A DNA stretch of 64,000 nucleotides. Source: Acidobacteriota bacterium. Lineage in GTDB: Bacteria; Acidobacteriota; Vicinamibacteria; Vicinamibacterales; UBA8438. The notes under the pieces are model-generated. The model worked only from the letters and a program-made list of their open reading frames with translations. It did no database searches and was not told the DNA's origin. The stretch covers positions 1,372 through 65,371 of the forward strand of contig DQNS01000034.1 in assembly GCA_015659035.1 (NCBI GenBank), given 5' to 3'. How positions within the stretch are numbered: the first letter of the stretch is position 1; the number at the start of each line of letters is the position of its first letter. The position numbers and the translations under genes were made by a program. Below, piece by piece: positions 1 to 64,000 of this stretch.

Positions 1-811
1 TCCCGTACGCGACGGCCTCGCCGTGACGCAGACGTCGGTAGTGCGTCACCGCCTCGAGCGCGTGCCCGGTTGTGTGCCCGAAGTTCAGCACCCGGCGCCG
101 CCCCGTTTCCCGTTCATCCGCCGCCACCACCTCGGCCTTGATCCAGCAAGAGGCGGTGACGATCTCCGTGATCACGTCCGGCTCGCGCGCGAAGATACGC
201 GGGAGATCGATCGCAATCCGTTCGAACAGGGCGCGGCTGGCGATGACCCCGTACTTCACCACCTCGTAGAGACCGGCGCGGAACTCGCGTTTCGGTAGGG
301 TGTCCAGCAGCCGGGGGTCGGCGATGACCGCCGCCGGCGGGTGGAACGCGCCGATCAGGTTCTTACCGAGCGCGTGGTTGACACCCACTTTGCCGCCGAT
401 GGAGCTGTCGACCTGTGCGAGCAAAGTGGTCGGAACGTGCACCAGGTCCACGCCGCGCAGATACGTGGCGGCCGCGAACCCAACGGTGTCGCCGATGACC
501 CCGCCGCCCACCGCGATAATCGTCGACTGTCGGTCGGCGCCGACCCGGATCAGCGATTCGTAGATGCGGGCGACCGTCTGCAGGGTCTTTGACCGTTCCC
601 CGTCGGGCACCAACAGGTGCTCGACTCCGGGCAACGCCGCCATCAGCGTCTCGCCGTGCCGTTTCCAGACGGTTGGACTAGATAGGAGCAGTCGCCGCGT
701 GCCGACACCGGCGGCCGCCAGCCACCGGGCAATGTGGTCCACGACCCCATGCGCCACGAAGACCGGGTAGGTGTGCGTGGCGCTGCGGATATTGATCCGT
801 GTCGGCTGCAT
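1..811 (-). CDS. aroB: 3-dehydroquinate synthase (3' part runs off the window)
   Basis: Manual minus-strand translation from ATG 811 gives MQPTRINI...GERSKT...GGGVIGD.VGFAAATYLRG...PTTLLAQVDSSIGGKVGVN...KNLIGAF...LNFGHT.GHALEA...HGEAV, the canonical AroB motifs. Absent from the ORF track because the stop is outside the window. Confidence 0.95.
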   Translation of the reverse strand, partial: MQPTRINIRSATHTYPVFVAHGVVDHIARWLAAAGVGTRRLLLSSPTVWKRHGETLMAALPGVEHLLVPDGERSKTLQTVARIYESLIRVGADRQSTIIAVGGGVIGDTVGFAAATYLRGVDLVHVPTTLLAQVDSSIGGKVGVNHALGKNLIGAFHPPAAVIADPRLLDTLPKREFRAGLYEVVKYGVIASRALFERIAIDLPRIFAREPDVITEIVTASCWIKAEVVAADERETGRRRVLNFGHTTGHALEAVTHYRRLRHGEAVAYG

Positions 812-947
812 GGGTGTCCGTTCGATGGGACCAGGATGCCGCACGGTAGGATAACAGCACTTTTTCGAGCGGAGGCCGGACAAGGCGGCGCCGAGGTGGC
901 CGGCCGGTGCCTGCACAGGCCTGGGCGCGCGACGCCAGCCCTTCTTC

Positions 948-977
948 TTGACAGAAGATCCACCCTCGGCCTACGCT
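948..977 (+). promoter_or_regulatory. sigma70-type promoter of proS (likely leaderless)
   Basis: TTGACA (948-953)-N18-TACGCT (972-977)-N6-GTG (984). Confidence 0.55.
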
Positions 978-983
978 CCGCCG

Positions 984-2705
984 GTGCCGACCCACTTCAA
1001 AGAACTGTTCATCCCGACGCTTCGCGAGGACCCGGCTGAGGCGGACACCCGCTCTCACAAGCTGCTCCTGAGGGGCGGCTACATCCGCCAGCTGGCCGCG
1101 GGCATCTACTCTCTGCTTCCCCTGGGCCAGCGATCGTTCCTCAAGATCATCGCCATCGTGCGGGAGGAGATGAACGCCATCGGCGGCCAGGAGTTCCTCC
1201 TGCCGGCCCTGCATCCTGCCGACCTGTGGCGGGAAACCGGTCGCTTCGACGACATGGGTGAGATCCTCTTCCGCCTCAAGGACCGCAGCCAGCGCGATCT
1301 GGTGCTGGGACCGACCCATGAGGAGGTCTTCACGGCCATCGCCCGCGACGAACTGCGTTCCTACAAGCAGCTGCCCCAGATCTGGTACCAGATTCAGAAC
1401 AAGTTCCGGGACGAGGCCCGGGCCAAGTCGGGCCTTCTGCGAGTGCGGCAGTTCACCATGAAGGACTCGTACTCCTTCGATCTGGACAGTGACGGTCTGG
1501 ATGCCGCCTACGACAAGCACGACCGCGCCTACCGTACGATCTTCACCCGCTGCGGCCTCGAGTTCGTGGCGGTCGAGGCCCACTCGGGGGCCATGGGCGG
1601 TTCGTCGAGCCAGGAGTTCATGGTCCGCAGCGACGCCGGCGAAGATGACATCGCCGCCTGTTCCGCCTGCGGCTACTCGGCCAACCTGGCGAAGGCGACC
1701 TCGCGGCTGCAGCCGGTGGAGGACAGTGACCCCGAAGGGCGCCAGCCGGCGAAGGTCCACACGCCAGGCCAGAAGACCATTGCCGAGATCGAGGCCTTTC
1801 TGGGCTGGCCCGCCAGCCGTCAGATCAAGTCGCTCGTGTACATGGCCGGTGAGACACCGGTGATGGTCCTGGTGCGCGGGGACCATGAGCTGAACGAGAC
1901 GAAACTGGCCGTGGCCGCCGGCGTGGCCGAGGTGCGGCCGGCGACGGACGAGGAGATCCAGGATCTGATGGGGGCCGCCGCTGGCAGCCTGGGCCCAGTG
2001 AACCTACCTCAAAATCTGACCGTCCTCACCGACGACGCCCTGCGGGACCGGCGCAACATGGCCTGCGGCGCCAACCAAGACGACTATCATCTGATCGGCG
2101 TCACACCAGGCGAGCACTTCACACCTCACTGGGAGGAACTGCGCACCGTGGCTTCTGGTGAAGGGTGCCCCACGTGCGACGGCACGCTGGAAGTGTTCCG
2201 CGCCATCGAGGTTGGTCACATCTTCAAGCTAGGAACAAAATACTCCGAAGCCCTGGGGGCCAACGTCCTGGATTCCGCCGGCAAGGCGGTCCCCGTCGTG
2301 ATGGGATCGTACGGGATCGGCGTGGAGCGCATCCTCGCCTCCGCGGTGGAGCTCTACGGCGACGATGCCGGTATCGTCCTGCCTCCGTCCATTGCGCCCT
2401 TCGACGTCATCCTGGTGCTGGTCAAGGCCAGCGACCGGGATCAGCAGCAGGCGGCGGAGCGTTTCACCGGTGAGCTCGAGGCGACCGGCCTTGAGGTCCT
2501 GGTGGACGACCGCAACGAGCGGCCCGGCGTCAAGTTCAAAGACGCTGAGTTGATCGGCATTCCGGTGCGCATCACCCTTGGAAGAGGTCTGGCCACCGGC
2601 GTGGTGGAACTGACAGACCGCCGAACGGGCCAGACCGTCGAGACGTCCGTGGATGAGATCACGGCCGCCGTACGGGCCATCCTGGCCCGAGCCGGCGGAA
2701 CATGA
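984..2705 (+). CDS. proS: proline--tRNA ligase (bacterial type with editing insertion)
   Basis: [39 protein letters not shown]...[37 protein letters not shown]. The ORF-track TTG at 948 is probably the -35 box, so GTG 984 is preferred. Confidence 0.95.
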
Positions 2706-2815
2706 GCCCGGCCGACGGATCTGACTGGCCGGACGTGCGCGCTGGCCATCGACAGACGTCGTGCTGTGGGCAGTGGCGACCGGCCGGATGACCCCTCGCC
2801 GTCACGCCGCGAGCT

Positions 2816-4261
<1,446 letters not shown>

Positions 4262-4427
4262 CGTGGGTGTACCCCTCCGGAAACGCACACGCAGATAATG
4301 CACGTGCGTCCGCGGCATGATACGGCCGCGGGTGACTGAAGTCAACGGAGACGGGGGTCAGAAGTGCTTGATTTTGAACGGGATGGCTCATTCGCTCACA
4401 ACGCGAACCCACGAGCCTGGAGCTTCG

Positions 4428-5261
4428 CTAGCCATCGTCGTCCTTTCGCCGCGGGGCGACCGCCCAGGCGATGCCGATGCTCAGGGCGTAGAGCACCATC
4501 ATGGGCGCCGCCATCAGCGTCAACGTGACCGGATCGCCCGTCGGGGTTAGCACCGCCGCGACGATGAAGATGATCAAGATGGCGTATTTCGTATTGCGCA
4601 GCAGGAAGCCGGCGCTCACCACCCCGATACGCGCCAGGAAGAACACCAGCGTGGGCATCTGGAACACGACGCCGCAGGCGAGCGCCAGCCGAACGTAGAG
4701 CGAGAACGTCGGCTGGATTCTCGGCATGAACGTCATGTACTCGTTCGAGAAGCCGGCGAGGAACCGCCAGGCGGTTGGAAACAGCAAGTAGTGGGCGAAC
4801 AGGCACCCCCCCAAGAAGAACAGGCTGGAGAGCGTCACGAAGGGGATGGTGGACTTCTTCTCGTGCGCATACAGACCGGGTGCGACGAATCGCCAGAACT
4901 GCAGCAGCACCATCGGCATCGCGAAGATCAGCCCGACCAGCGCCGCGATCTTGATGTAGAGAAAGAATGCCTCGGTCGGTTCGGTGTAGATGAACTCGCC
5001 ACCCTCGGGAAGTAGCTCGTCGAGCGGCCGCATCACGAACGCGAAGATCGGGACGATGAACGCGAACGCGATCAAGAACCCGATGAAGATCGCCGCGACC
5101 GAGATGACGAGCCGCTTCCGCAACTCGTCCAGATGGTCCAGGAAGGACATCCGGCCGCCGGCACCGTCGCCGTCGCCGTCGAGCTCGTCCTCGTCCGGCC
5201 GCGTGTCGATCGCGTCCTCGTGGTCAGGATCGACCGCACCGGGCACGGGGAGGGCGGACAT
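4428..5261 (-). CDS. tatC: twin-arginine translocase subunit TatC
   Basis: MSFLDHLDELRKRL, FVAPGLY..EKK, FQMP, AAVLTPTGDP motifs; multiple TM helices. Confidence 0.95.
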   Translation of the reverse strand: MSALPVPGAVDPDHEDAIDTRPDEDELDGDGDGAGGRMSFLDHLDELRKRLVISVAAIFIGFLIAFAFIVPIFAFVMRPLDELLPEGGEFIYTEPTEAFFLYIKIAALVGLIFAMPMVLLQFWRFVAPGLYAHEKKSTIPFVTLSSLFFLGGCLFAHYLLFPTAWRFLAGFSNEYMTFMPRIQPTFSLYVRLALACGVVFQMPTLVFFLARIGVVSAGFLLRNTKYAILIIFIVAAVLTPTGDPVTLTLMAAPMMVLYALSIGIAWAVAPRRKDDDG

Positions 5262-5269
5262 GGACCGCG

Positions 5270-5671
5270 TCAGACGCTGGCGCGACGTGGAGGATCACGA
5301 GGATCGGTTGGATGAGCGAGAGGGGGCTTGGCCTCGTCGTGCTGCTGGTCTTCGGCCGGTGGGGCCGCAGCACGGGTCGACGCGGGCGGCTCGGGGTGGG
5401 TCTGCTCTTCGACGCGGATCTCGTCCTCGTGCTGCGGGTCTTCGGCGGGTGGGGCCGGTGCACGGGCTGGAGCGGGCGGTTCGCGAGGGGTCTGCTCCTC
5501 GACGTGGATCTCTTCCTCGAGGGTGTTGCGGAGATCGTTCGATGCGCGCTTGAACTCACCGAGGCTCTTGCCGAGTGAGCGGCCAAGCTCAGGCAGTTTC
5601 CGCGGTCCGAATATGATCAGCGCGATCACGAAGATGATGAGCAACTCCGGCATCCCGATCGAACCAAGCAT
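5270..5671 (-). CDS. tatA: Tat translocase TatA/TatB subunit
   Basis: [39 protein letters not shown]; AGGAG SD before ATG 5671. Confidence 0.85.
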
Positions 5672-6060
5672 GATTGCGGCTCCTCTTGTGCCTGTCGTGT
5701 CTCCGCTCGCCAACCGCAACATGGCGACTGCAAGACCCTGCTGGGAGCAGGGTCGAGTATGCCGTCACGGCGTCGAGATAGCGCTGAACGCTGCGCATAT
5801 CTCACTCATCGCATTATAGGAGTGACGGGTGAGTGGGTCAAGCAACCAACCCTCGGTGAAGTCACTGAAGTCATTGTGTATAAGTATGTTACGTCGTTCC
5901 GCCGCGTTGCATCCGGTGGGTCGGGATAGGCCGCGTGGAGTGTCGGCCGAGCGAGGCTCATCGCGGCGGGCGGCAGGACGGGCAGGATCGTGGTACCGAC
6001 GAGTGATCCGGCTGCAGATCTTCAGCCAGCCGACCCGCTGTTTCTGCTAGCATCATAGGT

Positions 6061-7698
6061 ATGAACGGTATGCGCAACTCGAGAATTCTGACGACGGCGG
6101 TGGCGGTCGTGATTGGGTCAGCCCTGTTGGGCGGGCTGTTCGGCGGGCGGGTGCTGGCCGGTCAGGACGGCCTCAGCCAGCACTACGAGGCGTTCACCAC
6201 GGCGCTGGCGGCCATTGAGACCACCTACGTGGGCGAGGTCGATTCGGAGCGGCTCGTGTATCAGGCGATCGGCGGCATGCTGCAGACGCTCGACCCACAC
6301 TCCAGCTTCATGGATCCGCGGTCATATGCCCAGCTGCGAGAACGCCAGGAAGGCCGATATTACGGTCTGGGCATCACGATCAGGGTCATCGATCGTGCCA
6401 TCACGGTGATGAATCTGTTCGAGGGGTCACCGGCGTATCGCACGGGCATTCGACGCGGCGACGTCATCGCCCGCATCGCCGGAGAGAACGCCATCGGCAT
6501 CACCAGCGACGAGGCGGTCAAGCAGCTGCGCGGACCGAAGGGCAGTACGGTCGTCGTGTCGATCCGGCGACGGGGGTATGACAGGCTCATCGAGCTGGAA
6601 GTAGAGCGGGATGAGATCTCCATTCCGACGGTCCAGGGCACCTTCATGATCGACGACACGATCGGCTACGTGCGCCTGAGAGACTTCTCGGAAACGAGCT
6701 CGCGCGAGCTGCGAGCGGCGTTGCGCGAGCTGGACGAGCTCGGAATGGAGGAGCTGCTGCTCGACATCCGCGACAATCCAGGTGGCCCGCTCGACCAGGC
6801 CATTCGCGTGTCGAACGAGTTCCTGCCCAGGGGCGATCTGATTGTCTACACCCGTGGCCGGATACAGAATTCGGACCAGGACTATCACGCGCGTGAGGAC
6901 GGCGACCATAACGACATTCCGCTCGTGGTGCTGGTGAACCGCAACAGCGCGAGTGCGTCCGAGATCGTGTCTGGAGCAATTCAGGATCACGATCGTGGCC
7001 TGATCGTCGGCGAGACGACGTTCGGCAAGGCGCTGGTCCAGTCGGTCTACCGGGTCAGCCAGGAGGCCGGTCTCGCGTTGACGACCGCCCGGTACTACAC
7101 GCCGAGTGGCCGGATGATCCAGCGTCCGTGGGACGGGACGTTCGACGAGTATCTGACCTACGCCATGCGCGACCAGAAGCCGGCCGACCACGCCATGAGC
7201 GAACGGCGGCTCACCGACGCTGGTCGCGAGGTGTTCGAGGGCGGCGGGATCGAGCCGGACCATTTTATCTCTGGTCCGATCGAAGGGTTCGACCCCACGG
7301 CGTTTGGTCGTCTGCTCGCCGCGCGGCAGGAGTTCGCCACGTTCGCAGAGCGGTTCTCGGCCGAGGGTGACACGCGGATCAAGGACGAGGGGAGCGGACG
7401 TCAGCGGGTCTCCCCGGGGTTTGTGATCGACGACGCGATGATGGCCGACTTTCGGTCCCAGCTCGAGTCCCGGAGGCTGACGCTCGATGAGGAAGTCGAG
7501 GAGGCGTTCGTGTCCGACGCGGCGTTCATCCGGGCGATGATGCACTACGAGATCGACCTTGCCCTGTTCAGCCTCGACGAGGCGCGGCGCAACCTGACCG
7601 CGCACGATCCGCAGGTGCAGTACGCCCTCACGTTGTTCCCCGAGGCGGCGCGTCTGCTCAACGTGTCTCGGCAGGCCGGCGTCGTGGCGGCGCGCTGA
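6061..7698 (+). CDS. S41 family C-terminal processing peptidase (CtpA/Prc-like)
   Basis: LDPHS, PDZ (GLGI..GSPA...GD.I), LDIRDNPGG, SASASEIVSGAIQDHDRG..VGETTFGK.LVQ, TTARYYTPSGR. Confidence 0.93.
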   Translation: MNGMRNSRILTTAVAVVIGSALLGGLFGGRVLAGQDGLSQHYEAFTTALAAIETTYVGEVDSERLVYQAIGGMLQTLDPHSSFMDPRSYAQLRERQEGRYYGLGITIRVIDRAITVMNLFEGSPAYRTGIRRGDVIARIAGENAIGITSDEAVKQLRGPKGSTVVVSIRRRGYDRLIELEVERDEISIPTVQGTFMIDDTIGYVRLRDFSETSSRELRAALRELDELGMEELLLDIRDNPGGPLDQAIRVSNEFLPRGDLIVYTRGRIQNSDQDYHAREDGDHNDIPLVVLVNRNSASASEIVSGAIQDHDRGLIVGETTFGKALVQSVYRVSQEAGLALTTARYYTPSGRMIQRPWDGTFDEYLTYAMRDQKPADHAMSERRLTDAGREVFEGGGIEPDHFISGPIEGFDPTAFGRLLAARQEFATFAERFSAEGDTRIKDEGSGRQRVSPGFVIDDAMMADFRSQLESRRLTLDEEVEEAFVSDAAFIRAMMHYEIDLALFSLDEARRNLTAHDPQVQYALTLFPEAARLLNVSRQAGVVAAR

Positions 7699-7858
7699 GG
7701 ACCCAGTCAAGGATAACTTCACATTTGTGGCCGCCGTCCATCCCGTCTGGCGGCGTTCCTCGCCGGTCGAATACTGCCGGTATGTTCCCTCCTCGCGCCT
7801 TGCCACCCGGGCGCCTCGACGCCCACAAATGCGAACTGATTCTTGACCGGACCCTAAG
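7695..7858 (+). repeat. family-A dispersed repeat (MITE/REP-like), copy 1
   Basis: Core GTCGAATACTGCCGGTATGTTCCCTCCTCGCGCCTTG; arms TTCACATTTGTGG/CCACAAATGCGAA; bounded by CTGAG (S41 gene stop) and CTAAG. Confidence 0.8.
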
Positions 7859-8052
7859 GTTCTTGCTCACGGGCTCGGCCCCTGGTACACTGCGGCCAGT
7901 CGGAGGGGCGCGTCGTCGTTAGCCCGCAATCGCACAGGTCTTCCGGAGCGTTTCCAGCCGCTCGAGAGGCGGGGTGGCCCCACCCCTGGTTCGGGCGGCT
8001 GTTGTTGTGTACGACCGACAACATGGCCGCGATCGAGTGAGAAACTACACCC

Positions 8053-11000
8053 ATGCGTCTGCACCATCTCGAGATCTCCGGGTTCAAGAGTTTCCCGGAC
8101 CACGCCAAGCTCTTCTTCGATGACGGCGTGACCGCCATCGTCGGTCCGAACGGCTGTGGCAAGAGCAACGTCATCGACGCCATCACCTGGGTCCTCGGCG
8201 AGCAGAGCGCGAAGAGCCTGCGTGGCGACCGGATGGAGGACGTCATCTTCAGCGGGAGTGACGCGCGCAAGCCGGTCGGCACCGCGGAGGTCAAGCTGCA
8301 GCTGGCCGCGGTCACGGCCGCCACCGGCGCTGTTGGCGCCCCCGAGCCGGCGACGAGCGGCGAACGCGAGGGGTCGACACACATTGGGCGGGAGGCCGAT
8401 GGCGACCTGGCCGTGCCGGACGTCCAGGGCGACGACGCGGACATCGACGAGCTGCTGCCACTCATTGCGCGGGACGTGGAGGTCGGGCGCCGGTTGTACC
8501 GGTCAGGCGAAAGCGAGTACCTGCTCGACGGCCGGGTCTGCCGTCTTCGCGATATCCAGGACCTGCTCATGGACTCCGGGGTTGGGGTCAAGGCCTATGC
8601 GGTGATCGAGCAGGGCAAGATCGGCCAGATTCTCGGCGCGCGGCCGACCGAGCGCCGCCAGCTGCTTGAGGAAGCGGCTGGAGTGACCAAGTACAAGAGC
8701 CGCCGCCGGGCGGCCGAGCTGAAGCTGGAGGCGGCGCGGCAGAACCTGACGCGAGTGGACGACATCATCCACGAGGTCGAGAGACAGCGACGCGCCTTGA
8801 AGCGGCAGGCGGCGAAGGCGCGCCGGTATCGCCGGTTGCGCGACGAGCTCCGACGCTGGGAGACCATCGGGTTCGCCCAGCGGTACCGGGTGTTGGGTGA
8901 GGTGATCGAGTCGGCCCGTCGCCGGCTCGATGCGGCGCGTGCCCGGGAGCAGGCGGCGGCGGCACAGCTGGCCCTGGTCGAAAACGAACGGGAGCGGTGT
9001 CAGATCGAGCTCGCCGAGGCCGAGAGCGGCGCCACACGTACCCGGGACGCGGCGCACGCGCGCGAGCTGGCGGTCGAACGCCGGCAGCAGCAGATCACGT
9101 TCGACACGCAGCAGGCCGAGACGCTGGGCGACACGGTGGCCGAGCTGAAGCACGAGCTCGAGGACCTGCAGGCCAGACGGGATCCAGCCCAGCGCGAGCT
9201 CGATGCCCATGTGGTCGATGCCAGACGATGCGGCGCGGAGCGTGACGAGGTCGGCGGCACCCTGCGGGCCAAGGAAGCGGCGCTCGCTGAAGCCCAGCAC
9301 GCGATCGACGGGCTCGAGGGCGACGTCGAGGCGGCGCGTAGCGAGGTGTTCGCGGCGATCAACGCGGCGACCGCGCTGCGTCATGCGGTCGAGCACGCCA
9401 CCGCCGGTCAGACCCGCCTCGCCGACACGCTGGCCAAGCTCGACGCCGAGGCAGGGGACGTGACGGTCGAGATCCAGACGGTGGCCGCGGCGCGCGAGCG
9501 GGCGATCGCCGCCGAGCGCGCCACGCGTGAGGCGCTCGAGCGGGTGCAGGTCGCCTGCGCGGATCGGGACGCCGAGCTCGGGTCGCTGCGTGTCGAGCGG
9601 GAGGCGCACGCCCGCGACCTGCGTGAACGGGAACACGAGCTGGCCGGATACGCCGGGCGGCTCACGTCGCTGCGTGACCTGGAGGCGACCCGTGCGGGCT
9701 ACTCCGACGCAGCGCGGCTGTTGTTGTCGGAGTCCGGATCAACGGTCCGCCATCTAGGGTCGGTCGCCGACCACCTCGAGGTGGAGCCGGGTCGCGAACG
9801 CGCGGTTGAGGCGTGTCTTGGTGACCTGTTGCAGTACGTGGTCGTGGGGTCACGAGCCGACGCTGAGGCCGGGCTGGCGCTGGTGCGCCGCCACGGCGCA
9901 GGGCGGGCCGGGTTCCTCATCGTCGAGACCAGCGAGGGGAGCCGGCAGCCGGCGGCCCCGCCGAACGCCGGGCTCGTGTCGGTCGCCGACGTCGTCCGGG
10001 TTGAGGGCGATGGCGCGGCAGCGATCCGGGCCGCGCTCGAGAACCGCTGGCTGGCGGGCTCGTTCGACGAGGCCGCGCGGGCGGGGCGCCGGACCACCGC
10101 GCCGATTGCGACGCCGGACGGCGACGTGTTCCACGGCGCGGCCTTGGTGGACGGCGGCGCCAAGGGGGAGGCCCTCGGAATCCTGGCGATCAAACGCGAG
10201 ATCAAGGCGCTCGATGAAAAGATCGAGGCCGAGCACGAGGCTGTGCGCCGTCTCGCGGCAGAGCACGTCGAGATGGTTGCCGCCAGCGGCCGCGCCGAGA
10301 CCGCCCTCACCCAGGTCCAGCAGGAGCGGCACCAGCAGGAAAAGGTGATGCTCGGTCACGAGCTGCAGCTGGCGTCGCTCGGGGAGGAGGCGGAGCGGCT
10401 TGCCAGGAAACTGGACGTTATCGAGACGGAGCGGCGAACCGCGGGTGAGGAGCGTGATGGGCTCGAGGCCCGTCGCACCGAGGCGCAAGCGTCGATCGAG
10501 CGGCTGGAGGCCGAGCAGCGTGTCGCCGACGAGCGGTTCATGTCTTCACAGCGCTGCGTGCTCGATGCGCGTGAGTCGATTGATGGGTTGGGCAACGAGC
10601 TGGCGGAGACGAAAGCGGCGCACGCCGCGCTGGTCGAGCGAGCGTCTGCGCTGGAGGCGAGCGCGTTGCGGCTCGAGCTCGCCGGCCAGGAGCTCGCCAG
10701 CCGGCTTGAACGTCGCACGACCGATCACACGCGGACCCGGACGGCGCGGGCGGCGCTCATCGCCTCGGTGGCAGCGTCGACACAGCAGCTCGACGCGGAC
10801 GTGACGGGGTTGGCCACCTTGCGACAAGATGTCCGAGAGACCGACGAGCAGATGCTCCGGTTGCGTGCACAGCTCGAGACGCAGGATGGTGAGGTGCGCG
10901 TTACGCGGGCCGGGCTGGAGGAGATTCGTGCGGAGGTGTCGGAGCTGGATATCGCGCGGGTGACCGCCGAGCGCGACCTCGCGCATCTGGAAGAGACCTG

Positions 11001-11913
11001 TCGCGACACGCTGCAGCTGACCCTCGACGACGTCGTGGCGGCGGTGGCGGCGCTCGAGCGCGAGGGCGCCATCATGCCCGACGCCGAGCTGATGGCCGCG
11101 GAGCCCGTGGAGGGGCCCAGCGACCAGGACGCCGCCGTTGCTGACCAGGCCGTCCGCGAGCTAGACGCGGCTACGGATACGGGTGCCTGGGCCCGCGAGA
11201 CCGCGCCCTCCGGCATGCCGGCGGCGACGACCGGGCCCGTCACCGCGGAAGACATGGTCGTAGCGCTCAAGGGGAAGATCGAGCGGCTCGGGCCGGTGAA
11301 CATGATGGCGATCGAGGAGTTCGACGACCTCGATGAGCGCTACGAGTTCCTCACGACCCAGCGTGATGACCTCGTGGAGTCGATTCGCGCGACGGGTGAT
11401 GCGATCGCGCGGATTAATCGCACGACCGGGGAGCGGTTCCGCGCGGCGTTCACCGCGATCAATACGCATTTCCAGGAGACCTTCTCCACGTTGTTCGGCG
11501 GCGGACGTGCCGGGTTGGTGCTGCTCGACGAGAGCGATCTGCTCGACAGCGGCATCGACATCATCGCCCAGCCGCCGGGCAAGCGCCTGCAGAGCATCCA
11601 ACTGCTGTCGGGCGGCGAGAAGGCGCTGTCGGCGATGGCGCTGATGTTCGCGATCTTCAAGTACAGGCCCAGTCCGTTCTGTCTGCTCGACGAGATCGAT
11701 GCACCACTCGACGAGGCGAACATCGGTCGGTTTGTCGAGATGCTGCGCGGGATGCAGTCCGACACGCAGTTCATCCTGGTCACCCACAACCGCAAGACGA
11801 TGGAGATCGCCGACCGGCTGTATGGGGTGACCATGGAGGAGCCGGGTGTGTCGAAGTTGATCTCAGTCCAGCTGGGTCAGGGCGAGTCATCGCATCGCGC
11901 GACCCGCGTGTGA
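8053..11913 (+). CDS. smc: chromosome segregation protein SMC
   Basis: GFKSF, GPNGCGKSNV.DAI, LLEEAAG, hinge GRAGF, LSGGEKAL, LLDEIDAPLDEAN, VTHNRKTM. Confidence 0.97.
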   Translation: MRLHHLEISGFKSFPDHAKLFFDDGVTAIVGPNGCGKSNVIDAITWVLGEQSAKSLRGDRMEDVIFSGSDARKPVGTAEVKLQLAAVTAATGAVGAPEPATSGEREGSTHIGREADGDLAVPDVQGDDADIDELLPLIARDVEVGRRLYRSGESEYLLDGRVCRLRDIQDLLMDSGVGVKAYAVIEQGKIGQILGARPTERRQLLEEAAGVTKYKSRRRAAELKLEAARQNLTRVDDIIHEVERQRRALKRQAAKARRYRRLRDELRRWETIGFAQRYRVLGEVIESARRRLDAARAREQAAAAQLALVENERERCQIELAEAESGATRTRDAAHARELAVERRQQQITFDTQQAETLGDTVAELKHELEDLQARRDPAQRELDAHVVDARRCGAERDEVGGTLRAKEAALAEAQHAIDGLEGDVEAARSEVFAAINAATALRHAVEHATAGQTRLADTLAKLDAEAGDVTVEIQTVAAARERAIAAERATREALERVQVACADRDAELGSLRVEREAHARDLREREHELAGYAGRLTSLRDLEATRAGYSDAARLLLSESGSTVRHLGSVADHLEVEPGRERAVEACLGDLLQYVVVGSRADAEAGLALVRRHGAGRAGFLIVETSEGSRQPAAPPNAGLVSVADVVRVEGDGAAAIRAALENRWLAGSFDEAARAGRRTTAPIATPDGDVFHGAALVDGGAKGEALGILAIKREIKALDEKIEAEHEAVRRLAAEHVEMVAASGRAETALTQVQQERHQQEKVMLGHELQLASLGEEAERLARKLDVIETERRTAGEERDGLEARRTEAQASIERLEAEQRVADERFMSSQRCVLDARESIDGLGNELAETKAAHAALVERASALEASALRLELAGQELASRLERRTTDHTRTRTARAALIASVAASTQQLDADVTGLATLRQDVRETDEQMLRLRAQLETQDGEVRVTRAGLEEIRAEVSELDIARVTAERDLAHLEETCRDTLQLTLDDVVAAVAALEREGAIMPDAELMAAEPVEGPSDQDAAVADQAVRELDAATDTGAWARETAPSGMPAATTGPVTAEDMVVALKGKIERLGPVNMMAIEEFDDLDERYEFLTTQRDDLVESIRATGDAIARINRTTGERFRAAFTAINTHFQETFSTLFGGGRAGLVLLDESDLLDSGIDIIAQPPGKRLQSIQLLSGGEKALSAMALMFAIFKYRPSPFCLLDEIDAPLDEANIGRFVEMLRGMQSDTQFILVTHNRKTMEIADRLYGVTMEEPGVSKLISVQLGQGESSHRATRV

Positions 11914-12052
11914 ACGAAGGACACGGCCACAATCATTCCGCTGTCGTATTCCGTTCGGCCCCTGACCCGCGTTCGGGTGATCGAGCGGCTGTGTCACACG
12001 CGCCCGCCACTTCATCGCCGGCTGGCGGCCGCGCGTCTCGTCTCGAGGCCGG

Positions 12053-14167
<2,115 letters not shown>

Positions 14168-14244
14168 GATTTCACTCCAGAACGATCCTCACGGCGCGGA
14201 GACGAGAGAGTAGGAGGACGGGAGCGTGGCTGGGTGCGGTCCGT

Positions 14245-14514
14245 CTACTTGCGGAGACCCAACCGGCCAATCAGATCGGTGTAACGCCCCGAGTCCTTGG
14301 TCTTGAGATAGTCAAGGAGCCGTCGTCGTTGCCCGACGAGCTTCAGCAACCCGCGGCGCGAGTGGTGATCTTTCGCGTGGATCTTAAAGTGCTCCGTCAG
14401 ATAGCTGATCCGCTCGCTCAGCAACGCCACCTGCACTTCGGGCGAGCCAGTGTCCGACTTGTGCACCTGATACGAGCCGATGAGCTCGGCCTTTTGGTCC
14501 CTATGCAACACCAC
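14245..14514 (-). CDS. rpsO: 30S ribosomal protein S15
   Basis: [35 protein letters not shown]; GGAGGTGA SD. Confidence 0.97.
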
Positions 14515-14635
14515 TGCTGATCACCTCCACGAACGGCCCAGACACGACCGATGCGAGATGGTCGAGCAGCCTGTGCTCCAAACCGCCGTAGTATCGAACG
14601 ACGTCATCCCTCTCATATTGGTTATCCTATCGATC

Positions 14636-15583
14636 CTACACTAGAACAATCTTGGGATGCAAAGTGCCGTCACCACGCCGGTCGGCAACGGCGAGTAGCC
14701 GCCCGCGTTCGTCCAAGACCCGCACCCGCCCTGCGTTTGGTAGCGGGAGACCGGCCGCTGGCACCATGTCGGCGACCCGCAGCGGGTTCCCGTGCGCCAC
14801 TCGGCGGGCACCCTGGTCGCTCACGACGACCGCCGGTATGCTGGGCAGCAAGGAGCCCATCGGCACGAACTGCGTGGCCACCCACGCGCTCTTCTCCACG
14901 ATCTGCGCCAGGGGCACGGCAGCCTGGAGGTTGAAGGGGCCGTGTCGCTCTCGCCGCAGCGTCTCGAGACACCCGCCGCACCCCAGGGCATCACCGAGAT
15001 CATGCGCCAAGGAGCGGATGTAGAAACCGCTCGAACACGCGATCCGGCACCGCACGCGCGGTCCGTCAATCGACAGCACCGTGAGCGCCTCGACGGTGAC
15101 CTGCGCCGGCGTGACCTCGACGGGCTGCCGCCGCCGCGCCAGATCGTATGCGCGGACGCCATCGATCTTCTTCGCCGAGAAGGGTGGCGGGCGTTGCGGG
15201 TAGGAGCCGACGAAGCCGGCTGCTGCGTGTGCGATCGTCTCGGGCGACGGCTGCAGTCCGTCGATCTCGGCGGACGTGGCGTCGGGTCGCGGTGCGTCGG
15301 CCCCCCCGACCACCGTGCCGGTGATGTCGTAGGTGTCGGTGATCAGCCCCAGCCGGATCACGGCGTCATACTGTTTGGAGGCGCCGGCGAGCAGCGAGGC
15401 AAGCCTGGTGGCCCGCCCGACGACGAGAGGGAGCACGCCCGTGGCCAGCGGATCGAGGGTGCCCAGATGGCCGACCTTTTTCAGACTCAGGGTCCGCCGC
15501 ACACAGGCGACGATGTCGTGCGAGGTCGGTCCCGCCGGTTTGTCGATGACCAGAACCCCGTCGAACGCGACAGGGTCCATCAC
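14636..15583 (-). CDS. truB: tRNA pseudouridine(55) synthase
   Basis: DKPAGPTSHD, KVGHLGTLDPLATGVL, PPPFSAKK, CSSGFYIRSLAHDLG. Confidence 0.95.
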   Translation of the reverse strand: MMDPVAFDGVLVIDKPAGPTSHDIVACVRRTLSLKKVGHLGTLDPLATGVLPLVVGRATRLASLLAGASKQYDAVIRLGLITDTYDITGTVVGGADAPRPDATSAEIDGLQPSPETIAHAAAGFVGSYPQRPPPFSAKKIDGVRAYDLARRRQPVEVTPAQVTVEALTVLSIDGPRVRCRIACSSGFYIRSLAHDLGDALGCGGCLETLRRERHGPFNLQAAVPLAQIVEKSAWVATQFVPMGSLLPSIPAVVVSDQGARRVAHGNPLRVADMVPAAGLPLPNAGRVRVLDERGRLLAVADRRGDGTLHPKIVLV

Positions 15584-16554
15584 GTGTCGCTATCGGTGAT
15601 CGCCGTCGCGACGTGCGCGATCATCTGGCCGCGCGTCTCCGGCGTCGGGTGCTCGACTGTGAACCCGGCGGCGTTCAGGTGGCCGCCCCCTCCAAACGAG
15701 ACCGCCACCTGCCGGACGTCGACCGCGTCCTTCGACCGGAGGCTGACCCGAAGACCGTCGTCGGTCTCCTTGAGGAAGATCACGGCGCGCACGTCCCGTG
15801 CCGCCAGCGGTAGGTTGACGATGCCCTCCAGGTCGTCCGAGTCGCAGCCGGCCTCGGCCAGCATCGCGTCGTTCAGTGTGAGCACCGCGATTCGCTGGTC
15901 ATGCTCCAGCTGCATTTGGTCGAGCAACATGCCGGTCAGCCGCAATCGTCCGAGGCTGCTGTTGTTGTAGACTTGGGCCGCCACCCCTGCGGCGTCGACC
16001 CCGGTCTCGGCGACCCGACGACAGATCTCGAACGTGCGTGCGGTGATATGTGCGTGCCGGAATGACCCGGTGTCGGTCAGGATCGCAACGTAGAGGTGCG
16101 TCGCGAGCGCCGGGGTGAGGTGCGCGCCGAGTGCCTCGATGAGTTCGAAGACCATCTCCGCACAGGCGCATGCCGACACGTCGTGCCAGTTGATGTCGCC
16201 GTACATCACGTTATCGGCGTGGTGATCGATGTTGATGAGCAGCCGCCCCTTGAGCCCGGCGACGCCCGGTCGGCTCAGGGTGCTGCACTCGAGTACCACG
16301 ACGGCGTCGAACGGGTCCTCCACCGCCGCGGCGATCTCGATCGTCGACATGTCAGGTAGAAATGCGTAGAGCGCCGGCGCCGGGTCGCTATTGATGATCC
16401 GCACCTGTTTACCCAGCTGCTGAAGCGCGCCGGCCAGCGCCAGCTGTGAGCCGAGCGAGTCGCCATCCGGGCGCGCGTGTGAGGTCAGCAGGAAGCTGTG
16501 ACCCTGCAGCAGCGTGTCTCGAACGCGGGACAGGTCAGCGTGTAGTGGGGTCAT
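15580..16554 (-). CDS. nrnA: DHH/DHHA1 phosphoesterase (NrnA-like nanoRNase/pAp phosphatase)
   Basis: HARPDGD, NIDHH, TDTGSF, GGGGHLNAAG; usual position between rbfA and truB. Confidence 0.88.
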   Translation of the reverse strand: MTPLHADLSRVRDTLLQGHSFLLTSHARPDGDSLGSQLALAGALQQLGKQVRIINSDPAPALYAFLPDMSTIEIAAAVEDPFDAVVVLECSTLSRPGVAGLKGRLLINIDHHADNVMYGDINWHDVSACACAEMVFELIEALGAHLTPALATHLYVAILTDTGSFRHAHITARTFEICRRVAETGVDAAGVAAQVYNNSSLGRLRLTGMLLDQMQLEHDQRIAVLTLNDAMLAEAGCDSDDLEGIVNLPLAARDVRAVIFLKETDDGLRVSLRSKDAVDVRQVAVSFGGGGHLNAAGFTVEHPTPETRGQMIAHVATAITDSDT

Positions 16555-16921
16555 CGGAGATATCAGGTGGTGACGCCGGCCCGTCGACGCGCAGTTCTTC
16601 GAGGACCTGCGCGATCCGGGACTCGCGTTCGATCGACTCGTCGTAGACGAAGGTCAGCTCCGGCACCCGCCTGACCCGGAGCCGGCGCCCCAACTGGCCG
16701 CGCAGGAACCGGGCCGCGCGTCGTAGGCGCCGGGCGGTCTCCCGCCGGGTCGCCGTGTCGTCGAGTGTCGTGTAGTAGACACGGGCATACTGCAGGTCCC
16801 GGCTCATGCGCACATGGGTCACGGTGACGAGCCGGACCGCCGGGTCGCGTATTGACCGTTGTAGCAGCGCGCACAACTCCGCGCGCACCTGGTCGCCAAG
16901 TCGCTCGGGACGTGAATGCAT
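16535..16921 (-). CDS. rbfA: ribosome-binding factor A
   Basis: RPERLGDQVR, VTVTHVRMSRDLQYARVY, RRVPELTFVYDES. Confidence 0.92.
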   Translation of the reverse strand: MHSRPERLGDQVRAELCALLQRSIRDPAVRLVTVTHVRMSRDLQYARVYYTTLDDTATRRETARRLRRAARFLRGQLGRRLRVRRVPELTFVYDESIERESRIAQVLEELRVDGPASPPDISDDPTTR

Positions 16922-16941
16922 GACGCTAGAGAGAATGCGCC

Positions 16942-17113
<172 letters not shown>

Positions 17114-17118
17114 CACGG

Positions 17119-17220
17119 AGTCAGAAGTCAGAAGACAGCAGTCAGGAGAAGCTGGAGGGCTTCGCCAAGCTTCAGGGAACGTCACTCCGCCCCGGAACCC
17201 GAACCCCGAATCCCGACCGT
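17119..17220 (+). repeat. degenerate heptamer repeats (AGTCAGA/AGACAGC/AGTCAGG, then CCCGAAC/CCCGAAT)
   Basis: Seen directly; same 7-mer as the flanks of family C. Confidence 0.6.
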
Positions 17221-17502
17221 CTACCTCAGCCACTCGACCTCGCTCCGCAAGAGCAGACCCGGCTCCACACGCTCGATTTCGGACACGACGGCCTCGAGCG
17301 TACGTTCCGCGATCTCCTGGTCGACGCCGATCGTCACAACACCGAGACCAGCACGTTGCCGCAGGTCGTGGTGCGCGACCTCGGCGACCGAGACGTTGAA
17401 CCGACCCACTCGATCCTTCAGCCGCCGGAGCACCGCGCGCTTATCCTTCAGGGAGCGGGCGCTGGCGAGATGCAGTTCGATGGAGAGGAGCCCGACGATC
17501 AT
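17221..17502 (-). CDS. DUF503 family protein (YlxP-like)
   Basis: SLKDKRAVL....K...FNVSVAEV..HDL.QRA; typical position after infB. Confidence 0.9.
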   Translation of the reverse strand: MIVGLLSIELHLASARSLKDKRAVLRRLKDRVGRFNVSVAEVAHHDLRQRAGLGVVTIGVDQEIAERTLEAVVSEIERVEPGLLLRSEVEWLR

Positions 17503-17506
17503 CGAG

Positions 17507-20152
17507 CTAGACGGTCGCGGCGATTTTCTCGAGCGTGAACACCTCGATGACGTCGCCCACCTTGATGTCGGCGTACCGCTCGAAGGCGATCCCGCACTCG
17601 AGACCGTGCGTTACCTCACTCGCGTCGTCCTTGAACCGACGGAGCGACCCGATGCGGCCCTCGTGAATCACCACGTTGTCCCGGAGGAGGCGGGCCTGGG
17701 TGTCGCCGGCGCGGGTGATCTTGCCTTCCTTGACGATACAGCCGGCCGCCGCGCCGAATTTCGGCACCTTGAACACCTCCCGCACCTCTGCCGCGCCGAT
17801 CTGGATCTCCTTGACTGTCGGCTCCAGCAGACCGGCCATCGCCTTCTTGATCTCATCGGTGATGTCGTAGATCACGCGGTGGAGACGGATGTCAATCTGT
17901 TCCCGAAGAGCCATGGCCGCGGCGTTCCGGTCGGGTCGGACGTTGAACCCGATGATGACGGCGTTGGACGCGGTTGCGAACACGACGTCCCCTTCGGTGA
18001 TGGCGCCCACACCGCTGCTGATCAGACGCACCTTCACCCGATCGTCTCCCAGCTTGCTCAACGCGTCGGCCAGTACCTCGGCCGACCCCTGCACGTCCGC
18101 CTTGACGATGATCGGCAGCTCTTTGGTGCCGTCTTCGGCGATCTGCTGCTGGAGCGATTCGAGCGTCAGGCGACCGCCCTTCTCACCGAGCGTCTTCTGC
18201 TTGGCCTGATTCTGACGGAGCATCGCGATCTGGCGCGCTTTGGCCGCGTTGACAACGACCTGGAACGTGTGGCCCGGTTGCGGCAGTCCAGCCAGACCCA
18301 GTACCTCGATCGGACTCGACGGGCCGACCTCCTTCTGCGGGTTGCCCCGGTCGTCGATGAGGGCGCGCACCTTGCCGACGATCGGCCCGGCGATGAAGTT
18401 GTCGCCGATACGCACCGTGCCGTTCTTGATGAGAACCGTCGCCACTGGACCGCGTCCGCGATCGATCTTGGCCTCGAGGATCGTGCCGCTGGCGCTGCGT
18501 GTGGGGTCGGCCTTGAGCTCGCCCATCTCGGTGACGAGCAGGAGCATTTCGAGCAGCGAGTCGAGGTTCTGTTGCTGCTTGGCCGACACCTCGACCGTGA
18601 CGGTTTGACCACCCCAGTCCTCGGGCGTCAACCCGAGCTCCGACAGCTCGGTCTTGACGCGTTCGGGATTCGCGTTGGCCTTGTCGATTTTGTTGATCGC
18701 GACGACGAGCGGCACGTTCGCCGCCCTAGCGTGTTCGATGGCCTCCTTGGTCTGGGGCATCACGCCGTCGTCGGCCGCGACGACCAGGATGACGACGTCG
18801 GTGACACTCGCGCCCCGCGCGCGCATCAAGGTGAACGCCTCGTGACCCGGGGTGTCCAGAAACACGATGCGGCGGTCGTTGATCTCGACGGTGTACGCCC
18901 CGATGTGCTGGGTGATGCCACCAGCCTCTCGCTCGGCGACACGCGTGTCGCGGATGGCGTCGAGCAAGGTCGTCTTGCCGTGGTCGACATGACCCATCAC
19001 GGTGACAATCGGTGCCCGCGGGACCAGATCCCCGTCCTGGACGTCTACCGACTCGACCGCCACCATTTCCTCTTCGAACGAGCGCATCTCGACGTCGGCG
19101 CCGAACTCCCGAGCCACCATGGTCGCCGTCTCGTTGTCCAGCGTCGTGTTGATGGTGAGCATCAACCGGCGCTCGATCAGCTTCTTCAAGACGTCCTTGG
19201 CGCGGAGGTCGAGCTTCTCGGCCAGGTCCTTGACGGTCATTCCCTCGGCAAGCGAGATCGTCCGGGTAATCGGCGGCGGCGGCGCCGGAACATACGGCGC
19301 TGACGGACGTGGTGGACGGCGTTTTCGCGCGCCCGGCCGACGCGGCGGCGGCCGGAATGACGGTCGGTAGCCGACGGCGGGCCGCCCCAACGGAGGTCTG
19401 AAGGGTTGTGCCGGCAGCGGGTGCGGTCCCCCGGGCGGTGGGCTCGGTCGCGTCGGCGCCGGACCGATCGGCCTGGAGCCGGGCCGCGGCCGTGTCGGGG
19501 CCGCCGGCCGGGCGGCCGGGGACGGTGCCGGCAGTTTCGCCGACGCAGCCGGCGCGGGTGGCAACAGCGACGGAGCCTTGTCCTCGATACGCAGCTTCAG
19601 CATCGACGGGACGAGCCGGCCGGTCGGCGTGACCGGCTTCGTGACGACCGGTGCCGATGGCGGTGCCGGCAGTTTCGCCGACGCAGCCGGCGCGGGTGGC
19701 AACAGCGACGGAGCCTTGTCCTCGATACGCAGCTTCAGCATCGACGCGGCTTCGACGGACTCGGCCGGCGCCGGTGCAGTCGGTGTCGCCTCGGCCGCGG
19801 GTGGCGCCTCGGTCTCGTCGGGTGGTTCCTCGAGGACGGCCGGCGGGGCGACCTTCGGCGCCTTGACGAGACGGGGCGGACCCAGGCGCGGTCGGGCCGC
19901 CGGCTCCGGCGTCTTCGCACCCTTGCGACCTCGGTTCGCGGACCTCGACTTTGCCGAGAACAGTGGTCCGGCTGGCAGGTTCAGGTTGCGCTCGCGCGCG
20001 GTGCGCTCGGCGAACTGCCTGGCGACGATCTCTTCGATCGTGCTGGAGGCGCTCTTGGCCTCGATGCCATGCTCGCGCTTGAGCAGGTCGATGACCTCCT
20101 GGCTCGGGATCCCGAGCACTTCAGCGACCTTGTAGATTCGGATCGTGGCCAC
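17507..20152 (-). CDS. infB: translation initiation factor IF-2
   Basis: [37 protein letters not shown]; GTG 20152 with AGAGG SD. Confidence 0.97.
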
Positions 20153-20328
20153 GCGTGTCCTCTGATTCTTCTCGGTACGTCCCTGTTGGTTCGCGCGCCG
20201 CTGGGCTTCTCGCTCAGCGGGGTCGCTTACTGCCTGCCTGCACCCTCGTTGCGCTCGTGGGGGCGTGCAAGGTGTCGACCTTACCGGCCCTCGGTGCACA
20301 CTCGCGACAGTGCGAGCGCACCCCTGGT

Positions 20329-21891
20329 TTACTCGTCGCCTGGCGGGCGCTTGTCGTCCAGCGCCTCCTCTGGCGTGTTCCCGCTCTCGTCGGTCGGCTC
20401 CGCCGCCACGTCGCTGGCACCCTCCGTGTCCGCCGTCTGGTCCGGCGCGTCCGGGTCCTCGCCGGCCGCCGCCTGGGCCGCCCGGTCCTCGCCCGGGGGC
20501 GTCGCGGCCGGTTCAGCGTCGGCCGCCTGGGGTTCGGGGGGCGGTGCGACGGGCGTGGGGGCGGACGCCGACAATGGCTCGATCCCCTCCTGCTGCGCCG
20601 CCTCGGTCGTGCCGCTCCCCACGGCTCCTCCGGCGGCCATCGTCGCCGCTTCTGCGTCCTGCCGGAGCGCCTCCGCCGCGCCCTCTGAAATGCCCAGCAC
20701 CTCGCCGAGCTCGGTCGCGGTCGCCGAGACCATCCGCTCCACCGTCTCGATACCGGCGGCGTTCAGCTTCTCGACCATCGCCTCGTCGAGCCCCGGCACC
20801 GACAACGGCGCGGGTTCGGCCCCGAGCTCGTCGAACACGGCCTCGACCTCCCGTCGTTTCTCCTCTTCGCTCTTGATGTCGATCTTCCAGCCGGTCAGCT
20901 TGGCCGCCAGGCGGACATTCTGGCCCTTCTTGCCGATGGCCAGCGAGAGCTGGCGGTCCTCGACGACCACCTCGACGACCCGTTCAGCCTCGTCCACCAC
21001 GGACACCCGTTGCACGCGTGCCGGGCTGATCGCGTTGGTCACGAAGGTCACGGCATCATCCGACCACGCGACGATGTCGATCTTCTCGCCGCGCAGCTCG
21101 CGAATAATCGCCTGCACGCGAGTGCCCTTCATGCCGACACAAGCGCCGACCGGGTCCACGTCGCGCTCCCGCGACGCCACCGCGACCTTGGCCCGGTCAC
21201 CGGCCTCGCGAACCGCGCCCCTAATAACGACGGTGCCGTCATAGATCTCCGGCACCTCCTGCTCGAACAGCTTGATCAGCAGCACCGGGTCCGTACGCGA
21301 CAGGATGATCTGCGGGCCCTTGTTGTTCTTGTTGACGTCCTTGATCACGGCCCGTATGCGGTCGCTGGTGGTGTAGTTCTCGGCACGTGACTGCTCGCGC
21401 CGAGGCAATTGCGCCTCGACGCGGCCGACCTCGACGATGATGTCGCCGCTCTCGAAGCGTTTGACCAACCCGTTGATGACCTCACCGACCCGCTGGCTGT
21501 ACTCGGCGAAAATGTTCTCGCGCTCGGCCTCGCGTACCTTCTGGAAGATGACCTGCTTGGCCGTCTGGGCGGCGATGCGCCCCAGCACGTCGGTCGGCTT
21601 GGGGAACTCGATCTCCATTCCCGGCTCGGCCTCGTCGCCATAGAGTTCCTGCGCCTCGGCCAGCGCAATCTCCGTCGCCGGGTCGGTAACGGCCTCGACG
21701 ATCTGCCGCACGGCGAAGAGCTCGACCTGTCCCGTTTCGGCATTGAACTTGGTCCGCAGGTTCTCGTCCGACTTGTAGTACTTCCGCGACGCTGTCAACA
21801 CGGCATCCTCGATGGCCGTGATGATGACGTCGGCCTCGATGCCCTTTTCCCTGGCCAGCGCTTCGATCGTTTGCTGCAACGCGTTGTTCAT
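20329..21891 (-). CDS. nusA: transcription termination/antitermination factor NusA with long acidic C-terminal tail
   Basis: [66 protein letters not shown]. Confidence 0.96.
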
Positions 21892-21929
21892 AACAGTTCC
21901 TCGCGACGGCGCGAGCAGCGAGTGCACCC

Positions 21930-21977
21930 GCAGCCCGTCTCACGACGGGTCTCGGTGCGACGCTGAACTTTCACCAT
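21930..21977 (+). repeat. internally deleted family-A remnant
   Basis: GCAGCCCGT left end joined to CACGACGGGTCTCGGTGCGACGC..ACTTTCACCA, the right-arm sequence of copies 5 and 7. Confidence 0.55.
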
Positions 21978-21983
21978 GCGCGG

Positions 21984-22487
21984 TTACAACTCGACCTCGA
22001 GCCGTGCGCGCGCGACCGCCGTCTCCGAAACCCGGCGTGTCGTTTTGCCGTCCGCAATCACGATCGTCCGGCCGTCCACCGCGGTGATGCGACCAGACAC
22101 GAATCGCTGTCCGTCGACCGGCTCGGACGTGACGATCTTGACCCGTCGTCCAACGAACCGCGCGAAGTCAGCCAGGTGACGCAATGGCCGGTCTAATCCG
22201 GGCGACGACACCTCCAACGTGTAGGCGTGGTCGAAGCTGATCTCCGCGTCGAGAATCGCACTCACGTCCACGCTGACCTTCGCGCAGTCGGCCACCGTCA
22301 CGTCCTCGCCCTGCCCGCCGGTCTCCGGTGGCACCGTCGGCGCCGGGCGGTCGATGAAGATTCGCAAGACCCAGCCGATGGACTCGCGGCGGAACTGCAG
22401 ATCGAACAACTCGAGCCCATGGCTGCGCGTTACCCGCTCGGCGATCGACCGCACTGTGCCGAGAAGTGCCGTTTGCGACCCGGTCAT
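21984..22487 (-). CDS. rimP: ribosome maturation factor RimP
   Basis: LRIFIDR, V..DC..VS, YTLEVSSPGLDRPL; ATG 22487 preferred because the longer ORF runs through a repeat. Confidence 0.93.
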   Translation of the reverse strand: MTGSQTALLGTVRSIAERVTRSHGLELFDLQFRRESIGWVLRIFIDRPAPTVPPETGGQGEDVTVADCAKVSVDVSAILDAEISFDHAYTLEVSSPGLDRPLRHLADFARFVGRRVKIVTSEPVDGQRFVSGRITAVDGRTIVIADGKTTRRVSETAVARARLEVEL

Positions 22488-22490
22488 TCG

Positions 22491-22693
22491 GTGGCCCCGT
22501 CCGCAACTACACTGGCATTCGGCCGGCGATGCATCCCGCCTGGCGGCGTTGCGCGTTCCGCAAATATTGCCCGATGTTCTCGGTCGTCGCGCCTTGCCAC
22601 CCGAGCGCATGACCGCCCTCGTCCCTCGACAGGCTCGGGACGCCTCGAGCGTGTCGAGAGGCGGTGCTTCAGCGTAGCTGCGGACGGGACCAC
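22491..22693 (+). repeat. family-A dispersed repeat, copy 3, with nested REP-like hairpin (22621-22661)
   Basis: Arms GTGGCCCCGTCCGCAACTAC/GTAGCTGCGGACGGGACCAC; degenerate core AAATATTGCCCGATGTTCTCGGTCGTCGCGCCTTG; nested CCCTCGACAGGCTCGGGACGCCTCGAGCGTGTCGAGAGG. Confidence 0.75.
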
Positions 22694-22707
22694 TCAGGTT
22701 CCGCCTC

Positions 22708-22738
22708 AAAAACAAAGAGCGGGCCAAAACGCCCACTC
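22708..22738 (-). terminator. rimP-nusA leader hairpin with U-tract (attenuator-like)
   Basis: Minus strand GAGTGGGC-gttttg-GCCCGCTC-TTTGTTTTT, resembling the GAGTGGG...CCC(A/G)CTC hairpin commonly found upstream of rimP. Confidence 0.7.
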
Positions 22739-22769
22739 ATTGGTTTATCACCGCAAAGCTAACTGTACA

Positions 22770-22778
22770 ACTATAGCA
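22770..22778 (-). promoter_or_regulatory. extended -10 promoter of the rimP operon
   Basis: Minus strand TGcTATAGT about 30 nt upstream of the leader hairpin. Confidence 0.5.
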
Positions 22779-22851
22779 CGACAGTCTCGTCGCCCGATAC
22801 GGGCTGCTAGCGAAGCTGTGCCTCAAACCGACAAGTGAAAGCGGTGCGCTG

Positions 22852-22963
22852 CCTCGCTAGCAGAAGCTTTTCTCAGAGCCCCGCTACGCGGGGGCCTAGA
22901 CATCTCCGCGCGACATGAAAACTTGCTTCAAACGTCACGATGTTACCCATAGGAGATGTCTAG
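22852..22963 (+). repeat. family-B repeat, copy 1 (contains a CTAGACATCTCC...GGAGATGTCTAG inverted-repeat unit)
   Basis: Aligns along its length with 48576-48690; perfect 12-bp inverted repeat at 22896-22907/22952-22963. Confidence 0.8.
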
Positions 22964-23046
22964 GCAGTCAGAAGGGGTGCCCCGAGGCCGGCCGCCGCGC
23001 CGCGCGAGGACGGGCGCGGAACATGACGGGCGTCCGGCGGCAACGG

Positions 23047-24351
23047 TCAAGGGGTCAATCGGTAGAGCATTCGGGGGTATGGAATGGTCTCCCGAACGTG
23101 CTCCACGCCACAGATCCAGGCCACCACCCGTTCGATGCCCATCCCAAAGCCGGCGTGTGGCACACTGCCGTAGCGGCGCAGGTCGAGATACCACTCGAAC
23201 GCGTCCTGGGGCAGACCGTGCTCGGTGATCCGGCGGAGGAGCAGGTCCAGGTCGTCGAGTCGCTGTCCTCCGCCGACGATTTCGCCATAGCCCTCCGGCG
23301 CCAGGATGTCCACCGACAGCGAGAGCTCCGGGCGCTCCGGGTCCGGCTTCATGTAGAACGGCTTGGCCGCTGAAGGGTACCGGTGCACGGCGACCGGCCG
23401 GTCGAACTGTTCTGCAAGCAGCGTCTCGTCGGGGCCGCCGAAGTCGTCCCCGTACTCGACGGCGCGGCCGTGGTCCTGGAGCACGTGGACCGCGTCGCCG
23501 TAGGTGATACGTGGAAACGGTGCGCGAACGGCCTCGAGCGGTCCCCGGTCGCGTTCGAGCGTCTCGAGTTCACGTTCGCGGGTCTCGAGCGCCCGCGACA
23601 CGACCGCCACGATCATCGCCTCGGCCAGATCGATCGCGTCGTCGAGGGTTGCGTAGGCCATCTCAGGCTCGACCATCCAGAACTCAGTCAGGTGACGGCG
23701 GGTCTTGGATTTCTCGGCCCGGAACGTCGGACCGAAAGAGTACACGCGCCCGAGTGCCATCGCGTTGGCTTCGTTGTACAGCTGACCGCTCTGTGTCAGG
23801 AACGCGGTGGCGTGGTCGTAGTAGGGGACCGGAAACAGTGTCGAGGTGCCCTCGCACGCGGCCGGTGTGAAAATCGGCGTGTCCGCCAGGATGAACCCCT
23901 GGGTGTTGAGAAAGTCCCGGACGGCGTTGATCACCGTGTGACGGATCCGCAGGATCGCGTGCTGCCGCTCCGACCGGATCCACAGGTGCCGCCGGTCCAG
24001 CAGAAAGTCGACGCCATGTTCCTTCGGCGTGATCGGATAGTCGCGGGTCGGTCCGATCACCCGCATCCCGATCACATCGAGCTCGTAGCCGCCGGGCGCC
24101 CGCGCGTCGGCCCGCACCTCGCCCTCGACCACGACGGCGGTCTCCTGACCCAGGTGTCCCGCCTGCAGGAACACCTCCTCCCCGACCGCCGCCTTCGACA
24201 TCACCGCCTGAATGAACCCGGTGCCGTCCCGCACTGTGAGGAAGTGAATCTTCCCGCTCGACCGCCGGTTGTGCAGCCAGCCCCGCAGCGTCACCGAGCG
24301 GCCTTCGTGCTGCGCGATCTCTTCGATGTGGGCGATGACTATCTCTCGCAC
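23047..24351 (-). CDS. asnS: asparagine--tRNA ligase
   Basis: [73 protein letters not shown]. Start uncertain (24351 or 24411). Confidence 0.95.
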
Positions 24352-24496
24352 GGCTTCTCGGTCACATACTACCGGTCTTCTCCGTCGTCGCGTCTTGCAA
24401 TCATTTGCCACGTGCGACGAGGGAGCTCATGGGCGATGTGTGACCCCGCTGTACTGAAGCCACGCGCCGCGTGTTGCGGGATGCCGAACCACGCGG

Positions 24497-24674
24497 CTAG
24501 CAGCCCGTGGTGAAAGTCCAGCTGCATTCGACTGGCGCTGCATCCGTCCTGACTGCGTTGTGCCTCTGTCGAATACTGCCGGTATGCTCCCTCGTCACGC
24601 CTTGCACGGGCCCGGCGCGGTGTCGATCTCGACGATCCTCGGTGCCACGCTGGGCTTCCACCACGGACCGCTAG
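24497..24674 (+). repeat. family-A dispersed repeat, copy 4
   Basis: CTAGCAGCCCGTGGTGAAAGTCCAGC...core...GCTGGGCTTCCACCACGGACCGCTAG; CTAG at both ends, the right one being the stop of the phosphotransferase gene. Confidence 0.85.
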
Positions 24675-25708
24675 GACACGAGCGTAGGGAGATAGGGCGC
24701 GAGCAACTCGAGGAGCCGTCCGAACCGGGGGTAGGCGTGCAGCGTCCGGCGCAGATACGCGATCGTGCGCGGGACGTAGGCGGCGAAGCCGGGCCGACCG
24801 ATGATGGCAATCTGATGCCCGAACGTCCCGAGCGCTTTCAGATGACGTTGCACCGACATCAGGTCGAACCGGCGCCCGAAATCAGCGGTGCGCTCGGTCG
24901 GCACCGCGTCCAGAAAGCGCTCCGTCGTCGCCGCCACCAGGTCAGGTGACAGGTCGACGTAGCAGTCGCGGAGCAGCGAGACGAGGTCATAGGTGGCTGG
25001 TCCCATGCGCGCGTCCTGGAAATCGATCACGACCAGCCGGTTCCGGTGCACCATCAGGTTGCGGCTGTGGTAGTCCCGGTGGCACAGCACGCGTGGCTCG
25101 GCCGCCAGTTCTTCGGCGATCGTCGAGAACTCTTCCCGAAGGGCCTCGGCGGCCGCTGGGGCGAGCGCGACGTGTCGATACGCGAGCAGAAACTCCGACT
25201 GGAAGAATGCCAGCTCCCAGGTCAGCTTGGAGGTGTCAAACGCCAGGGTAAACGGAAGTGCCGCTTCGGCGCGCAGTCCGGCGCCGTCCTGTTGCAGCTT
25301 GGCGATCAGGCCGACCGCCTCGCGATACAGGCGGGTGGGGTCACCTCCGGGGACGGTGAGCCAGTTCTGCAGCGTCTGGTCACCGAGGTCCTCGAGCGCC
25401 AGGATGCCCAGATCCCCCGCCTGTCCGACGACCGCCGGCACCGGTATCGCCAGCCGCTCGAACAGCGCGCCGACTGTGATCTCGGGAAGTGCGTCGGTGG
25501 CAAACGGTTCGGGATGGACGGCGAGGACCATGGATGGGCCGTCGCGTGGGGTGAGCCGCACGTAGCAGCGATTCGACGCATCCCCGTGGAGTCGCGCCAC
25601 GCGCGTGGCGAGGCGGTCCATACCCTGTCGATGCAGATACTCAGCCACGCGACTATCGATGGTCTGGTCTGCGACGGGTCGACTGCCCCAGGGGCTCGCG
25701 TCAGTCAT
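24671..25708 (-). CDS. APH-family phosphotransferase (AmgK-like anomeric MurNAc/GlcNAc kinase)
   Basis: GDASNRCYVR, LEDLGD, CHRDYHSRNLM, IDFQDARMGP..YDLVSLLRD, QRHLKALGTFG; adjacent to a nucleotidyltransferase. Confidence 0.8.
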   Translation of the reverse strand: MTDASPWGSRPVADQTIDSRVAEYLHRQGMDRLATRVARLHGDASNRCYVRLTPRDGPSMVLAVHPEPFATDALPEITVGALFERLAIPVPAVVGQAGDLGILALEDLGDQTLQNWLTVPGGDPTRLYREAVGLIAKLQQDGAGLRAEAALPFTLAFDTSKLTWELAFFQSEFLLAYRHVALAPAAAEALREEFSTIAEELAAEPRVLCHRDYHSRNLMVHRNRLVVIDFQDARMGPATYDLVSLLRDCYVDLSPDLVAATTERFLDAVPTERTADFGRRFDLMSVQRHLKALGTFGHQIAIIGRPGFAAYVPRTIAYLRRTLHAYPRFGRLLELLAPYLPTLVS

Positions 25709-25751
25709 GCCGTGGTCTTGCCTCTTCGGGGGTACTGGCTCCAACCCCAAG

Positions 25752-25787
25752 CCCTCACCCCGGCCCTCTCCCAGGGGGAGAGGGAGA
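25752..25787 (+). repeat. REP-like hairpin CCCTCACCCCGGCCCTCTCCC..GGGAGAGGG
   Basis: Intergenic GC-rich hairpin (CCCTCTCCC/GGGAGAGGG) of a widespread REP-like type; single copy in this window. Confidence 0.55.
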
Positions 25788-25816
25788 AGCCGAAGCGCAT
25801 GATTCACTAACCTCTC

Positions 25817-26785
25817 TTAGATCGGTACGACCAGCAGATCCCCGGCTCGAGTTGCCCCGGGCAGCGCCGTCGCCTCCTCCGGTGGCAGCGGCATTCGGAC
25901 GACCGCCTGGCGGTTGAGCGTGGTCCCTTCGACCAGGCGGACGCCGTCGGCGAGGATGCAGTCCCTCACCACGCACCCGGCCCCGACGGTCACATCGTCC
26001 CAGAGCACCGATCGCTCGAGACGCGCCGACGGGTGCACGACGTTGCGGAGACCGCGCGGCACGGCCGGCTGTGTCTCGTCGGCGGCCACGGCACGCGCGG
26101 TCTCCAGGTAGTCGGCCGTGGTGCCGATGTCGTGAACGCGTCCCACGATGTGATGCGCCGCGACCTGTCCCGGGTGGGCCAGCAGCGTGTCATAGAGCCC
26201 CCCGATCGACGCGGCCGGGTCGCCGTCCCTCAGCGTCTCGAACACCGAGGCGTCGGCGATCTGGACTCCGACGAAGTGCGCCGGGTCTCGCGGGTCGCCG
26301 GCTCGGGCGAACCCCCGGACCCATCCATCCGCGTTCGCGAGGACGCCACCGTAGCGCCGCGGCGCCGGGTTCGGTGTGACGGCGAGTGTGACCCTGGCGT
26401 TGCGGGCGAGATGGGCGTCCAGGAGGTCTCGGAGGTCGACGTCGCACAGCGTGTCGCCATTGATGAGAAAGAAGCGGTCGTCCAGCAGCGGCAAGGCCCG
26501 GCGGGGGCCGCCGGCCGACCCGAGGAGCACGCGCTCCCAGGAGTAGCGGACGCGACAGCCCAAGGCGGCGCCGTCGCCGACCACCCCCGTGATCGTATCC
26601 GGCCGGTGATGCAGATTCACCACGACGTCGCGCACGCCCCGGGCGGCCAACCGGGTCAGGTGCCGGCAGACCAGCGGGACGCCGGCGACCGGCACCGCCG
26701 CTTTCGCCCGGCAGAACGTCAGCGGGCGCAGCCGGGTGCCCAGACCGGCGGCGAGCACGAGCGCGGGCGGCAACGTGGCGGTCAC
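25817..26785 (-). CDS. NDP-sugar nucleotidyltransferase (MurU-like)
   Basis: LAAGLGTRLRPLT...K, VVNLHH, LGSAGG, INGD, DIGT..Y; short C-terminal hexapeptide-like repeats. Confidence 0.82.
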   Translation of the reverse strand: MTATLPPALVLAAGLGTRLRPLTFCRAKAAVPVAGVPLVCRHLTRLAARGVRDVVVNLHHRPDTITGVVGDGAALGCRVRYSWERVLLGSAGGPRRALPLLDDRFFLINGDTLCDVDLRDLLDAHLARNARVTLAVTPNPAPRRYGGVLANADGWVRGFARAGDPRDPAHFVGVQIADASVFETLRDGDPAASIGGLYDTLLAHPGQVAAHHIVGRVHDIGTTADYLETARAVAADETQPAVPRGLRNVVHPSARLERSVLWDDVTVGAGCVVRDCILADGVRLVEGTTLNRQAVVRMPLPPEEATALPGATRAGDLLVVPI

Positions 26786-27339
26786 GGTTCGTCGAACAGC
26801 ATATGGGTCGCTGTCGATCCCTGGGCCGCACAATGTTTGCGGAAGAGGGCCAGATAGGAGTCGAGCACGAAGTCCGACGCGGGGCGTTCGAGCGTTCTCG
26901 CCATGGCGAGGATGTCCTCCTCGGTGCCCTCGAGTTCGACGAACGTGCCGATGGGGGATTCGTCGACGGCGATCACCAGATCGCCGCGGCGGAACTCCTC
27001 GCGGTATTTCTGGTACCGAAACCAGACATGAAAACCCAGTCGCTCGAACAATCGCAGTAGCAACGCGCCATCACCCACAGTGGTCTCGAGCTCTTCCCGG
27101 ACCTTCGTTCTGGCCAGCGCGGGCGCGCCTTTGAAGGTGACGTACGCGCGGTCGCCGTCGACCCGGACGCGCAAGGTGCTGTGGCGGGCGCCCAGCGGTT
27201 GCGTCTCGCGGTCCAGCAGACAGTCGTTCTGCAGTCGTCGACCGCGCAGCGGTGTCGCGCCCGCCTCGACAACTGCCCGGCGCGCCGCGGCCGGGCTGTC
27301 GTAAGGCAGCTTGATCTCACGCTCGACCTCGTTTTCCAT
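26782..27339 (-). CDS. CYTH domain protein (class IV adenylate cyclase-like triphosphate tunnel enzyme)
   Basis: EREIK (ExExK), LRVR, TFKG, REELET, YQKYRE, FVELEG. Confidence 0.88.
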   Translation of the reverse strand: MENEVEREIKLPYDSPAAARRAVVEAGATPLRGRRLQNDCLLDRETQPLGARHSTLRVRVDGDRAYVTFKGAPALARTKVREELETTVGDGALLLRLFERLGFHVWFRYQKYREEFRRGDLVIAVDESPIGTFVELEGTEEDILAMARTLERPASDFVLDSYLALFRKHCAAQGSTATHMLFDEP

Positions 27340-27346
27340 CTGTCCG

Positions 27347-28504
27347 TCACGTCACCCGTGTGCGGAACGAGCACCCCCGCAAGGGGGGGACACCGACCTG
27401 CTTGCCCAGGAGCAACACCTTGTGGGTGCTGCCGAGCCCGCCTGGGACCAGCAACGTCTTGAGCGCCAGTCGCTGCTTGAGCGCGTCGGCGTTGGCGGCG
27501 CCGATGCCAGGGTCGTCCAGCGCTCCGAGGCCCAGCAAGAAATAGCTCTGGTCGAGCAGTCCGAGCACCTCGAGACCCTCCGCCTCCGCGGCCGCCCGGA
27601 CCGACGTCAGGTCCACGTGGGCCGTGATGTCCCGCTCGCCAGGATGGCTCAGCCACGCGGGGCCGTCCGGCTGATGCGGGTCGTCACCCACCGTCCCGAT
27701 GAGATGGCGGTGGAAGGAGGTCAGCGTACCTGTGCCGTGACCCTGAGAGTAGAGCTCCTCCGCCGTGTGACCGTAGTCGATCAGGATGATAAAGCCGCGC
27801 TCGAGCCGCCGTGCGGCCGTGCGCACCCACTCGACCGCCGCCAGGTTTATCTCACCGCGCCAGCCGGCGGCGAGGTCCACGTCGAGTCGCGCGAGATAGT
27901 CGGCGAGCGCCGGGCTCGAGGGTGGTCCGGTGCGTTCGACCAGGCGGTCCCCGGCAAGGTCGATGTAGATCTCCCGCAGGCCGTCGGAGGTCATCGAGAC
28001 AGCGTGCGTGGGTAGCGCATCGAGTAACTCGTTCGCCAGGATCGCGCCCGAGACCCGGTCCGGCATTGTGGTCGCCGAGGAGGCGAGCCGGGCCCAGTGG
28101 CGCCCCAGGGTGTTCGGCTGGACGGCGCGCGCGGCCGCGCTCGTCTCGACCAGCGTGAGTCGGGTGACCGCGTACAGCTCGGGGTAGGTCGCTTCGGCGG
28201 TGTCGAGCAGGTCCCGTGCCAGTTGCCCATTGCCCGCGCCGACTTCCACCAGGTCGAACACCAGGGAGCCGGCCGACGCGAGCAGCCGGTGCATCTCGTC
28301 GATCTGGATGGCGAGTAGCGCGCCGAACTGCGGTCCGACGTCGACGCTGGTGTAGAAGTCACCCGCGCGCCCGGTCCGCTGGGGCGCGCGGGTGTAGTAG
28401 CCGAGGGTCGGGTGGTAGAGCGCGAGGTCCATGAACTCCGCCGTCGTCAGCGGTCCGCGGTCTCGGATCCGCTCGACGATCAGCGCGCGGAGCGACATGG
28501 ACAT
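27347..28504 (-). CDS. SAM-dependent methyltransferase, MidA/NDUFAF7 family
   Basis: FM..ALYHP..GYY, GDFYTS, EVGAGNG, ANELLDALP, IDYG, DITAHVD. Confidence 0.9.
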   Translation of the reverse strand: MSMSLRALIVERIRDRGPLTTAEFMDLALYHPTLGYYTRAPQRTGRAGDFYTSVDVGPQFGALLAIQIDEMHRLLASAGSLVFDLVEVGAGNGQLARDLLDTAEATYPELYAVTRLTLVETSAAARAVQPNTLGRHWARLASSATTMPDRVSGAILANELLDALPTHAVSMTSDGLREIYIDLAGDRLVERTGPPSSPALADYLARLDVDLAAGWRGEINLAAVEWVRTAARRLERGFIILIDYGHTAEELYSQGHGTGTLTSFHRHLIGTVGDDPHQPDGPAWLSHPGERDITAHVDLTSVRAAAEAEGLEVLGLLDQSYFLLGLGALDDPGIGAANADALKQRLALKTLLVPGGLGSTHKVLLLGKQVGVPPLRGCSFRTRVT

Positions 28505-28547
28505 CGGGCTAGTGGTGAGCGTCCCGCTGCCCTTTCACCGCGGGCGG

Positions 28548-30086
28548 CTACTCTTTGCGGACCCGGAGGAGGGCCTGCGAGTTGCCTCTGAGGATCAACA
28601 GAAACGCCAGGCGTCCGGACTCGACCCTGTTCAGCTCTCGGATCGCCTCGGCCGCGGTGCTCACCGGTTGCCGGTTGACCGTGGTGATCAGGTCGTCCGG
28701 CCGCACGCCCCCGGCCAGCGCTGACCCGTTGGGGTCCACGTCGGTCACGACCGCGCCCGCCGTGCCCGGCGCGATGTCGAGCCGACGCGCTGACTCCGCC
28801 GTCAGGTCCTGCAAACGCATGCCGAAGCCGGTGTTCAGATCCTCGACGACCACCCGCGTCGGCTGTCCCTCGGTCCCCAGATCCAGCTCGCCGATCGTGA
28901 TCGGCACCGTCGTCGGTGCGCCACCCCGATACACCCCCAACTCGACCACCGTGCCCGGCCGCGTGTCGACCACCTTCTGCTGCAGGTCCTCGACACTCTC
29001 GACCCGCTCGCCGTCGAAGCTGACGATCACGTCCTCCAGCTCGAGGTCGGAGTCGTTCGCCGGCCCGTCCGAAAAGATTTGAGACACGATCGCGCCCATC
29101 GGTTCATCCAGCCCGAGGTACTCGTAGTCGTCGTCGGTGACCGGCCAGATCGACACGCCGATCACCCCGCGTGTCACCTTGCCCGTGCGCAGCTGCGGCA
29201 GGATCTCCCGCACCGTGTTGATCGGCACGGCGAAGCCGATGCCCAGGTTGCTTGGGCGATCGCTCACGATGGCGGTGTTGATCCCGATCACCTCGCCCCG
29301 TAGGTTCAGGAGCGGACCACCCGAGTTGCCGGGGTTGATCGCCGCGTCGGTCTGAATGACCGACTGTGACCGGCCCGGGATTTGGGTGAAAGGCCGGCCG
29401 ACTGCGCTGATGACCCCGACCGTTACGGTGTGACCGAGCCCGAACGGGTTGCCGATCGCCATCACCCAGTCGCCGGCGCGCATCTGGTCCGAGTCGCCGA
29501 ACTGCGCCTCGGGGAGCGGATAGTCCGGCGGGTCGATCAGTTCGAGTAACGCGCTGTCGGTCAGCCGGTCGCGCCCGATCACCCGGGCCTCGTAGAGCTC
29601 GTCGTCGTCACCGAAGAACGTGACCTCGATCTTGAGTGCGTCCTCTACGACGTGGTTGTTGGTGAGGATGAACCCCGCTTGGTCGATGACGAAGCCGGTG
29701 CCGGCCGCGACCGTCGGCCGCCCCGAGGGTCCGCCGTTCTCCTCGCGCGGTTGCCGGCGCTGCTCGGGCGGGTCGTCGAAGAACCGCCGGAGAAACTCGT
29801 CGCCGAAGAACTGGCTCAGCTCCTGGGTCTGGCCTTGAGATTCGGTGCGGATGTTGACGACCATCGGAGTCTGCGCGTCCGCGATGTCCCGGAACGTGTT
29901 CGCGCCCAGCTGCCCCGTGATCGCCGCGCTGTTCATGGCCGGCATGGCCGGTCCGGCCGACGTGTTGATGGTTTGCGCTGTCGGGCTGGACACGAGGTCG
30001 AGCCGCGCGGCGATCACGAGACCGATCGCCACCGAGGCTACGGCGATCAGAACCCCAGAAAACAGCGTGTTCCTGCGTGTTGACAT
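28548..30086 (-). CDS. DegP/DegQ-type trypsin-like serine protease with two PDZ domains
   Basis: GTGFVI, TNNHVV, AIGNPFG, QTDAAINPGNSGGPL, IGFAVP. Confidence 0.93.
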   Translation of the reverse strand: MSTRRNTLFSGVLIAVASVAIGLVIAARLDLVSSPTAQTINTSAGPAMPAMNSAAITGQLGANTFRDIADAQTPMVVNIRTESQGQTQELSQFFGDEFLRRFFDDPPEQRRQPREENGGPSGRPTVAAGTGFVIDQAGFILTNNHVVEDALKIEVTFFGDDDELYEARVIGRDRLTDSALLELIDPPDYPLPEAQFGDSDQMRAGDWVMAIGNPFGLGHTVTVGVISAVGRPFTQIPGRSQSVIQTDAAINPGNSGGPLLNLRGEVIGINTAIVSDRPSNLGIGFAVPINTVREILPQLRTGKVTRGVIGVSIWPVTDDDYEYLGLDEPMGAIVSQIFSDGPANDSDLELEDVIVSFDGERVESVEDLQQKVVDTRPGTVVELGVYRGGAPTTVPITIGELDLGTEGQPTRVVVEDLNTGFGMRLQDLTAESARRLDIAPGTAGAVVTDVDPNGSALAGGVRPDDLITTVNRQPVSTAAEAIRELNRVESGRLAFLLILRGNSQALLRVRKE

Positions 30087-30108
30087 CCTGCCCTCCACTC
30101 CGTCTACA

Positions 30109-31338
30109 TTACCGCAACGTCCGGATCTCCGTCTGCAGCGGGCCGGTGACGGTTGCCGACCGGTGCCCGACGTGCAGGTTGATCTCGGTCCGGAGACCGA
30201 AGTCCTCGAAATATATACCGGGCTCGATGGTCATACCGGTGCCCGGGAGAAGACGGCGCTCGTCGTGTGTCTCGAAATCGTCGAGATGCACGCCGTTGCC
30301 ATGGACCTCCTCCCCCAGACTGTGTCCGGTCCGGTGGACGAACCGGTCGCCGAACCCGGCCGCGGCGATCAGACCGCGCGCCGCGCGGTCGACCTCCCAG
30401 CCGCGTAACTCGCCGCCCGCGCGTGTCGCCCGCTGCACCAGCGCGACCGCCGCGTCACGCCCCTCGCAGATCACCGTGAACGCATCAGCATACCGTGCCG
30501 GCACGGTGGTTCCGGTGTAGCCCACCCAGGTGATGTCGGCGTAGACCGCCCTCGGTGTCGGCAGTTTGCCCCACAGGTCGAGCAACAACACCTCGTCCGA
30601 CCCGATGACCCGGTGCCGATCGCGTGTCGGTAGGTAATGCGGGTCGCCCGCGTTCTCCTGTGCCGCCACCACCGGGCGAGAGTCGCTGACGAGCCCCGCG
30701 TCCTCGAACCAGCCGGCCATCGCGTCCTGGACCTCGAACTCGGTGACCGGGTCGCCGCTGCGCATCCGCTGCGTCACCAGGTCGAACGCCTGGTCCTTGA
30801 TGGCGTAGAGGGCGCTGGAGGCTGCCTCATGGGACCCGAGGGCGTCCGCGTCCCAGACCGCCTCGAACCGCTGGACCAGGTCTCCGGACGAGCGCACCTC
30901 GACCCCGTGGGCGCGGACCGCGTCGACGGTGCCGGCGTCGACCCGCGAGACGTAGGGGATGGCGCACCCGGGCGAGAACTCCATGGCCACCGTCCGACAG
31001 CCCCTCAGCAGCGCCCGTAGCCCGGCGTCGAGCTCGCCGTGCCGCGCGTAGCGCGTCTTGTTGCCGGGGAGATGGTCGAGACGGTCGCGCTCGATCGCGT
31101 GCACGAGCGCGCGCGGCGGACCGTCCACCGGGATCAGGTAGTACCAGCGCCGTGTCGTCAGCTTGGCCGCATCGTTTAGCCCGGTCACCCGCCGGGCAAT
31201 CGGGTTGGAGCCGTGAAAGTCGTACAGCAGCCACCCGTCGAGGCCGTCATCACGCAAGGCGCGCTGGACGGCAGCGATGTCTAGCAGTCCGTGCTGAAGG
31301 TCGCCGCTGCATTCGACCGATGCTGCATCCTGCCTCAC
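30109..31338 (-). CDS. M24 family Xaa-Pro peptidase (5' end remodelled by repeat insertion)
   Basis: LLDLW, YADITW, FVHRTGHSLG..VHG, TIEPGIY, GLRTE. GTG 31338 with GGAGG SD lies inside a repeat; the probable ancestral start is ATG 31464. Confidence 0.88.
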   Translation of the reverse strand: MRQDAASVECSGDLQHGLLDIAAVQRALRDDGLDGWLLYDFHGSNPIARRVTGLNDAAKLTTRRWYYLIPVDGPPRALVHAIERDRLDHLPGNKTRYARHGELDAGLRALLRGCRTVAMEFSPGCAIPYVSRVDAGTVDAVRAHGVEVRSSGDLVQRFEAVWDADALGSHEAASSALYAIKDQAFDLVTQRMRSGDPVTEFEVQDAMAGWFEDAGLVSDSRPVVAAQENAGDPHYLPTRDRHRVIGSDEVLLLDLWGKLPTPRAVYADITWVGYTGTTVPARYADAFTVICEGRDAAVALVQRATRAGGELRGWEVDRAARGLIAAAGFGDRFVHRTGHSLGEEVHGNGVHLDDFETHDERRLLPGTGMTIEPGIYFEDFGLRTEINLHVGHRSATVTGPLQTEIRTLR

Positions 31339-31458
31339 TGCGTTGTTCCTCCGTCAAACACTGCCGGTATTCTCACGGTCACGCCTTGTAACAGCCTGGC
31401 GCGGCATTGCTGACGACGGGTCTCGGTGCGACGCGGGACCTTCAGCACGGACTGCTAG
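31281..31458 (+). mobile_element. family-A repeat, copy 5: MITE-like, perfect 22-bp terminal inverted repeats, CTAG duplication
   Basis: CTAGCAGTCCGTGCTGAAGGTC...GACCTTCAGCACGGACTGCTAG; removing 174 nt restores ATG AGC CTA GAC ATC (MSLDI) of the peptidase. Confidence 0.85.
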
Positions 31459-31558
31459 GCTCATGAGGTGGAGTATAGCAGCGGCCGCGCCGTCAGCCGG
31501 TGACACTTGCGTCGTCATCTACTGGTTTGGACGCCGGACTTTATGTGAAGGTTGGGAC

Positions 31559-31981
31559 GTGCCGTTCCGCTTTTTCGACCACACCGCCGACGTCGGTCTC
31601 GAGCTGAGCGCGCCTACCCTGCCGGCGCTCTTCGAGGAGGCGGCCCTGGCGCTGAGTGCGGTGCTCTCCCGGTCAGGGCGGGTCGAGCCGCGGCGCCACG
31701 TGTCTGTCTCGCTGACGGCGCCCTCTCTCGAGCAGCTGCTCGTCGACTGGCTCGCCGAGCTCCTCGGCCGGTTCGACGTCGAGCTGTGGGTGACCGGCGG
31801 GGTCGAGGTGACGGTTGACCGCGGTGACGGACGCTGCAGCTTGCAGGCGCTGGTCGCCGGCGAGCCGCTCGACCTCCGCCGCCACCCGGGCGCGCTACCG
31901 GTGAAGGGCATCACGTATCATCGGCTCAGCGTCCTGCAGACCGCTGACGGCTGGTGCGCCACCATCGTGCTCGATGTGTAG
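31559..31981 (+). CDS. archease (RtcB activator)
   Basis: F.FFDHTADVG, LEQLLVDWLAELL, VKGITYH, C-terminal VLDV; directly upstream of rtcB. Confidence 0.92.
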   Translation: MPFRFFDHTADVGLELSAPTLPALFEEAALALSAVLSRSGRVEPRRHVSVSLTAPSLEQLLVDWLAELLGRFDVELWVTGGVEVTVDRGDGRCSLQALVAGEPLDLRRHPGALPVKGITYHRLSVLQTADGWCATIVLDV

Positions 31982-31994
31982 GAGAGAGCTCTAC

Positions 31995-32114
31995 AGAAGT
32001 CAGGAGTCAGTCCTTCGACAACAACACCCCTGTGCTCTGCTCAGGATGAGCGGACGGAAGTCAGGAGAAGCCGGCCTGTCCGCCGTCGCCTTGGCGAAGG
32101 CGGGAGGGCTTTGC
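31995..32114 (+). repeat. family-C composite repeat, copy 1
   Basis: Heptamer run, then a 49-nt core (32007-32055) identical to 40485-40533 and 52483-52531, then a GCCTGTCCGCCGTCGCCTTGGCGAAGGCGG hairpin. Confidence 0.88.
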
Positions 32115-32150
32115 CGCGTTGCTTGAGACACTCACTGGAAAGGCCGGACC

Positions 32151-33602
32151 ATGCCGACACGAGGCGTGCACCTAGAACAGATCGATCCGTATCGCTGGCG
32201 GGTGCCGAGACAGGGCGGGATGCTGGTGGACGGTATCGTCTACGCTGACGCCGCGGTGGCCGGTGATCTGCGTCACGACCCGAGCCTCGAACAGGTCTGC
32301 AACGTCGCGCATCTGCCTGGTATCGTCGGTGCATCGCTCGCGATGCCGGACGTGCACTGGGGCTACGGGTTTCCGATCGGCGGGGTGGCGGCCACCAGCC
32401 TCGACGGCGGGGTCATCTCGCCGGGCGGGGTCGGCTACGACATCAATTGAGGCGTCCGTCTGCTGCGCTCAGGTCTGAGCCGCACCGACGTCGCCGACCA
32501 TCTACCCCGGATTGCCGATCGGATGTATCACAACGTCCCCACAGGAGTGGGGGCGCGCCGGCGGGATCTGCAGCTCTCGTCCCGCGATCTGCGGGCCGTG
32601 CTCGAGCGCGGGGCCGCGTGGGCGGTGGCGCGTGGATACGGTACCGAGGCGGATCTCGAGCGGGTGGAGGAGCGCGGCTGTCTCCCAGGTGCCGACCCCG
32701 ACCTGCTGTCCGCACGGGCACTCGAGCGGGGGCGGCCGCAACTCGGGACGCTCGGGTCTGGGAACCACTTCGCCGAGCTGCAGTATGTCTCCGAAATCTA
32801 CGACGCGCCGGTGGCGGCCGCGTTCGGGCTCCGATTGGATCAGGTCACAATCATGCTCCACAGCGGGTCCCGCGGGCTGGGACACCAGGTCTGCCAGGAC
32901 CACCTCCGGGTCATGGTCGACGCCAGTCGCCGCTACGGAATCGCGCTACCGGACCGCCAGCTGTGCTGCGCGCCGCTCGAGTCCCCGGAGGGTCGCCGGT
33001 ATCTGGCCGCGATGTCGGCTGCGGCCAACTTTGCGTTCGCCAACCGACAGGTGATGGCGCACTGGGTCCGCGAGAGCGTGGCGGAGGCGCTGGAGATCGC
33101 CCCCGAGGCCACGCAGCTGGACACCCTGTATGACGTGTGCCACAACATCGCGAAGCTGGAGACGTTCCAGATCGATGGGCGGCCTCAACGACTCTGCGTC
33201 CATCGGAAGGGAGCAACCCGGGCCTATCCGCCCGGGCACCCGGACACCCCGGCGCCCTATCGCCATGTCGGTCAGCCGGTGCTCGTGCCGGGCGACATGG
33301 GTCGGTACTCGTATGTGTTGGTCGGCACCGTCCAGGCGATGCGAGAGACGTTCGGTTCCACCTGCCACGGGGCGGGACGGCGGATGAGCCGGAGACAGGC
33401 CACGCGCGTCGGCGACGCACGTGGCCTGCTCGACGAGCTCCGCGCTCGCGGTATCCATGTGCGGGCCGCTGGTCTGGCCACGGTGGCCGAAGAGCGACCG
33501 GAGGCCTACAAGGATGTCGCCGACATCGTGCGGATCGTCCACGCGGCGGGTGTGAGCACGCGGGTTGCACAACTGCGCCCGCTGGCGGTCATCAAAGGAT
33601 GA
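32151..33602 (+). CDS. rtcB: RtcB RNA ligase, 483 aa, with in-frame TGA (codon 100) at the catalytic Cys position: candidate selenoprotein
   Basis: ORF-track pieces 32151-32450 and 32523-33602 are in one frame. [88 protein letters not shown] and IKG are all intact. Confidence 0.9.
32451..32495 (+). promoter_or_regulatory. putative bacterial SECIS element
   Basis: GGCG/CGCC, CGTC/GACG and TGCGCTCA/TGAGC(C)GCA stems with GGTC apical loop (32472-32475) 21 nt after the TGA; CAGGTCTG equals the fdhF SECIS apex. Confidence 0.75.
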
Positions 33603-33686
33603 GGCGCGCGGCGCGAGAAAAGCAAGGCGCCACGCGAACACCAGGGTCCGCGGGCACCCGTCGGGAGGTTTTCTGCTAGCGGGCTG

Positions 33687-34256
33687 CTAGCGGGCCGGGG
33701 TCTCTGCTTCGTCAGACTCGTCGGTCTCCTCGGTGTCCTCCTCCACCGGCGTCGGCTCCTCCATCTCTTCGAACACGTTGGCCTCGACCACGCCGTTCTG
33801 GTGGGTGAACTCGTAGTTGCTACGATCCATCCGCGAGTCGCGCGGCACCCGCAGCGTTATCTCGACGACCTCGTCAACCAGGAACGGACGCCGCATCCGG
33901 TGGGAGTCGCCGGTCACGGTTTCGCCGTCGCTGTCATACCAGAACTCGTCCACCTTGAACCCCGCGAGCGCGCCGGTCGAGATGTTCTTGATCCGGAAAA
34001 CGGTGACGATCGCGTTGCCCTCACGCCTCGTCACGGGTGGCAGGTAGCCGATTTGCCCGGGCCCCCGCATCGTGGCGACCAGCCGCGAGTCGCCCTCGCT
34101 CTCGAGCAACTCGCGCATCGTCGGCCCTTGGACCGCCGTTGCCGCAACGCTCCCCGCATCGCTCCCCACGTCGCCGGCGTCTGGGCTCCCACAGCCGACC
34201 GCGACGAGACCGACCACCACCGCACCGAGTAGCGCCACTAGATTCAGGCGTCTCAT
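33687..34256 (-). CDS. hypothetical lipoprotein
   Basis: GGAGG SD, signal peptide ending LVAVG-C (lipobox), acidic tail; upstream TTGAAG-N18-TATAAT promoter (34325-34296). Confidence 0.7.
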   Translation of the reverse strand: MRRLNLVALLGAVVVGLVAVGCGSPDAGDVGSDAGSVAATAVQGPTMRELLESEGDSRLVATMRGPGQIGYLPPVTRREGNAIVTVFRIKNISTGALAGFKVDEFWYDSDGETVTGDSHRMRRPFLVDEVVEITLRVPRDSRMDRSNYEFTHQNGVVEANVFEEMEEPTPVEEDTEETDESDEAETPAR

Positions 34257-34336
34257 TGACTGACCTCCGGATTGCGTACAGTGAACATTGGGCGGATTAT
34301 ATGGTGCGTCGCCCAAAAACTTCAACAGCCGCCGCG

Positions 34337-34798
34337 TCACATTTCTCCGTTCCAGTCCTCAGGCTCAGCGTCTCTGGAGTGGATCACCTCCAGGTGCCAC
34401 TTGCCGCCACCCCACGGCTCGATGACCTCGGCCGCGACCACGTCTACAAGCAGCTCCGCGAACGACCGGCCATCAGGGTCGCCCTCCAGATGATACGCTT
34501 CCCCGTCCCAGGCGAAGCTGGGATAGAGCACCAGCGTCAGGAACAGGTCATACCCGTCGTCGACAACGACGAGCTGGCCACATGGCCGCTTCAGCGTCGA
34601 GTGATACACGAGGTATTTCTCGGCGCTGTGGGCGCGGATATACCGCTTGAGGGCGAACTCCCTCGCGACAATGTCCTCGACCGCGATTTTCTTGTCCCAA
34701 CAGTCGCGACAATACTTCGCCTCGTCGCGAGGCTCGGACACATCCTTTGTTCCGCACAACGCACATCGTGACTGGGCCGCCGACCGGGGAGCCATCAT
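34337..34798 (-). CDS. hypothetical protein with N-terminal C4 zinc-binding motif
   Basis: CALCG...YCRDCW followed by a globular, aromatic-rich domain; high-GC3 codon usage. Confidence 0.75.
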   Translation of the reverse strand: MMAPRSAAQSRCALCGTKDVSEPRDEAKYCRDCWDKKIAVEDIVAREFALKRYIRAHSAEKYLVYHSTLKRPCGQLVVVDDGYDLFLTLVLYPSFAWDGEAYHLEGDPDGRSFAELLVDVVAAEVIEPWGGGKWHLEVIHSRDAEPEDWNGEM

Positions 34799-34880
34799 GA
34801 AATTCTAGTTCAGAGACCCGCCTGGGTGCGAGCCAAGAGCCCCATCCATCGGCCCGCCCGAGAATGACTTAACGAACCAG

Positions 34881-34936
34881 CCAGGCGGGATGCAGCGCCG
34901 GTCGAATGCAGCGGGACGTTCACCACGGGCTGCTAG
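34881..34936 (-). repeat. family-A left-arm fragment (reverse orientation)
   Basis: Reverse complement is CTAGCAGCCCGTGGTGAACGTCCCGCTGCATTCGACCGGCGCTGCATCCCGCCTGG. Confidence 0.75.
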
Positions 34937-34945
34937 ACTGACGGG

Positions 34946-35341
34946 ATGAGGGAACGACCGGCTCATCTGGGGTTGCGGCACCTGGCGCTCGTCGCGCAGG
35001 CGTTCGACGAGATGAAACGCTTCTACATCGACCGGCTGGGCTTTGCGGTCGAGTGGGAACCGGACTCGGACAACGTGTACCTCACCTCGGGCGCCGACAA
35101 CCTGGCGCTGCACCGGTCCGGTCCCGATCGTGCGATCGCGGAGGGTCGGCTCGACCACCTCGGCCTGCTCGTCCGGCAGGCGGACGACGTCGATCGGTGG
35201 GCCGCCTATCTCGACGCGCACGGCGTTTCCCTCAAGGCGCGACCACGCACCCATCGGGACGGGGCCCGGTCCCTCTACCTACTCGATCCGGACGGCAACA
35301 CCATCCAGATCATCTATCACCCGCCGATCAGCGGGCGATGA
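34946..35341 (+). CDS. VOC/glyoxalase family protein
   Basis: GLRHLAL...FY...LGF, LDHLGL.V, THRDGARSLY..DPDGN. Confidence 0.88.
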   Translation: MRERPAHLGLRHLALVAQAFDEMKRFYIDRLGFAVEWEPDSDNVYLTSGADNLALHRSGPDRAIAEGRLDHLGLLVRQADDVDRWAAYLDAHGVSLKARPRTHRDGARSLYLLDPDGNTIQIIYHPPISGR

Positions 35342-35348
35342 GACGCAG

Positions 35349-35426
35349 CCGGCGAAGCCCTCAGGTGTTTTCTGCCTTCCGCCGTCGCCAAGGCTACGGC
35401 GAGACAGGCCTGTCTCCTGTCTCCTC
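35349..35426 (-). repeat. family-C-related REP and heptamer repeat overlapping the glgP 3' end
   Basis: Reverse complement GGAGACAGGAGACAGGCCTGTCTCGCCGTAGCCTTGGCGACGGCGG...GAGGGCTTCGCCGGC. Confidence 0.65.
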
Positions 35427-37574
35427 CGTGTACTTGTACCCGCTCGCCCGGATGGCCGGCGCGTACATCTGCTCGACGTATTCCTTCACCATCCGTCGGG
35501 TCGTAAAACGCGGCGCCACCGTGCGGATCGCCTGCCGCACAATCGGGAGCCACCGCCGGGGCAGATCGTCGCGGTCGCGGTCGTAAAAGGCCGGGACCAC
35601 GTCCCGCTCGAGAAGCGTGTAGAGCGCGTCGGCGTCGGCGGCGTCCGTGGCGGCGCGGTCCGGGTGCTCGCCGCCGTCGATCAGCCACCCGTTATCGCCC
35701 GAGTACCCTTCCGCCCACCAGCCGTCGCCGATGCTCAGATGCGGCACCCCGTTGAGGGCCGCCTTCATGCCGCTCGTCCCGCTGGCCTCGAGCGGCTTCC
35801 GCGGATTGTTGAGCCAGACGTCGCAGCCCTGGACCAGGAAGTGCGCGACGTGCAGGTCGTAGTCGTCGACGAAGGCCACCCGTCCGGCGAAGGCGGCGTC
35901 GAGTGCTCGCTGGTAGACATGCTGGAGATGATGCTTGCCCCCGTCGTCGGCCGGGTGCGCCTTGCCGGCGAAGACCAGCTGGACCGGTCGCTTGGGTGCG
36001 TTCAGAATGCGTCCCAGCCGCGCAGGGTCGGTGAAGATGAGTTCGGGGCGCTTGTACTCGGTGAACCGCCGCGCGAACCCGATGGTCAACGCGTTGGGGT
36101 CGAGCAGGGTCCCGGCGGCCAGGACCCGGCCGGCGCCGACTCGCTCGTCCGCCCACCGCTGACGTGCGCGTTCGCGAATGAAGTCGAGCAGATAGCGCCG
36201 GAGCTCTTGTCGAACCCCCCAGAGCTCCGCGTCCGGTATGTCGAGCACGCGGTCCCAGAGGGCGTCGTCCCGTTGGTCTCGCCAGTCCCCGCCCAGATAC
36301 CGGTCGAATACCAGCCCCAGCCGGTGCGCCACCCATGTTCCGACGTGGATGCCGTTGGTCACGGCGTGCACCGGGCGCTGGTCAGGTGCCGCCTCCGGCC
36401 AGATCGGGGCCCACATGTCACGCGTCACGCCGGCGTGGAGCCGGCTGACGGCGTTGACCCGTCCGGCCGTACGCAACGCCAGCGCGGTCATATTGAAGCG
36501 TGGGCCGCTGCCGTTGTCGTAATGCCCCAGTGACAGGAACGCCTCCCGATGGCTCCCGAGCGTGCCCCAGCACCCGGCCAGGTGGCTGTCTACGAGCTGA
36601 AACGGGAAAGTGTCGTGCCCGGCCGGAACCGGCGTGTGGGTGGTGAATACCGTCGTCCGCCGCACCTCGGCCAGCGCCGCCTCGAAGCTCCGTCCCTGCT
36701 CGATCATCTCACGCATCCGCTGGAGCACCACGAACGCGGCGTGGCCCTCGTTGAGATGCCAAACGACCGGGTTGGCGCCCATGGCTCGGAGTGCCCGTAC
36801 GCCGCCGATGCCGAGGATGATCTCCTGCTGGACGCGGGTCTCGGTGTCGCCGCCGTACAGTCGGGCGGTCAGCTCGCGGTCCCAGGGCGCGTTCTCCTCG
36901 AGACCAGTGTCGAGCAGATACAGTTTGGTGCGCCCGAGACGCACACGCCAGACCGCAACCTTCACTGTGCGGCTGCCCAGTGGCACCGTGACGACACACG
37001 GCCGCCCACCCGGCGTCACCGCAGGGGTGACCGGTGCGTCGGCCCAGTTCAGCCGCTCGTAGCTTTCCTGCTGCCAGCCGTCCGCCGACACCTGCTGGTG
37101 GAAGTAGCCCTGCGGATACATGAACCCGACACCGAGGAGCGGGAGCCCGAGGTCGCTGGCCTCTTTGCAGATGTCGCCCGCCAGGACACCCAGCCCACCG
37201 GCGTAGATCGGTAGAGACTGATGGATCGCGAACTCGGCCGAGAAGTAGGCGATTGACCGCCCGGGCATCGCGGGCACCCGCTCGCTCCACCAGCTCTTGG
37301 TCGAGGTGCGTGTCGGGTCCAGGTCCCTCAGTGCCCGATCGTAGAGGTCCAGGAAGGCCGGATCGCGCGCGACCGCCTCGAGTTCCGCCGGCGGTAGCAG
37401 ACGAAGCATCCGCACCGGGTTGTGGGCCGTGGCACGCCAGAGGGTGTAGTCGAGCCGTCGGAAGACGTTCCGGGCGTGCGGATTCCAACTCCACCACAGA
37501 TCGAGGGCGAGCTCGTCGAGTCGATCGATACGCCGGGGGAGCGCGTCGAGCCCGGAGAGGCCGATGGTCGTCAT
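35394..37574 (-). CDS. glgP: alpha-glucan (glycogen/starch) phosphorylase
   Basis: YFSAEF....LPIYAGGLGVLAGD, HLNEGH, FTTHTPVPAGHD, FARRFTEYKR, EASGTSGMKA (PLP lysine). Confidence 0.95.
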   Translation of the reverse strand: MTTIGLSGLDALPRRIDRLDELALDLWWSWNPHARNVFRRLDYTLWRATAHNPVRMLRLLPPAELEAVARDPAFLDLYDRALRDLDPTRTSTKSWWSERVPAMPGRSIAYFSAEFAIHQSLPIYAGGLGVLAGDICKEASDLGLPLLGVGFMYPQGYFHQQVSADGWQQESYERLNWADAPVTPAVTPGGRPCVVTVPLGSRTVKVAVWRVRLGRTKLYLLDTGLEENAPWDRELTARLYGGDTETRVQQEIILGIGGVRALRAMGANPVVWHLNEGHAAFVVLQRMREMIEQGRSFEAALAEVRRTTVFTTHTPVPAGHDTFPFQLVDSHLAGCWGTLGSHREAFLSLGHYDNGSGPRFNMTALALRTAGRVNAVSRLHAGVTRDMWAPIWPEAAPDQRPVHAVTNGIHVGTWVAHRLGLVFDRYLGGDWRDQRDDALWDRVLDIPDAELWGVRQELRRYLLDFIRERARQRWADERVGAGRVLAAGTLLDPNALTIGFARRFTEYKRPELIFTDPARLGRILNAPKRPVQLVFAGKAHPADDGGKHHLQHVYQRALDAAFAGRVAFVDDYDLHVAHFLVQGCDVWLNNPRKPLEASGTSGMKAALNGVPHLSIGDGWWAEGYSGDNGWLIDGGEHPDRAATDAADADALYTLLERDVVPAFYDRDRDDLPRRWLPIVRQAIRTVAPRFTTRRMVKEYVEQMYAPAIRASGYKYTEETGDRPVSP

Positions 37575-37609
37575 GGGTAAGAAAAGCTCCTCCTCGTGCA
37601 GTGTCCGGG

Positions 37610-38605
37610 TCAGTCGTCGATGTGAGGTGCGGTCTCGGTGATGATGCGGGCGAAGGTGGCCCGGTCGATGTTGCCGCCGGAGACGACCGCGACGATTGTG
37701 CCGGACCCGGCTCGTCCGCTCAGGGCGGCCGCGACGGCGCAGGCGCCCGCCCCTTCCGCTATGACCCGCGCCCCCGTGGCGACCCTCCGCATTGCCTGCT
37801 TGATCTCGTCGAGCGACACGACGATCGAGGCGTCGACCGCGTCACGCAGCAGTGGCCACATCGTCTGGATGACCGACTTGCCGCCGCACCCGTCCACGAA
37901 GGACGCCTGCCAGCCCGGAAAGCAGCTGGCCCGCCCGTTGGCGAGCGACGTGGCGAGGGGCGCCGCGGTCTCCGGTTCGGCGGCATAGATCCGGATGCCG
38001 GGTCGTAACGCCCGCGCTGCCGCGGCGATACCTGAAAGCAGGCCGCCGCCGCCAACCGACGCGACGATCGCGTCTACATCCGGGAGCTGCTCGATTATTT
38101 CGAGACCGATGGTCCCGTTGCCGCTGATGAAGAGATCGTCATCGAACGGATGGACGAAGTGGCCGGGGAGCCGGTCGCACTGGTGTTGCTCCACCGTCCT
38201 CCAGCACTCGTCGTAGCTCGCCGTGACGATCCGCGCGCCCAGCCGCTCGATCGCGCTGAGCTTCGTATCCGGTGCCGTGTCGATCACCATGACGGTGCAG
38301 GGCGCGCTTGCGTCGCGTGCCGCCAGCGCCACGCCCTGTGCGGCGTTGCCGGCGCTGACCGTCCAGACCCCTGCGGAGAGCTGTTCCGGGCTCAGCGCAC
38401 GAACGGCGTTGGCGGCGCCGCGGATCTTGAAAGAGCCGATCGTCTGAAGCGTCTCGAGTTTCAGGTGGATGCGGGTCGCCGGGTCGGCGTCGCCGCGTCC
38501 GTTCGGGGTCAGCGGGTCCAACTTCACCAGCGGTGTCCGTCTGGCCACCGTGTAGACGGCCGCTCCGGCGTTCCGGATCGTCTCGAGCGTGATCGCGCGC
38601 GTCAT
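37610..38605 (-). CDS. PLP-dependent threonine/serine dehydratase family protein
   Basis: RTPL, LKLETLQ.IGSFKIRGA, SAGNAAQGVA, HPFDD...GNGTIGLE, VGGGGL, SGGN. Confidence 0.88.
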   Translation of the reverse strand: MTRAITLETIRNAGAAVYTVARRTPLVKLDPLTPNGRGDADPATRIHLKLETLQTIGSFKIRGAANAVRALSPEQLSAGVWTVSAGNAAQGVALAARDASAPCTVMVIDTAPDTKLSAIERLGARIVTASYDECWRTVEQHQCDRLPGHFVHPFDDDLFISGNGTIGLEIIEQLPDVDAIVASVGGGGLLSGIAAAARALRPGIRIYAAEPETAAPLATSLANGRASCFPGWQASFVDGCGGKSVIQTMWPLLRDAVDASIVVSLDEIKQAMRRVATGARVIAEGAGACAVAAALSGRAGSGTIVAVVSGGNIDRATFARIITETAPHIDD

Positions 38606-39502
38606 CTAGCGTTCTGTCCACCGGAGCTTTTCCCGCAGCACCGCGAAGTAGGGGCGCGACGCGGCGCGAATCATGCGCAGCGGTCGACTGGCGCTGTCCA
38701 CGATCACGGCGTCGCCGCGCTCGAGTTTGATCCCGCTCTGGCCGTCGAAGCTGGCGAACGCTTCGGCGTGGCGGTCGCCGAGCTCCGGTTGTATGCGGAT
38801 TGCCGACGTCTCGGGCAGGACGACCGGACGGTTCGTCAGCGTGTGCGGCGCGATCGGCGTCAGGACGATCGCGTTAACCTGCGGGTGGACGATCGGGCCA
38901 CCGGCGGACAGATTGTAGGCGGTCGATCCGGTTGGTGTCGCGATGATCAGCCCGTCGGCCCGGAATCGGGCGACGAACTGGTCCCCGACCGACACCGACA
39001 AATCGAGGATGCCGGACAACGCGCTCTTCGTGATGACCACGTCGTTCAGCGCGATCCGTTCCGCCAGCAGGGTGTCACCCCGGGTGGTCCGCGAGCGCAG
39101 CATTCTCCGCTCGTCGATGCGCGCGCTGCCGTCCACGACCGACGCGAGCGCCTCGAACAGCTCCGGGAGGGTGATCTCGGTGAGGAATCCGAGGCTCCCG
39201 AAGTTGACGGCGAGAATCGGCGGGTCTGTCCTGGCGACCGCAATCTGCCGGGCCATCCCCAGCAGGGTCCCGTCGCCGCCGAGGACCAGGATCAGGTCGG
39301 CCGCGTCCGGGAGCGCGGCGGGGGCGGTGGTCTGGACCGACGTCAGCCCGGCCAGCTCCGCCGTGTCCTCGGCGACCACCGGGCGGAGGTTCCGCTCATC
39401 CAGCCAGGCCACCACGTCGCGCACGACCGGCGCTGCTTCCCGCAGGTGCGTCTTCGCGACGATACCGACCGTAGCGATCGGGCCGAGCGTGGATCTGGGC
39501 AT
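38606..39502 (-). CDS. nadK: NAD(+) kinase
   Basis: LGGDGTLL, NFGSLGFL, LNDVV, DGLIIATPTGSTAYNLSAGGPI. Confidence 0.95.
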   Translation of the reverse strand: MPRSTLGPIATVGIVAKTHLREAAPVVRDVVAWLDERNLRPVVAEDTAELAGLTSVQTTAPAALPDAADLILVLGGDGTLLGMARQIAVARTDPPILAVNFGSLGFLTEITLPELFEALASVVDGSARIDERRMLRSRTTRGDTLLAERIALNDVVITKSALSGILDLSVSVGDQFVARFRADGLIIATPTGSTAYNLSAGGPIVHPQVNAIVLTPIAPHTLTNRPVVLPETSAIRIQPELGDRHAEAFASFDGQSGIKLERGDAVIVDSASRPLRMIRAASRPYFAVLREKLRWTER

Positions 39503-39526
39503 GGGCGCGTCGGCACACATCACGTG

Positions 39527-39717
39527 CTGGCAGCCCGTGGTGAGAGTCGCTGCTGCATTCGAGCGGCGCTGCATCCCGGGAAGGCCAGCGCTGGGTTTCT
39601 GACCCAGCGGGGTCACAGACTGCCGGTATTCTCCCTCGTCACGCCTTGTACCGACCGAGCGCGGCATCGATCATGACAGCTCTCGATGCGACGCACGACT
39701 TTCGCCACGGGCTGCAG
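39527..39717 (+). repeat. family-A dispersed repeat, copy 6 (contains the tlyA stop codon)
   Basis: Arms GCAGCCCGTGGTGAGAGTCG/CGACTTTCGCCACGGGCTGC; core ACTGCCGGTATTCTCCCTCGTCACGCCTTG. Confidence 0.82.
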
Positions 39718-40459
39718 CGGCGTGTCGCAGGTGGAGAAAGAATTCCCGGTTCCCTTCGACGCCGGTGATCGGCGAGGGCGTCATCGCGACGCGTGCCAAT
39801 CCTACCTCAGCGGCCGCCGCCGCCACATCTGCGACGACGCGGGTGTGGACCGCCGGGTCCTTCACCAGTCCACCGCGTCCGACCTCGGCGCGTCCGGCCT
39901 CGAATTGCGGCTTCACGAGAGCGATGAGGTCCCCGTCGGGGTGGAGCAGCGTCGGGAGCCGCGCGATGAAATACCGGATCGAGATGAACGACACATCCAC
40001 CGTGATGATGTCGAACAGACGTAGACCCGGTGGCAACGTGTCGGGGGTCACGGTGGCGATGTGCACGCGTTCGCGCACTACCACCCGTGGGTTGCGGCGT
40101 AGGCTCCAGTCGAGCTGGCCGTGTCCGACATCGAGCGCCACGACCATCCGCGCGCCGTGTCGCAGCAGGACATCGGTGAACCCGCCGGTTGACGCGCCGA
40201 TGTCGAGCGCGATCGCGCCGGTCGGGTCGATGCCGAGCTCGTCGAGCGCGTAGGCCAACTTGACGCCGCCGCGGCCCACATACGGGTGGTCCGGGCGGTC
40301 CAGAGTGACGTTGGCGTCGGTGGGAACACGCGTTCCGGCCTTCGTCGCGGTCTGGCCATCTACACGCACCAGCCCGGCCAGGATCAACGCCTGTCCGCGT
40401 GAGCGCGAGTCAACGAGACCACGATCGTGGAGCAGCGTGTCGAGTCGGACCCGGGACAT
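39671..40459 (-). CDS. tlyA: TlyA family rRNA 2'-O-methyltransferase
   Basis: RLD.LL..RGL..SR (S4 domain), YVGRGG.KL, DIGASTGGFTD, DVSFIS, LVKPQFE, SPI.G..GN.EF. Confidence 0.93.
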   Translation of the reverse strand: MSRVRLDTLLHDRGLVDSRSRGQALILAGLVRVDGQTATKAGTRVPTDANVTLDRPDHPYVGRGGVKLAYALDELGIDPTGAIALDIGASTGGFTDVLLRHGARMVVALDVGHGQLDWSLRRNPRVVVRERVHIATVTPDTLPPGLRLFDIITVDVSFISIRYFIARLPTLLHPDGDLIALVKPQFEAGRAEVGRGGLVKDPAVHTRVVADVAAAAAEVGLARVAMTPSPITGVEGNREFFLHLRHAAAARGESRASHRELS

Positions 40460-40474
40460 GGGAGTGTCCTTACG

Positions 40475-40589
40475 GAATCAGCAATCAGTCCTTCGACAAC
40501 AACACCCCTGTGCTCTGCTCAGGATGAGCGGACAGGAGATAACCGGCCTGTCCGCCGAAGCCTGGGCGAAAGCGGAAGGGCTTCGCCGG
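40475..40589 (+). repeat. family-C composite repeat, copy 2
   Basis: 49-nt core at 40485-40533 plus GCCTGTCCGCCGAAGCCTGGGCGAAAGCGG. Confidence 0.88.
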
Positions 40590-40650
40590 TTGCCGCTTGA
40601 TCCTGGAGACCGGGGACGGTTGGGGTTGTAAACTCGGCGCTGTCATTGTG

Positions 40651-41619
40651 TCAGCGACTACGCGACACGACCCAGTCGGCGATCTCGGCCAGTCGACCGG
40701 CGAGACCCGCGGTCGCCAGCGCCTCCCGCGCCGCGGCGGCCGCTTCGGCCGCCAGTACCCGCGACCGGTCGAGGCCGTGGACGGAAGGATAGGTCCGCTT
40801 GCGGGCGTCGGCGTCCTTGCCTGCACTCTTGCCCAAGTCCGCGGCGTCTCCCTCGACGTCGAGGATGTCGTCGACGATCTGGAACGCGAGACCGAGGTGC
40901 GTCGCATACCGGTCAACGGCCGCGACGGCGGTCTCGTCGCCGCCGGCCAGGATCGTCCCGGTGACCGCCGCCGCGGCGATCAGCGCGCCGGTCTTGCGCT
41001 CGTGCATCTCACGAAGCGCGGCCTCATCAGACCCGTCACGTCGGTCCGGGTCCTCGCCCCTAGGTAGGGTGCCGGTCGCTGCCAGGTCGAGCACCTGTCC
41101 TCCGACCATGCCGGCGGCGCCGGCCGCTTCTGCGACACGAGCGATCGCGCGAAGACGGCGCTGGTCGAATCCGGGCGGTGTGTCCGATCGACGCCGGGCC
41201 AGGACGACGAACGCGTGGGTCAGCAACGCGTCCCCGGCCAGGATCGCCACGCCCTCGCCATAGACGACGTGCGCGGTCGCCCGCCCTCGTCGCACGCCGT
41301 CATCATCCATGGCCGGCAGGTCGTCGTGCACGAGGGAGTAGGTGTGGATTAGCTCCACCGCACAAGCGGCCGGTAGCGCAAGCGCCATGCCGGCGTCGCG
41401 GGAACGCCCGTCGGTGTGTCTGCTATCCACCACCGCCTCGGCCGCGGCCAGGGTCAGGATCGGGCGCAGACGCTTCCCACCTGCGAACAGGCTGTATCGC
41501 ATCGCCTCGGCGATGAGTGGGGGGCAGTCAGGTGGAATAGGGAGCGCCGCCTCGAGCGCAGCGTCGATCTCGGCGCGCCGGGTCTGGAGATAGCGATCGA
41601 AACCGAGGGAACTGGTCAC
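40651..41619 (-). CDS. ispA: polyprenyl (farnesyl) diphosphate synthase
   Basis: GGKRLRP, SLVHDDLPAMDDD..RRG, GMVGGQ..D, KTGAL, FQIVDDILD, GK..GKD. Confidence 0.93.
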   Translation of the reverse strand: MTSSLGFDRYLQTRRAEIDAALEAALPIPPDCPPLIAEAMRYSLFAGGKRLRPILTLAAAEAVVDSRHTDGRSRDAGMALALPAACAVELIHTYSLVHDDLPAMDDDGVRRGRATAHVVYGEGVAILAGDALLTHAFVVLARRRSDTPPGFDQRRLRAIARVAEAAGAAGMVGGQVLDLAATGTLPRGEDPDRRDGSDEAALREMHERKTGALIAAAAVTGTILAGGDETAVAAVDRYATHLGLAFQIVDDILDVEGDAADLGKSAGKDADARKRTYPSVHGLDRSRVLAAEAAAAAREALATAGLAGRLAEIADWVVSRSR

Positions 41620-41867
41620 GCCTCGCTGCCGTCCTCCAGCGAGGGGGTCAGCGTGTCGGGCGCTGCTTCCCGTTCATCGTTCTGGCTGAGGATCTCGATC
41701 CGTCGCTCCGCGTCCTCGAGCCGGGTGTGGCAGAACCGCGAGAGCTGGACACCGCGCTCGAACAGCTGGAGCGACTGCTCGAGCGCAAGGTCGCCCGCCT
41801 CGAGGGTCTTCACGATGGTCTCCAGCTCACCGATGGCCGACTCGAAATCCTTGATGTGGTTCTCCAT
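41616..41867 (-). CDS. xseB: exodeoxyribonuclease VII small subunit
   Basis: FE.A..ELE.IV..LE.G.L.LE.SL..FERG..L...C...L..AE. Confidence 0.95.
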   Translation of the reverse strand: MENHIKDFESAIGELETIVKTLEAGDLALEQSLQLFERGVQLSRFCHTRLEDAERRIEILSQNDEREAAPDTLTPSLEDGSEA

Positions 41868-41870
41868 GGT

Positions 41871-42039
41871 CTAGTGTCCTGCATAAGGTGAATCTGTACC
41901 GCTCGCCGGGCGGGGCATCCCGCCGGCTTTCGTTCGCCTCGGTCACATACTGCCGGTATTCTCCCTCGTCGCGCCTTGTCATGGCCGAGCGCCGCATCGA
42001 TCACGACGGGTCTCGGTGCGATGCGGGACGCTGCGCTAG
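41871..42039 (+). repeat. family-A dispersed repeat, copy 7, between xseA and xseB
   Basis: CTAG at both ends (41871 and 42036, the latter the xseA stop); core ATACTGCCGGTATTCTCCCTCGTCGCGCCTTG. Confidence 0.82.
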
Positions 42040-43415
42040 TCCTTGCCGGTCACCGTGCACGTGAGCTGCCCCTGACGGAGGGTGATCGCGACATCGTCTC
42101 CCACCGATACCGCGGACGCGTCCCGAACGATCGCGGTGCGGTTCGCGTTCCAGCAGACGGCGTAGCCGCGCGCGAGGACCCCCAGCGGGCTCAGCGCCTC
42201 GAGACGGCCGGTCAGGTCACCCAGACGGCCTTCCAGCCGTTGGCGCCGATGGACGATCGCGGCGCCCAGTCGTTCGCCGGCGACCACCAGACGGGTCCGG
42301 CTGGCCTCGAGTCTGCGCCCCGGCTCGTGGGCTTCCAGCTTGAGCTGCGCGCTGCGCAGGCGGCGCTCTCGCGTGACAAGCGTCGACCTGGTGGCCTGGG
42401 TCAAGGTGTGTGTCAACTCGGCGGCGTGCCGGCCGCGTATCGCGAGCCGGGCCGGCCAGCCGGCCACACCCGGGCGGCGATCGAGCTCGAGGACGCTGGT
42501 GAGGAGACGCCGGACCGTGTCCCGCAGGGTTGCGCGCAGCCGGTCACTGAGCTGGTCTACCCGGCCGAGAAGCTCGTCCCGGCCCGCGACCACGATCTCG
42601 GCCGCGGCCGAGGGGGTCGCGGCGCGGATGTCGGCCACCAGGTCGCTGATCGTCACGTCGATCTCGTGACCAACCGCGGAGATCACCGGGACCGTGGCCG
42701 TCGCGATCGCCCGGGCGACCGGTTCCTCGTTGAAGGCCCACAGGTCCTCGAGTGACCCGCCGCCCCGCCCGACGATGATGACATCGACCCCTTCTTGTCG
42801 CGAGAGCTGGTCGATGCCGCGCGCGATCTGTCCGGCAGCGCCCTCTCCCTGCACGCGCACTGGACGGATGACGACGTGGGCTGTGGGATGCCGCCGGGCC
42901 AGCACCTTGAGAATGTCCTGTAGCGCTGCGCCGTGCAGCGAGGTGACAACCCCGATCTGGCGGGGGAGCAGCGGCAGTGGGCGTTTCCGGGTCGCTTCGA
43001 ACAGGCCGTCGGCTTCGAGTGTGCGTTTCAGCTGGTCGAACGCTACCTGCAGCGCGCCCACCCCTTGTGGCTGCAGCTGCTCGCACACGATCTGATACTC
43101 GCCCTTCGGCTCGTAGACGGTCACACGGCCCCGGGCGATGACCCGTAGTCCGTCTTCCGGGGTGAACCGTAGATACCGGACCGCCGAGCGGAACATCACT
43201 GCCTTGAGCTGGGCGTGCTCGTCCCGCAGCGTGAAGTAGAGGTGCCCGGTCTTCCAGAGCCGGCTGTTCGCGATCTCGCCTTCGACCAAGACTTCCCCCT
43301 GGGTCGATTCCAGCACCCCGCGAATGCGGGTGGTTAGCTCGCTGACGGTCACGACCTCGCGGGTGGGTGCGTGGCCTGCGGGGGTGCCGAACGGCAAGGA
43401 CGGAGGGCCGCTCAC
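42036..43415 (-). CDS. xseA: exodeoxyribonuclease VII large subunit
   Basis: GHLYFTL.D, VTS..GAA..DI, VQGEGA, GRGGGSLEDLWAFNEE, SAVGHE.D..I.D, TPSAAAE, LSP..VL.RGYA. Confidence 0.96.
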   Translation of the reverse strand: MSGPPSLPFGTPAGHAPTREVVTVSELTTRIRGVLESTQGEVLVEGEIANSRLWKTGHLYFTLRDEHAQLKAVMFRSAVRYLRFTPEDGLRVIARGRVTVYEPKGEYQIVCEQLQPQGVGALQVAFDQLKRTLEADGLFEATRKRPLPLLPRQIGVVTSLHGAALQDILKVLARRHPTAHVVIRPVRVQGEGAAGQIARGIDQLSRQEGVDVIIVGRGGGSLEDLWAFNEEPVARAIATATVPVISAVGHEIDVTISDLVADIRAATPSAAAEIVVAGRDELLGRVDQLSDRLRATLRDTVRRLLTSVLELDRRPGVAGWPARLAIRGRHAAELTHTLTQATRSTLVTRERRLRSAQLKLEAHEPGRRLEASRTRLVVAGERLGAAIVHRRQRLEGRLGDLTGRLEALSPLGVLARGYAVCWNANRTAIVRDASAVSVGDDVAITLRQGQLTCTVTGKD

Positions 43416-44233
43416 GGGGTGGTCACCGTCGGGGGTGCGGATGCCTCGATGTCGGCCGCGGTCAGGCTCAGACGCTCGATCGCTGTTGCCCGACCGGTGG
43501 CGGTGTCGGCCGTCACAATGACAGCGTGCAGGCGCGGGTCGCCGCGGGCGGTGTCGAACCTGCCGGGCATCCCGGTGAGGAACCGGTTCAGGACCACGCG
43601 TTTATCGACGCCGATGACCGAATCGTGCGGCCCGGTCATGCCCACATCAGTCATGTATGCGGTGCCACCCGGCAGGATTCGCGCGTCGGCTGACTGCACG
43701 TGCGTATGGGTACCGACGACCGCGGTGACCTGGCCGTCGAGGTGCCAGCCCATCGCGATCTTCTCCGAGGTCGCCTCCGCATGGAAGTCGACGAGGATGA
43801 TGCGTGCTTCGTCCCGCACCGCAGCGATCTCCTCCTGGACCACCCTGAACGGGTTGTCGAGCGGTGCCATGAAGACCCGGCCCATCACGTTGATGACCGC
43901 GACCGGGTCGCCCGACCGGGTGTTGACAACGACATGGCCCGAACCGGGCACGCCGGCGGGGAAGTTCGCCGGTCTGATCAGACGCGGCTCGAGCTGGATG
44001 TAATCGAGCGCTTCCCGCTTGTCCCAGATGTGGTTGCCGGAGGTCATCACGTCGACACCGTGGTCGCGAATGGTGTCACCGATCTCGCGGGTGATGCCGT
44101 TGCCACCGGCAGCGTTCTCTACGTTGGCCACCACCAGGTCGAGCCCGTGTCGGTCGACCAGAGACGCGACCCCCATGCGCGTCAGACCGCGCCCCGGTTT
44201 GCCGACGATGTCACCGATGAACAGAATCTTCAC
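43412..44233 (-). CDS. YmdB-family metallophosphoesterase (TIGR00282)
   Basis: GDIVGKPG, NVENAAGG, TSGNHIWD, DFHAEATSEK, GTHTHVQ, TDVGMTGP. Confidence 0.93.
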   Translation of the reverse strand: MKILFIGDIVGKPGRGLTRMGVASLVDRHGLDLVVANVENAAGGNGITREIGDTIRDHGVDVMTSGNHIWDKREALDYIQLEPRLIRPANFPAGVPGSGHVVVNTRSGDPVAVINVMGRVFMAPLDNPFRVVQEEIAAVRDEARIILVDFHAEATSEKIAMGWHLDGQVTAVVGTHTHVQSADARILPGGTAYMTDVGMTGPHDSVIGVDKRVVLNRFLTGMPGRFDTARGDPRLHAVIVTADTATGRATAIERLSLTAADIEASAPPTVTTP

Positions 44234-44567
44234 GTGGGTTCCTCAGGGCCGCGGGTGATGGGACCCGTGTCCCGGACCCTCTCATAATCGCACAAGGGGA
44301 AGCCATGGACACAGGTTGTCGTCTGACGTGGAGGTCGCTGCGCTGCAACCGTTGTGGCACGGCCCTACCGGCCAGGTCCGGGATCAGCTCCGCCGCGGCG
44401 TGACCGTCCGAGTCACTCCTTCGAAGGGGTGTCATCGAGCCTGATGCGAAAGCGCCGTTTCGAGTCCGAGAGCCGACGATCGCGCGCCCAAAAACAGCTT
44501 GATTGCCTAAGTACCCACTATCAGGTAATCGGATATGATATGAGTGTATAATACTAAGATTTACTTA

Positions 44568-44596
44568 TTGACAAGCACTCATTTATTGCGTATGAT
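44568..44596 (+). promoter_or_regulatory. sigma70-type promoter upstream of hsp20, overlapping a CIRCE-like half-site
   Basis: TTGACA-agcactcatttattgcg (17 nt)-TATGAT in an AT-rich island; AGCACTC resembles the left arm of CIRCE. Confidence 0.65.
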
Positions 44597-44740
44597 GGTG
44601 CAGTGTTGGAAACTGGAGGTTGGCTGCATGGTCCGGGTGGGTCCAACCGGGGCATGGCGACACCGGCCAGGCCAGAGTCGGCGTCATACGGATGCCGTCA
44701 TGAACTGAACCAGGCTGTTTCATACTCAGGAGGTCACCAC

Positions 44741-45184
44741 ATGGCGCTTGTGCACTGGAATTCGTTTCGTGAGCTCTCCGCCTTCGACACCCCGCTCACC
44801 CGGGTGTTCCGTCACGTCATCCCCGGGACCGACGAGGTCCCACGCGAGTGGAGTTGGGTACCGGCGGTCGATGTCTACGAGACCGACGACCACGCGTTGG
44901 TGGTCAGCGCCGAGCTACCCGGCATCGACAGCAAGGACGTGAGCGTCGCACTCGACAACGGCGTACTCACCATCGCGGGCGAGCGCAAGGTTGACACCGA
45001 GGTCGACCGGGAGCGGTGGTACCGATCCGAGCGCGCCTACGGGACGTTCCGCCGGTCGTTCACGCTGCCGCGCGCTGTCGATGCCGGAGCGGTCACCGCG
45101 GAACACAAGGATGGTACGTTGCGGGTGCGGCTGCCGTTGAAGGAGGAGGCCAAGCCGCACCGCATCACCGTCAACGCGGCCTAG
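44741..45184 (+). CDS. Hsp20/alpha-crystallin small heat-shock protein
   Basis: AGGAGG SD; WVPAVDVYE, AELPGI, L.I.GERK, ERAYGTF.RSF.LP, DG.L.V.LP. Confidence 0.93.
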   Translation: MALVHWNSFRELSAFDTPLTRVFRHVIPGTDEVPREWSWVPAVDVYETDDHALVVSAELPGIDSKDVSVALDNGVLTIAGERKVDTEVDRERWYRSERAYGTFRRSFTLPRAVDAGAVTAEHKDGTLRVRLPLKEEAKPHRITVNAA

Positions 45185-45308
45185 TCCCTGCGTAGCGGGA
45201 CCTTCACGCGGACTGCAGGTGGTCGCCGGGGAGCGCGAGATGGCGTGGAGTCGTTCTCGCGCTCCCGGCATCGGCGGAGGACACCGAGACCGGTAGGAGA
45301 GGGGACGG

Positions 45309-45536
45309 ATGGAGTCACCCCCAGGCATTCGTGACCTGAAGCTGATGGGCGCCGTCGACGCCCGGGCCATCGTGCCGGTGCAGGACGCACACGGCGGCGT
45401 GACGATCTACTACCAGGGGCGTCCCACCCACTATCTGCTGGCCGGTGAGTGGTATGAGGCCCTCCCGGAGCTGACCGGTCCTGGCGGCGCCGCGCTGTTC
45501 GATGCACGACCCACCGACCGATCGCCCGCACCTTAG
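45309..45536 (+). CDS. hypothetical small protein
   Basis: GAGGGG SD and high-GC3 codons; stop coincides with a repeat boundary. Confidence 0.5.
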   Translation: MESPPGIRDLKLMGAVDARAIVPVQDAHGGVTIYYQGRPTHYLLAGEWYEALPELTGPGGAALFDARPTDRSPAP

Positions 45537-45700
45537 GGTCCGCGCGAGAATAAGTTCGTATTTTGGGGCGTCGTACTCATGCTGCGCTCGGCCATTGCAA
45601 GGCGCGACGAAGGAGCATACGGGCAGTCACCAACGGGCAACACGGCCAGGCGGGATGGATCGGCGGCCCAAAGGGGAAGTTGTTCTTGCGCGGCCCTTAG
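45532..45700 (-). repeat. family-A dispersed repeat, copy 8 (reverse orientation)
   Basis: Reverse complement CTAAGGGCCGCGCAAGAAC...ACTGCCCGTATGCTCCTTCGTCGCGCCTTG...CGCGCGGACCCTAAG; CTTAG at both ends. Confidence 0.85.
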
Positions 45701-45757
45701 CGCCAGCTCAAGAGCGCCGGTCGACTGCGCACCGGTTTTTGGCTACAATCAGATGTT

Positions 45758-46078
45758 ATGAACGACAACCACGATGCTGTCCTGGACGGCGACACCGAGC
45801 CGATAGCTCCCACGCCCGCGGTCGCGATGCCGCGGATTCCCGAACAACGGGTGCCGCCCATCACCAGCCGCTTTCTCTTCGTCGACGTGGCGTCCCGGAG
45901 GGCTAAGCAGCTCCGCCGGGGCGCCCTGCCGCGGCTCGAGGCGCTCCGACCGGACCCGGAGACCGGCCAGCGACCCGAGGTCACGTCCCGGCTGGAGCGT
46001 GTCGCGATGGAAGAGGTCGAACAGGGGTTGGTCGTCTACGAGCTGCTCGAGGACAAGAGCTCGGAGAAGACCACGTAG
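45758..46078 (+). CDS. rpoZ: RNA polymerase subunit omega
   Basis: SRFLFVDVASRRAKQL..GA...VA.EE...G motif pattern. Confidence 0.8.
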   Translation: MNDNHDAVLDGDTEPIAPTPAVAMPRIPEQRVPPITSRFLFVDVASRRAKQLRRGALPRLEALRPDPETGQRPEVTSRLERVAMEEVEQGLVVYELLEDKSSEKTT

Positions 46079-46350
46079 TGACGCTGTCGGAGATCTGGTC
46101 GCTGGTTAAAGCCGTGCTCACGGGTCTCGGGGCGTCCACCGTGTTCGTGATCGTCGTCTTCGCCGCGTTCTGCGTGCTCGTGGGCCTCACCAAGCACCGC
46201 AAGATCGGCAAGGCCAGCCTCGTGGTGCGCAGCCTCGACGATCGTCTCGGGTCCAGCGCGCGCTACCTGTCGCCGGATGTGCCCCGCGGTCCAGCGAACC
46301 AGCTCAAGACCCCGGAACTGCTGGAACAGTCCGGTCGTCACGGCTCTTAG
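46078..46350 (+). CDS. hypothetical membrane protein
   Basis: TAG/GTG coupling with rpoZ; one hydrophobic segment followed by basic residues. Confidence 0.65.
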   Translation: MTLSEIWSLVKAVLTGLGASTVFVIVVFAAFCVLVGLTKHRKIGKASLVVRSLDDRLGSSARYLSPDVPRGPANQLKTPELLEQSGRHGS

Positions 46351-46412
46351 GGTTCGTGGAAGAATACGTTCTCATTTTGGGCCGTTGACGCGCCCGGTTG
46401 GCAAGGCGCGAC
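46346..46412 (-). repeat. family-A right-arm fragment
   Basis: CTTAGGGTTCGTGGAAGAATA.GTTCTCATTTTGGG...GGCAAGGCGCGAC matches the ends of copies 1, 2 and 8; starts on a stop codon. Confidence 0.6.
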
Positions 46413-46414
46413 CG

Positions 46415-47899
46415 CTATCCCGTGCTGGCCGCCGCCGGTGGCGTGTCCCGCCACCATGGAGCGTCCCGCTCGTAGCCCGCACCGAGTCGCAACAGTGTTT
46501 CTTCGTCGAACGCCCGTCCTGTCAGCTGGAGTCCCACCGGCAACCCAGACGCCACGTATCCGCAGGGCAGACTGATCGCGGGCAGCCCGGTCAGATTGGC
46601 GCTCACCGTGAAGACGTCCCCCAGGTACAGCTGTAGCGGGTCGTCGGACCGTTCGCCGAGTCCGAACGCCGGTGTGGGCGTGGTCGGCATCGCAACCGCG
46701 TCGACCCGCTCGAACGCGGTGTTGTAGTCGCGTCGGATCAGGGTTCGGATCTGCTGGGCCTTGAGATAGTAGGCGTCGTAGTAGCCGGCGCTGAGGGCGT
46801 AGGTGCCGAGCATGATGCGTCGCTTGACCTCGGCTCCGAACCCGCTCTCACGCGTGCGGTTATACATCGAGGTCAGATCGGCATCGGCGGCGTCGAGCGG
46901 CGCCCGATACGCGAAGCGCACCCCGTCGTAGCGCGCGAGGTTGGAGCTGGCCTCGGCCGGCGCTACCACGTAGTAGGTTGGGACCGCGTAGGTGGCGTGC
47001 GGGAGCGGCACGTCGACGATCTGTGCACCCTGCTCGCGGAACACGTTGATCGCCGCCGAGAATGCGGTGCGGACGTTCGGGTCGACACCGTCTTCGAGGA
47101 TTTTCCACGGGACCCCGATGGTCGGGTGCGGCACCGGTTCCCTCAGCGCCGCGTCGAACGCGGGTACTGCCTCAGCGGCCGAGGTGGCGTCGCAGGGGTC
47201 CTGACCGGCGATCGCCTGGAGGAGCGTGGCCGCGTCGGACACCGTCAGCGCGAGCGGGCTGATCTGGTCGAGCGAAGACGCGAACGCGAGCAGCCCGTAG
47301 CGCGAGACCCGTCCATAGGTCGGTTTCAGACCGACGATTCCGCAGAAGGCCGCCGGCTGCCGGACCGAACCGCCGGTGTCCGACCCCACCGCGATCGGCG
47401 AGAGTCGCGCGGCCACCGCGGCGGCCGACCCGCCGCTCGAGCCACCAGGCACGCGTTCGAGATCCCAGGGGTTTCGTGTCGGCCCCGAGACCGAGTGCTC
47501 GGTGGTCGAGCCCATCGCGAACTCATCACAGTTGGTCTTGCCGATGACGACCGCCCCAGCCCTGGTCAGCCGGTCGATCACCGTGGCGTTGTACGGCGCC
47601 ACGAACCCCTCGAGGATGCGCGACGATGCGGTGGTCGGCAGGCCCCGCGTACAGATGTTGTCCTTGACCGCCACCGGCACACCGGCGAGCGGCAGGTCAG
47701 GGTCCTGCGAGCCTCGTCGGTCGATCGACGCGGCGCGTTCGAGCGCGTGTTCCTTGGCGACGTGAGTGAACGCGTGGAGAGGACCGTCGTGCGCGGCGAT
47801 TCGCTCCAGATACTGTGCGCAGATCTCGACCGCCGTGAGGCCCTCCGTCATTGCGGCGCGGATGTCGGCAATGGTCTGGATGGAGGAGGCCGTCATCAC
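46415..47899 (-). CDS. gatA: Asp-tRNA(Asn)/Glu-tRNA(Gln) amidotransferase subunit A
   Basis: VAVKDNI, GKTNCDEFAMGS, PGGSSGGSAAAV, GSDTGGSVRQPA, EASSNLARYDG, EVKRRIMLGTY.LS.GYYDAYY. Confidence 0.96.
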   Translation of the reverse strand: MMTASSIQTIADIRAAMTEGLTAVEICAQYLERIAAHDGPLHAFTHVAKEHALERAASIDRRGSQDPDLPLAGVPVAVKDNICTRGLPTTASSRILEGFVAPYNATVIDRLTRAGAVVIGKTNCDEFAMGSTTEHSVSGPTRNPWDLERVPGGSSGGSAAAVAARLSPIAVGSDTGGSVRQPAAFCGIVGLKPTYGRVSRYGLLAFASSLDQISPLALTVSDAATLLQAIAGQDPCDATSAAEAVPAFDAALREPVPHPTIGVPWKILEDGVDPNVRTAFSAAINVFREQGAQIVDVPLPHATYAVPTYYVVAPAEASSNLARYDGVRFAYRAPLDAADADLTSMYNRTRESGFGAEVKRRIMLGTYALSAGYYDAYYLKAQQIRTLIRRDYNTAFERVDAVAMPTTPTPAFGLGERSDDPLQLYLGDVFTVSANLTGLPAISLPCGYVASGLPVGLQLTGRAFDEETLLRLGAGYERDAPWWRDTPPAAASTG

Positions 47900-48189
47900 C
47901 CGATGACCTTCGGGACCCTGAACAACCCGTCACCGCCTGGGTCCGGTGCGTTGGCCAGCGCCTCGTCACGCGGCATCGAGGGACGCGGCTCGTCGGCCCG
48001 CATGACCGGGGCTGAGGCGACGGGGTGCGTTGTGGCTGGCACACCGGTTGTATCGATCTGCTGGAGCCGGTCGAAATAGGAGAGGATGTCGCCGAGCTGC
48101 CGAGTGAACAGCTCCGTCTCGGATTCGGTCAGATCGAGGTGCGCCAGCGCCGCTATCCGCTCGACGTCTGTTCGTTTCAGGGTTGTCAC
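47896..48189 (-). CDS. gatC: amidotransferase subunit C
   Basis: V..IA.LA.L.L...E...F..QL..IL.Y...L...DT..V..T.H, R.D, NAP.....F.VPKVI; start approximate. Confidence 0.9.
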   Translation of the reverse strand: MTTLKRTDVERIAALAHLDLTESETELFTRQLGDILSYFDRLQQIDTTGVPATTHPVASAPVMRADEPRPSMPRDEALANAPDPGGDGLFRVPKVIG

Positions 48190-48343
48190 GCTTGATGGTA
48201 GTGTTCCGTCCCAGAGGTTCGCAACATGATTCCCGGACGAGGCATCCCGTCTGGACCCGGTCCGCCACCCTGACACGTGTCTATCGCGCCCTCCTCGAGA
48301 CCTGCCGCGCCGGCAGCCTGTTGGACCTCTACGCTCGCGCTCG

Positions 48344-48787
48344 GTGACAGTGGATCGTCTGTGGGGCTTCGAGCCGAGCCAGGTGGCCGAGGCGGAGTAC
48401 ACCCTGGAGTATGCGGCACTGTGTCCGCATTGCCGGGAGGAGATCGAGGTCGTGAACGTGGCGCGGCTGCCCCGCACCCGGGTCAACTTCACGTCGACCC
48501 TGCCGCGTCGAGGTCACGTGGTCGCGTGCCCGAAGTGCAACACAATCATTTCAGCCGACCTCGGGTGGGCCGCACCCTCGCTAGCAGAAGCTTTTCTTAC
48601 AGCCCCGCTAGGCGGGGGCCAGACATCTCCGGTGAGCGACGAAAAACGTGCTTCAAACGTGACGATCTCGCCAAGAGGAGAGATGTCTAGTGCGCGCCGG
48701 GACCCTTGTAGTTCTTCTCGCCCGCCTCGATGCGCACATCCAGGCGGTTGTCGGGCGGTGGCAGGGGACAGGTCGTGTGCGGGTTGA
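48344..48787 (+). CDS. small zinc-ribbon protein; C-terminus reads through a family-B repeat
   Basis: CPHC...CPKC within the first ~70 aa. Beyond ~48575 the ORF is repeat-derived and then overlaps the convergent gene. Confidence 0.6.
   Translation: MTVDRLWGFEPSQVAEAEYTLEYAALCPHCREEIEVVNVARLPRTRVNFTSTLPRRGHVVACPKCNTIISADLGWAAPSLAEAFLTAPLGGGQTSPVSDEKRASNVTISPRGEMSSARRDPCSSSRPPRCAHPGGCRAVAGDRSCAG
48576..48690 (+). repeat. family-B repeat, copy 2
   Basis: CCTCGCTAGCAGAAGCTTTTCT..AGCCCCGCTA.GCGGGGGCC.AGACATCTCC...TGCTTCAAACGT.ACGAT...GAGATGTCTAG, as at 22852; the final CTAG is the DUF1684 stop. Confidence 0.8.
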
Positions 48788-49589
48788 ACGCGCAGGGCGG
48801 GTTGTACGCCATGTTGAAGTCCACGGTCGTCCACCCATCGGCATCCGGCGCGTCGGCATATAGGAACCGCGCCGCCGAGTAGGTTTCGTCGCTGCTGGTC
48901 AGATCCCGCATGATGAACCACAGGCGCCGGCCGGAGTTGACCGGCAGCATCCGCACCTCCGTGCCAGCCACCGTCAACGTCACGTATCCGGTGCTCGTGT
49001 AGGTCTCGATGTCGCCCAGGATGTTCATCGTCTTGACGGTGATCGGCTCCGCGTGCGGCGTGAACTTGCCACGGACGCGATAGCGCTCGTCGACCGGGTA
49101 CCACTCGAGACCGGTGAAGTTCTTGCGGATGTCGGACTCGGTATCACGGACGCGGATCGCCAGCCGCTCGCCGCTGTGGTGCACCCAGAGCGACACAGAA
49201 CCTATGGTCAGCGTCGCGCGGCGCTCTGCTGGGTAGAGCTGTGCGCTGGTGACCGCCTCGCCGTTGACGGTGAGGGCGCCGCCAGCCGGCGCGCGGGCCG
49301 TCACGGTGCCGTTGCGCAACTCGAACACGCCCGCCGCGGCCGGGACGCGGGCCGGCAGCGTGAGATCGTTGCGCGGGCTCGACCCGAAGCTGGTCTCGCC
49401 CTCGCGCAGAAAGAACAGCGCCGAGACAGTCAGCCAGCTGTCGTCGGCCTTGAGGCTCGCCTCGCGTTCGACCCGCCAGGCCTCGATTTCTTCCTCGTAG
49501 TCGTCGGCGCCGGTGCCGACGGCCGTCATCCCGAGCCCGCATAGGAGCGCGACCGACAGGAGCAGTCTCATGTGCGTGGGAATCCTCAT
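48687..49589 (-). CDS. DUF1684 domain secreted protein
   Basis: Signal peptide; F..RDLTS..ETY.A.RFLY and DFN.AYNPPCAFNP.TTCPLPP..NRL...I.AGEK signatures. Confidence 0.88.
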   Translation of the reverse strand: MRIPTHMRLLLSVALLCGLGMTAVGTGADDYEEEIEAWRVEREASLKADDSWLTVSALFFLREGETSFGSSPRNDLTLPARVPAAAGVFELRNGTVTARAPAGGALTVNGEAVTSAQLYPAERRATLTIGSVSLWVHHSGERLAIRVRDTESDIRKNFTGLEWYPVDERYRVRGKFTPHAEPITVKTMNILGDIETYTSTGYVTLTVAGTEVRMLPVNSGRRLWFIMRDLTSSDETYSAARFLYADAPDADGWTTVDFNMAYNPPCAFNPHTTCPLPPPDNRLDVRIEAGEKNYKGPGAH

Positions 49590-49684
49590 CGGGCGATCCA
49601 ACCACAGTCGGTCTTCCGGGTCAACGGAAGGCCGGCTGGCCGACCCGCCGAGCCAGGCGGTGTGCAACAATTCTCGTCGCAGGT

Positions 49685-49876
49685 ATGTCCGACGAGCGCC
49701 CGCTGTTCCAGCATCCGCCGTGGATGGTCGGCATCATGCTGATCCTCGGCGTGCTGTCGCTCGTCATCGGGCTGACGGTCGATCCGTTCTGGCTCGTAAT
49801 GGGGAGTCCGGCCATCCTGACGCTCGTTGTCTATATAGGGGTCCGCATCGCGATCCGGCGGCGCACTGGCGAGTGA
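49685..49876 (+). CDS. small two-TM membrane protein
   Basis: Two hydrophobic helices and a basic C-terminus. Confidence 0.6.
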   Translation: MSDERPLFQHPPWMVGIMLILGVLSLVIGLTVDPFWLVMGSPAILTLVVYIGVRIAIRRRTGE

Positions 49877-49929
49877 CAGACCGGGGACAGGGAGGTGGGG
49901 AGCGACGCTCATGATGAAGCGGGTTCGAG

Positions 49930-50850
49930 ATGGGAAGCGCTGAGCGTGGCGAACCGGTGAGGCCGCCGGCGGTGGCCGGCAGCTGGTATCCGGACGCCGA
50001 GGCGCCATTACGCGCGGCGGTCACCTCTCACCTCGCGGCCGTTAGCGACACTGACACCGACACCCCGTTCCGCGACATCGTGGCGATCATCGCGCCGCAC
50101 GCCGGGCTCGTCTACTCGGGTCCGGTCGCCGCCCACGCTTATCAGGCCGTGGCGGGCCGCGCCTATGACGTCGCGGTGCTGGTCGGGCCGTCGCACCACG
50201 TGGGGTTTGACGGGGTGGCGATCTACCCGCGTGGCGCATTCGACACCCCCCTCGGCCCGGTGCCTGTGGCCGCCGGGGTTGCTGACCAGTTGATGCGCGC
50301 ACCCTGCATCAGAATCCATCCCACCGCGCACGTGCGCGAGCACTCGCTTGAGATGCAGTTGCCGTTTCTGCGTCATGTCCTCCCGGACACGCCGATCGTG
50401 CCCCTGGTCATCGGCTCTCAGGAGCGCGAGACGATTCTGGCTTTGGCCGAGGCGCTGGCCGGGACGCTCGCCGGGTTGACACCGCTCATCGTGGCCAGCA
50501 CCGATCTCTCGCACTACTTCGACGCCGACCGTGCCGCCTCGTTCGACGGGGTGGTCATCGACTATGTCGCCCGTTTCGACCCGGATGGGTTGCTGGCGGA
50601 GTACGAGCGCTATCCGGCGCACGAGCGAGGCCGGTGCGTCGCCTGTGGCGGCGGCGCCGCCGTCGCGGTCATGAAGGCGGCCGCCACCCTCGGGGCGCGC
50701 GAGGCCCGCGCGCTGTGCTACGCCGACTCGGGAGATGTCTCGGGCGACAAGACCGCCGTCGTCGGCTATCTCGCCGCCGCCCTGGGTCGCTTTGAGCCGC
50801 AAGCTCGAAGAAGTCAGGAGTCAGAAGGCAGAAGTCAGAAGCCATGCTGA
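49930..50850 (+). CDS. amrB: AmmeMemoRadiSam system protein B (MEMO1 family)
   Basis: R.PAVAG.WYP, PHAG..YSG, GPSHH, REHSLEMQLPFL, ASTDLSHY, CG, Y..SGD, VVGY. Confidence 0.92.
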   Translation: MGSAERGEPVRPPAVAGSWYPDAEAPLRAAVTSHLAAVSDTDTDTPFRDIVAIIAPHAGLVYSGPVAAHAYQAVAGRAYDVAVLVGPSHHVGFDGVAIYPRGAFDTPLGPVPVAAGVADQLMRAPCIRIHPTAHVREHSLEMQLPFLRHVLPDTPIVPLVIGSQERETILALAEALAGTLAGLTPLIVASTDLSHYFDADRAASFDGVVIDYVARFDPDGLLAEYERYPAHERGRCVACGGGAAVAVMKAAATLGAREARALCYADSGDVSGDKTAVVGYLAAALGRFEPQARRSQESEGRSQKPC

Positions 50851-51377
50851 ACCTGCACGAACGACAGGCGTTGCTGCACCTCGCGCGTCAGGCGATTGCC
50901 GCCAGACTCGAGGGGCATCCGGTTGCGCCGCCTGCGGCGGTTGGCGGGCTGGCCCGACGGACCGGCGCTTTCGTCACCATCCGACACAACAACCGGCTCC
51001 GCGGCTGTCTCGGGTCGGTCGACGATGACGCTCCCCTGGTCGAGGTGGTGGCCCGATGCGCTGGCGACGCCGCGACACGCGACCCGCGGTTCCCGCCGTT
51101 GCCGCTGGAGGACCTGGCCGAGGTCGTTCTGGAGATCTCCGTGCTCGGCCCGGCCGAGCCGCTCGCGGACCCGGCCGAGGTCGAGGTCGGGCGGCACGGG
51201 CTTATCGTCGAGCAGGGGACGCACCGCGGTTTGCTGCTCCCCCAGGTGCCGACCGAGTGGGGGTGGGACCGCGAGACCTTTGTGTCGCAGACCTGCGTGA
51301 AGGCCGGTCTCGCTCCGGACGCGTGGCGGACCGGCGCCACGTTGTTCACGTTCGAGGCAGAGGTCTTCGGCGAGTGA
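50844..51377 (+). CDS. amrA: AmmeMemoRadiSam system protein A (AMMECR1 family)
   Basis: GAFVT.....LRGCLG, DPRF.P, EISVL, G.HGL, GLLLPQV..E.GW, KAGL, F.AEVF. Confidence 0.93.
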   Translation: MLNLHERQALLHLARQAIAARLEGHPVAPPAAVGGLARRTGAFVTIRHNNRLRGCLGSVDDDAPLVEVVARCAGDAATRDPRFPPLPLEDLAEVVLEISVLGPAEPLADPAEVEVGRHGLIVEQGTHRGLLLPQVPTEWGWDRETFVSQTCVKAGLAPDAWRTGATLFTFEAEVFGE

Positions 51378-51554
51378 GTGGCGAGCCTGAAGCGCGAAGC
51401 CTGGGCGTGTGATGTAAAGCAGTCAGAAGACAGGAGGCAGGAGATCACCCGAAGGGAGCGTTTTGTCCCGGCTCGTCCTCCGAAAGAACCGCTCGATCGG
51501 CGTGTTCAGGACGAGCATTCTGCTGGCCCGAAGCCCGAGGCCGAAAGCCGGAGC

Positions 51555-52445
51555 TCATCCCTCCGCTTCCATGAGGTCCCTCAGCGTCCGCAGATTCTCC
51601 AGGTCCATCGGGTCGGGCTCGATCTCTGCGGTTCTGGCCGAGCGCGCCTTCGGGGTCTCGAGCACCATCGGCAGGGCTTCCAGACGCGGGTCTGTGAGCA
51701 GACGCCGGAACGCGCTGAGCCCGACGTGACCGCTGCCGATGTGGGTATGCCGGTCCACACGGCTGCCGAGCGGTGTCTTCGAATCGTTGAGGTGTAGCGC
51801 TCGCAGCCGGTCGAGCCCCACACATGCATCGAGCTGGCGCATCGTGTCGGCGTAGCCGGCGTCGGAGCCCAGGTCGTAGCCGGCGGCCAGCAGATGGCAC
51901 GTGTCGAGACACACGCCGATTCTCGTCGCCGTCCCGGCCCGCTCGACCTCGGTGATGATGGTTCCGAGTTGCTCGAACGTATGGCCCAGGTTCGTGCCCT
52001 GCCCGGCGGTGTGCTCGAGCAGCAGGAGGGTCTGCTGGTCCGGGCGGGCGGCCAGCACCCCGGCGATGCCGTTGGCGATCCGGGCCAGACCCTCCTCTTC
52101 GGTGGTCGTCGTGTAGGAGCCGGGATGGAGCACGACACCGAGCAACCCGAGCGCCTCGGCACGGTCGAGCTCGTCACCAAGCGCGGCGCCGGACCGGCGG
52201 CGCAGGGTGTCGTCCGGTGCCGCCAGGTTGATCAGATAGCTGGCGTGGGCGATCACCGGGCGGACATCCAGTTCTTCGCTGAGCCGCCGGAACTCGGCGA
52301 TCTCGCCGTCTGGCAGCGGTCGTGCCCGCCACTGGCCGGAAGACTTGGTGAAGACCTGCAGGGTGTCGCAGTGGGCTGCCCGTGCACGTTCCACGGCGCG
52401 CGGTAACCCGCCGGCGATCGACATATGTGCTCCGAGTCTGGGCAT
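51555..52445 (-). CDS. nfo: endonuclease IV
   Basis: LGAHMSIAGG, HASYLINL, HPGS, E.TAGQG, DTCH, HLNDSK, DRH.HIG.G, LETPK. Confidence 0.95.
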   Translation of the reverse strand: MPRLGAHMSIAGGLPRAVERARAAHCDTLQVFTKSSGQWRARPLPDGEIAEFRRLSEELDVRPVIAHASYLINLAAPDDTLRRRSGAALGDELDRAEALGLLGVVLHPGSYTTTTEEEGLARIANGIAGVLAARPDQQTLLLLEHTAGQGTNLGHTFEQLGTIITEVERAGTATRIGVCLDTCHLLAAGYDLGSDAGYADTMRQLDACVGLDRLRALHLNDSKTPLGSRVDRHTHIGSGHVGLSAFRRLLTDPRLEALPMVLETPKARSARTAEIEPDPMDLENLRTLRDLMEAEG

Positions 52446-52463
52446 GGATGCGCGTATTCTCTA

Positions 52464-52593
52464 AGAAGTCAGAAGTCAGAAGTCAGTCCTTCGACAACAA
52501 CACCCCTGTGCTCTGCTCAGGATGAGCGGACGGAAGTCAGGGGCAGCTGGCTTGCCCGGGGGAGCCTCGGCGAAGGCGGGAGGGCCTTGCCAG
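52464..52593 (+). repeat. family-C composite repeat, copy 3
   Basis: (AGAAGTC)3, the 49-nt core at 52483-52531, then GCC..GGCGAAGGCGGGAGGG. Confidence 0.88.
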
Positions 52594-52756
52594 CTTTCCT
52601 GCACTTCTGTTTTCGAGACGATAGCCGACCCTGCGTACTGAGCACTTCGACAGCGTACACCGGTCGGCGGGCCGCTTGCGCGCGCGCGGAACGGTGAAGG
52701 ACAATCAACGTCCTCGGCCCGGTTTCCGGTTGGTCATGACGCCTCGGGATTTGCAG

Positions 52757-55435
52757 ATGCGCACCCACAACACGTTCGGGACCCGCCTCTCGTTGTCTGT
52801 CGCCGACACCGTCGTGTCCTTTCACAGTCTGCAGGCGCTCGAACGCGCCGGGTTCCCGAATGTGGCGCGGCTGCCGTACTCGTTGAAGATCCTGCTCGAA
52901 AACCTGCTGCGACGCGAGGACGGGCAGCGCGTCACGCCGGACGACATCCAGGCGCTGGCCCGTTGGGACCCGCGGGCGGGTGCGACCAAGGAGATTGCCT
53001 TCATGCCGTCGCGGGTCCTGCTGCAGGACTTCACCGGCGTTCCGGTCGTGGTCGACCTGGCGGCCATGCGCGACGGCGTCGTCCGGCTCGGGGGAGACCC
53101 GGAGCGCATCAACCCGCTGCAGCCGGCCGAGCTGGTCATCGACCACTCGGTGCAGGTGGACCACTTTCGCCCGGCGAACGCCTTCGATCTGAACGCGCGG
53201 CTCGAGTTCTCGCGTAACAAGGAGCGCTACGCGTTCCTGAAGTGGGGACAGCAGGCGTTCGGCAACTTTCGCGTCGTGCCGCCCGGCACCGGCATCGTGC
53301 ACCAGGTGAACCTCGAGTATCTGGCGCGGGTCGTCTGCACCGACGGCACCAGGGACGGCGCCATGGCGTACCCGGACACGCTCGTCGGCACCGACTCGCA
53401 CACGACGATGGTCAACGGCCTGGGGGTTGTGGGCTGGGGCGTTGGCGGCATCGAGGCGGAGGCGGCGATGCTCGGCCAGCCGATCTCGATGCTCATTCCC
53501 GAGGTGGTTGGGTTCAAGCTGATCGGCCGGCTCCCGGAGGGCACGACCGCGACCGACCTGGTGTTGACCATCACGGAGCGGCTTCGCGGGCACGGGGTGG
53601 TCGGGACGTTCGTGGAGTTCTTCGGCCCGGGGCTCGCGTCGCTCACGCTGGCGGACCGTGCCACGCTGGGCAACATGTCGCCCGAGTACGGGTCTACGGT
53701 CGCCATCTGTCCGATCGACCAGATGACCCTCGACTATCTGACCCTGACCGGCCGGGACGCTCGGCAGGTCGCCCTGGTCGACGCGTATACCCGGGCGCAA
53801 GGGATGTTCGGCGCCGCTGCCGTCGACCCGGTCTACACGAGCGTCGTCGAGTTCGACCTGAGTGCGGTCGAGCCGAGCCTTGCCGGTCCGACGCGTCCAC
53901 AGGATCGGGTGGCGCTCAAGCAGGCCAAGACCGCGTTCGCGAGCGCGTTGCCGGACCTGCTGGCGGGTCGCGACGCGCAACCGGTCGCGTCGTCGAACGG
54001 CAACGGCGCCGGGCTCGACCACGGCGCGGTGGTCATCGCCGCCATCACCAGCTGTACCAACACGTCGAATCCGAGCGTGATGATCGCCGCCGGGCTGCTT
54101 GCGCAGAAGGCGGTCGCGCGTGGGTTGAAGCCGCAGCCCTGGGTGAAGACCAGTCTTGCGCCCGGGTCGCTGGTGGTCACGGAGTATCTTGAGACGGCCG
54201 GGTTGATGACGCCGCTCGCCGAGCTCGGGTTCCGGTTGGTCGGCTACGGGTGCACCACCTGCATCGGTAACAGCGGACCGCTGCCTGAGGACGTCTCGGC
54301 CGAAGTGAAGGCCCGCGACCTGGTGGTCGTGTCGGTCCTGAGCGGGAACCGGAATTTCGAGGGTCGCGTGCAGTCGCAGGTGCGTGCCAACTACCTGGCG
54401 TCGCCGCCGCTCGTGGTCGCGTATGCGCTGGCGGGGCGGATGACCGTCGACCTCACGACCGAGTCGCTCGGGCGGGACCCGGAGGGCAGGGATGTGTTCT
54501 TGCGCGACATCTGGCCGTCGGCCGACGAGATCCAGACGGCGATGGCCGCTGCGGTACGCACCGAACAGTTCACGTCGAAGTATCGCGGGGTGTTCGACGG
54601 GGACGAGCGGTGGCGTGGGCTGCCGGCGCCGACCGGCCAGCGCTTCTCGTGGGACGACGAGTCCACCTACGTGCGCAGCCCGCCGTTCTTCGAGAACCTC
54701 GCGCTGGCGCCGGCGGCCCGCGTGGACGTCGTGGGAGCGCGAGTACTGGTGCTGCTGGGCGACAGCGTGACGACCGACCACATCTCCCCGGCGGGCTCCA
54801 TCCCCGTCGACGGGCCGGCCGGGAGGTATCTAATCTCGCGTGGGGTGGACCCGAAGGACTTCAACTCGTTTGGAAGCCGGCGCGGCAACCACGAGGTGAT
54901 GATGCGGGGCACCTTCGCGAACATCCGCCTGCGCAATCGGCTGGCGCCCGGGACCGAGGGCGGCTGGACGTCGTATCAGCCGGACGGCGAGGAGCTGAGT
55001 GTCTACGACGCGGCCATACGATACATGGAGGCCGGGGTGCCGCTGGTCGTTCTGGCCGGCAAGGAATACGGGTCGGGTTCTTCCCGCGACTGGGCCGCCA
55101 AGGGCACCCTGTTGCTGGGCGTCCATGCCGTCATCGCCGAGAGCTTCGAGCGGATTCACCGGAGTAACCTGGTGTTCATGGGGGTCTTGCCGCTGCAGTT
55201 CAAGGACGGGGACAGCGTTGCAGCGCTCGGGCTGACCGGTCGCGAGACGTTCGACATCACCGGCATCACCGACGGGCTCACGCCGCACGGCGAGGTGACG
55301 GTGCGCGCCGTCGCCTCGGATGGCGCCGTGCGGGAGTTCACGCCGAGGGTACGGATCGATACCCCGGACGAGCTGAGGTACTACCGTGACGGCGGTATCC
55401 TGCCATATGTGTTGCGCCAGCTCGTGAGGGACTAG
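52757..55435 (+). CDS. acnA: aconitate hydratase A
   Basis: [74 protein letters not shown]. Confidence 0.97.
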
Positions 55436-55447
55436 AGCGGACAGGAG

Positions 55448-57343
55448 ATGTCGCGTGATCCCTGGTGTCCATCGGCCGCCGTGGCGGCCGGTGTGACCGT
55501 GTTGTTGTTGATGACGACAACCACCGCCACCGCCCAGGACGTTGATGATTCCCAGTCGGAGCAGATCGAGTGGGACCTCGGCGAGATCTATCCGAGCTAC
55601 GAGGCTTGGAACAGCGCCAAGACGCGGCTCGAAGAGCGAGTCGAGGCGCTCGCCGCCTACCGCGGCCGTCTGGGTGAGAGTGCCGCCACGCTGCGGGAGG
55701 CGTTCGATGCGATCACCGGGACGGAGAAGGAGCTCGCGCGGCTCTATGTGTTCGCGTTTCTGAAAGCGGACGAGGACCGACGAGTGTCCGCGGCGCAGGA
55801 ACGGCGTGGTCTGGCGGCGGCCCTGCTGTCCGAGTTCAACGAGACGGTGGCCTTCGTGTCGCCCGAACTGCTGCGGGTCGGTTCCCAGACGGTCCAGAGG
55901 TATCTTGCCGAGGAGCCGGGTCTCGACACGCACGCCTTCAACATCCGCAACACGCTGCGCCAGGAGCCGCACACGCTGTCGGACGAAACGGAACAGGTGA
56001 TCGCGGCGATCGGGCTGGTCGTGCAGGGGCCCGAGCGTATCTACGCGATGCTCACCAGCTCGGACATGCCGTTCCCGACCGTCACGCTGTCGACCGGAGA
56101 GGAGGTGCGGTTGGACCAGGCAGCCTACTCGCTGCACCGGGCGTCGCGGAACCGGGACGACCGCAGGCTGGTGTTCGACCGGTTCTGGGGGGTGTGGAAG
56201 GCCTATGAGACCACACTGGGGCAGACGCTCGACACCCACGTCAAGACGCACGTGTTCCAGGCGAAGACCCGACGATATGACAGCGCGCTGGACGCGGCGC
56301 TCTCGGGGCCGAACATCCCGACCGCGGTCTATCAGAAGCTGATCGAGGCGACGCACCGCCACCTGCCGTCCCTGCACCGCTACTTCCGGCTGCGGCAGCG
56401 GATGCTGGGGCTCGACGACCTGCACTACTACGACATCTACCCGCCGCTGGTCGCATCGCAGCGCACCTTCGACATCGCCGAGTCGAAGGCGCTGATGCGT
56501 GCCTCGGCGGCGCCGCTCGGCGATCACTACCTGGAGCTGCTCGAAAAGGGGTTCACCGGGACCTGGATGCACGTGTACCCGCAGCAAGGTAAGGCGCCGG
56601 GCGCCTATATGTATGGCGATGTCTACGACGTCCACCCGTTCTTGCTGCTGAATCACAACGGTCAGTTCAACGACGTGTCCACGTTCACGCACGAGTGGGG
56701 GCACGCGATCCACACGATGCTTGCCCAGGAGCACCACCCGTACGAGACCGCCGGGTATGCCACGTTTACCGCCGAGATCGCCTCGACGACCAACGAGGTC
56801 CTGCTGCAGGAGCACATGCTCGGCCAGGACATCTCGGACGAGGAGAGGCTGTTCTATCTGGGGACCGCGCTCGAGGCGGTTCGCGGCACCTTCTTTCGGC
56901 AGGTAATGTTCGCCGAGTTCGAGCTGCGGATTCACGAGATGGTCGAGACGGGCGAGGCGCTGTCGGGTGAGAAGATGACCGCCGTCTACGAGCAGCTGCT
57001 CCGCCAGTATCATGGGGCTGATGCCGGCGTGATGACGATCGACCCCGCCTATGCGGTCGAGTGGGCCTTCATTCCGCATTTCTACCGGAACTTCTATGTG
57101 TTTCAGTATGCGACCTCCATCGCCGGCGGGACGAGGTTCGCCGAGCGGTTTCTGACCGGCGATGACCAAGCGCGGGACGACTATCTGGCGGTGCTCTCCG
57201 CCGGCGGCTCACGCTACGCCTACGAGCTGTTGCAGGAGTACGGGATCGATCTGGCCACCGACGCGCCCTACGACGCGCTGATCGCCAGGATGGACCGCGT
57301 CATGGACGAGATCGAGGCAATCCTGGACCGAAAGGGGAACTAG
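55448..57343 (+). CDS. pepF: oligoendopeptidase F (M3B) with predicted signal peptide
   Basis: WDL..IY, GK..GAY, HP.LLLN, THEWGHAIH, F.AEIAST.NE, FRQ.MFAEFE, W..IPHFY..FYV.QYA. Confidence 0.9.
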   Translation: MSRDPWCPSAAVAAGVTVLLLMTTTTATAQDVDDSQSEQIEWDLGEIYPSYEAWNSAKTRLEERVEALAAYRGRLGESAATLREAFDAITGTEKELARLYVFAFLKADEDRRVSAAQERRGLAAALLSEFNETVAFVSPELLRVGSQTVQRYLAEEPGLDTHAFNIRNTLRQEPHTLSDETEQVIAAIGLVVQGPERIYAMLTSSDMPFPTVTLSTGEEVRLDQAAYSLHRASRNRDDRRLVFDRFWGVWKAYETTLGQTLDTHVKTHVFQAKTRRYDSALDAALSGPNIPTAVYQKLIEATHRHLPSLHRYFRLRQRMLGLDDLHYYDIYPPLVASQRTFDIAESKALMRASAAPLGDHYLELLEKGFTGTWMHVYPQQGKAPGAYMYGDVYDVHPFLLLNHNGQFNDVSTFTHEWGHAIHTMLAQEHHPYETAGYATFTAEIASTTNEVLLQEHMLGQDISDEERLFYLGTALEAVRGTFFRQVMFAEFELRIHEMVETGEALSGEKMTAVYEQLLRQYHGADAGVMTIDPAYAVEWAFIPHFYRNFYVFQYATSIAGGTRFAERFLTGDDQARDDYLAVLSAGGSRYAYELLQEYGIDLATDAPYDALIARMDRVMDEIEAILDRKGN

Positions 57344-57517
57344 GTGGCCCGTGGCATGAGGACGGCAGCATTCGGCCGCGGATGCATCCCGCCAGGGCCG
57401 GCGTTCGGCTTCTGGTCACCGGGGTCGAATACTGCCGGTATGCTCTCTCCCCGCGCCGTGGGGGACGGGCGCTTCGACGCCCTCGGTGCGTGCCGTCCTC
57501 ATGCCACGGACCACTGA
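57340..57517 (+). repeat. family-A dispersed repeat, copy 9
   Basis: Starts at the pepF stop (CTAG); arms GTGGCCCGTGGCATGAGGACGGCA/TGCCGTCCTCATGCCACGGACCAC; core GTCGAATACTGCCGGTATGCTCTCTCC. Confidence 0.82.
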
Positions 57518-57524
57518 CCACATC

Positions 57525-58124
57525 ATGCCTGTGAGACATCTGACCACCCTGGAGCTCGAGGCTGGGTTGGCTACGGTGCGCCAATCACCGCGAGACGAAG
57601 GGGTGCTGGAGCTGGTCGTGGCACGACCCCGAGAGGGTGAGCGGCAGGTTCTCGAGGACGGCGAGCTCAGCCTGCGTGACGGGCTTGTCGGGGACAGTTG
57701 GCGGTCGCGGAGCAGCGGCCGCACGTCTGACGGATTGCCGCATCCGGACATGCAGCTGAACGTCATGAACGCTCGCATGGTTGCCCTCCTGGCAGGGACC
57801 AAGAGCCGCTGGCCACTGGCCGGAGATCAGCTGTTCGTCGATCTGGACCTGAGCGCCGAGAACGTGCCACCCGGGACCCGACTCGCAATCGGTACCGCCG
57901 TGATCGAGCTGACCGATCAACCGCATACGGGGTGTGGCAAGTTCGTCGAGCGCTTCGGCGTGGACGCGATGAAGCTCGTCAACTCCGAGCTGGGCCGACG
58001 TCTCCAGCTCCGCGGTGTGCACGCCAAGGTGGTGCAGCCGGGCCGTATCCGGGTCGGAGACCTGACGACGAAGCTTTACAGTCAGGAGAAGCATGAGGGT
58101 CGCCGGGGGCGGGTGGGCACATGA
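57525..58124 (+). CDS. MOSC domain protein
   Basis: GL.GD, GDQL..D.DLS..N...GT.L.IG.AV.E....PHTGC.KF..RFG, RG..A.V...G.I..GD. Confidence 0.88.
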   Translation: MPVRHLTTLELEAGLATVRQSPRDEGVLELVVARPREGERQVLEDGELSLRDGLVGDSWRSRSSGRTSDGLPHPDMQLNVMNARMVALLAGTKSRWPLAGDQLFVDLDLSAENVPPGTRLAIGTAVIELTDQPHTGCGKFVERFGVDAMKLVNSELGRRLQLRGVHAKVVQPGRIRVGDLTTKLYSQEKHEGRRGRVGT

Positions 58125-58360
58125 ACAGGGCGTCGATCGCCGACAGCCCGACCGCAAAGGTCACGCGTTTTCTGGATGCCTCGCCGGAGGAGGTCTTCGA
58201 CGCTTGGACCAATCCGGACCAGGCCCGTCGCTGGATGTGCCCCTTCGGCGCTTCGGTTCCCGACCTCACGCTGGAGGCGAGGGTCGGCGGTCGGCTGTGC
58301 GCACCGAGCTCCCGCCTTCCGGGCGTAGAACCGTCGTTGAGGCGGACCTGTCCGCCGTAG
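58121..58360 (+). pseudogene. truncated SRPBCC/AHSA1-like gene
   Basis: TR...ASPEEVFDAWT.P....RW..P......D.RVGG-like N-terminal half; similarity then stops and a REP-like CCTGTCCGCCGTAGC..GCGAAGGCGG supplies the stop. Confidence 0.6.
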
Positions 58361-58503
58361 CTGCGAAGAGCACACACCGAGCGAAGGCGGATTGACAGTG
58401 AGTGGACCGGGCCGTAAAGTTGACGCAGTAGTGAAGGTTTCGGCTGCGCGGTTCGAGGGCAGGGCGTGCGTCATCGAGGACGCCGCGCGGCGAAGGAGCA
58501 GCG

Positions 58504-59982
58504 ATGAGGCGCATGACGTTCCTGTTGGCGGCGTTGGTGGTCGTGCTGTCCTGTGCCACAGCGAGTGCGGGGCAGACGGACGAAATCCCGACCTTCACCA
58601 AGGACATCGCACCGATCCTCTATGACAACTGCGTGACCTGTCATCGGCCCGACAACATCGCGCCAATGGCGCTGCTCGAATACACGGACGCGCGTCCGTG
58701 GGCCCGGTCGATCAAGGACCTGGTCGTGGCCCGCGAGATGCCACCCTGGCCGGCCGATCCGAAGAACAGCATGAAGTTCCGGAACGAGCGCTATCTCGAG
58801 CAGCACGAGATCGACACCATCGCGGCCTGGGTGGATGCCGGCGCGCCGAAGGGCAACGACGCAGACATGCCGCCGAAACCGGTGTTCCCGGAAGGCTGGA
58901 CCTATGAAGGCGGCGAGCCCGACTACGTCTTCGATCTGCCCATCGAGTACACGGTCGCGGCCGAGGGGGAAGAGGACTACATCAATTTCTATTCTGAGAT
59001 TCCCTGGGAGGCGGACCGGTTCGCCGAGGTGCTCGAGCTGCGCCCGAGCGACTTCCGGCTGGTGCACCACTCGGGTGCGTATACGGTCGACCTCCCCTGG
59101 GGCACGCAGGTGATCGACGGCGTGCTGCACGACCTCGAGGGCAACTCGCTGCTGCGGGCGCGGCTACCTCGCCGTCCCGTCGAGCCGGACGAGGAGGTCG
59201 AACCGGCGTCGGCCGGCCGCGTGGCCCAGCGCGTGTTCAACGAGGTCAACCTGCCGGGCTCGAGCAAGCTGCTGTCCTACGTCCCGGGTCGGGGCGTCGA
59301 GCGCCATCGTCCCGGCACCGGCAAGCGGCTGGCCGCCGGGAAGTGGGTCCGCTGGACGATGCACTACAACCCGATCGGGGTCGAGGCGACCGAGCGCAGC
59401 AAGCTCGGCATCTGGTTCAACACCCAGCCGGTCACCCACGAGGTGCTGACCCGGCAGGCCGGGAACGCGTTCCCGACCGACCCGTTCGGCAACGACATCT
59501 ACATCGTCCAGGGCGAAGAGATCAAACCGACGCGCGACCCCGAGACCGGGCGCGTGCGTCGTGCGCAGATCCCGAACATCCCGTCGTATACCGACGACTG
59601 GAAGATCACCGGGATCACGCCGATCAACGAGCCGGTCACGCTCTACGCGCTGTCGCCGCACATGCACCTGCGGGGCAAGAGCCTGCGGTGGATCGTGACC
59701 TATCCCGACGGCCGTGAGGAGACGCTGCTCGACGTCCCGGAGTTCGATTTCAACTGGCAGATTCATTTCGAGCTCGAGGAGCCGCTGTATCTGCCGGCGG
59801 GCAGCAAGATTACCGGTATCGGGGTCTACGACAACTCGCTCGGCAACCGGTGGAACCCTGGTCCGCAGCTCGAGGTCTACTGGGGACAGCAGAGCTGGGA
59901 CGAGATGTATCAGGCGTTCACCGAGTACACCGTCGAGAGCCAGGACCTGACGAAGCCGCAGCCGAGTACCAACGACGAATAG
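58504..59982 (+). CDS. secreted cytochrome c / copper type II (PHM-like) monooxygenase-fold protein
   Basis: Signal peptide, CVTCH haem motif, MPPW, VHH, MHY, PHMH.RG, DFNWQ and DEM motifs. Confidence 0.75.
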   Translation: MRRMTFLLAALVVVLSCATASAGQTDEIPTFTKDIAPILYDNCVTCHRPDNIAPMALLEYTDARPWARSIKDLVVAREMPPWPADPKNSMKFRNERYLEQHEIDTIAAWVDAGAPKGNDADMPPKPVFPEGWTYEGGEPDYVFDLPIEYTVAAEGEEDYINFYSEIPWEADRFAEVLELRPSDFRLVHHSGAYTVDLPWGTQVIDGVLHDLEGNSLLRARLPRRPVEPDEEVEPASAGRVAQRVFNEVNLPGSSKLLSYVPGRGVERHRPGTGKRLAAGKWVRWTMHYNPIGVEATERSKLGIWFNTQPVTHEVLTRQAGNAFPTDPFGNDIYIVQGEEIKPTRDPETGRVRRAQIPNIPSYTDDWKITGITPINEPVTLYALSPHMHLRGKSLRWIVTYPDGREETLLDVPEFDFNWQIHFELEEPLYLPAGSKITGIGVYDNSLGNRWNPGPQLEVYWGQQSWDEMYQAFTEYTVESQDLTKPQPSTNDE

Positions 59983-60124
59983 CCCGGGCTTCGTCCGAAC
60001 GGCGTGCACGTTGCGACCGGAGCCGAGCGCTGCCGCTTAGCTCCGGTCGTCTCATGTGGGCTGCGTGCATGCCGTCGTCGTGGGGGGCGTGTGGCGGCTC
60101 CAGGTGAGGCAAGGGAGTGGTGTC

Positions 60125-60751
60125 ATGCGGAGACGGTCGGTGCGTCTGGGCTTGCTAATCACGGCGGTTGGAATTCTTGCCCAGGCCGTCGTGCTCGCGC
60201 AGCCACAGCGGCCGCAAGGGCAGATACCGGACCGTGGCCGCCCGACCGAGAGCAGCGACGAGATCCCGATCTTCGACTACAACGCGTATTTCCCAGGCAC
60301 GTGGGAGTTCGAGTGGCGGGTGCCGGAGAGCCCGCTCGGATCGGGCGGCTTGATCGAGGGGACCGAGGTCTATTCGGACAGCGCGGACGGTCGCTACTAC
60401 ACCAGCAGGATCGACGCCCGGGGTCCGGACGGACCGTTCATAACGGAGTCCCGGATCGTGTATCTGGCCGACCAGAAGGTGTTCGTCCGGTACGACACCG
60501 ACAGCCGCGGGTTCGACATCTTCAGGATGGGCCGGGTGGGCGGCGACCTTGGCGGGTTCTACACGATCCACTACGAGACGCCGCCATTCGAGGTGAACAG
60601 GCAACAGGTGCAGCTTCGGATGACCACGCGCATGGTGTCGCCGGTGAACTACAGGGTGGAGGCGCGCATCTCGATCGACGGCGAGCCGTTCACGAATTTC
60701 GGCAACGCCTGGTGGACGAAGAACGTGCCGGACGTGACCACACCGCGATGA
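60125..60751 (+). CDS. hypothetical secreted protein (beta-rich)
   Basis: GGGAG SD, signal peptide ending VLA-Q; ATGA overlap with the next gene. Confidence 0.7.
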   Translation: MRRRSVRLGLLITAVGILAQAVVLAQPQRPQGQIPDRGRPTESSDEIPIFDYNAYFPGTWEFEWRVPESPLGSGGLIEGTEVYSDSADGRYYTSRIDARGPDGPFITESRIVYLADQKVFVRYDTDSRGFDIFRMGRVGGDLGGFYTIHYETPPFEVNRQQVQLRMTTRMVSPVNYRVEARISIDGEPFTNFGNAWWTKNVPDVTTPR

Positions 60752-61125
60752 TCCCGGCCACACGCCCCATGACGTTGACGATGTCGGGCGTGTTCCTGCT
60801 TCTGGTCGGGCTGACCGCCGTCGCGACGGCGCAGCCGATGTCGATCATGATGACCGTCGGATGTGTCGAGCGCGACGGTCGTGGCGGGTTCACCCTGACC
60901 CGCGCGACCGACCCGGAGGCGCTCGCCGATCGGCTCCCCGAACAACCACCGGCCGACGCGCCGCTCGGCATGCTGACCATCAGGATGGTCGGCACACTCG
61001 ACGAGTTCGGCGTCGCCGCGCACGAAGGGCACAAGGTTTGGGCGAAAGGGCTGCTCAACCCGGGCGAGCCGAACGACCTCTTGAATCTCACGTCGATTAC
61101 GCACCTCGCGCCGTCTTGCGAGTAG
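60748..61125 (+). CDS. hypothetical secreted protein
   Basis: Signal peptide; TVGCV...H.GHKV..KG.L...SC pattern, with a Cys pair that could form a disulfide. Confidence 0.7.
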   Translation: MIPATRPMTLTMSGVFLLLVGLTAVATAQPMSIMMTVGCVERDGRGGFTLTRATDPEALADRLPEQPPADAPLGMLTIRMVGTLDEFGVAAHEGHKVWAKGLLNPGEPNDLLNLTSITHLAPSCE

Positions 61126-61273
61126 CCCCTTGGCGGCACCCGTGGGGCAAGGCATCAGCCTTGCCTCGCAGGAGCTCCTTGAAATCCTGGAACAGCCGTT
61201 CAGCCTCGGCAAGACGCTCCGCCAAGACTGCGACCGAGACCTTTTCGGGCTGACGCGCATTCACCCGAGCCAT
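61097..61273 (-). CDS. candidate leaderless small protein (58 aa)
   Basis: TATGAT-N6-ATG; MARVNARQPEKVSVAVLAERLAEAERLFQDFKELLRGK reads as an amphipathic helix with GC3-biased codons. Confidence 0.35.
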   Translation of the reverse strand: MARVNARQPEKVSVAVLAERLAEAERLFQDFKELLRGKADALPHGCRQGATRKTARGA

Positions 61274-61368
61274 CTCCCGATCATAGCGGGGGGGGGCGGT
61301 CGCCCCGGGGGCCGCAGGCCCCAAGCGCCCAAAGCCTAGCCAGCGGCGGCGGTGCGCCTGTGCCGCCG

Positions 61369-62799
61369 CTACAGCATCGCCGGAATAATCAGCATCGCGA
61401 CGGCGGTGACGAGGAAAAGCACCAACGCGATCAGGCCGCTGTAGCCGAGGATGTCACCGAACTTCATTCGCGTGACCGTCAGGATCGGGATCGCCCAGAA
61501 CGGTTGGATGAGGTTGCTCGTCGAGTCGCCGTAGCAGTAGGCGAGCAGGGTCGTCGTGGGCGACACCGCCAGTTCCGTGGCGGCCGGTAGCAGGTAGGGT
61601 GCCTCGATCAGCCACTTCGACCCGCCGGACGGCACGAAGATGTTCACGAAACCCGAGTAGATGTAGACGATCAGGGGATACGTCTCCGTGGTGGCGACCT
61701 GCACGAACAGCCCACCCAGCCAGTCACCGAGCCCCGTGCCGTTGATGACCCCGAAGATCCCGGCGTAGAAGGGGAACTGCAGAATGACCCCGGACGCGGT
61801 GGGGGCACCGTTGCCGAAGGCGCGGACCAGGTTCGCGGGTCGGCCCTGCAGCAGCAGGGCGCCGATCAGAAACACCGCGTTGTAGGCGTTGATTGTCCAG
61901 TTGGCGCCGAACCACGTCTCGAGCGATGTGAAGAACGGCTGCGATCCCGATAGGACCTCGGTCGTGAACGAGCGGCCGAGCGGATAGCCGATCAGGATCA
62001 CCGCCAGGAAGATCCATCCGCGAAACGCCTCGATGCGGGCGGCCGGCGTCGTCGGCTCCACCTCCTCCGGCATCACCGGCATGATCTGCTGCAACTGGTC
62101 CTCGCTCAGCGTGCGTGGGTTCTGGCGCGGGTGCAGGAGGGCCACCATCCCGAGCGCGACGAGCGACACGACCAGCAGGTAGGTCAGGTTGAACACGTTG
62201 AACAACGTCTCGGTAATCGGTAGCAGGCGGTCGACGAGCGGCTCGGTCCCGGGCGGCGGCGTCGTGATCGGATTGCCAGCGGTGGCCATGATGAGCGGTG
62301 CCGAGCCGGAGATCCCACCATGCCAGACGGTGCCGAGACCGAGATAGCCGGCGACGACCAGCAGCCGGATGTCCGCCTTCGGGTTCCGCCGTGCGATGAA
62401 CGGGACGAACAGCGCCGAGGCGACCACGCTCGCGGCCCAGTTGAAATAGGCGACGATGATCGAGAACGCGCCCAGCAGGACCACCGCCTGGACAGGCCGG
62501 TCCGCGTCCGGACGCCCGGCCAGCCAGTCGAGGAAGCGGAAGGCGGGCCGCGACGACACGCACGCGTGCGCGGCGATCATGGCGATGGTGAACTGCATCG
62601 CCAACACGAGCAGCGCCCACATGCCGCCGCCCCAGGCGAGCGCCGTCTCATTGAGCCCGGCGCCGGCGCCGAAGATCGCTAGCAGCATCGCTATGACCGT
62701 CAGCATCATGCAGACGACCCACGAGTCGGGGATCCACCGCTCTGTGAAACGCGACAGGCCCTCGCCGAGGTTGCCGATGACGCGAATCAGAACTGACAT
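61369..62799 (-). CDS. atoE: short-chain fatty acid transporter (AtoE/TIGR00366 family)
   Basis: ERWIPD, W..G.W.LL..AMQ, WHGG.SGSAPL, ILQFPFYAGI.G, NIFVPSGG.W, YGD...NLIQPFWA.P.L. Confidence 0.85.
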   Translation of the reverse strand: MSVLIRVIGNLGEGLSRFTERWIPDSWVVCMMLTVIAMLLAIFGAGAGLNETALAWGGGMWALLVLAMQFTIAMIAAHACVSSRPAFRFLDWLAGRPDADRPVQAVVLLGAFSIIVAYFNWAASVVASALFVPFIARRNPKADIRLLVVAGYLGLGTVWHGGISGSAPLIMATAGNPITTPPPGTEPLVDRLLPITETLFNVFNLTYLLVVSLVALGMVALLHPRQNPRTLSEDQLQQIMPVMPEEVEPTTPAARIEAFRGWIFLAVILIGYPLGRSFTTEVLSGSQPFFTSLETWFGANWTINAYNAVFLIGALLLQGRPANLVRAFGNGAPTASGVILQFPFYAGIFGVINGTGLGDWLGGLFVQVATTETYPLIVYIYSGFVNIFVPSGGSKWLIEAPYLLPAATELAVSPTTTLLAYCYGDSTSNLIQPFWAIPILTVTRMKFGDILGYSGLIALVLFLVTAVAMLIIPAML

Positions 62800-62867
62800 A
62801 TAGGAATCCAGGATACCTGGCCCCGGGCGGAGGGCCGTCCGGGAACACGTGAGTCGTGGGGTGGGCG

Positions 62868-64000
<1,133 letters not shown>

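Follow-up and report, generated by a model that had tools for sequence, protein, structure and literature searches.

The window analysed here is a stretch of 64,000 nucleotides from an Acidobacteriota bacterium (assembly GCA_015659035.1, contig DQNS01000034.1). On its forward strand, a single 483-codon frame encodes the RNA ligase RtcB and is interrupted by exactly one internal stop, a TGA. Directly upstream lies the gene for archease, whose mechanical ORF spans 31343-31981; archease is the activator of RtcB guanylylation. The genome carries one copy of rtcB. The TGA is followed within a few nucleotides by a stem-loop that resembles a bacterial selenocysteine insertion sequence (SECIS). Table 1 lists these features with the codons of the active-site residues.

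Table 1. Features of the archease-rtcB locus, in window coordinates. Pho, P. horikoshii; Eco, E. coli; Sec, selenocysteine; MFE, minimum free energy.
Feature	Position	Strand	Basis
Archease gene, Pfam domain part	31565..31981	+	PF01951, E 3.7e-35, residues 75-212 of ORF
rtcB full CDS, read through the internal TGA	32151..33602	+	483 residues and terminal TGA; Pfam, alignment
Asp97 codon (Pho Asp95, M2 ligand)	32439..32441	+	Alignment; role from PMC9745838
In-frame TGA, proposed Sec100 codon (Pho Cys98, Eco Cys78, human Cys122)	32448..32450	+	Translation, alignment, orthologue columns
Extended SECIS-like stem-loop, starting directly after the TGA	32451..32495	+	MFE -25.8 kcal/mol, z = -1.07
Conserved apical candidate SECIS hairpin, 14 nt after the TGA	32464..32484	+	Pairing, third-position entropy, core motif
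His206 codon (Pho His203, M2 ligand)	32766..32768	+	Alignment; role from PMC9745838
His237 codon (Pho His234, M1 ligand)	32859..32861	+	Alignment; role from PMC9745838
His331 codon (Pho His329, M1 ligand)	33141..33143	+	Alignment; role from PMC9745838
His406 codon (Pho His404, guanylylation nucleophile)	33366..33368	+	Alignment; role from PMC9745838
Terminal TGA of rtcB after the conserved C-terminus ...AVIKG; functions as a stop here	33600..33602	+	Translation, alignment

Read through the internal TGA, the product matches the Pfam family RtcB (PF01139) from end to end (all 426 profile positions, 1-426; 571.5 bits, cut-off 27; E 1.8e-171). It also matches the solved RtcB structures TTHA1785 of T. 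thermophilus (E 9e-179) and PH1602 of P. horikoshii (E 9e-167). Alignment places the TGA in the column of Cys98 of the P. horikoshii enzyme (1uc2/4dwq), and the four other metal ligands and the histidine nucleophile of that enzyme are all identical in the window protein. The original prediction had described one rtcB frame broken only by this TGA, with the other RtcB motifs intact on both sides and the stop set on the metal-bridging cysteine; translation, profile and alignment agree with it on each count. Under translation table 11 the gene is mechanically split into a 99-residue ORF (32151-32450) and a 359-residue ORF (32523-33602). Standard pipelines had been expected to split it, and the database entry for the window product indeed has only 359 residues and belongs to a cluster of 84 sequences.

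The residue at issue is central to the chemistry of the family. In P. horikoshii RtcB, metal M1 is bound by His234, His329, and Cys98, and metal M2 by Cys98, Asp95, and His203; replacement of Cys98 by alanine abolishes all ligation steps (PMC9745838). The active-site cysteine is described as conserved or invariant (PMC12263435, PMC10630183), and human Cys122 as an invariant, oxidation-sensitive active-site residue (PMC12263435). In one crystal the cysteine was seen as sulfonic acid (PMC9745838), and in human RtcB it requires a dedicated protector, PYROXD1 (PMC9745838, PMC12263435, PMC10630183). These three papers contain the roles that the prediction had cited for E. coli Cys78, P. horikoshii Cys98, and human Cys122, manganese bridging and sensitivity to oxidation included. 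On the aligned residues, the ligand set of the window enzyme would be complete only if the UGA is read as selenocysteine (Sec), the chalcogen analogue of cysteine.

The TGA itself is well attested. The stretch is nearly complete (at least half of the sampled words) in 14 DNA sequencing runs, and it is present in whole or in part in 20 runs from 16 studies; two of the runs that contain it may be the source of the assembly. The habitats in which this DNA occurs are marine sediment, cold seep, and seawater. A DNA contig from run X3 covers 32082-32503, including the TGA, without differences. Another, from run X4, covers 32285-33700 and differs within rtcB at 32315-32333, with the TGA unchanged. 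Neither of these independent assemblies has any other letter at 32448-32450. Contigs from two metatranscriptome libraries (X15 and X16) carry parts of rtcB on either side of the TGA and none bridges it; contigs from RNA libraries do not prove transcription.

The same codon recurs in many other bacteria. Among 61 related genomes searched, 12, the window genome included, hold a full-length orthologue at E <=1e-145. The six closest of these (100, 86, 85, 73, 72, and 71% identity) carry exactly one TGA each, and the remaining six have no in-frame TGA. At the DNA level, all six TGA codons fall in the same column; the orthologue that comes next, at 58% identity and from the same family, has TGT there. 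A wider search of contigs with one genome per species gave TGA in this column in 20 of the best 80 loci and Cys in 60. In a sample of 201 genomes spread evenly over the class (36 RtcB matches at E <=1e-120), eight matches carry the TGA. They all belong to the set of 10 that reach >=64% identity; none of the 26 at <=55% identity has it. Once two duplicates are removed, the genome collections yield 24 distinct TGA forms (hereafter Sec forms, as opposed to Cys forms), and a TGA at the same column in 24 distinct orthologues excludes chance. Their hosts are Acidobacteriota (Vicinamibacterales and other Acidobacteriota, 'Candidatus Marinacidobacterales') and Thermodesulfobacteriota/'Deltaproteobacteria' (Syntrophaceae, Syntrophobacterales, Desulfobacterales, Desulfarculaceae, and other metagenome-assembled genomes).

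Metagenomes extend this distribution. A search of JGI metagenome contigs for a correctly spaced hairpin core, in which the upstream codon could be TGA, TGC, or TGT, matched at least 120 stretches. The 80 loci examined among these matches have TGA in 74 cases, TGC in 5, and TGT in 1. Most of the examined loci that are uncut by a contig end have exactly 383 open codons after the TGA; one contig, L130, is an exception, with 75 open codons only. Taken across these samples, the rtcB variant with this TGA, which most likely encodes Sec, is shared by many other bacteria.

What follows the TGA is also distinctive. In the apical hairpin, eight base pairs and a single bulged C form the stem, and GGUC (32472-32475) forms the loop; the lower stems of the extended stem-loop are seen in the window sequence and in close relatives. 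Published model rules for the bacterial SECIS give an expected distance from the UGA and a G or U in the apical loop, and rtcB has such a stem-loop shortly downstream of its UGA, with a G/U-containing apical loop. The folding energy of the window stem-loop is unremarkable for its G+C content (27 of 200 shuffles do equally well), and so the argument for the hairpin is one of sequence comparison and not of energy. An Rfam scan of 32380-32580, with E up to 10, returned no SECIS family and a single chance match, Scr5676, at 11.8 bits.

The comparison bears out the SECIS-like hairpin that had been proposed. Across the 24 Sec forms, the apical hairpin is paired in 87.5% of cells, against 24-41% for six slid registers. 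Of the 24 Sec forms, 22 have the core motif; of the 62 Cys forms, 2 do. Median folding energy over a 30-nt window is -9.45 kcal/mol in Sec forms versus -5.5 kcal/mol in Cys forms (Mann-Whitney p = 5e-7, a value that is overstated, as the sequences are related). The clearest signal is that the hairpin is conserved at synonymous sites only in the TGA forms. From codon +5 to codon +10, the third-position entropy takes the values 0.54, 0, 0.87, 1.04, 0, and 0.66 bits in Sec forms, versus 1.42-1.96 bits in Cys forms; further downstream it is about 1.5-1.9 bits in both. In the fixed register, no two-sided compensatory change was found at any hairpin pair among the TGA forms, and RNAalifold on alignment A1 predicted just the four innermost pairs, again with no compensatory change. 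Four rows (L057, L097, L106, and L021) form a perfect stem in a shifted register. The support for the hairpin is therefore conservation together with register-shifted variants, and not covariation.

Selection acts on both halves of the gene. Pairwise comparisons with seven other Sec forms give dN/dS values of 0.077-0.216 for the portion after the TGA, against 0.148-0.235 for the portion before it. Constraint on the codons that would go untranslated behind a true stop is therefore no weaker than on those preceding it. The genomic setting is maintained as well. Archease adjoins rtcB in 23 of the 24 loci with a Sec form and in 54 of the 66 with a Cys form (77 of 90 overall), and its continued adjacency in Sec-form loci places the Sec form in the normal functional setting of RtcB.

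The history of the column was traced on a tree of 24 Sec and 62 Cys forms (86 distinct orthologues in all), made by maximum likelihood in a quick search with SH-aLRT support only, from an alignment that included the Sec column and the hairpin-encoded peptide. One subclade of 68 rows contains all Sec forms. The tree needs 11 changes between Sec and Cys, of which at least seven are forced by well-supported branches. Cys forms that are nested among Sec forms and retain the hairpin (L058, L071, and L084), together with six Cys-coded metagenome contigs among the examined hairpin-scan loci that also carry it, suggest a pattern that fits repeated reversion from Sec to Cys. Closer to the window protein is a 460-aa entry of the protein database (P0001), which is 95% identical and has Cys at this column; the peptide after the column is the same as in the window. 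Two species of the same genus (G002 and G004) have nothing left of rtcB but decayed fragments with several stops. This lineage can therefore do without Sec, and also without RtcB.

The genome encodes the machinery that Sec decoding needs. The assembly that contains the window (3.18 Mb in 150 contigs, 66.8% G+C, 89% complete) has, by profile search, selA (442.9 bits), the winged-helix domain of SelB (64.8 bits), and selD (291.1 bits; cut-off 125). At a contig end (C68) lies a tRNA-Sec whose anticodon is UCA, detected by ARAGORN and by Rfam RF01852 (51.9 bits; gathering score 47). The genome also has a canonical selenoprotein gene, fdhA, whose in-frame TGA stands in the usual motif and precedes a 7-bp hairpin; read through, it matches TIGR01553 at 1343.8 bits against a cut-off of 814. 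A genome-wide scan for a hairpin plus an ORF recovered fdhA, and its other candidates resembled adjacent genes in one frame; the scan is no census of selenoprotein genes, its GC3 thresholds being too strict and missing rtcB itself. Elsewhere, SelA was found in all five other Sec-RtcB genomes tested, one of them (a 74%-complete assembly) with a fragment only. Among five Cys-RtcB relatives searched, SelA turned up in three but not in the other two. TGA keeps its ordinary meaning in the window genome and is not reassigned: among long frames (>=400 codons) it is the commonest stop (866 of 1727), and rtcB, too, is closed by a TGA after its conserved C-terminus.

At the level of sequence, the window rtcB shows every property by which a bacterial selenoprotein gene and a member of the RtcB family are recognized. 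Other explanations of the internal stop must still be weighed. The gene could be a pseudogene, dead or dying from a nonsense mutation at its catalytic cysteine codon. A single substitution turns TGC or TGT into TGA, rtcB is dispensable and decaying in some relatives, as the fragments in G002 and G004 attest, and the metagenome contig L130 closes soon after its TGA. But a lesion does not explain a TGA held in common by 24 distinct orthologues from two phyla and by 74 metagenome loci among the at least 120 scan matches. Nor does it explain a reading frame that stays under purifying selection beyond the TGA and mostly runs for exactly the same length, or a hairpin that is specific to TGA forms and conserved at synonymous sites. 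Downstream selection and the recurrence of the TGA effectively refute decay, which we consider very improbable. We give even less credence to a genome-wide reassignment of TGA (to Trp or Gly, for example) or to an error of assembly or sequencing; what speaks for either is the general chance of such things in a metagenome-assembled genome, and nothing beyond. Both are refuted by the standing of TGA as the commonest stop, at the end of rtcB among other frames, and by its retention in independent contigs, with the same TGA present in assemblies from other studies and in many other species.

A different kind of alternative accepts that the UGA is passed, or that it matters, and denies the Sec. The codon might be read through with a near-cognate Trp or Cys, or the UGA and its hairpin might form a regulated termination switch that yields mostly the 99-residue fragment. 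UGA is the leakiest stop codon, and Sec decoding is usually inefficient, so that a truncated product is expected in any case; both facts lend this alternative some weight, as does the circumstance that the identity of the inserted residue is read from sequence. Against it, the position of the hairpin and its apical G/U are as expected of a bacterial SECIS, and the hairpin resembles that of fdhA in the same genome. SelA is present in six of six Sec-RtcB genomes tested, the window genome included. The only other residue in this column is Cys, the usual counterpart of Sec; this is the Cys/UGA alternation that the original prediction had suggested looking for in homologues. Tryptophan at the metal-bridging position would mean a dead enzyme, since even the change from cysteine to alanine abolishes all steps in the P. 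horikoshii protein (PMC9745838). We therefore judge decoding without Sec, and the switch likewise, to be improbable.

These considerations leave rtcB very probably an intact selenoprotein gene, in which the UGA is decoded as Sec100 through SelB and the hairpin and which otherwise specifies a standard RtcB. The original prediction had come to the same view, that a single stop on the catalytic cysteine followed by a hairpin points to Sec recoding and not to decay. None of the four contrary observations that it had named was made: the genome has selA, selB, selD, and tRNA-Sec; independent assemblies confirm the TGA; the TGA is far from unique among close relatives; and selection downstream of it is not relaxed.

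With high confidence, we infer from the sequences that Sec would be inserted at residue 100 by SelB and Sec-tRNA(Sec). In the proposed mechanism, SelB carrying Sec-tRNA(Sec) would bind the mRNA hairpin at 32464-32484, and the UGA at 32448-32450 would be decoded as selenocysteine. The product would be a full-length RtcB of 483 residues in which Sec, in place of Cys, bridges M1 and M2. In other respects it would be a standard GTP- and Mn-dependent ligase that joins 3'-phosphate and 5'-OH RNA ends, and its partner would be the archease encoded just upstream.

Why Sec should be favored at this site can be suggested with modest confidence. At physiological pH a selenolate is completely ionised, and the products of its oxidation are readily reduced. 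For these reasons, the binuclear metal site would stay assembled under oxidising conditions, where a cysteine goes irreversibly to sulfinic or sulfonic acid; a selenolate active site may thus be less prone than a thiolate to irreversible inactivation, whether oxidative or metal-induced. Oxidation of the active-site cysteine is a documented weakness of the P. horikoshii and human enzymes (PMC9745838, PMC12263435, PMC10630183). A shift in the metal preference of Sec-RtcB is a further possibility.

The window enzyme can be set beside three known systems. It is like Cys-type RtcB (PH1602, TTHA1785, E. coli RtcB, and human RTCB) in its full-length PF01139 match, its adjacent archease, and the identity of its Asp and His metal ligands and His nucleophile; it is unlike them in that its metal-bridging residue is encoded by UGA, the proposed Sec codon, and not by a Cys codon. 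It is like the formate dehydrogenase genes fdhA and fdnG in having a UGA at the position where homologues have Cys, a hairpin a few nucleotides downstream with an apical G/U, and a dependence on selA, selB, selC, and selD, which for the window rtcB is predicted. In FdhA and in [NiFeSe] hydrogenase, Sec also ligates a catalytic metal, according to a recent survey (PMC13188914). Unlike FdhA, RtcB is no oxidoreductase; it is a nucleotidyl-transfer RNA ligase, in which Sec would bridge a binuclear Mn site.

The third system is an engineered one. P. horikoshii RtcB U98, made with the UTu system (Haruna et al. 2014), carries Sec at exactly the residue where it is predicted in the window protein, and it spontaneously cut itself at a peptide bond close by (PMC4150793). 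This behavior indicates that Sec at the Cys98 site of RtcB is not automatically tolerated and that the substitution is not trivially neutral. The U98 protein differs from the natural forms in being artificial, encoded by UAG, delivered by EF-Tu, and made without a SECIS, whereas the natural forms are under purifying selection.

In the full-text literature, with supplementary tables and subscription journals outside the scope, the engineered U98 (PMC4150793) was the only Sec-containing RtcB found, and no natural one. Table 1 of a survey from May 2026 lists 119 prokaryotic selenoprotein families and subfamilies with neither RtcB nor any RNA ligase among them (PMC13188914). The terms ligase, splicing, COG1690, and UPF0027 have zero occurrences in that survey and in PMC12013277, and a 2023 review of RtcB has no word beginning with 'selen' (PMC10630183). 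NCBIfam has no Sec-specific RtcB model. We accordingly describe natural Sec-RtcB as not found in print, which is not to say never reported. It is conceivable, and we propose it only tentatively, that Sec-RtcB is an unreported family and the first selenoenzyme of RNA repair or ligation, that it evolved against the oxidative, copper-promoted inactivation from which PYROXD1 protects the enzyme in animals, and that it may have a shifted metal preference.

New selenoprotein families are fairly often discovered by computation. In that sense, Sec-RtcB would add one more family to the known selenoproteins, as the Sec version of a familiar enzyme. What sets it apart is that a ligase outside redox chemistry would use Sec to bridge its metals, together with the tie to the known oxidative weak point of RtcB. 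Because gene callers truncate Sec-type rtcB, both RtcB and selenoproteomes are likely to be under-counted in Acidobacteriota and Thermodesulfobacteriota. The variant would extend the selenoproteins, which are mostly redox enzymes, to a nucleic-acid ligase, and a natural and widespread replacement of this kind would supply existing enzymes in which to compare thiolate with selenolate at a binuclear Mn center.

The rtcB gene, with its in-frame TGA at the proposed selenocysteine (Sec) position, is accompanied in the source genome by other Sec-related genes (see table). When its own TGA is read through, the formate dehydrogenase-N alpha subunit gene (L126) matches TIGR01553 at 1343.8 bits; it is a second selenoprotein gene of the genome. 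The selD frame lacks an internal stop, and SelD of this genome is therefore a non-Sec form; the protein may be a fusion with a further domain, or such a domain may precede it.

Coordinates of features in the source genome (G000), the window, and two genomes of the same genus (G002, G004)
Feature	Location	Description
Formate dehydrogenase-N alpha TGA (L126)	G000:C30:31363-31365	In-frame TGA within the standard Sec motif, then a 7-bp hairpin
selD	G000:C139:40101-41024	Inside an 808-codon stop-to-stop open frame without internal stop
Archease-rtcB intergenic spacer	window 31982-32150	Short dispersed repeat modules
Publicly stored part of rtcB (P0009)	window 32523-33602	359-residue C-terminal fragment
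rtcB fragment, G002	C9:54161-54490	Several TGA and TAG stops
rtcB fragment, G004	C245:2985-3578	Several TGA and TAG stops

In public databases, the window RtcB is stored as the C-terminal fragment P0009, whose cluster comprises 84 sequences; Sec-RtcB is thus truncated by standard pipelines. The top NCBIfam match of the window RtcB is NF038162, an intein-containing RtcB model, and this match is split at residue 99/100 (window 32445-32450). In intein-bearing RtcBs, the intein directly precedes the same cysteine; PMC4150793 names Cys98 as the splice junction. The Sec position therefore corresponds to the +1 extein residue of RtcB inteins.

The spacer that separates rtcB from the upstream archease gene resembles an intergenic repeat of the REP or MITE type. 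It yields 55 blastn-short matches on many contigs of the genome, 2 of them at other places on the window's own contig. In addition, the summed depth of metagenome contigs reaches 87-151 at the spacer versus about 10-33 on its flanks, and numerous metagenome contigs have loose ends there.

Within the genus, rtcB appears to be undergoing decay in two species (G002 and G004), where short fragments alone are found; the gene is therefore dispensable in the lineage. A TGA-form rtcB on a metagenome contig (L130) has only 75 open codons downstream, yet the contig goes on; this copy may carry a frameshift or be in decay.

P0001, an RtcB of 460 aa with 95% identity to the window product, carries Cys at the Sec column, followed by the same downstream peptide. 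The pair may represent a very recent Sec/Cys switch inside the species or genus. The SECIS-like hairpin is kept in rtcB genes that code for Cys (TGC or TGT), both on genome contigs (L058, L071, and L084) and on metagenome contigs (L142, L149, L161, L163, L166, and L203); these hairpins are probably relics of Sec-to-Cys reversion.

Follow-up and report, generated by a model that had tools for sequence, protein, structure and literature searches.

The limits of the bacterial SECIS (bSECIS) model used by bSECISearch, as summarized in PMC13188914, are an apical loop of 3–9 nt on an upper stem of 4–16 bp, a G in loop position 1 or 2 followed by G or U, a distance of 16–37 nt from the UGA to the loop, and a minimum free energy (MFE) of −7.5 kcal/mol or lower. 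According to the same overview, the lower helix of the Escherichia coli fdhF SECIS is dispensable, and selenocysteine (Sec) is known as a metal ligand in FdhA (Mo/W) and in [NiFeSe] hydrogenase (Ni) (PMC13188914).

In every solved structure of the RNA ligase RtcB, the active-site residue at the position considered here is Cys. Searches of the full-text literature for RtcB together with selenocysteine or selenoprotein yielded only an engineered Pyrococcus horikoshii U98 protein; with Sec in place of Cys98 it is reported to be self-cleaving (PMC4150793). Table 1 of a catalogue from 2026 that covers 119 selenoprotein families of prokaryotes does not include a Sec-containing RtcB, and the supplementary lists of that catalogue may also bear on novelty. 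Five supplementary files of PMC5029168 do not contain the words 'RtcB', 'ligase' or 'splicing'.

The rtcB gene of a marine bacterium has an in-frame UGA at this Cys position, followed directly by an RNA hairpin. With a probability of roughly 90%, this hairpin is a genuine bacterial SECIS.

The rtcB gene and its in-frame UGA

The window, which is the whole stretch of 64,000 nucleotides of DNA that was analyzed, contains rtcB on the + strand at 32151..33602. When it is read through an internal UGA, the gene encodes 483 residues followed by a terminal TGA; it is the single rtcB of the genome, with no second copy. Its product is an RNA 3′-phosphate/5′-OH ligase of the archaeal/eukaryal type. Residues 48–483 match the RtcB profile PF01139 of Pfam (E 1.8e-171; 571.5 bits, cut-off 27), and the alignments to Thermus thermophilus TTHA1785 (2epg; 598 bits) and to P. 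horikoshii RtcB chains (559 bits) cross the UGA position. Thus both a full-length family match and a match to solved structures identify the protein as an RtcB RNA ligase. It aligns over its full length with the Cys-type RtcBs that work with Archease, TTHA1785 (2epg), PH1602 (1uc2, 4dwq, 4dwr) and human RTCB (7p3b), at 456–598 bits. These systems and this genome have in common the GYDIN-x-G motif and a neighboring Archease gene. The difference lies at x, which is a Cys codon in the known RtcBs and UGA here, and in the next six residues, RSGLSR, which are here dictated by the SECIS.

The UGA, codon 100 (32448..32450, + strand), was proposed as a Sec codon from the translation and from alignments, where the active-site Cys of the GYDIN-C-G motif stands opposite it in the PDB chains and in 114 orthologues. 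Among 170 distinct RtcB orthologues this codon is TGA in 56 and TGC or TGT in 114. One could suppose that the gene is broken by a nonsense mutation or an assembly error, or that it encodes two polypeptides, one of 99 aa and one of 359 aa starting at the ATG at 32523, and that the hairpin arose by chance. That ATG does open a 359-aa ORF; gene callers split rtcB, and the protein database has the 359-aa C-terminal fragment in a cluster of 84 members. Against this, TGA is found at the same codon in all 56 of these orthologues, from independent assemblies and, judged by record titles, at least two phyla, and the frame is open and conserved on both sides of it, also over the 24 codons that separate the UGA from the ATG. 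Splitting would also lose the metal-ligand residue. Contigs from two DNA runs of other studies match the TGA and the hairpin letter for letter. A broken or split gene is therefore extremely improbable. Contigs from RNA libraries (X15, X16) flank the UGA on both sides with none bridging it; such libraries can contain DNA, and these contigs speak neither for readthrough nor against it.

The gene for Archease, the activator of RtcB, lies directly upstream on the same strand (31343..31981; PF01951, E 3.7e-35). The domain covers residues 75–212 of the listed ORF, so that the true start is probably later. In the leader between the two genes, an RsmY-like element was considered and set aside: it scored a weak 23.4 bits (gathering score 57) and was not conserved in two relatives of the same genus. 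The rtcB leader also has a hairpin at 32039–32051 with a GCUCA/UGAGC stem and a GGA loop.

The hairpin compared with known SECIS elements

RNAfold gave for 32448–32500 the structure ...((((..((((.(.((((((((....)))).))))).)))).)))) at −22.9 kcal/mol. The whole predicted hairpin, from the lower stem over internal loops to the apex, occupies 32451..32495 of the + strand, its stem beginning at the first base 3′ of the UGA, and an identical hairpin was recovered on folding 161 nt. The conserved core at 32464..32484 (+), U-GCGCUCA / GGUC / UGAGC-(C)-GCA, has an 8-bp stem with one bulged C, and the MFE of a 24-nt core is −9.2 kcal/mol. The apical loop GGUC, the presumed contact for SelB, is at 32472..32475 (+). 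These results reproduce the coordinates and pairing of the original prediction, and counting confirmed the 21 nt that it gave between the UGA and the G of the loop. It had also described a stacked stem starting from the first base after the UGA. The RNA does fold so here, but only the 21-nt apical hairpin at 32464–32484 is conserved: the lower-stem pairs form in 3–20 of 25 TGA orthologues without compensation, apart from one C/U-G pair present in 25 of 25. The long lower stem is lineage-specific and in this gene probably incidental or only stabilizing.

The hairpin agrees with the bSECIS model in all four constraints: a 4-nt loop on an upper stem of 5 bp and 3 bp with a bulge between them; GGUC as its sequence; a distance of 21 nt; and energies of −22.9 and −9.2 kcal/mol for the whole hairpin and the core. 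Its position, too, is that expected of a bSECIS, since the in-frame UGA directly 5′ of it is aligned with Cys in homologues. The model is permissive; a version of it is matched somewhere within 16–37 nt by 21 of 66 Cys-type orthologues and by 32% of synonymous recodings, and agreement with it is thus necessary and not sufficient.

The apex had been claimed to have the same octamer, CAGGUCUG, as the SECIS of E. coli fdhF. This proved correct, as CAGGTCTG was found downstream of the fdhF Sec-UGA in the E. coli K-12 record. Both elements lie in frame directly 3′ of the UGA, both have the identical octamer, in which A-U and C-G pairs close a GGUC tetraloop, and in both a longer lower helix extends back to the UGA. 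They differ in position, the octamer being offset from the T of TGA by 19 in fdhF and by 22, one codon farther, in rtcB; the corresponding loop offsets are 21 and 24, which place the loop 18 and 21 nt after the UGA. In rtcB the predicted bulged base is a 3′-strand C, whereas the fdhF fold has a U bulging from the 5′ strand below its three apical pairs. The stems beneath the octamer differ in sequence, and the host genes encode an RNA ligase and a molybdoenzyme, respectively. In terms of a narrowly defined fdhF-type SECIS, the rtcB hairpin has the GGUC loop and the C-A/U-G mini-helix and lacks the 5′ bulged U and the 18-nt distance. The SelB of E. coli needs the bulged U of its SECIS. A literature search with the fdhF mini-helix string found nothing, and Rfam gave no SECIS match at gathering score in the window and none at E ≤ 10 in 32380–32560.

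Since the signal lies inside the coding sequence, the peptide R-S-G-L-S-R (CGC UCA GGU CUG AGC CGC) would be fixed along with it. The TCA and GGT codons at the apex had been regarded as unusual. This holds for TCA, which encodes only 1 of the 21 serines of rtcB and, over 1078 long ORFs of the genome, accounts for 4.8% of Ser codons; GGT, with 14 of the 51 Gly codons of rtcB and 15% genome-wide, is not unusual. Given the peptide and the codon usage of the genome, the probability of these exact six codons is 1.3e-4.

Taken alone, the hairpin is statistically unremarkable in a genome of 67% GC, and it is on comparative evidence that it exceeds chance. Relative to shuffled sequences its folding has a z of −1.51, and 16 of the 200 shuffles were just as stable. 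The hairpin could in principle be a by-product of the conserved peptide RSGLSR with no function as RNA, the UGA being read in some other way or the peptide itself being under selection. Consistent with this, the core energy of this rtcB is ordinary among synonymous recodings, 27% of which match it (p 0.27), and 1543 of 20,000 recodings (7.7%) yield a G[G/U]-loop hairpin 20–22 nt after the UGA. The comparison of orthologues bears directly on this explanation.

TGA-type and Cys-type orthologues

Orthologues were drawn from the best 80 of 595 and the best 80 of 593 confirmed matches, and the 170 distinct sequences comprise those of genome assemblies (25 TGA and 66 Cys) plus those of metagenome contigs. 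The original prediction would have been contradicted by a hairpin equally common in Cys-encoding homologues. Instead, the family hairpin was found in 25 of 25 TGA-type and 3 of 66 Cys-type orthologues from genome assemblies, and, with metagenome contigs added, in 55–56 of 56 and 8 of 114 (10 of 114 by a looser rule). An apical hairpin folds at the matching position in all 56 TGA-type genes, and the hairpin accompanies the UGA in many different bacteria. Those of the hairpin-keeping Cys-type genes that have a place on a tree of 91 rows adjoin TGA-type genes there. After masking of the Sec site and of the residues encoded by the hairpin, a tree gave 11 independent Sec/Cys pairs. In about 7 of them the hairpin accompanied Sec, in none did it run against Sec, and in about 4 it did not change (sign test, median p 0.016). 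Overall the hairpin tracks the UGA through about 11–18 Sec/Cys changes.

It is evident from these genes that the peptide is itself tied to the UGA and is mostly replaced by other residues in Cys-type genes, although eight of these retain the same sequence, as a by-product of the peptide would allow. Cys-type genes in which the residues do coincide encode them differently: the first Ser by, for example, AGC or TCG, and the second by TCN, whereas TGA-type rtcB genes all have AGY for the second Ser. Third-position entropy in codons +5 to +10 is 0–1.0 bit in TGA-type genes compared to 1.4–2.0 in Cys-type genes; the drop is limited to these codons of the TGA-type genes, the flanking codons resembling those of Cys-type genes. 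A hairpin is still retained when the peptide changes to RSGLER, RSSLER, RSVLSA or RSGLMR. Compared to synonymous recodings, the core folds with a median z of −1.87 in TGA-type genes (29 of 56 with p ≤ 0.05) and −0.14 in Cys-type genes (7 of 114). These observations make it very unlikely that the hairpin merely accompanies a conserved peptide, and they favor selection on the RNA as a SECIS.

Within the 56 TGA-type genes the loop occurs as GGUC, GGUU, GGAU, GGUCU, GGGCU, CGGGUU, CGUGYU and (A)GUC(U). The spacing from UGA to loop is 20–22 nt, and a by-eye reading of 47 distinct cores found, in every TGA-type orthologue, a G in one of the first two loop positions with G or U after it. In the alignment, the pairs between core columns 17–24 and 29–37 hold in 88% of cells, compared to 22–47% when the columns are slid. 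Covariation analysis, which had been suggested as a check, was run on the TGA-type genes and was not significant column by column: compensated pairs numbered 0 of 7–8 in 25 sequences and 2 of 8 in 56 (90 of 500 shuffles gave at least as many), and RNAalifold on 25 sequences kept four invariant pairs with no covariation term. This, too, is what a by-product of the peptide would give. The lack of formal covariation is due to a stem that hardly varies and to variants that are shifted in register. The covariance-model alignment of 56 sequences left the shifted variants, except one (L172), unregistered, so that the pair counts understate them. In other registers there are structure-preserving variants, namely GCGCUCC/GGAGCGC, GCGUUCC/GGAACGC, GCGCUCGA/UCGAGCGC, ACGCUC/GAGCGU and bulge-less forms; these retain perfect stems.

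Sec machinery and a probable selenium-containing RtcB

The genome encodes tRNA-Sec (51.9 bits, cut-off 47; anticodon tca), SelB, on contig C114, with a wing domain of 64.8 bits in a 698-aa frame, and both SelA and SelD, so that selC, selA, selB and selD are all present. SelB is also found in four of five other genomes with TGA-type rtcB, and the one lacking it is 74% complete. A direct search for known selenoprotein families found a second UGA gene, which is FdnG-like (HQARI-UGA-HSPT; contig C30, UGA at 31363), with the apex GGCC-AGUCU-GGCC at a distance from the UGA equal to that in fdhF. Belonging to the same organism, its SECIS would be read by the same SelB as the rtcB hairpin. Its apex, closed by G-C pairs and with G-U-C-U in the loop, resembles that of rtcB; it differs in its single-G loop and in having the G-U 3 nt closer to the UGA, a comparison read in this genome alone. 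A genome-wide screen for TGA codons that lie in open, GC3-rich surroundings and have a hairpin with a G/U loop was abandoned as too noisy; it gave 1505 candidates, 227 with a hairpin, and rtcB was not on the hairpin list.

The evidence from energy and conservation leaves the binding partner unspecified, and the hairpin might be a genuine RNA element with another role, such as ribosome pausing, mRNA stability or a site for another protein, that happens to coincide with the UGA. The recurrence of its GCUCA/UGAGC stem in the rtcB leader could be taken in the same sense. That the hairpin follows the UGA through the Sec/Cys changes argues against such a role, as do its adherence to SECIS spacing and loop rules, the loop octamer in common with the fdhF SECIS, and its resemblance to the loop after the FdnG-like UGA. 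This alternative is slightly less probable still than that of a peptide by-product. The TGA-linked distribution, the agreement with all bSECIS constraints and the Sec machinery together uphold the claim that the hairpin supports Sec decoding of the rtcB UGA, and this support is at the level of RNA and independent.

[quoted passage not shown] With the ribosome at UGA100 and the lower stem already melted, SelB would deliver Sec, and its insertion would give the full-length RtcB of 483 residues, in which Sec may stand in for the Cys that holds the catalytic metal ions. The metal of RtcB is Mn(II). Since the hairpin is very probably a genuine SECIS, RtcB is predicted to be made with selenium at its metal-binding site. 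As in FdhA and [NiFeSe] hydrogenase, Sec would take the place of a metal-ligand Cys and not of a thiol-redox Cys; unlike these enzymes, RtcB is no oxidoreductase.

A broader reading appears somewhat better than evenly balanced. In it, RtcB would be a natural selenoenzyme, the first known selenoprotein acting on nucleic acids, with Sec as a ligand of the catalytic metal and not a redox residue, probably shielding an oxidation-prone ligase from irreversible inactivation. The UGA and the 21-nt SECIS would form a nearly letter-identical cassette common to Acidobacteriota and sulfate-reducer-type lineages, which dictates six residues, has been swapped with Cys at least about 11–18 times, and has left a fossil hairpin behind in genes that changed to Cys recently. 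If the rtcB UGA is read as Sec, an RNA repair and splicing ligase joins a selenoproteome otherwise dominated by oxidoreductases, and a natural Sec-RtcB offers a direct route to asking how selenium benefits a metal site. Gene callers truncate TGA-type rtcB, and the conserved 21-nt motif provides a simple marker for repairing these annotations.

The rtcB gene and its hairpin

The rtcB gene (32151-33602, forward strand) is one reading frame with a single interruption, a TGA at 32448-32450. When this codon is read through, the product is an RtcB RNA ligase of 483 residues, which matches PF01139 of Pfam over residues 48-483 (E 1.8e-171). The TTHA1785 chain of T. thermophilus (PDB 2epg) matches it with 598 bits in an alignment that spans the TGA position, and the P. 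horikoshii and human RtcB chains with 456-559 bits. The TGA takes the place of x in GYDIN-x-G, which is Cys in the solved enzymes. There is only one rtcB in this genome (89% complete, 67% G+C), whose nearest relatives are MAGs of Vicinamibacterales (Acidobacteriota), and directly upstream of it lies a gene for Archease (PF01951, E 3.7e-35).

As originally predicted, RNAfold gave a stacked stem from 32451, the first base after the UGA, to 32495 (-22.9 kcal/mol), closed by a GGUC tetraloop at 32472-32475. The hairpin also forms when folded in a 161-nt context. The octamer CAGGTCTG, said to be shared with fdhF, was indeed found in the E. coli K-12 fdhF record; its offset from the Sec-UGA is 19 in fdhF and 22 in rtcB, so that the spacing differs by one codon. 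In the predicted folds the bulged nucleotide is a U on the 5' strand in E. coli fdhF and a C on the 3' strand in rtcB. The rtcB hairpin thus has an apex of the fdhF type but, differing in spacing and bulge, does not reproduce the E. coli structure. It agrees with all four constraints of the published bSECIS model (PMC13188914), and as an RNA element it is an ordinary bSECIS; no Rfam model matches it.

Taken as a single sequence, the hairpin has an energy within the range of chance (z -1.51; equalled by 16 of 200 dinucleotide shuffles), and the energy of its core is unremarkable among synonymous recodings of the nine core codons that drew on the codon usage of rtcB itself (p 0.27). When the 24 codons that follow the UGA were recoded synonymously 20000 times with genome codon usage, 6374 versions held some hairpin obeying the bSECIS rules in a 5-bp form, and 1543 (7.7%) had the loop 20-22 nt after the UGA. 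Such generic rules are cheap in GC-rich DNA, and the evidence must therefore come from comparison.

The hairpin accompanies UGA among rtcB orthologues

An RtcB profile search of 61 genomes of the same order, that of the window included, yielded 12 full-length orthologues of at least 545 bits, six with one TGA and six without. This search returned 30 loci, of which 24 were examined; left out were 11 loci of a more distant, all-Cys GVDIGCG type, one locus lacking the motif (L038), and L039-L044. A one-genome-per-species scan contributed its best 80 of 595 confirmed hits, 20 TGA and 60 Cys genes, one of which duplicated a locus of the first search. Among the best 80 of 593 hits in a metagenome scan, 79 had the motif (31 TGA, 48 Cys) and one without it (L209) was dropped. 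The combined set holds 170 distinct sequences, 56 TGA and 114 Cys. Its TGA genes carry the labels Acidobacteriota, Thermodesulfobacteriota or 'Deltaproteobacteria', and in one MAG Pseudomonadota.

The family hairpin, defined by GCUC at +17 to +20 and a loop beginning with GG or GU 20-22 nt after the codon, was present in 25 of 25 TGA genes vs. 3 of 66 Cys genes among the 91 genome-derived sequences. Hairpins of a generic bSECIS-like kind, at any permitted distance, were found in 25/25 and 21/66, respectively. Throughout the set of 170, an apical hairpin folds at the same place in all 56 TGA genes, which have 47 distinct 24-nt cores. When at least four consecutive pairs were demanded, 55 of 56 TGA genes passed vs. 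10 of 114 Cys genes; in the one TGA gene that failed, L198, a bulged U separates 3 bp from 4 bp, and the ten Cys genes comprise eight with the family sequence and two with unrelated hairpins.

The tree of these 91 genome-derived sequences places every TGA gene in a single 58-row clade, which also holds 33 Cys genes, and at least 7-10 Sec/Cys changes are required. Of its three hairpin-bearing Cys genes, two stand directly with TGA genes, L098 as the sister of L084 and L085 within a clade of five TGA genes, and the third, L094, branches beside L076 at an unresolved fork of a mixed clade. A 170-row tree, for which the Sec site and seven residues coded by the hairpin were masked, required 18 Sec/Cys changes; its well-supported branches provided 11 Sec/Cys pairs independent of one another. 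In about seven of these pairs the hairpin went with Sec, in none against it, and in about four it was unchanged (sign test, median p 0.016). The unchanged pairs would look like recent Sec-to-Cys replacements in which the signal has not yet decayed, and half-decayed versions are seen in L070 and L073. The hairpin is therefore not equally common in Cys-encoding homologues, which is what would have refuted the original prediction.

A conserved 21-nt core

The conserved core extends from 32464 to 32484 (alignment columns 17-37). Its pairs hold in 88% of cells, a share that drops to 22-47% when the 3' side is shifted by 1-3 columns. The lower stem (32451-32463 with 32485-32495) is not conserved; one C/U-G pair is kept in 25/25 sequences, but the others in only 3-20 of 25, with no compensation. 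It arises largely because GGN-GUN-CGN and ACN-GAC-GUN codons are partly complementary. The predicted stem from the first base after the UGA does fold, but the functional unit would be the 21-nt apex only.

Column-wise covariation, which had been proposed as a check, was absent from the core: there were no compensated pairs among 25 sequences and two among 56, a count attained in 90 of 500 shuffles. This is because four pairs hardly vary, and where the stem does differ it shifts register instead of swapping bases in place. Thus, GCGCUCC-GGUCU-GGAGCGC is found in L084 and L159, GCGUUCC-GGGCU-GGAACGC in L150, GCGCUCGA-GUC-UCGAGCGC in L172, GCGCUC-CGUGYU-GAGCGC in L115, L183 and L188, ACGCUC...GAGCGU in L191, and a bulge-free GCGCUCA-GGUC-UGAGCGC in L206, each a stem with complete or nearly complete pairing whose loop contains G and keeps its distance from the UGA. 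We regard these variants as real structural compensation, which the column-wise count does not capture.

The codons themselves are constrained. Third-position entropy at codons +5 to +10 is 0.4, 0, 0.86, 1.02, 0 and 0.76 bits in TGA genes vs. 1.37-1.96 bits in Cys genes; at codons +1 to +4 and +11 to +15 the two groups are alike. In TGA genes the series is nearly fixed as CGC UCA/UCC GGU/GGG CUG/UUG AGC/AGU CGN, the second Ser never being UCN, and Cys genes that share these residues by chance use other codons. Given the peptide and genome codon usage, the exact six codons of rtcB have a probability of 1.3e-4. Two AT-ending codons had been singled out as unusual; this is true of TCA (1 of 21 Ser codons in rtcB, 4.8% of Ser codons genome-wide) but not of GGT, which is ordinary (14/51 in rtcB, 15% in the genome). 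Relative to synonymous recodings, the core folds better in TGA genes (median z -1.87; 29/56 at p≤0.05) and no better in Cys genes (median z -0.14; 7/114 at p≤0.05), a difference that the Mann-Whitney p of 2e-12 overstates because the sequences are related. On conservation and the association with UGA, not on covariation or folding energy, we put at about nine in ten the probability that the hairpin is a SECIS supporting the Sec reading of the rtcB UGA, as first proposed.

Selenocysteine machinery and the probable place of RtcB among selenoproteins

The genome encodes tRNA-Sec (51.9 bits, cut-off 47; called SeC, anticodon tca, by ARAGORN), SelB (wing domain 64.8 bits, 698-aa frame), SelA (442.9 bits) and SelD (291 bits). 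The tRNA-Sec gene lies at the very end of its contig (C68, 1-91). SelD has no in-frame stop and is therefore a Cys or other non-Sec form; its match (contig C139, 40101-41024) sits in an 808-aa open frame, much longer than the usual SelD, which could reflect either a gene fusion or just a frame that happens to stay open. Besides rtcB, an FdnG-type formate dehydrogenase gene (contig C30, ~30448-33777) is a candidate for encoding a selenoprotein; it has a UGA at 31363 in the context HQARI-UGA-HSPT, followed by a GGCC-AGUCU-GGCC hairpin with a G-U offset equal to that of E. coli fdhF. Two related loops would thus be presented to a single SelB. Among five other genomes with TGA-rtcB, four yielded SelB and the fifth is 74% complete; among five with Cys-rtcB, three yielded it.

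By analogy with the established bacterial pathway (PMC13188914), SelB with GTP and Sec-tRNA(Sec) would bind the apical loop, the approaching ribosome would melt the lower helix, and Sec would be inserted at UGA100, with translation running on to the TGA at 33600. Since the signal is within the coding region, residues 106-111 would be limited to RSGLSR or a few hairpin-compatible alternatives.

The novelty resides in the gene and not in the RNA element. RtcB is absent from the 119 prokaryotic selenoprotein families in Table 1 of a 2026 review (PMC13188914), and neither 'ligase' nor 'splicing' occurs in the text of that review or of a 2022 review. The searchable supplements of a 2016 survey do not mention RtcB, and NCBIfam has no selenoprotein model for it. 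Full-text literature on RtcB, RNA ligase or UPF0027 with selenocysteine or selenoprotein gave only an engineered P. horikoshii RtcB U98, self-cleaving according to its authors (PMC4150793). All 120 full-length database relatives inspected have C where the window's protein would have Sec, and what the protein database stores for the window is a 359-aa fragment. One full-length RtcB of 460 aa (P0002) is 95% identical to the window's protein and has C at the Sec position and an identical 12-residue peptide, perhaps because Sec gave way to Cys very recently or because strains are polymorphic at this site.

Contigs with the TGA and the whole hairpin are present in two DNA data sets of other studies, with no listed difference there and differences elsewhere in rtcB. 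Near-identical copies of rtcB (95-99% of sampled words) come from marine, seawater, cold-seep and hydrothermal-vent metagenomes of about ten studies (2015-2025), so this is a lineage with a wide distribution among marine samples.

The spacer between Archease and rtcB (31982-32150) showed no conservation in two same-genus relatives, and its match to RsmY is below threshold (23.4 bits vs. 57, E 5.5e-4). It contains ACNGAAGTCAGGAG twice, 61 nt apart (31993-32006 and 32054-32067), and a hairpin, GCUCA-GGA-UGAGC (32039-32051), with a stem identical to that of the SECIS apex. Its GGA-in-loop motifs resemble CsrA/RsmA sites.
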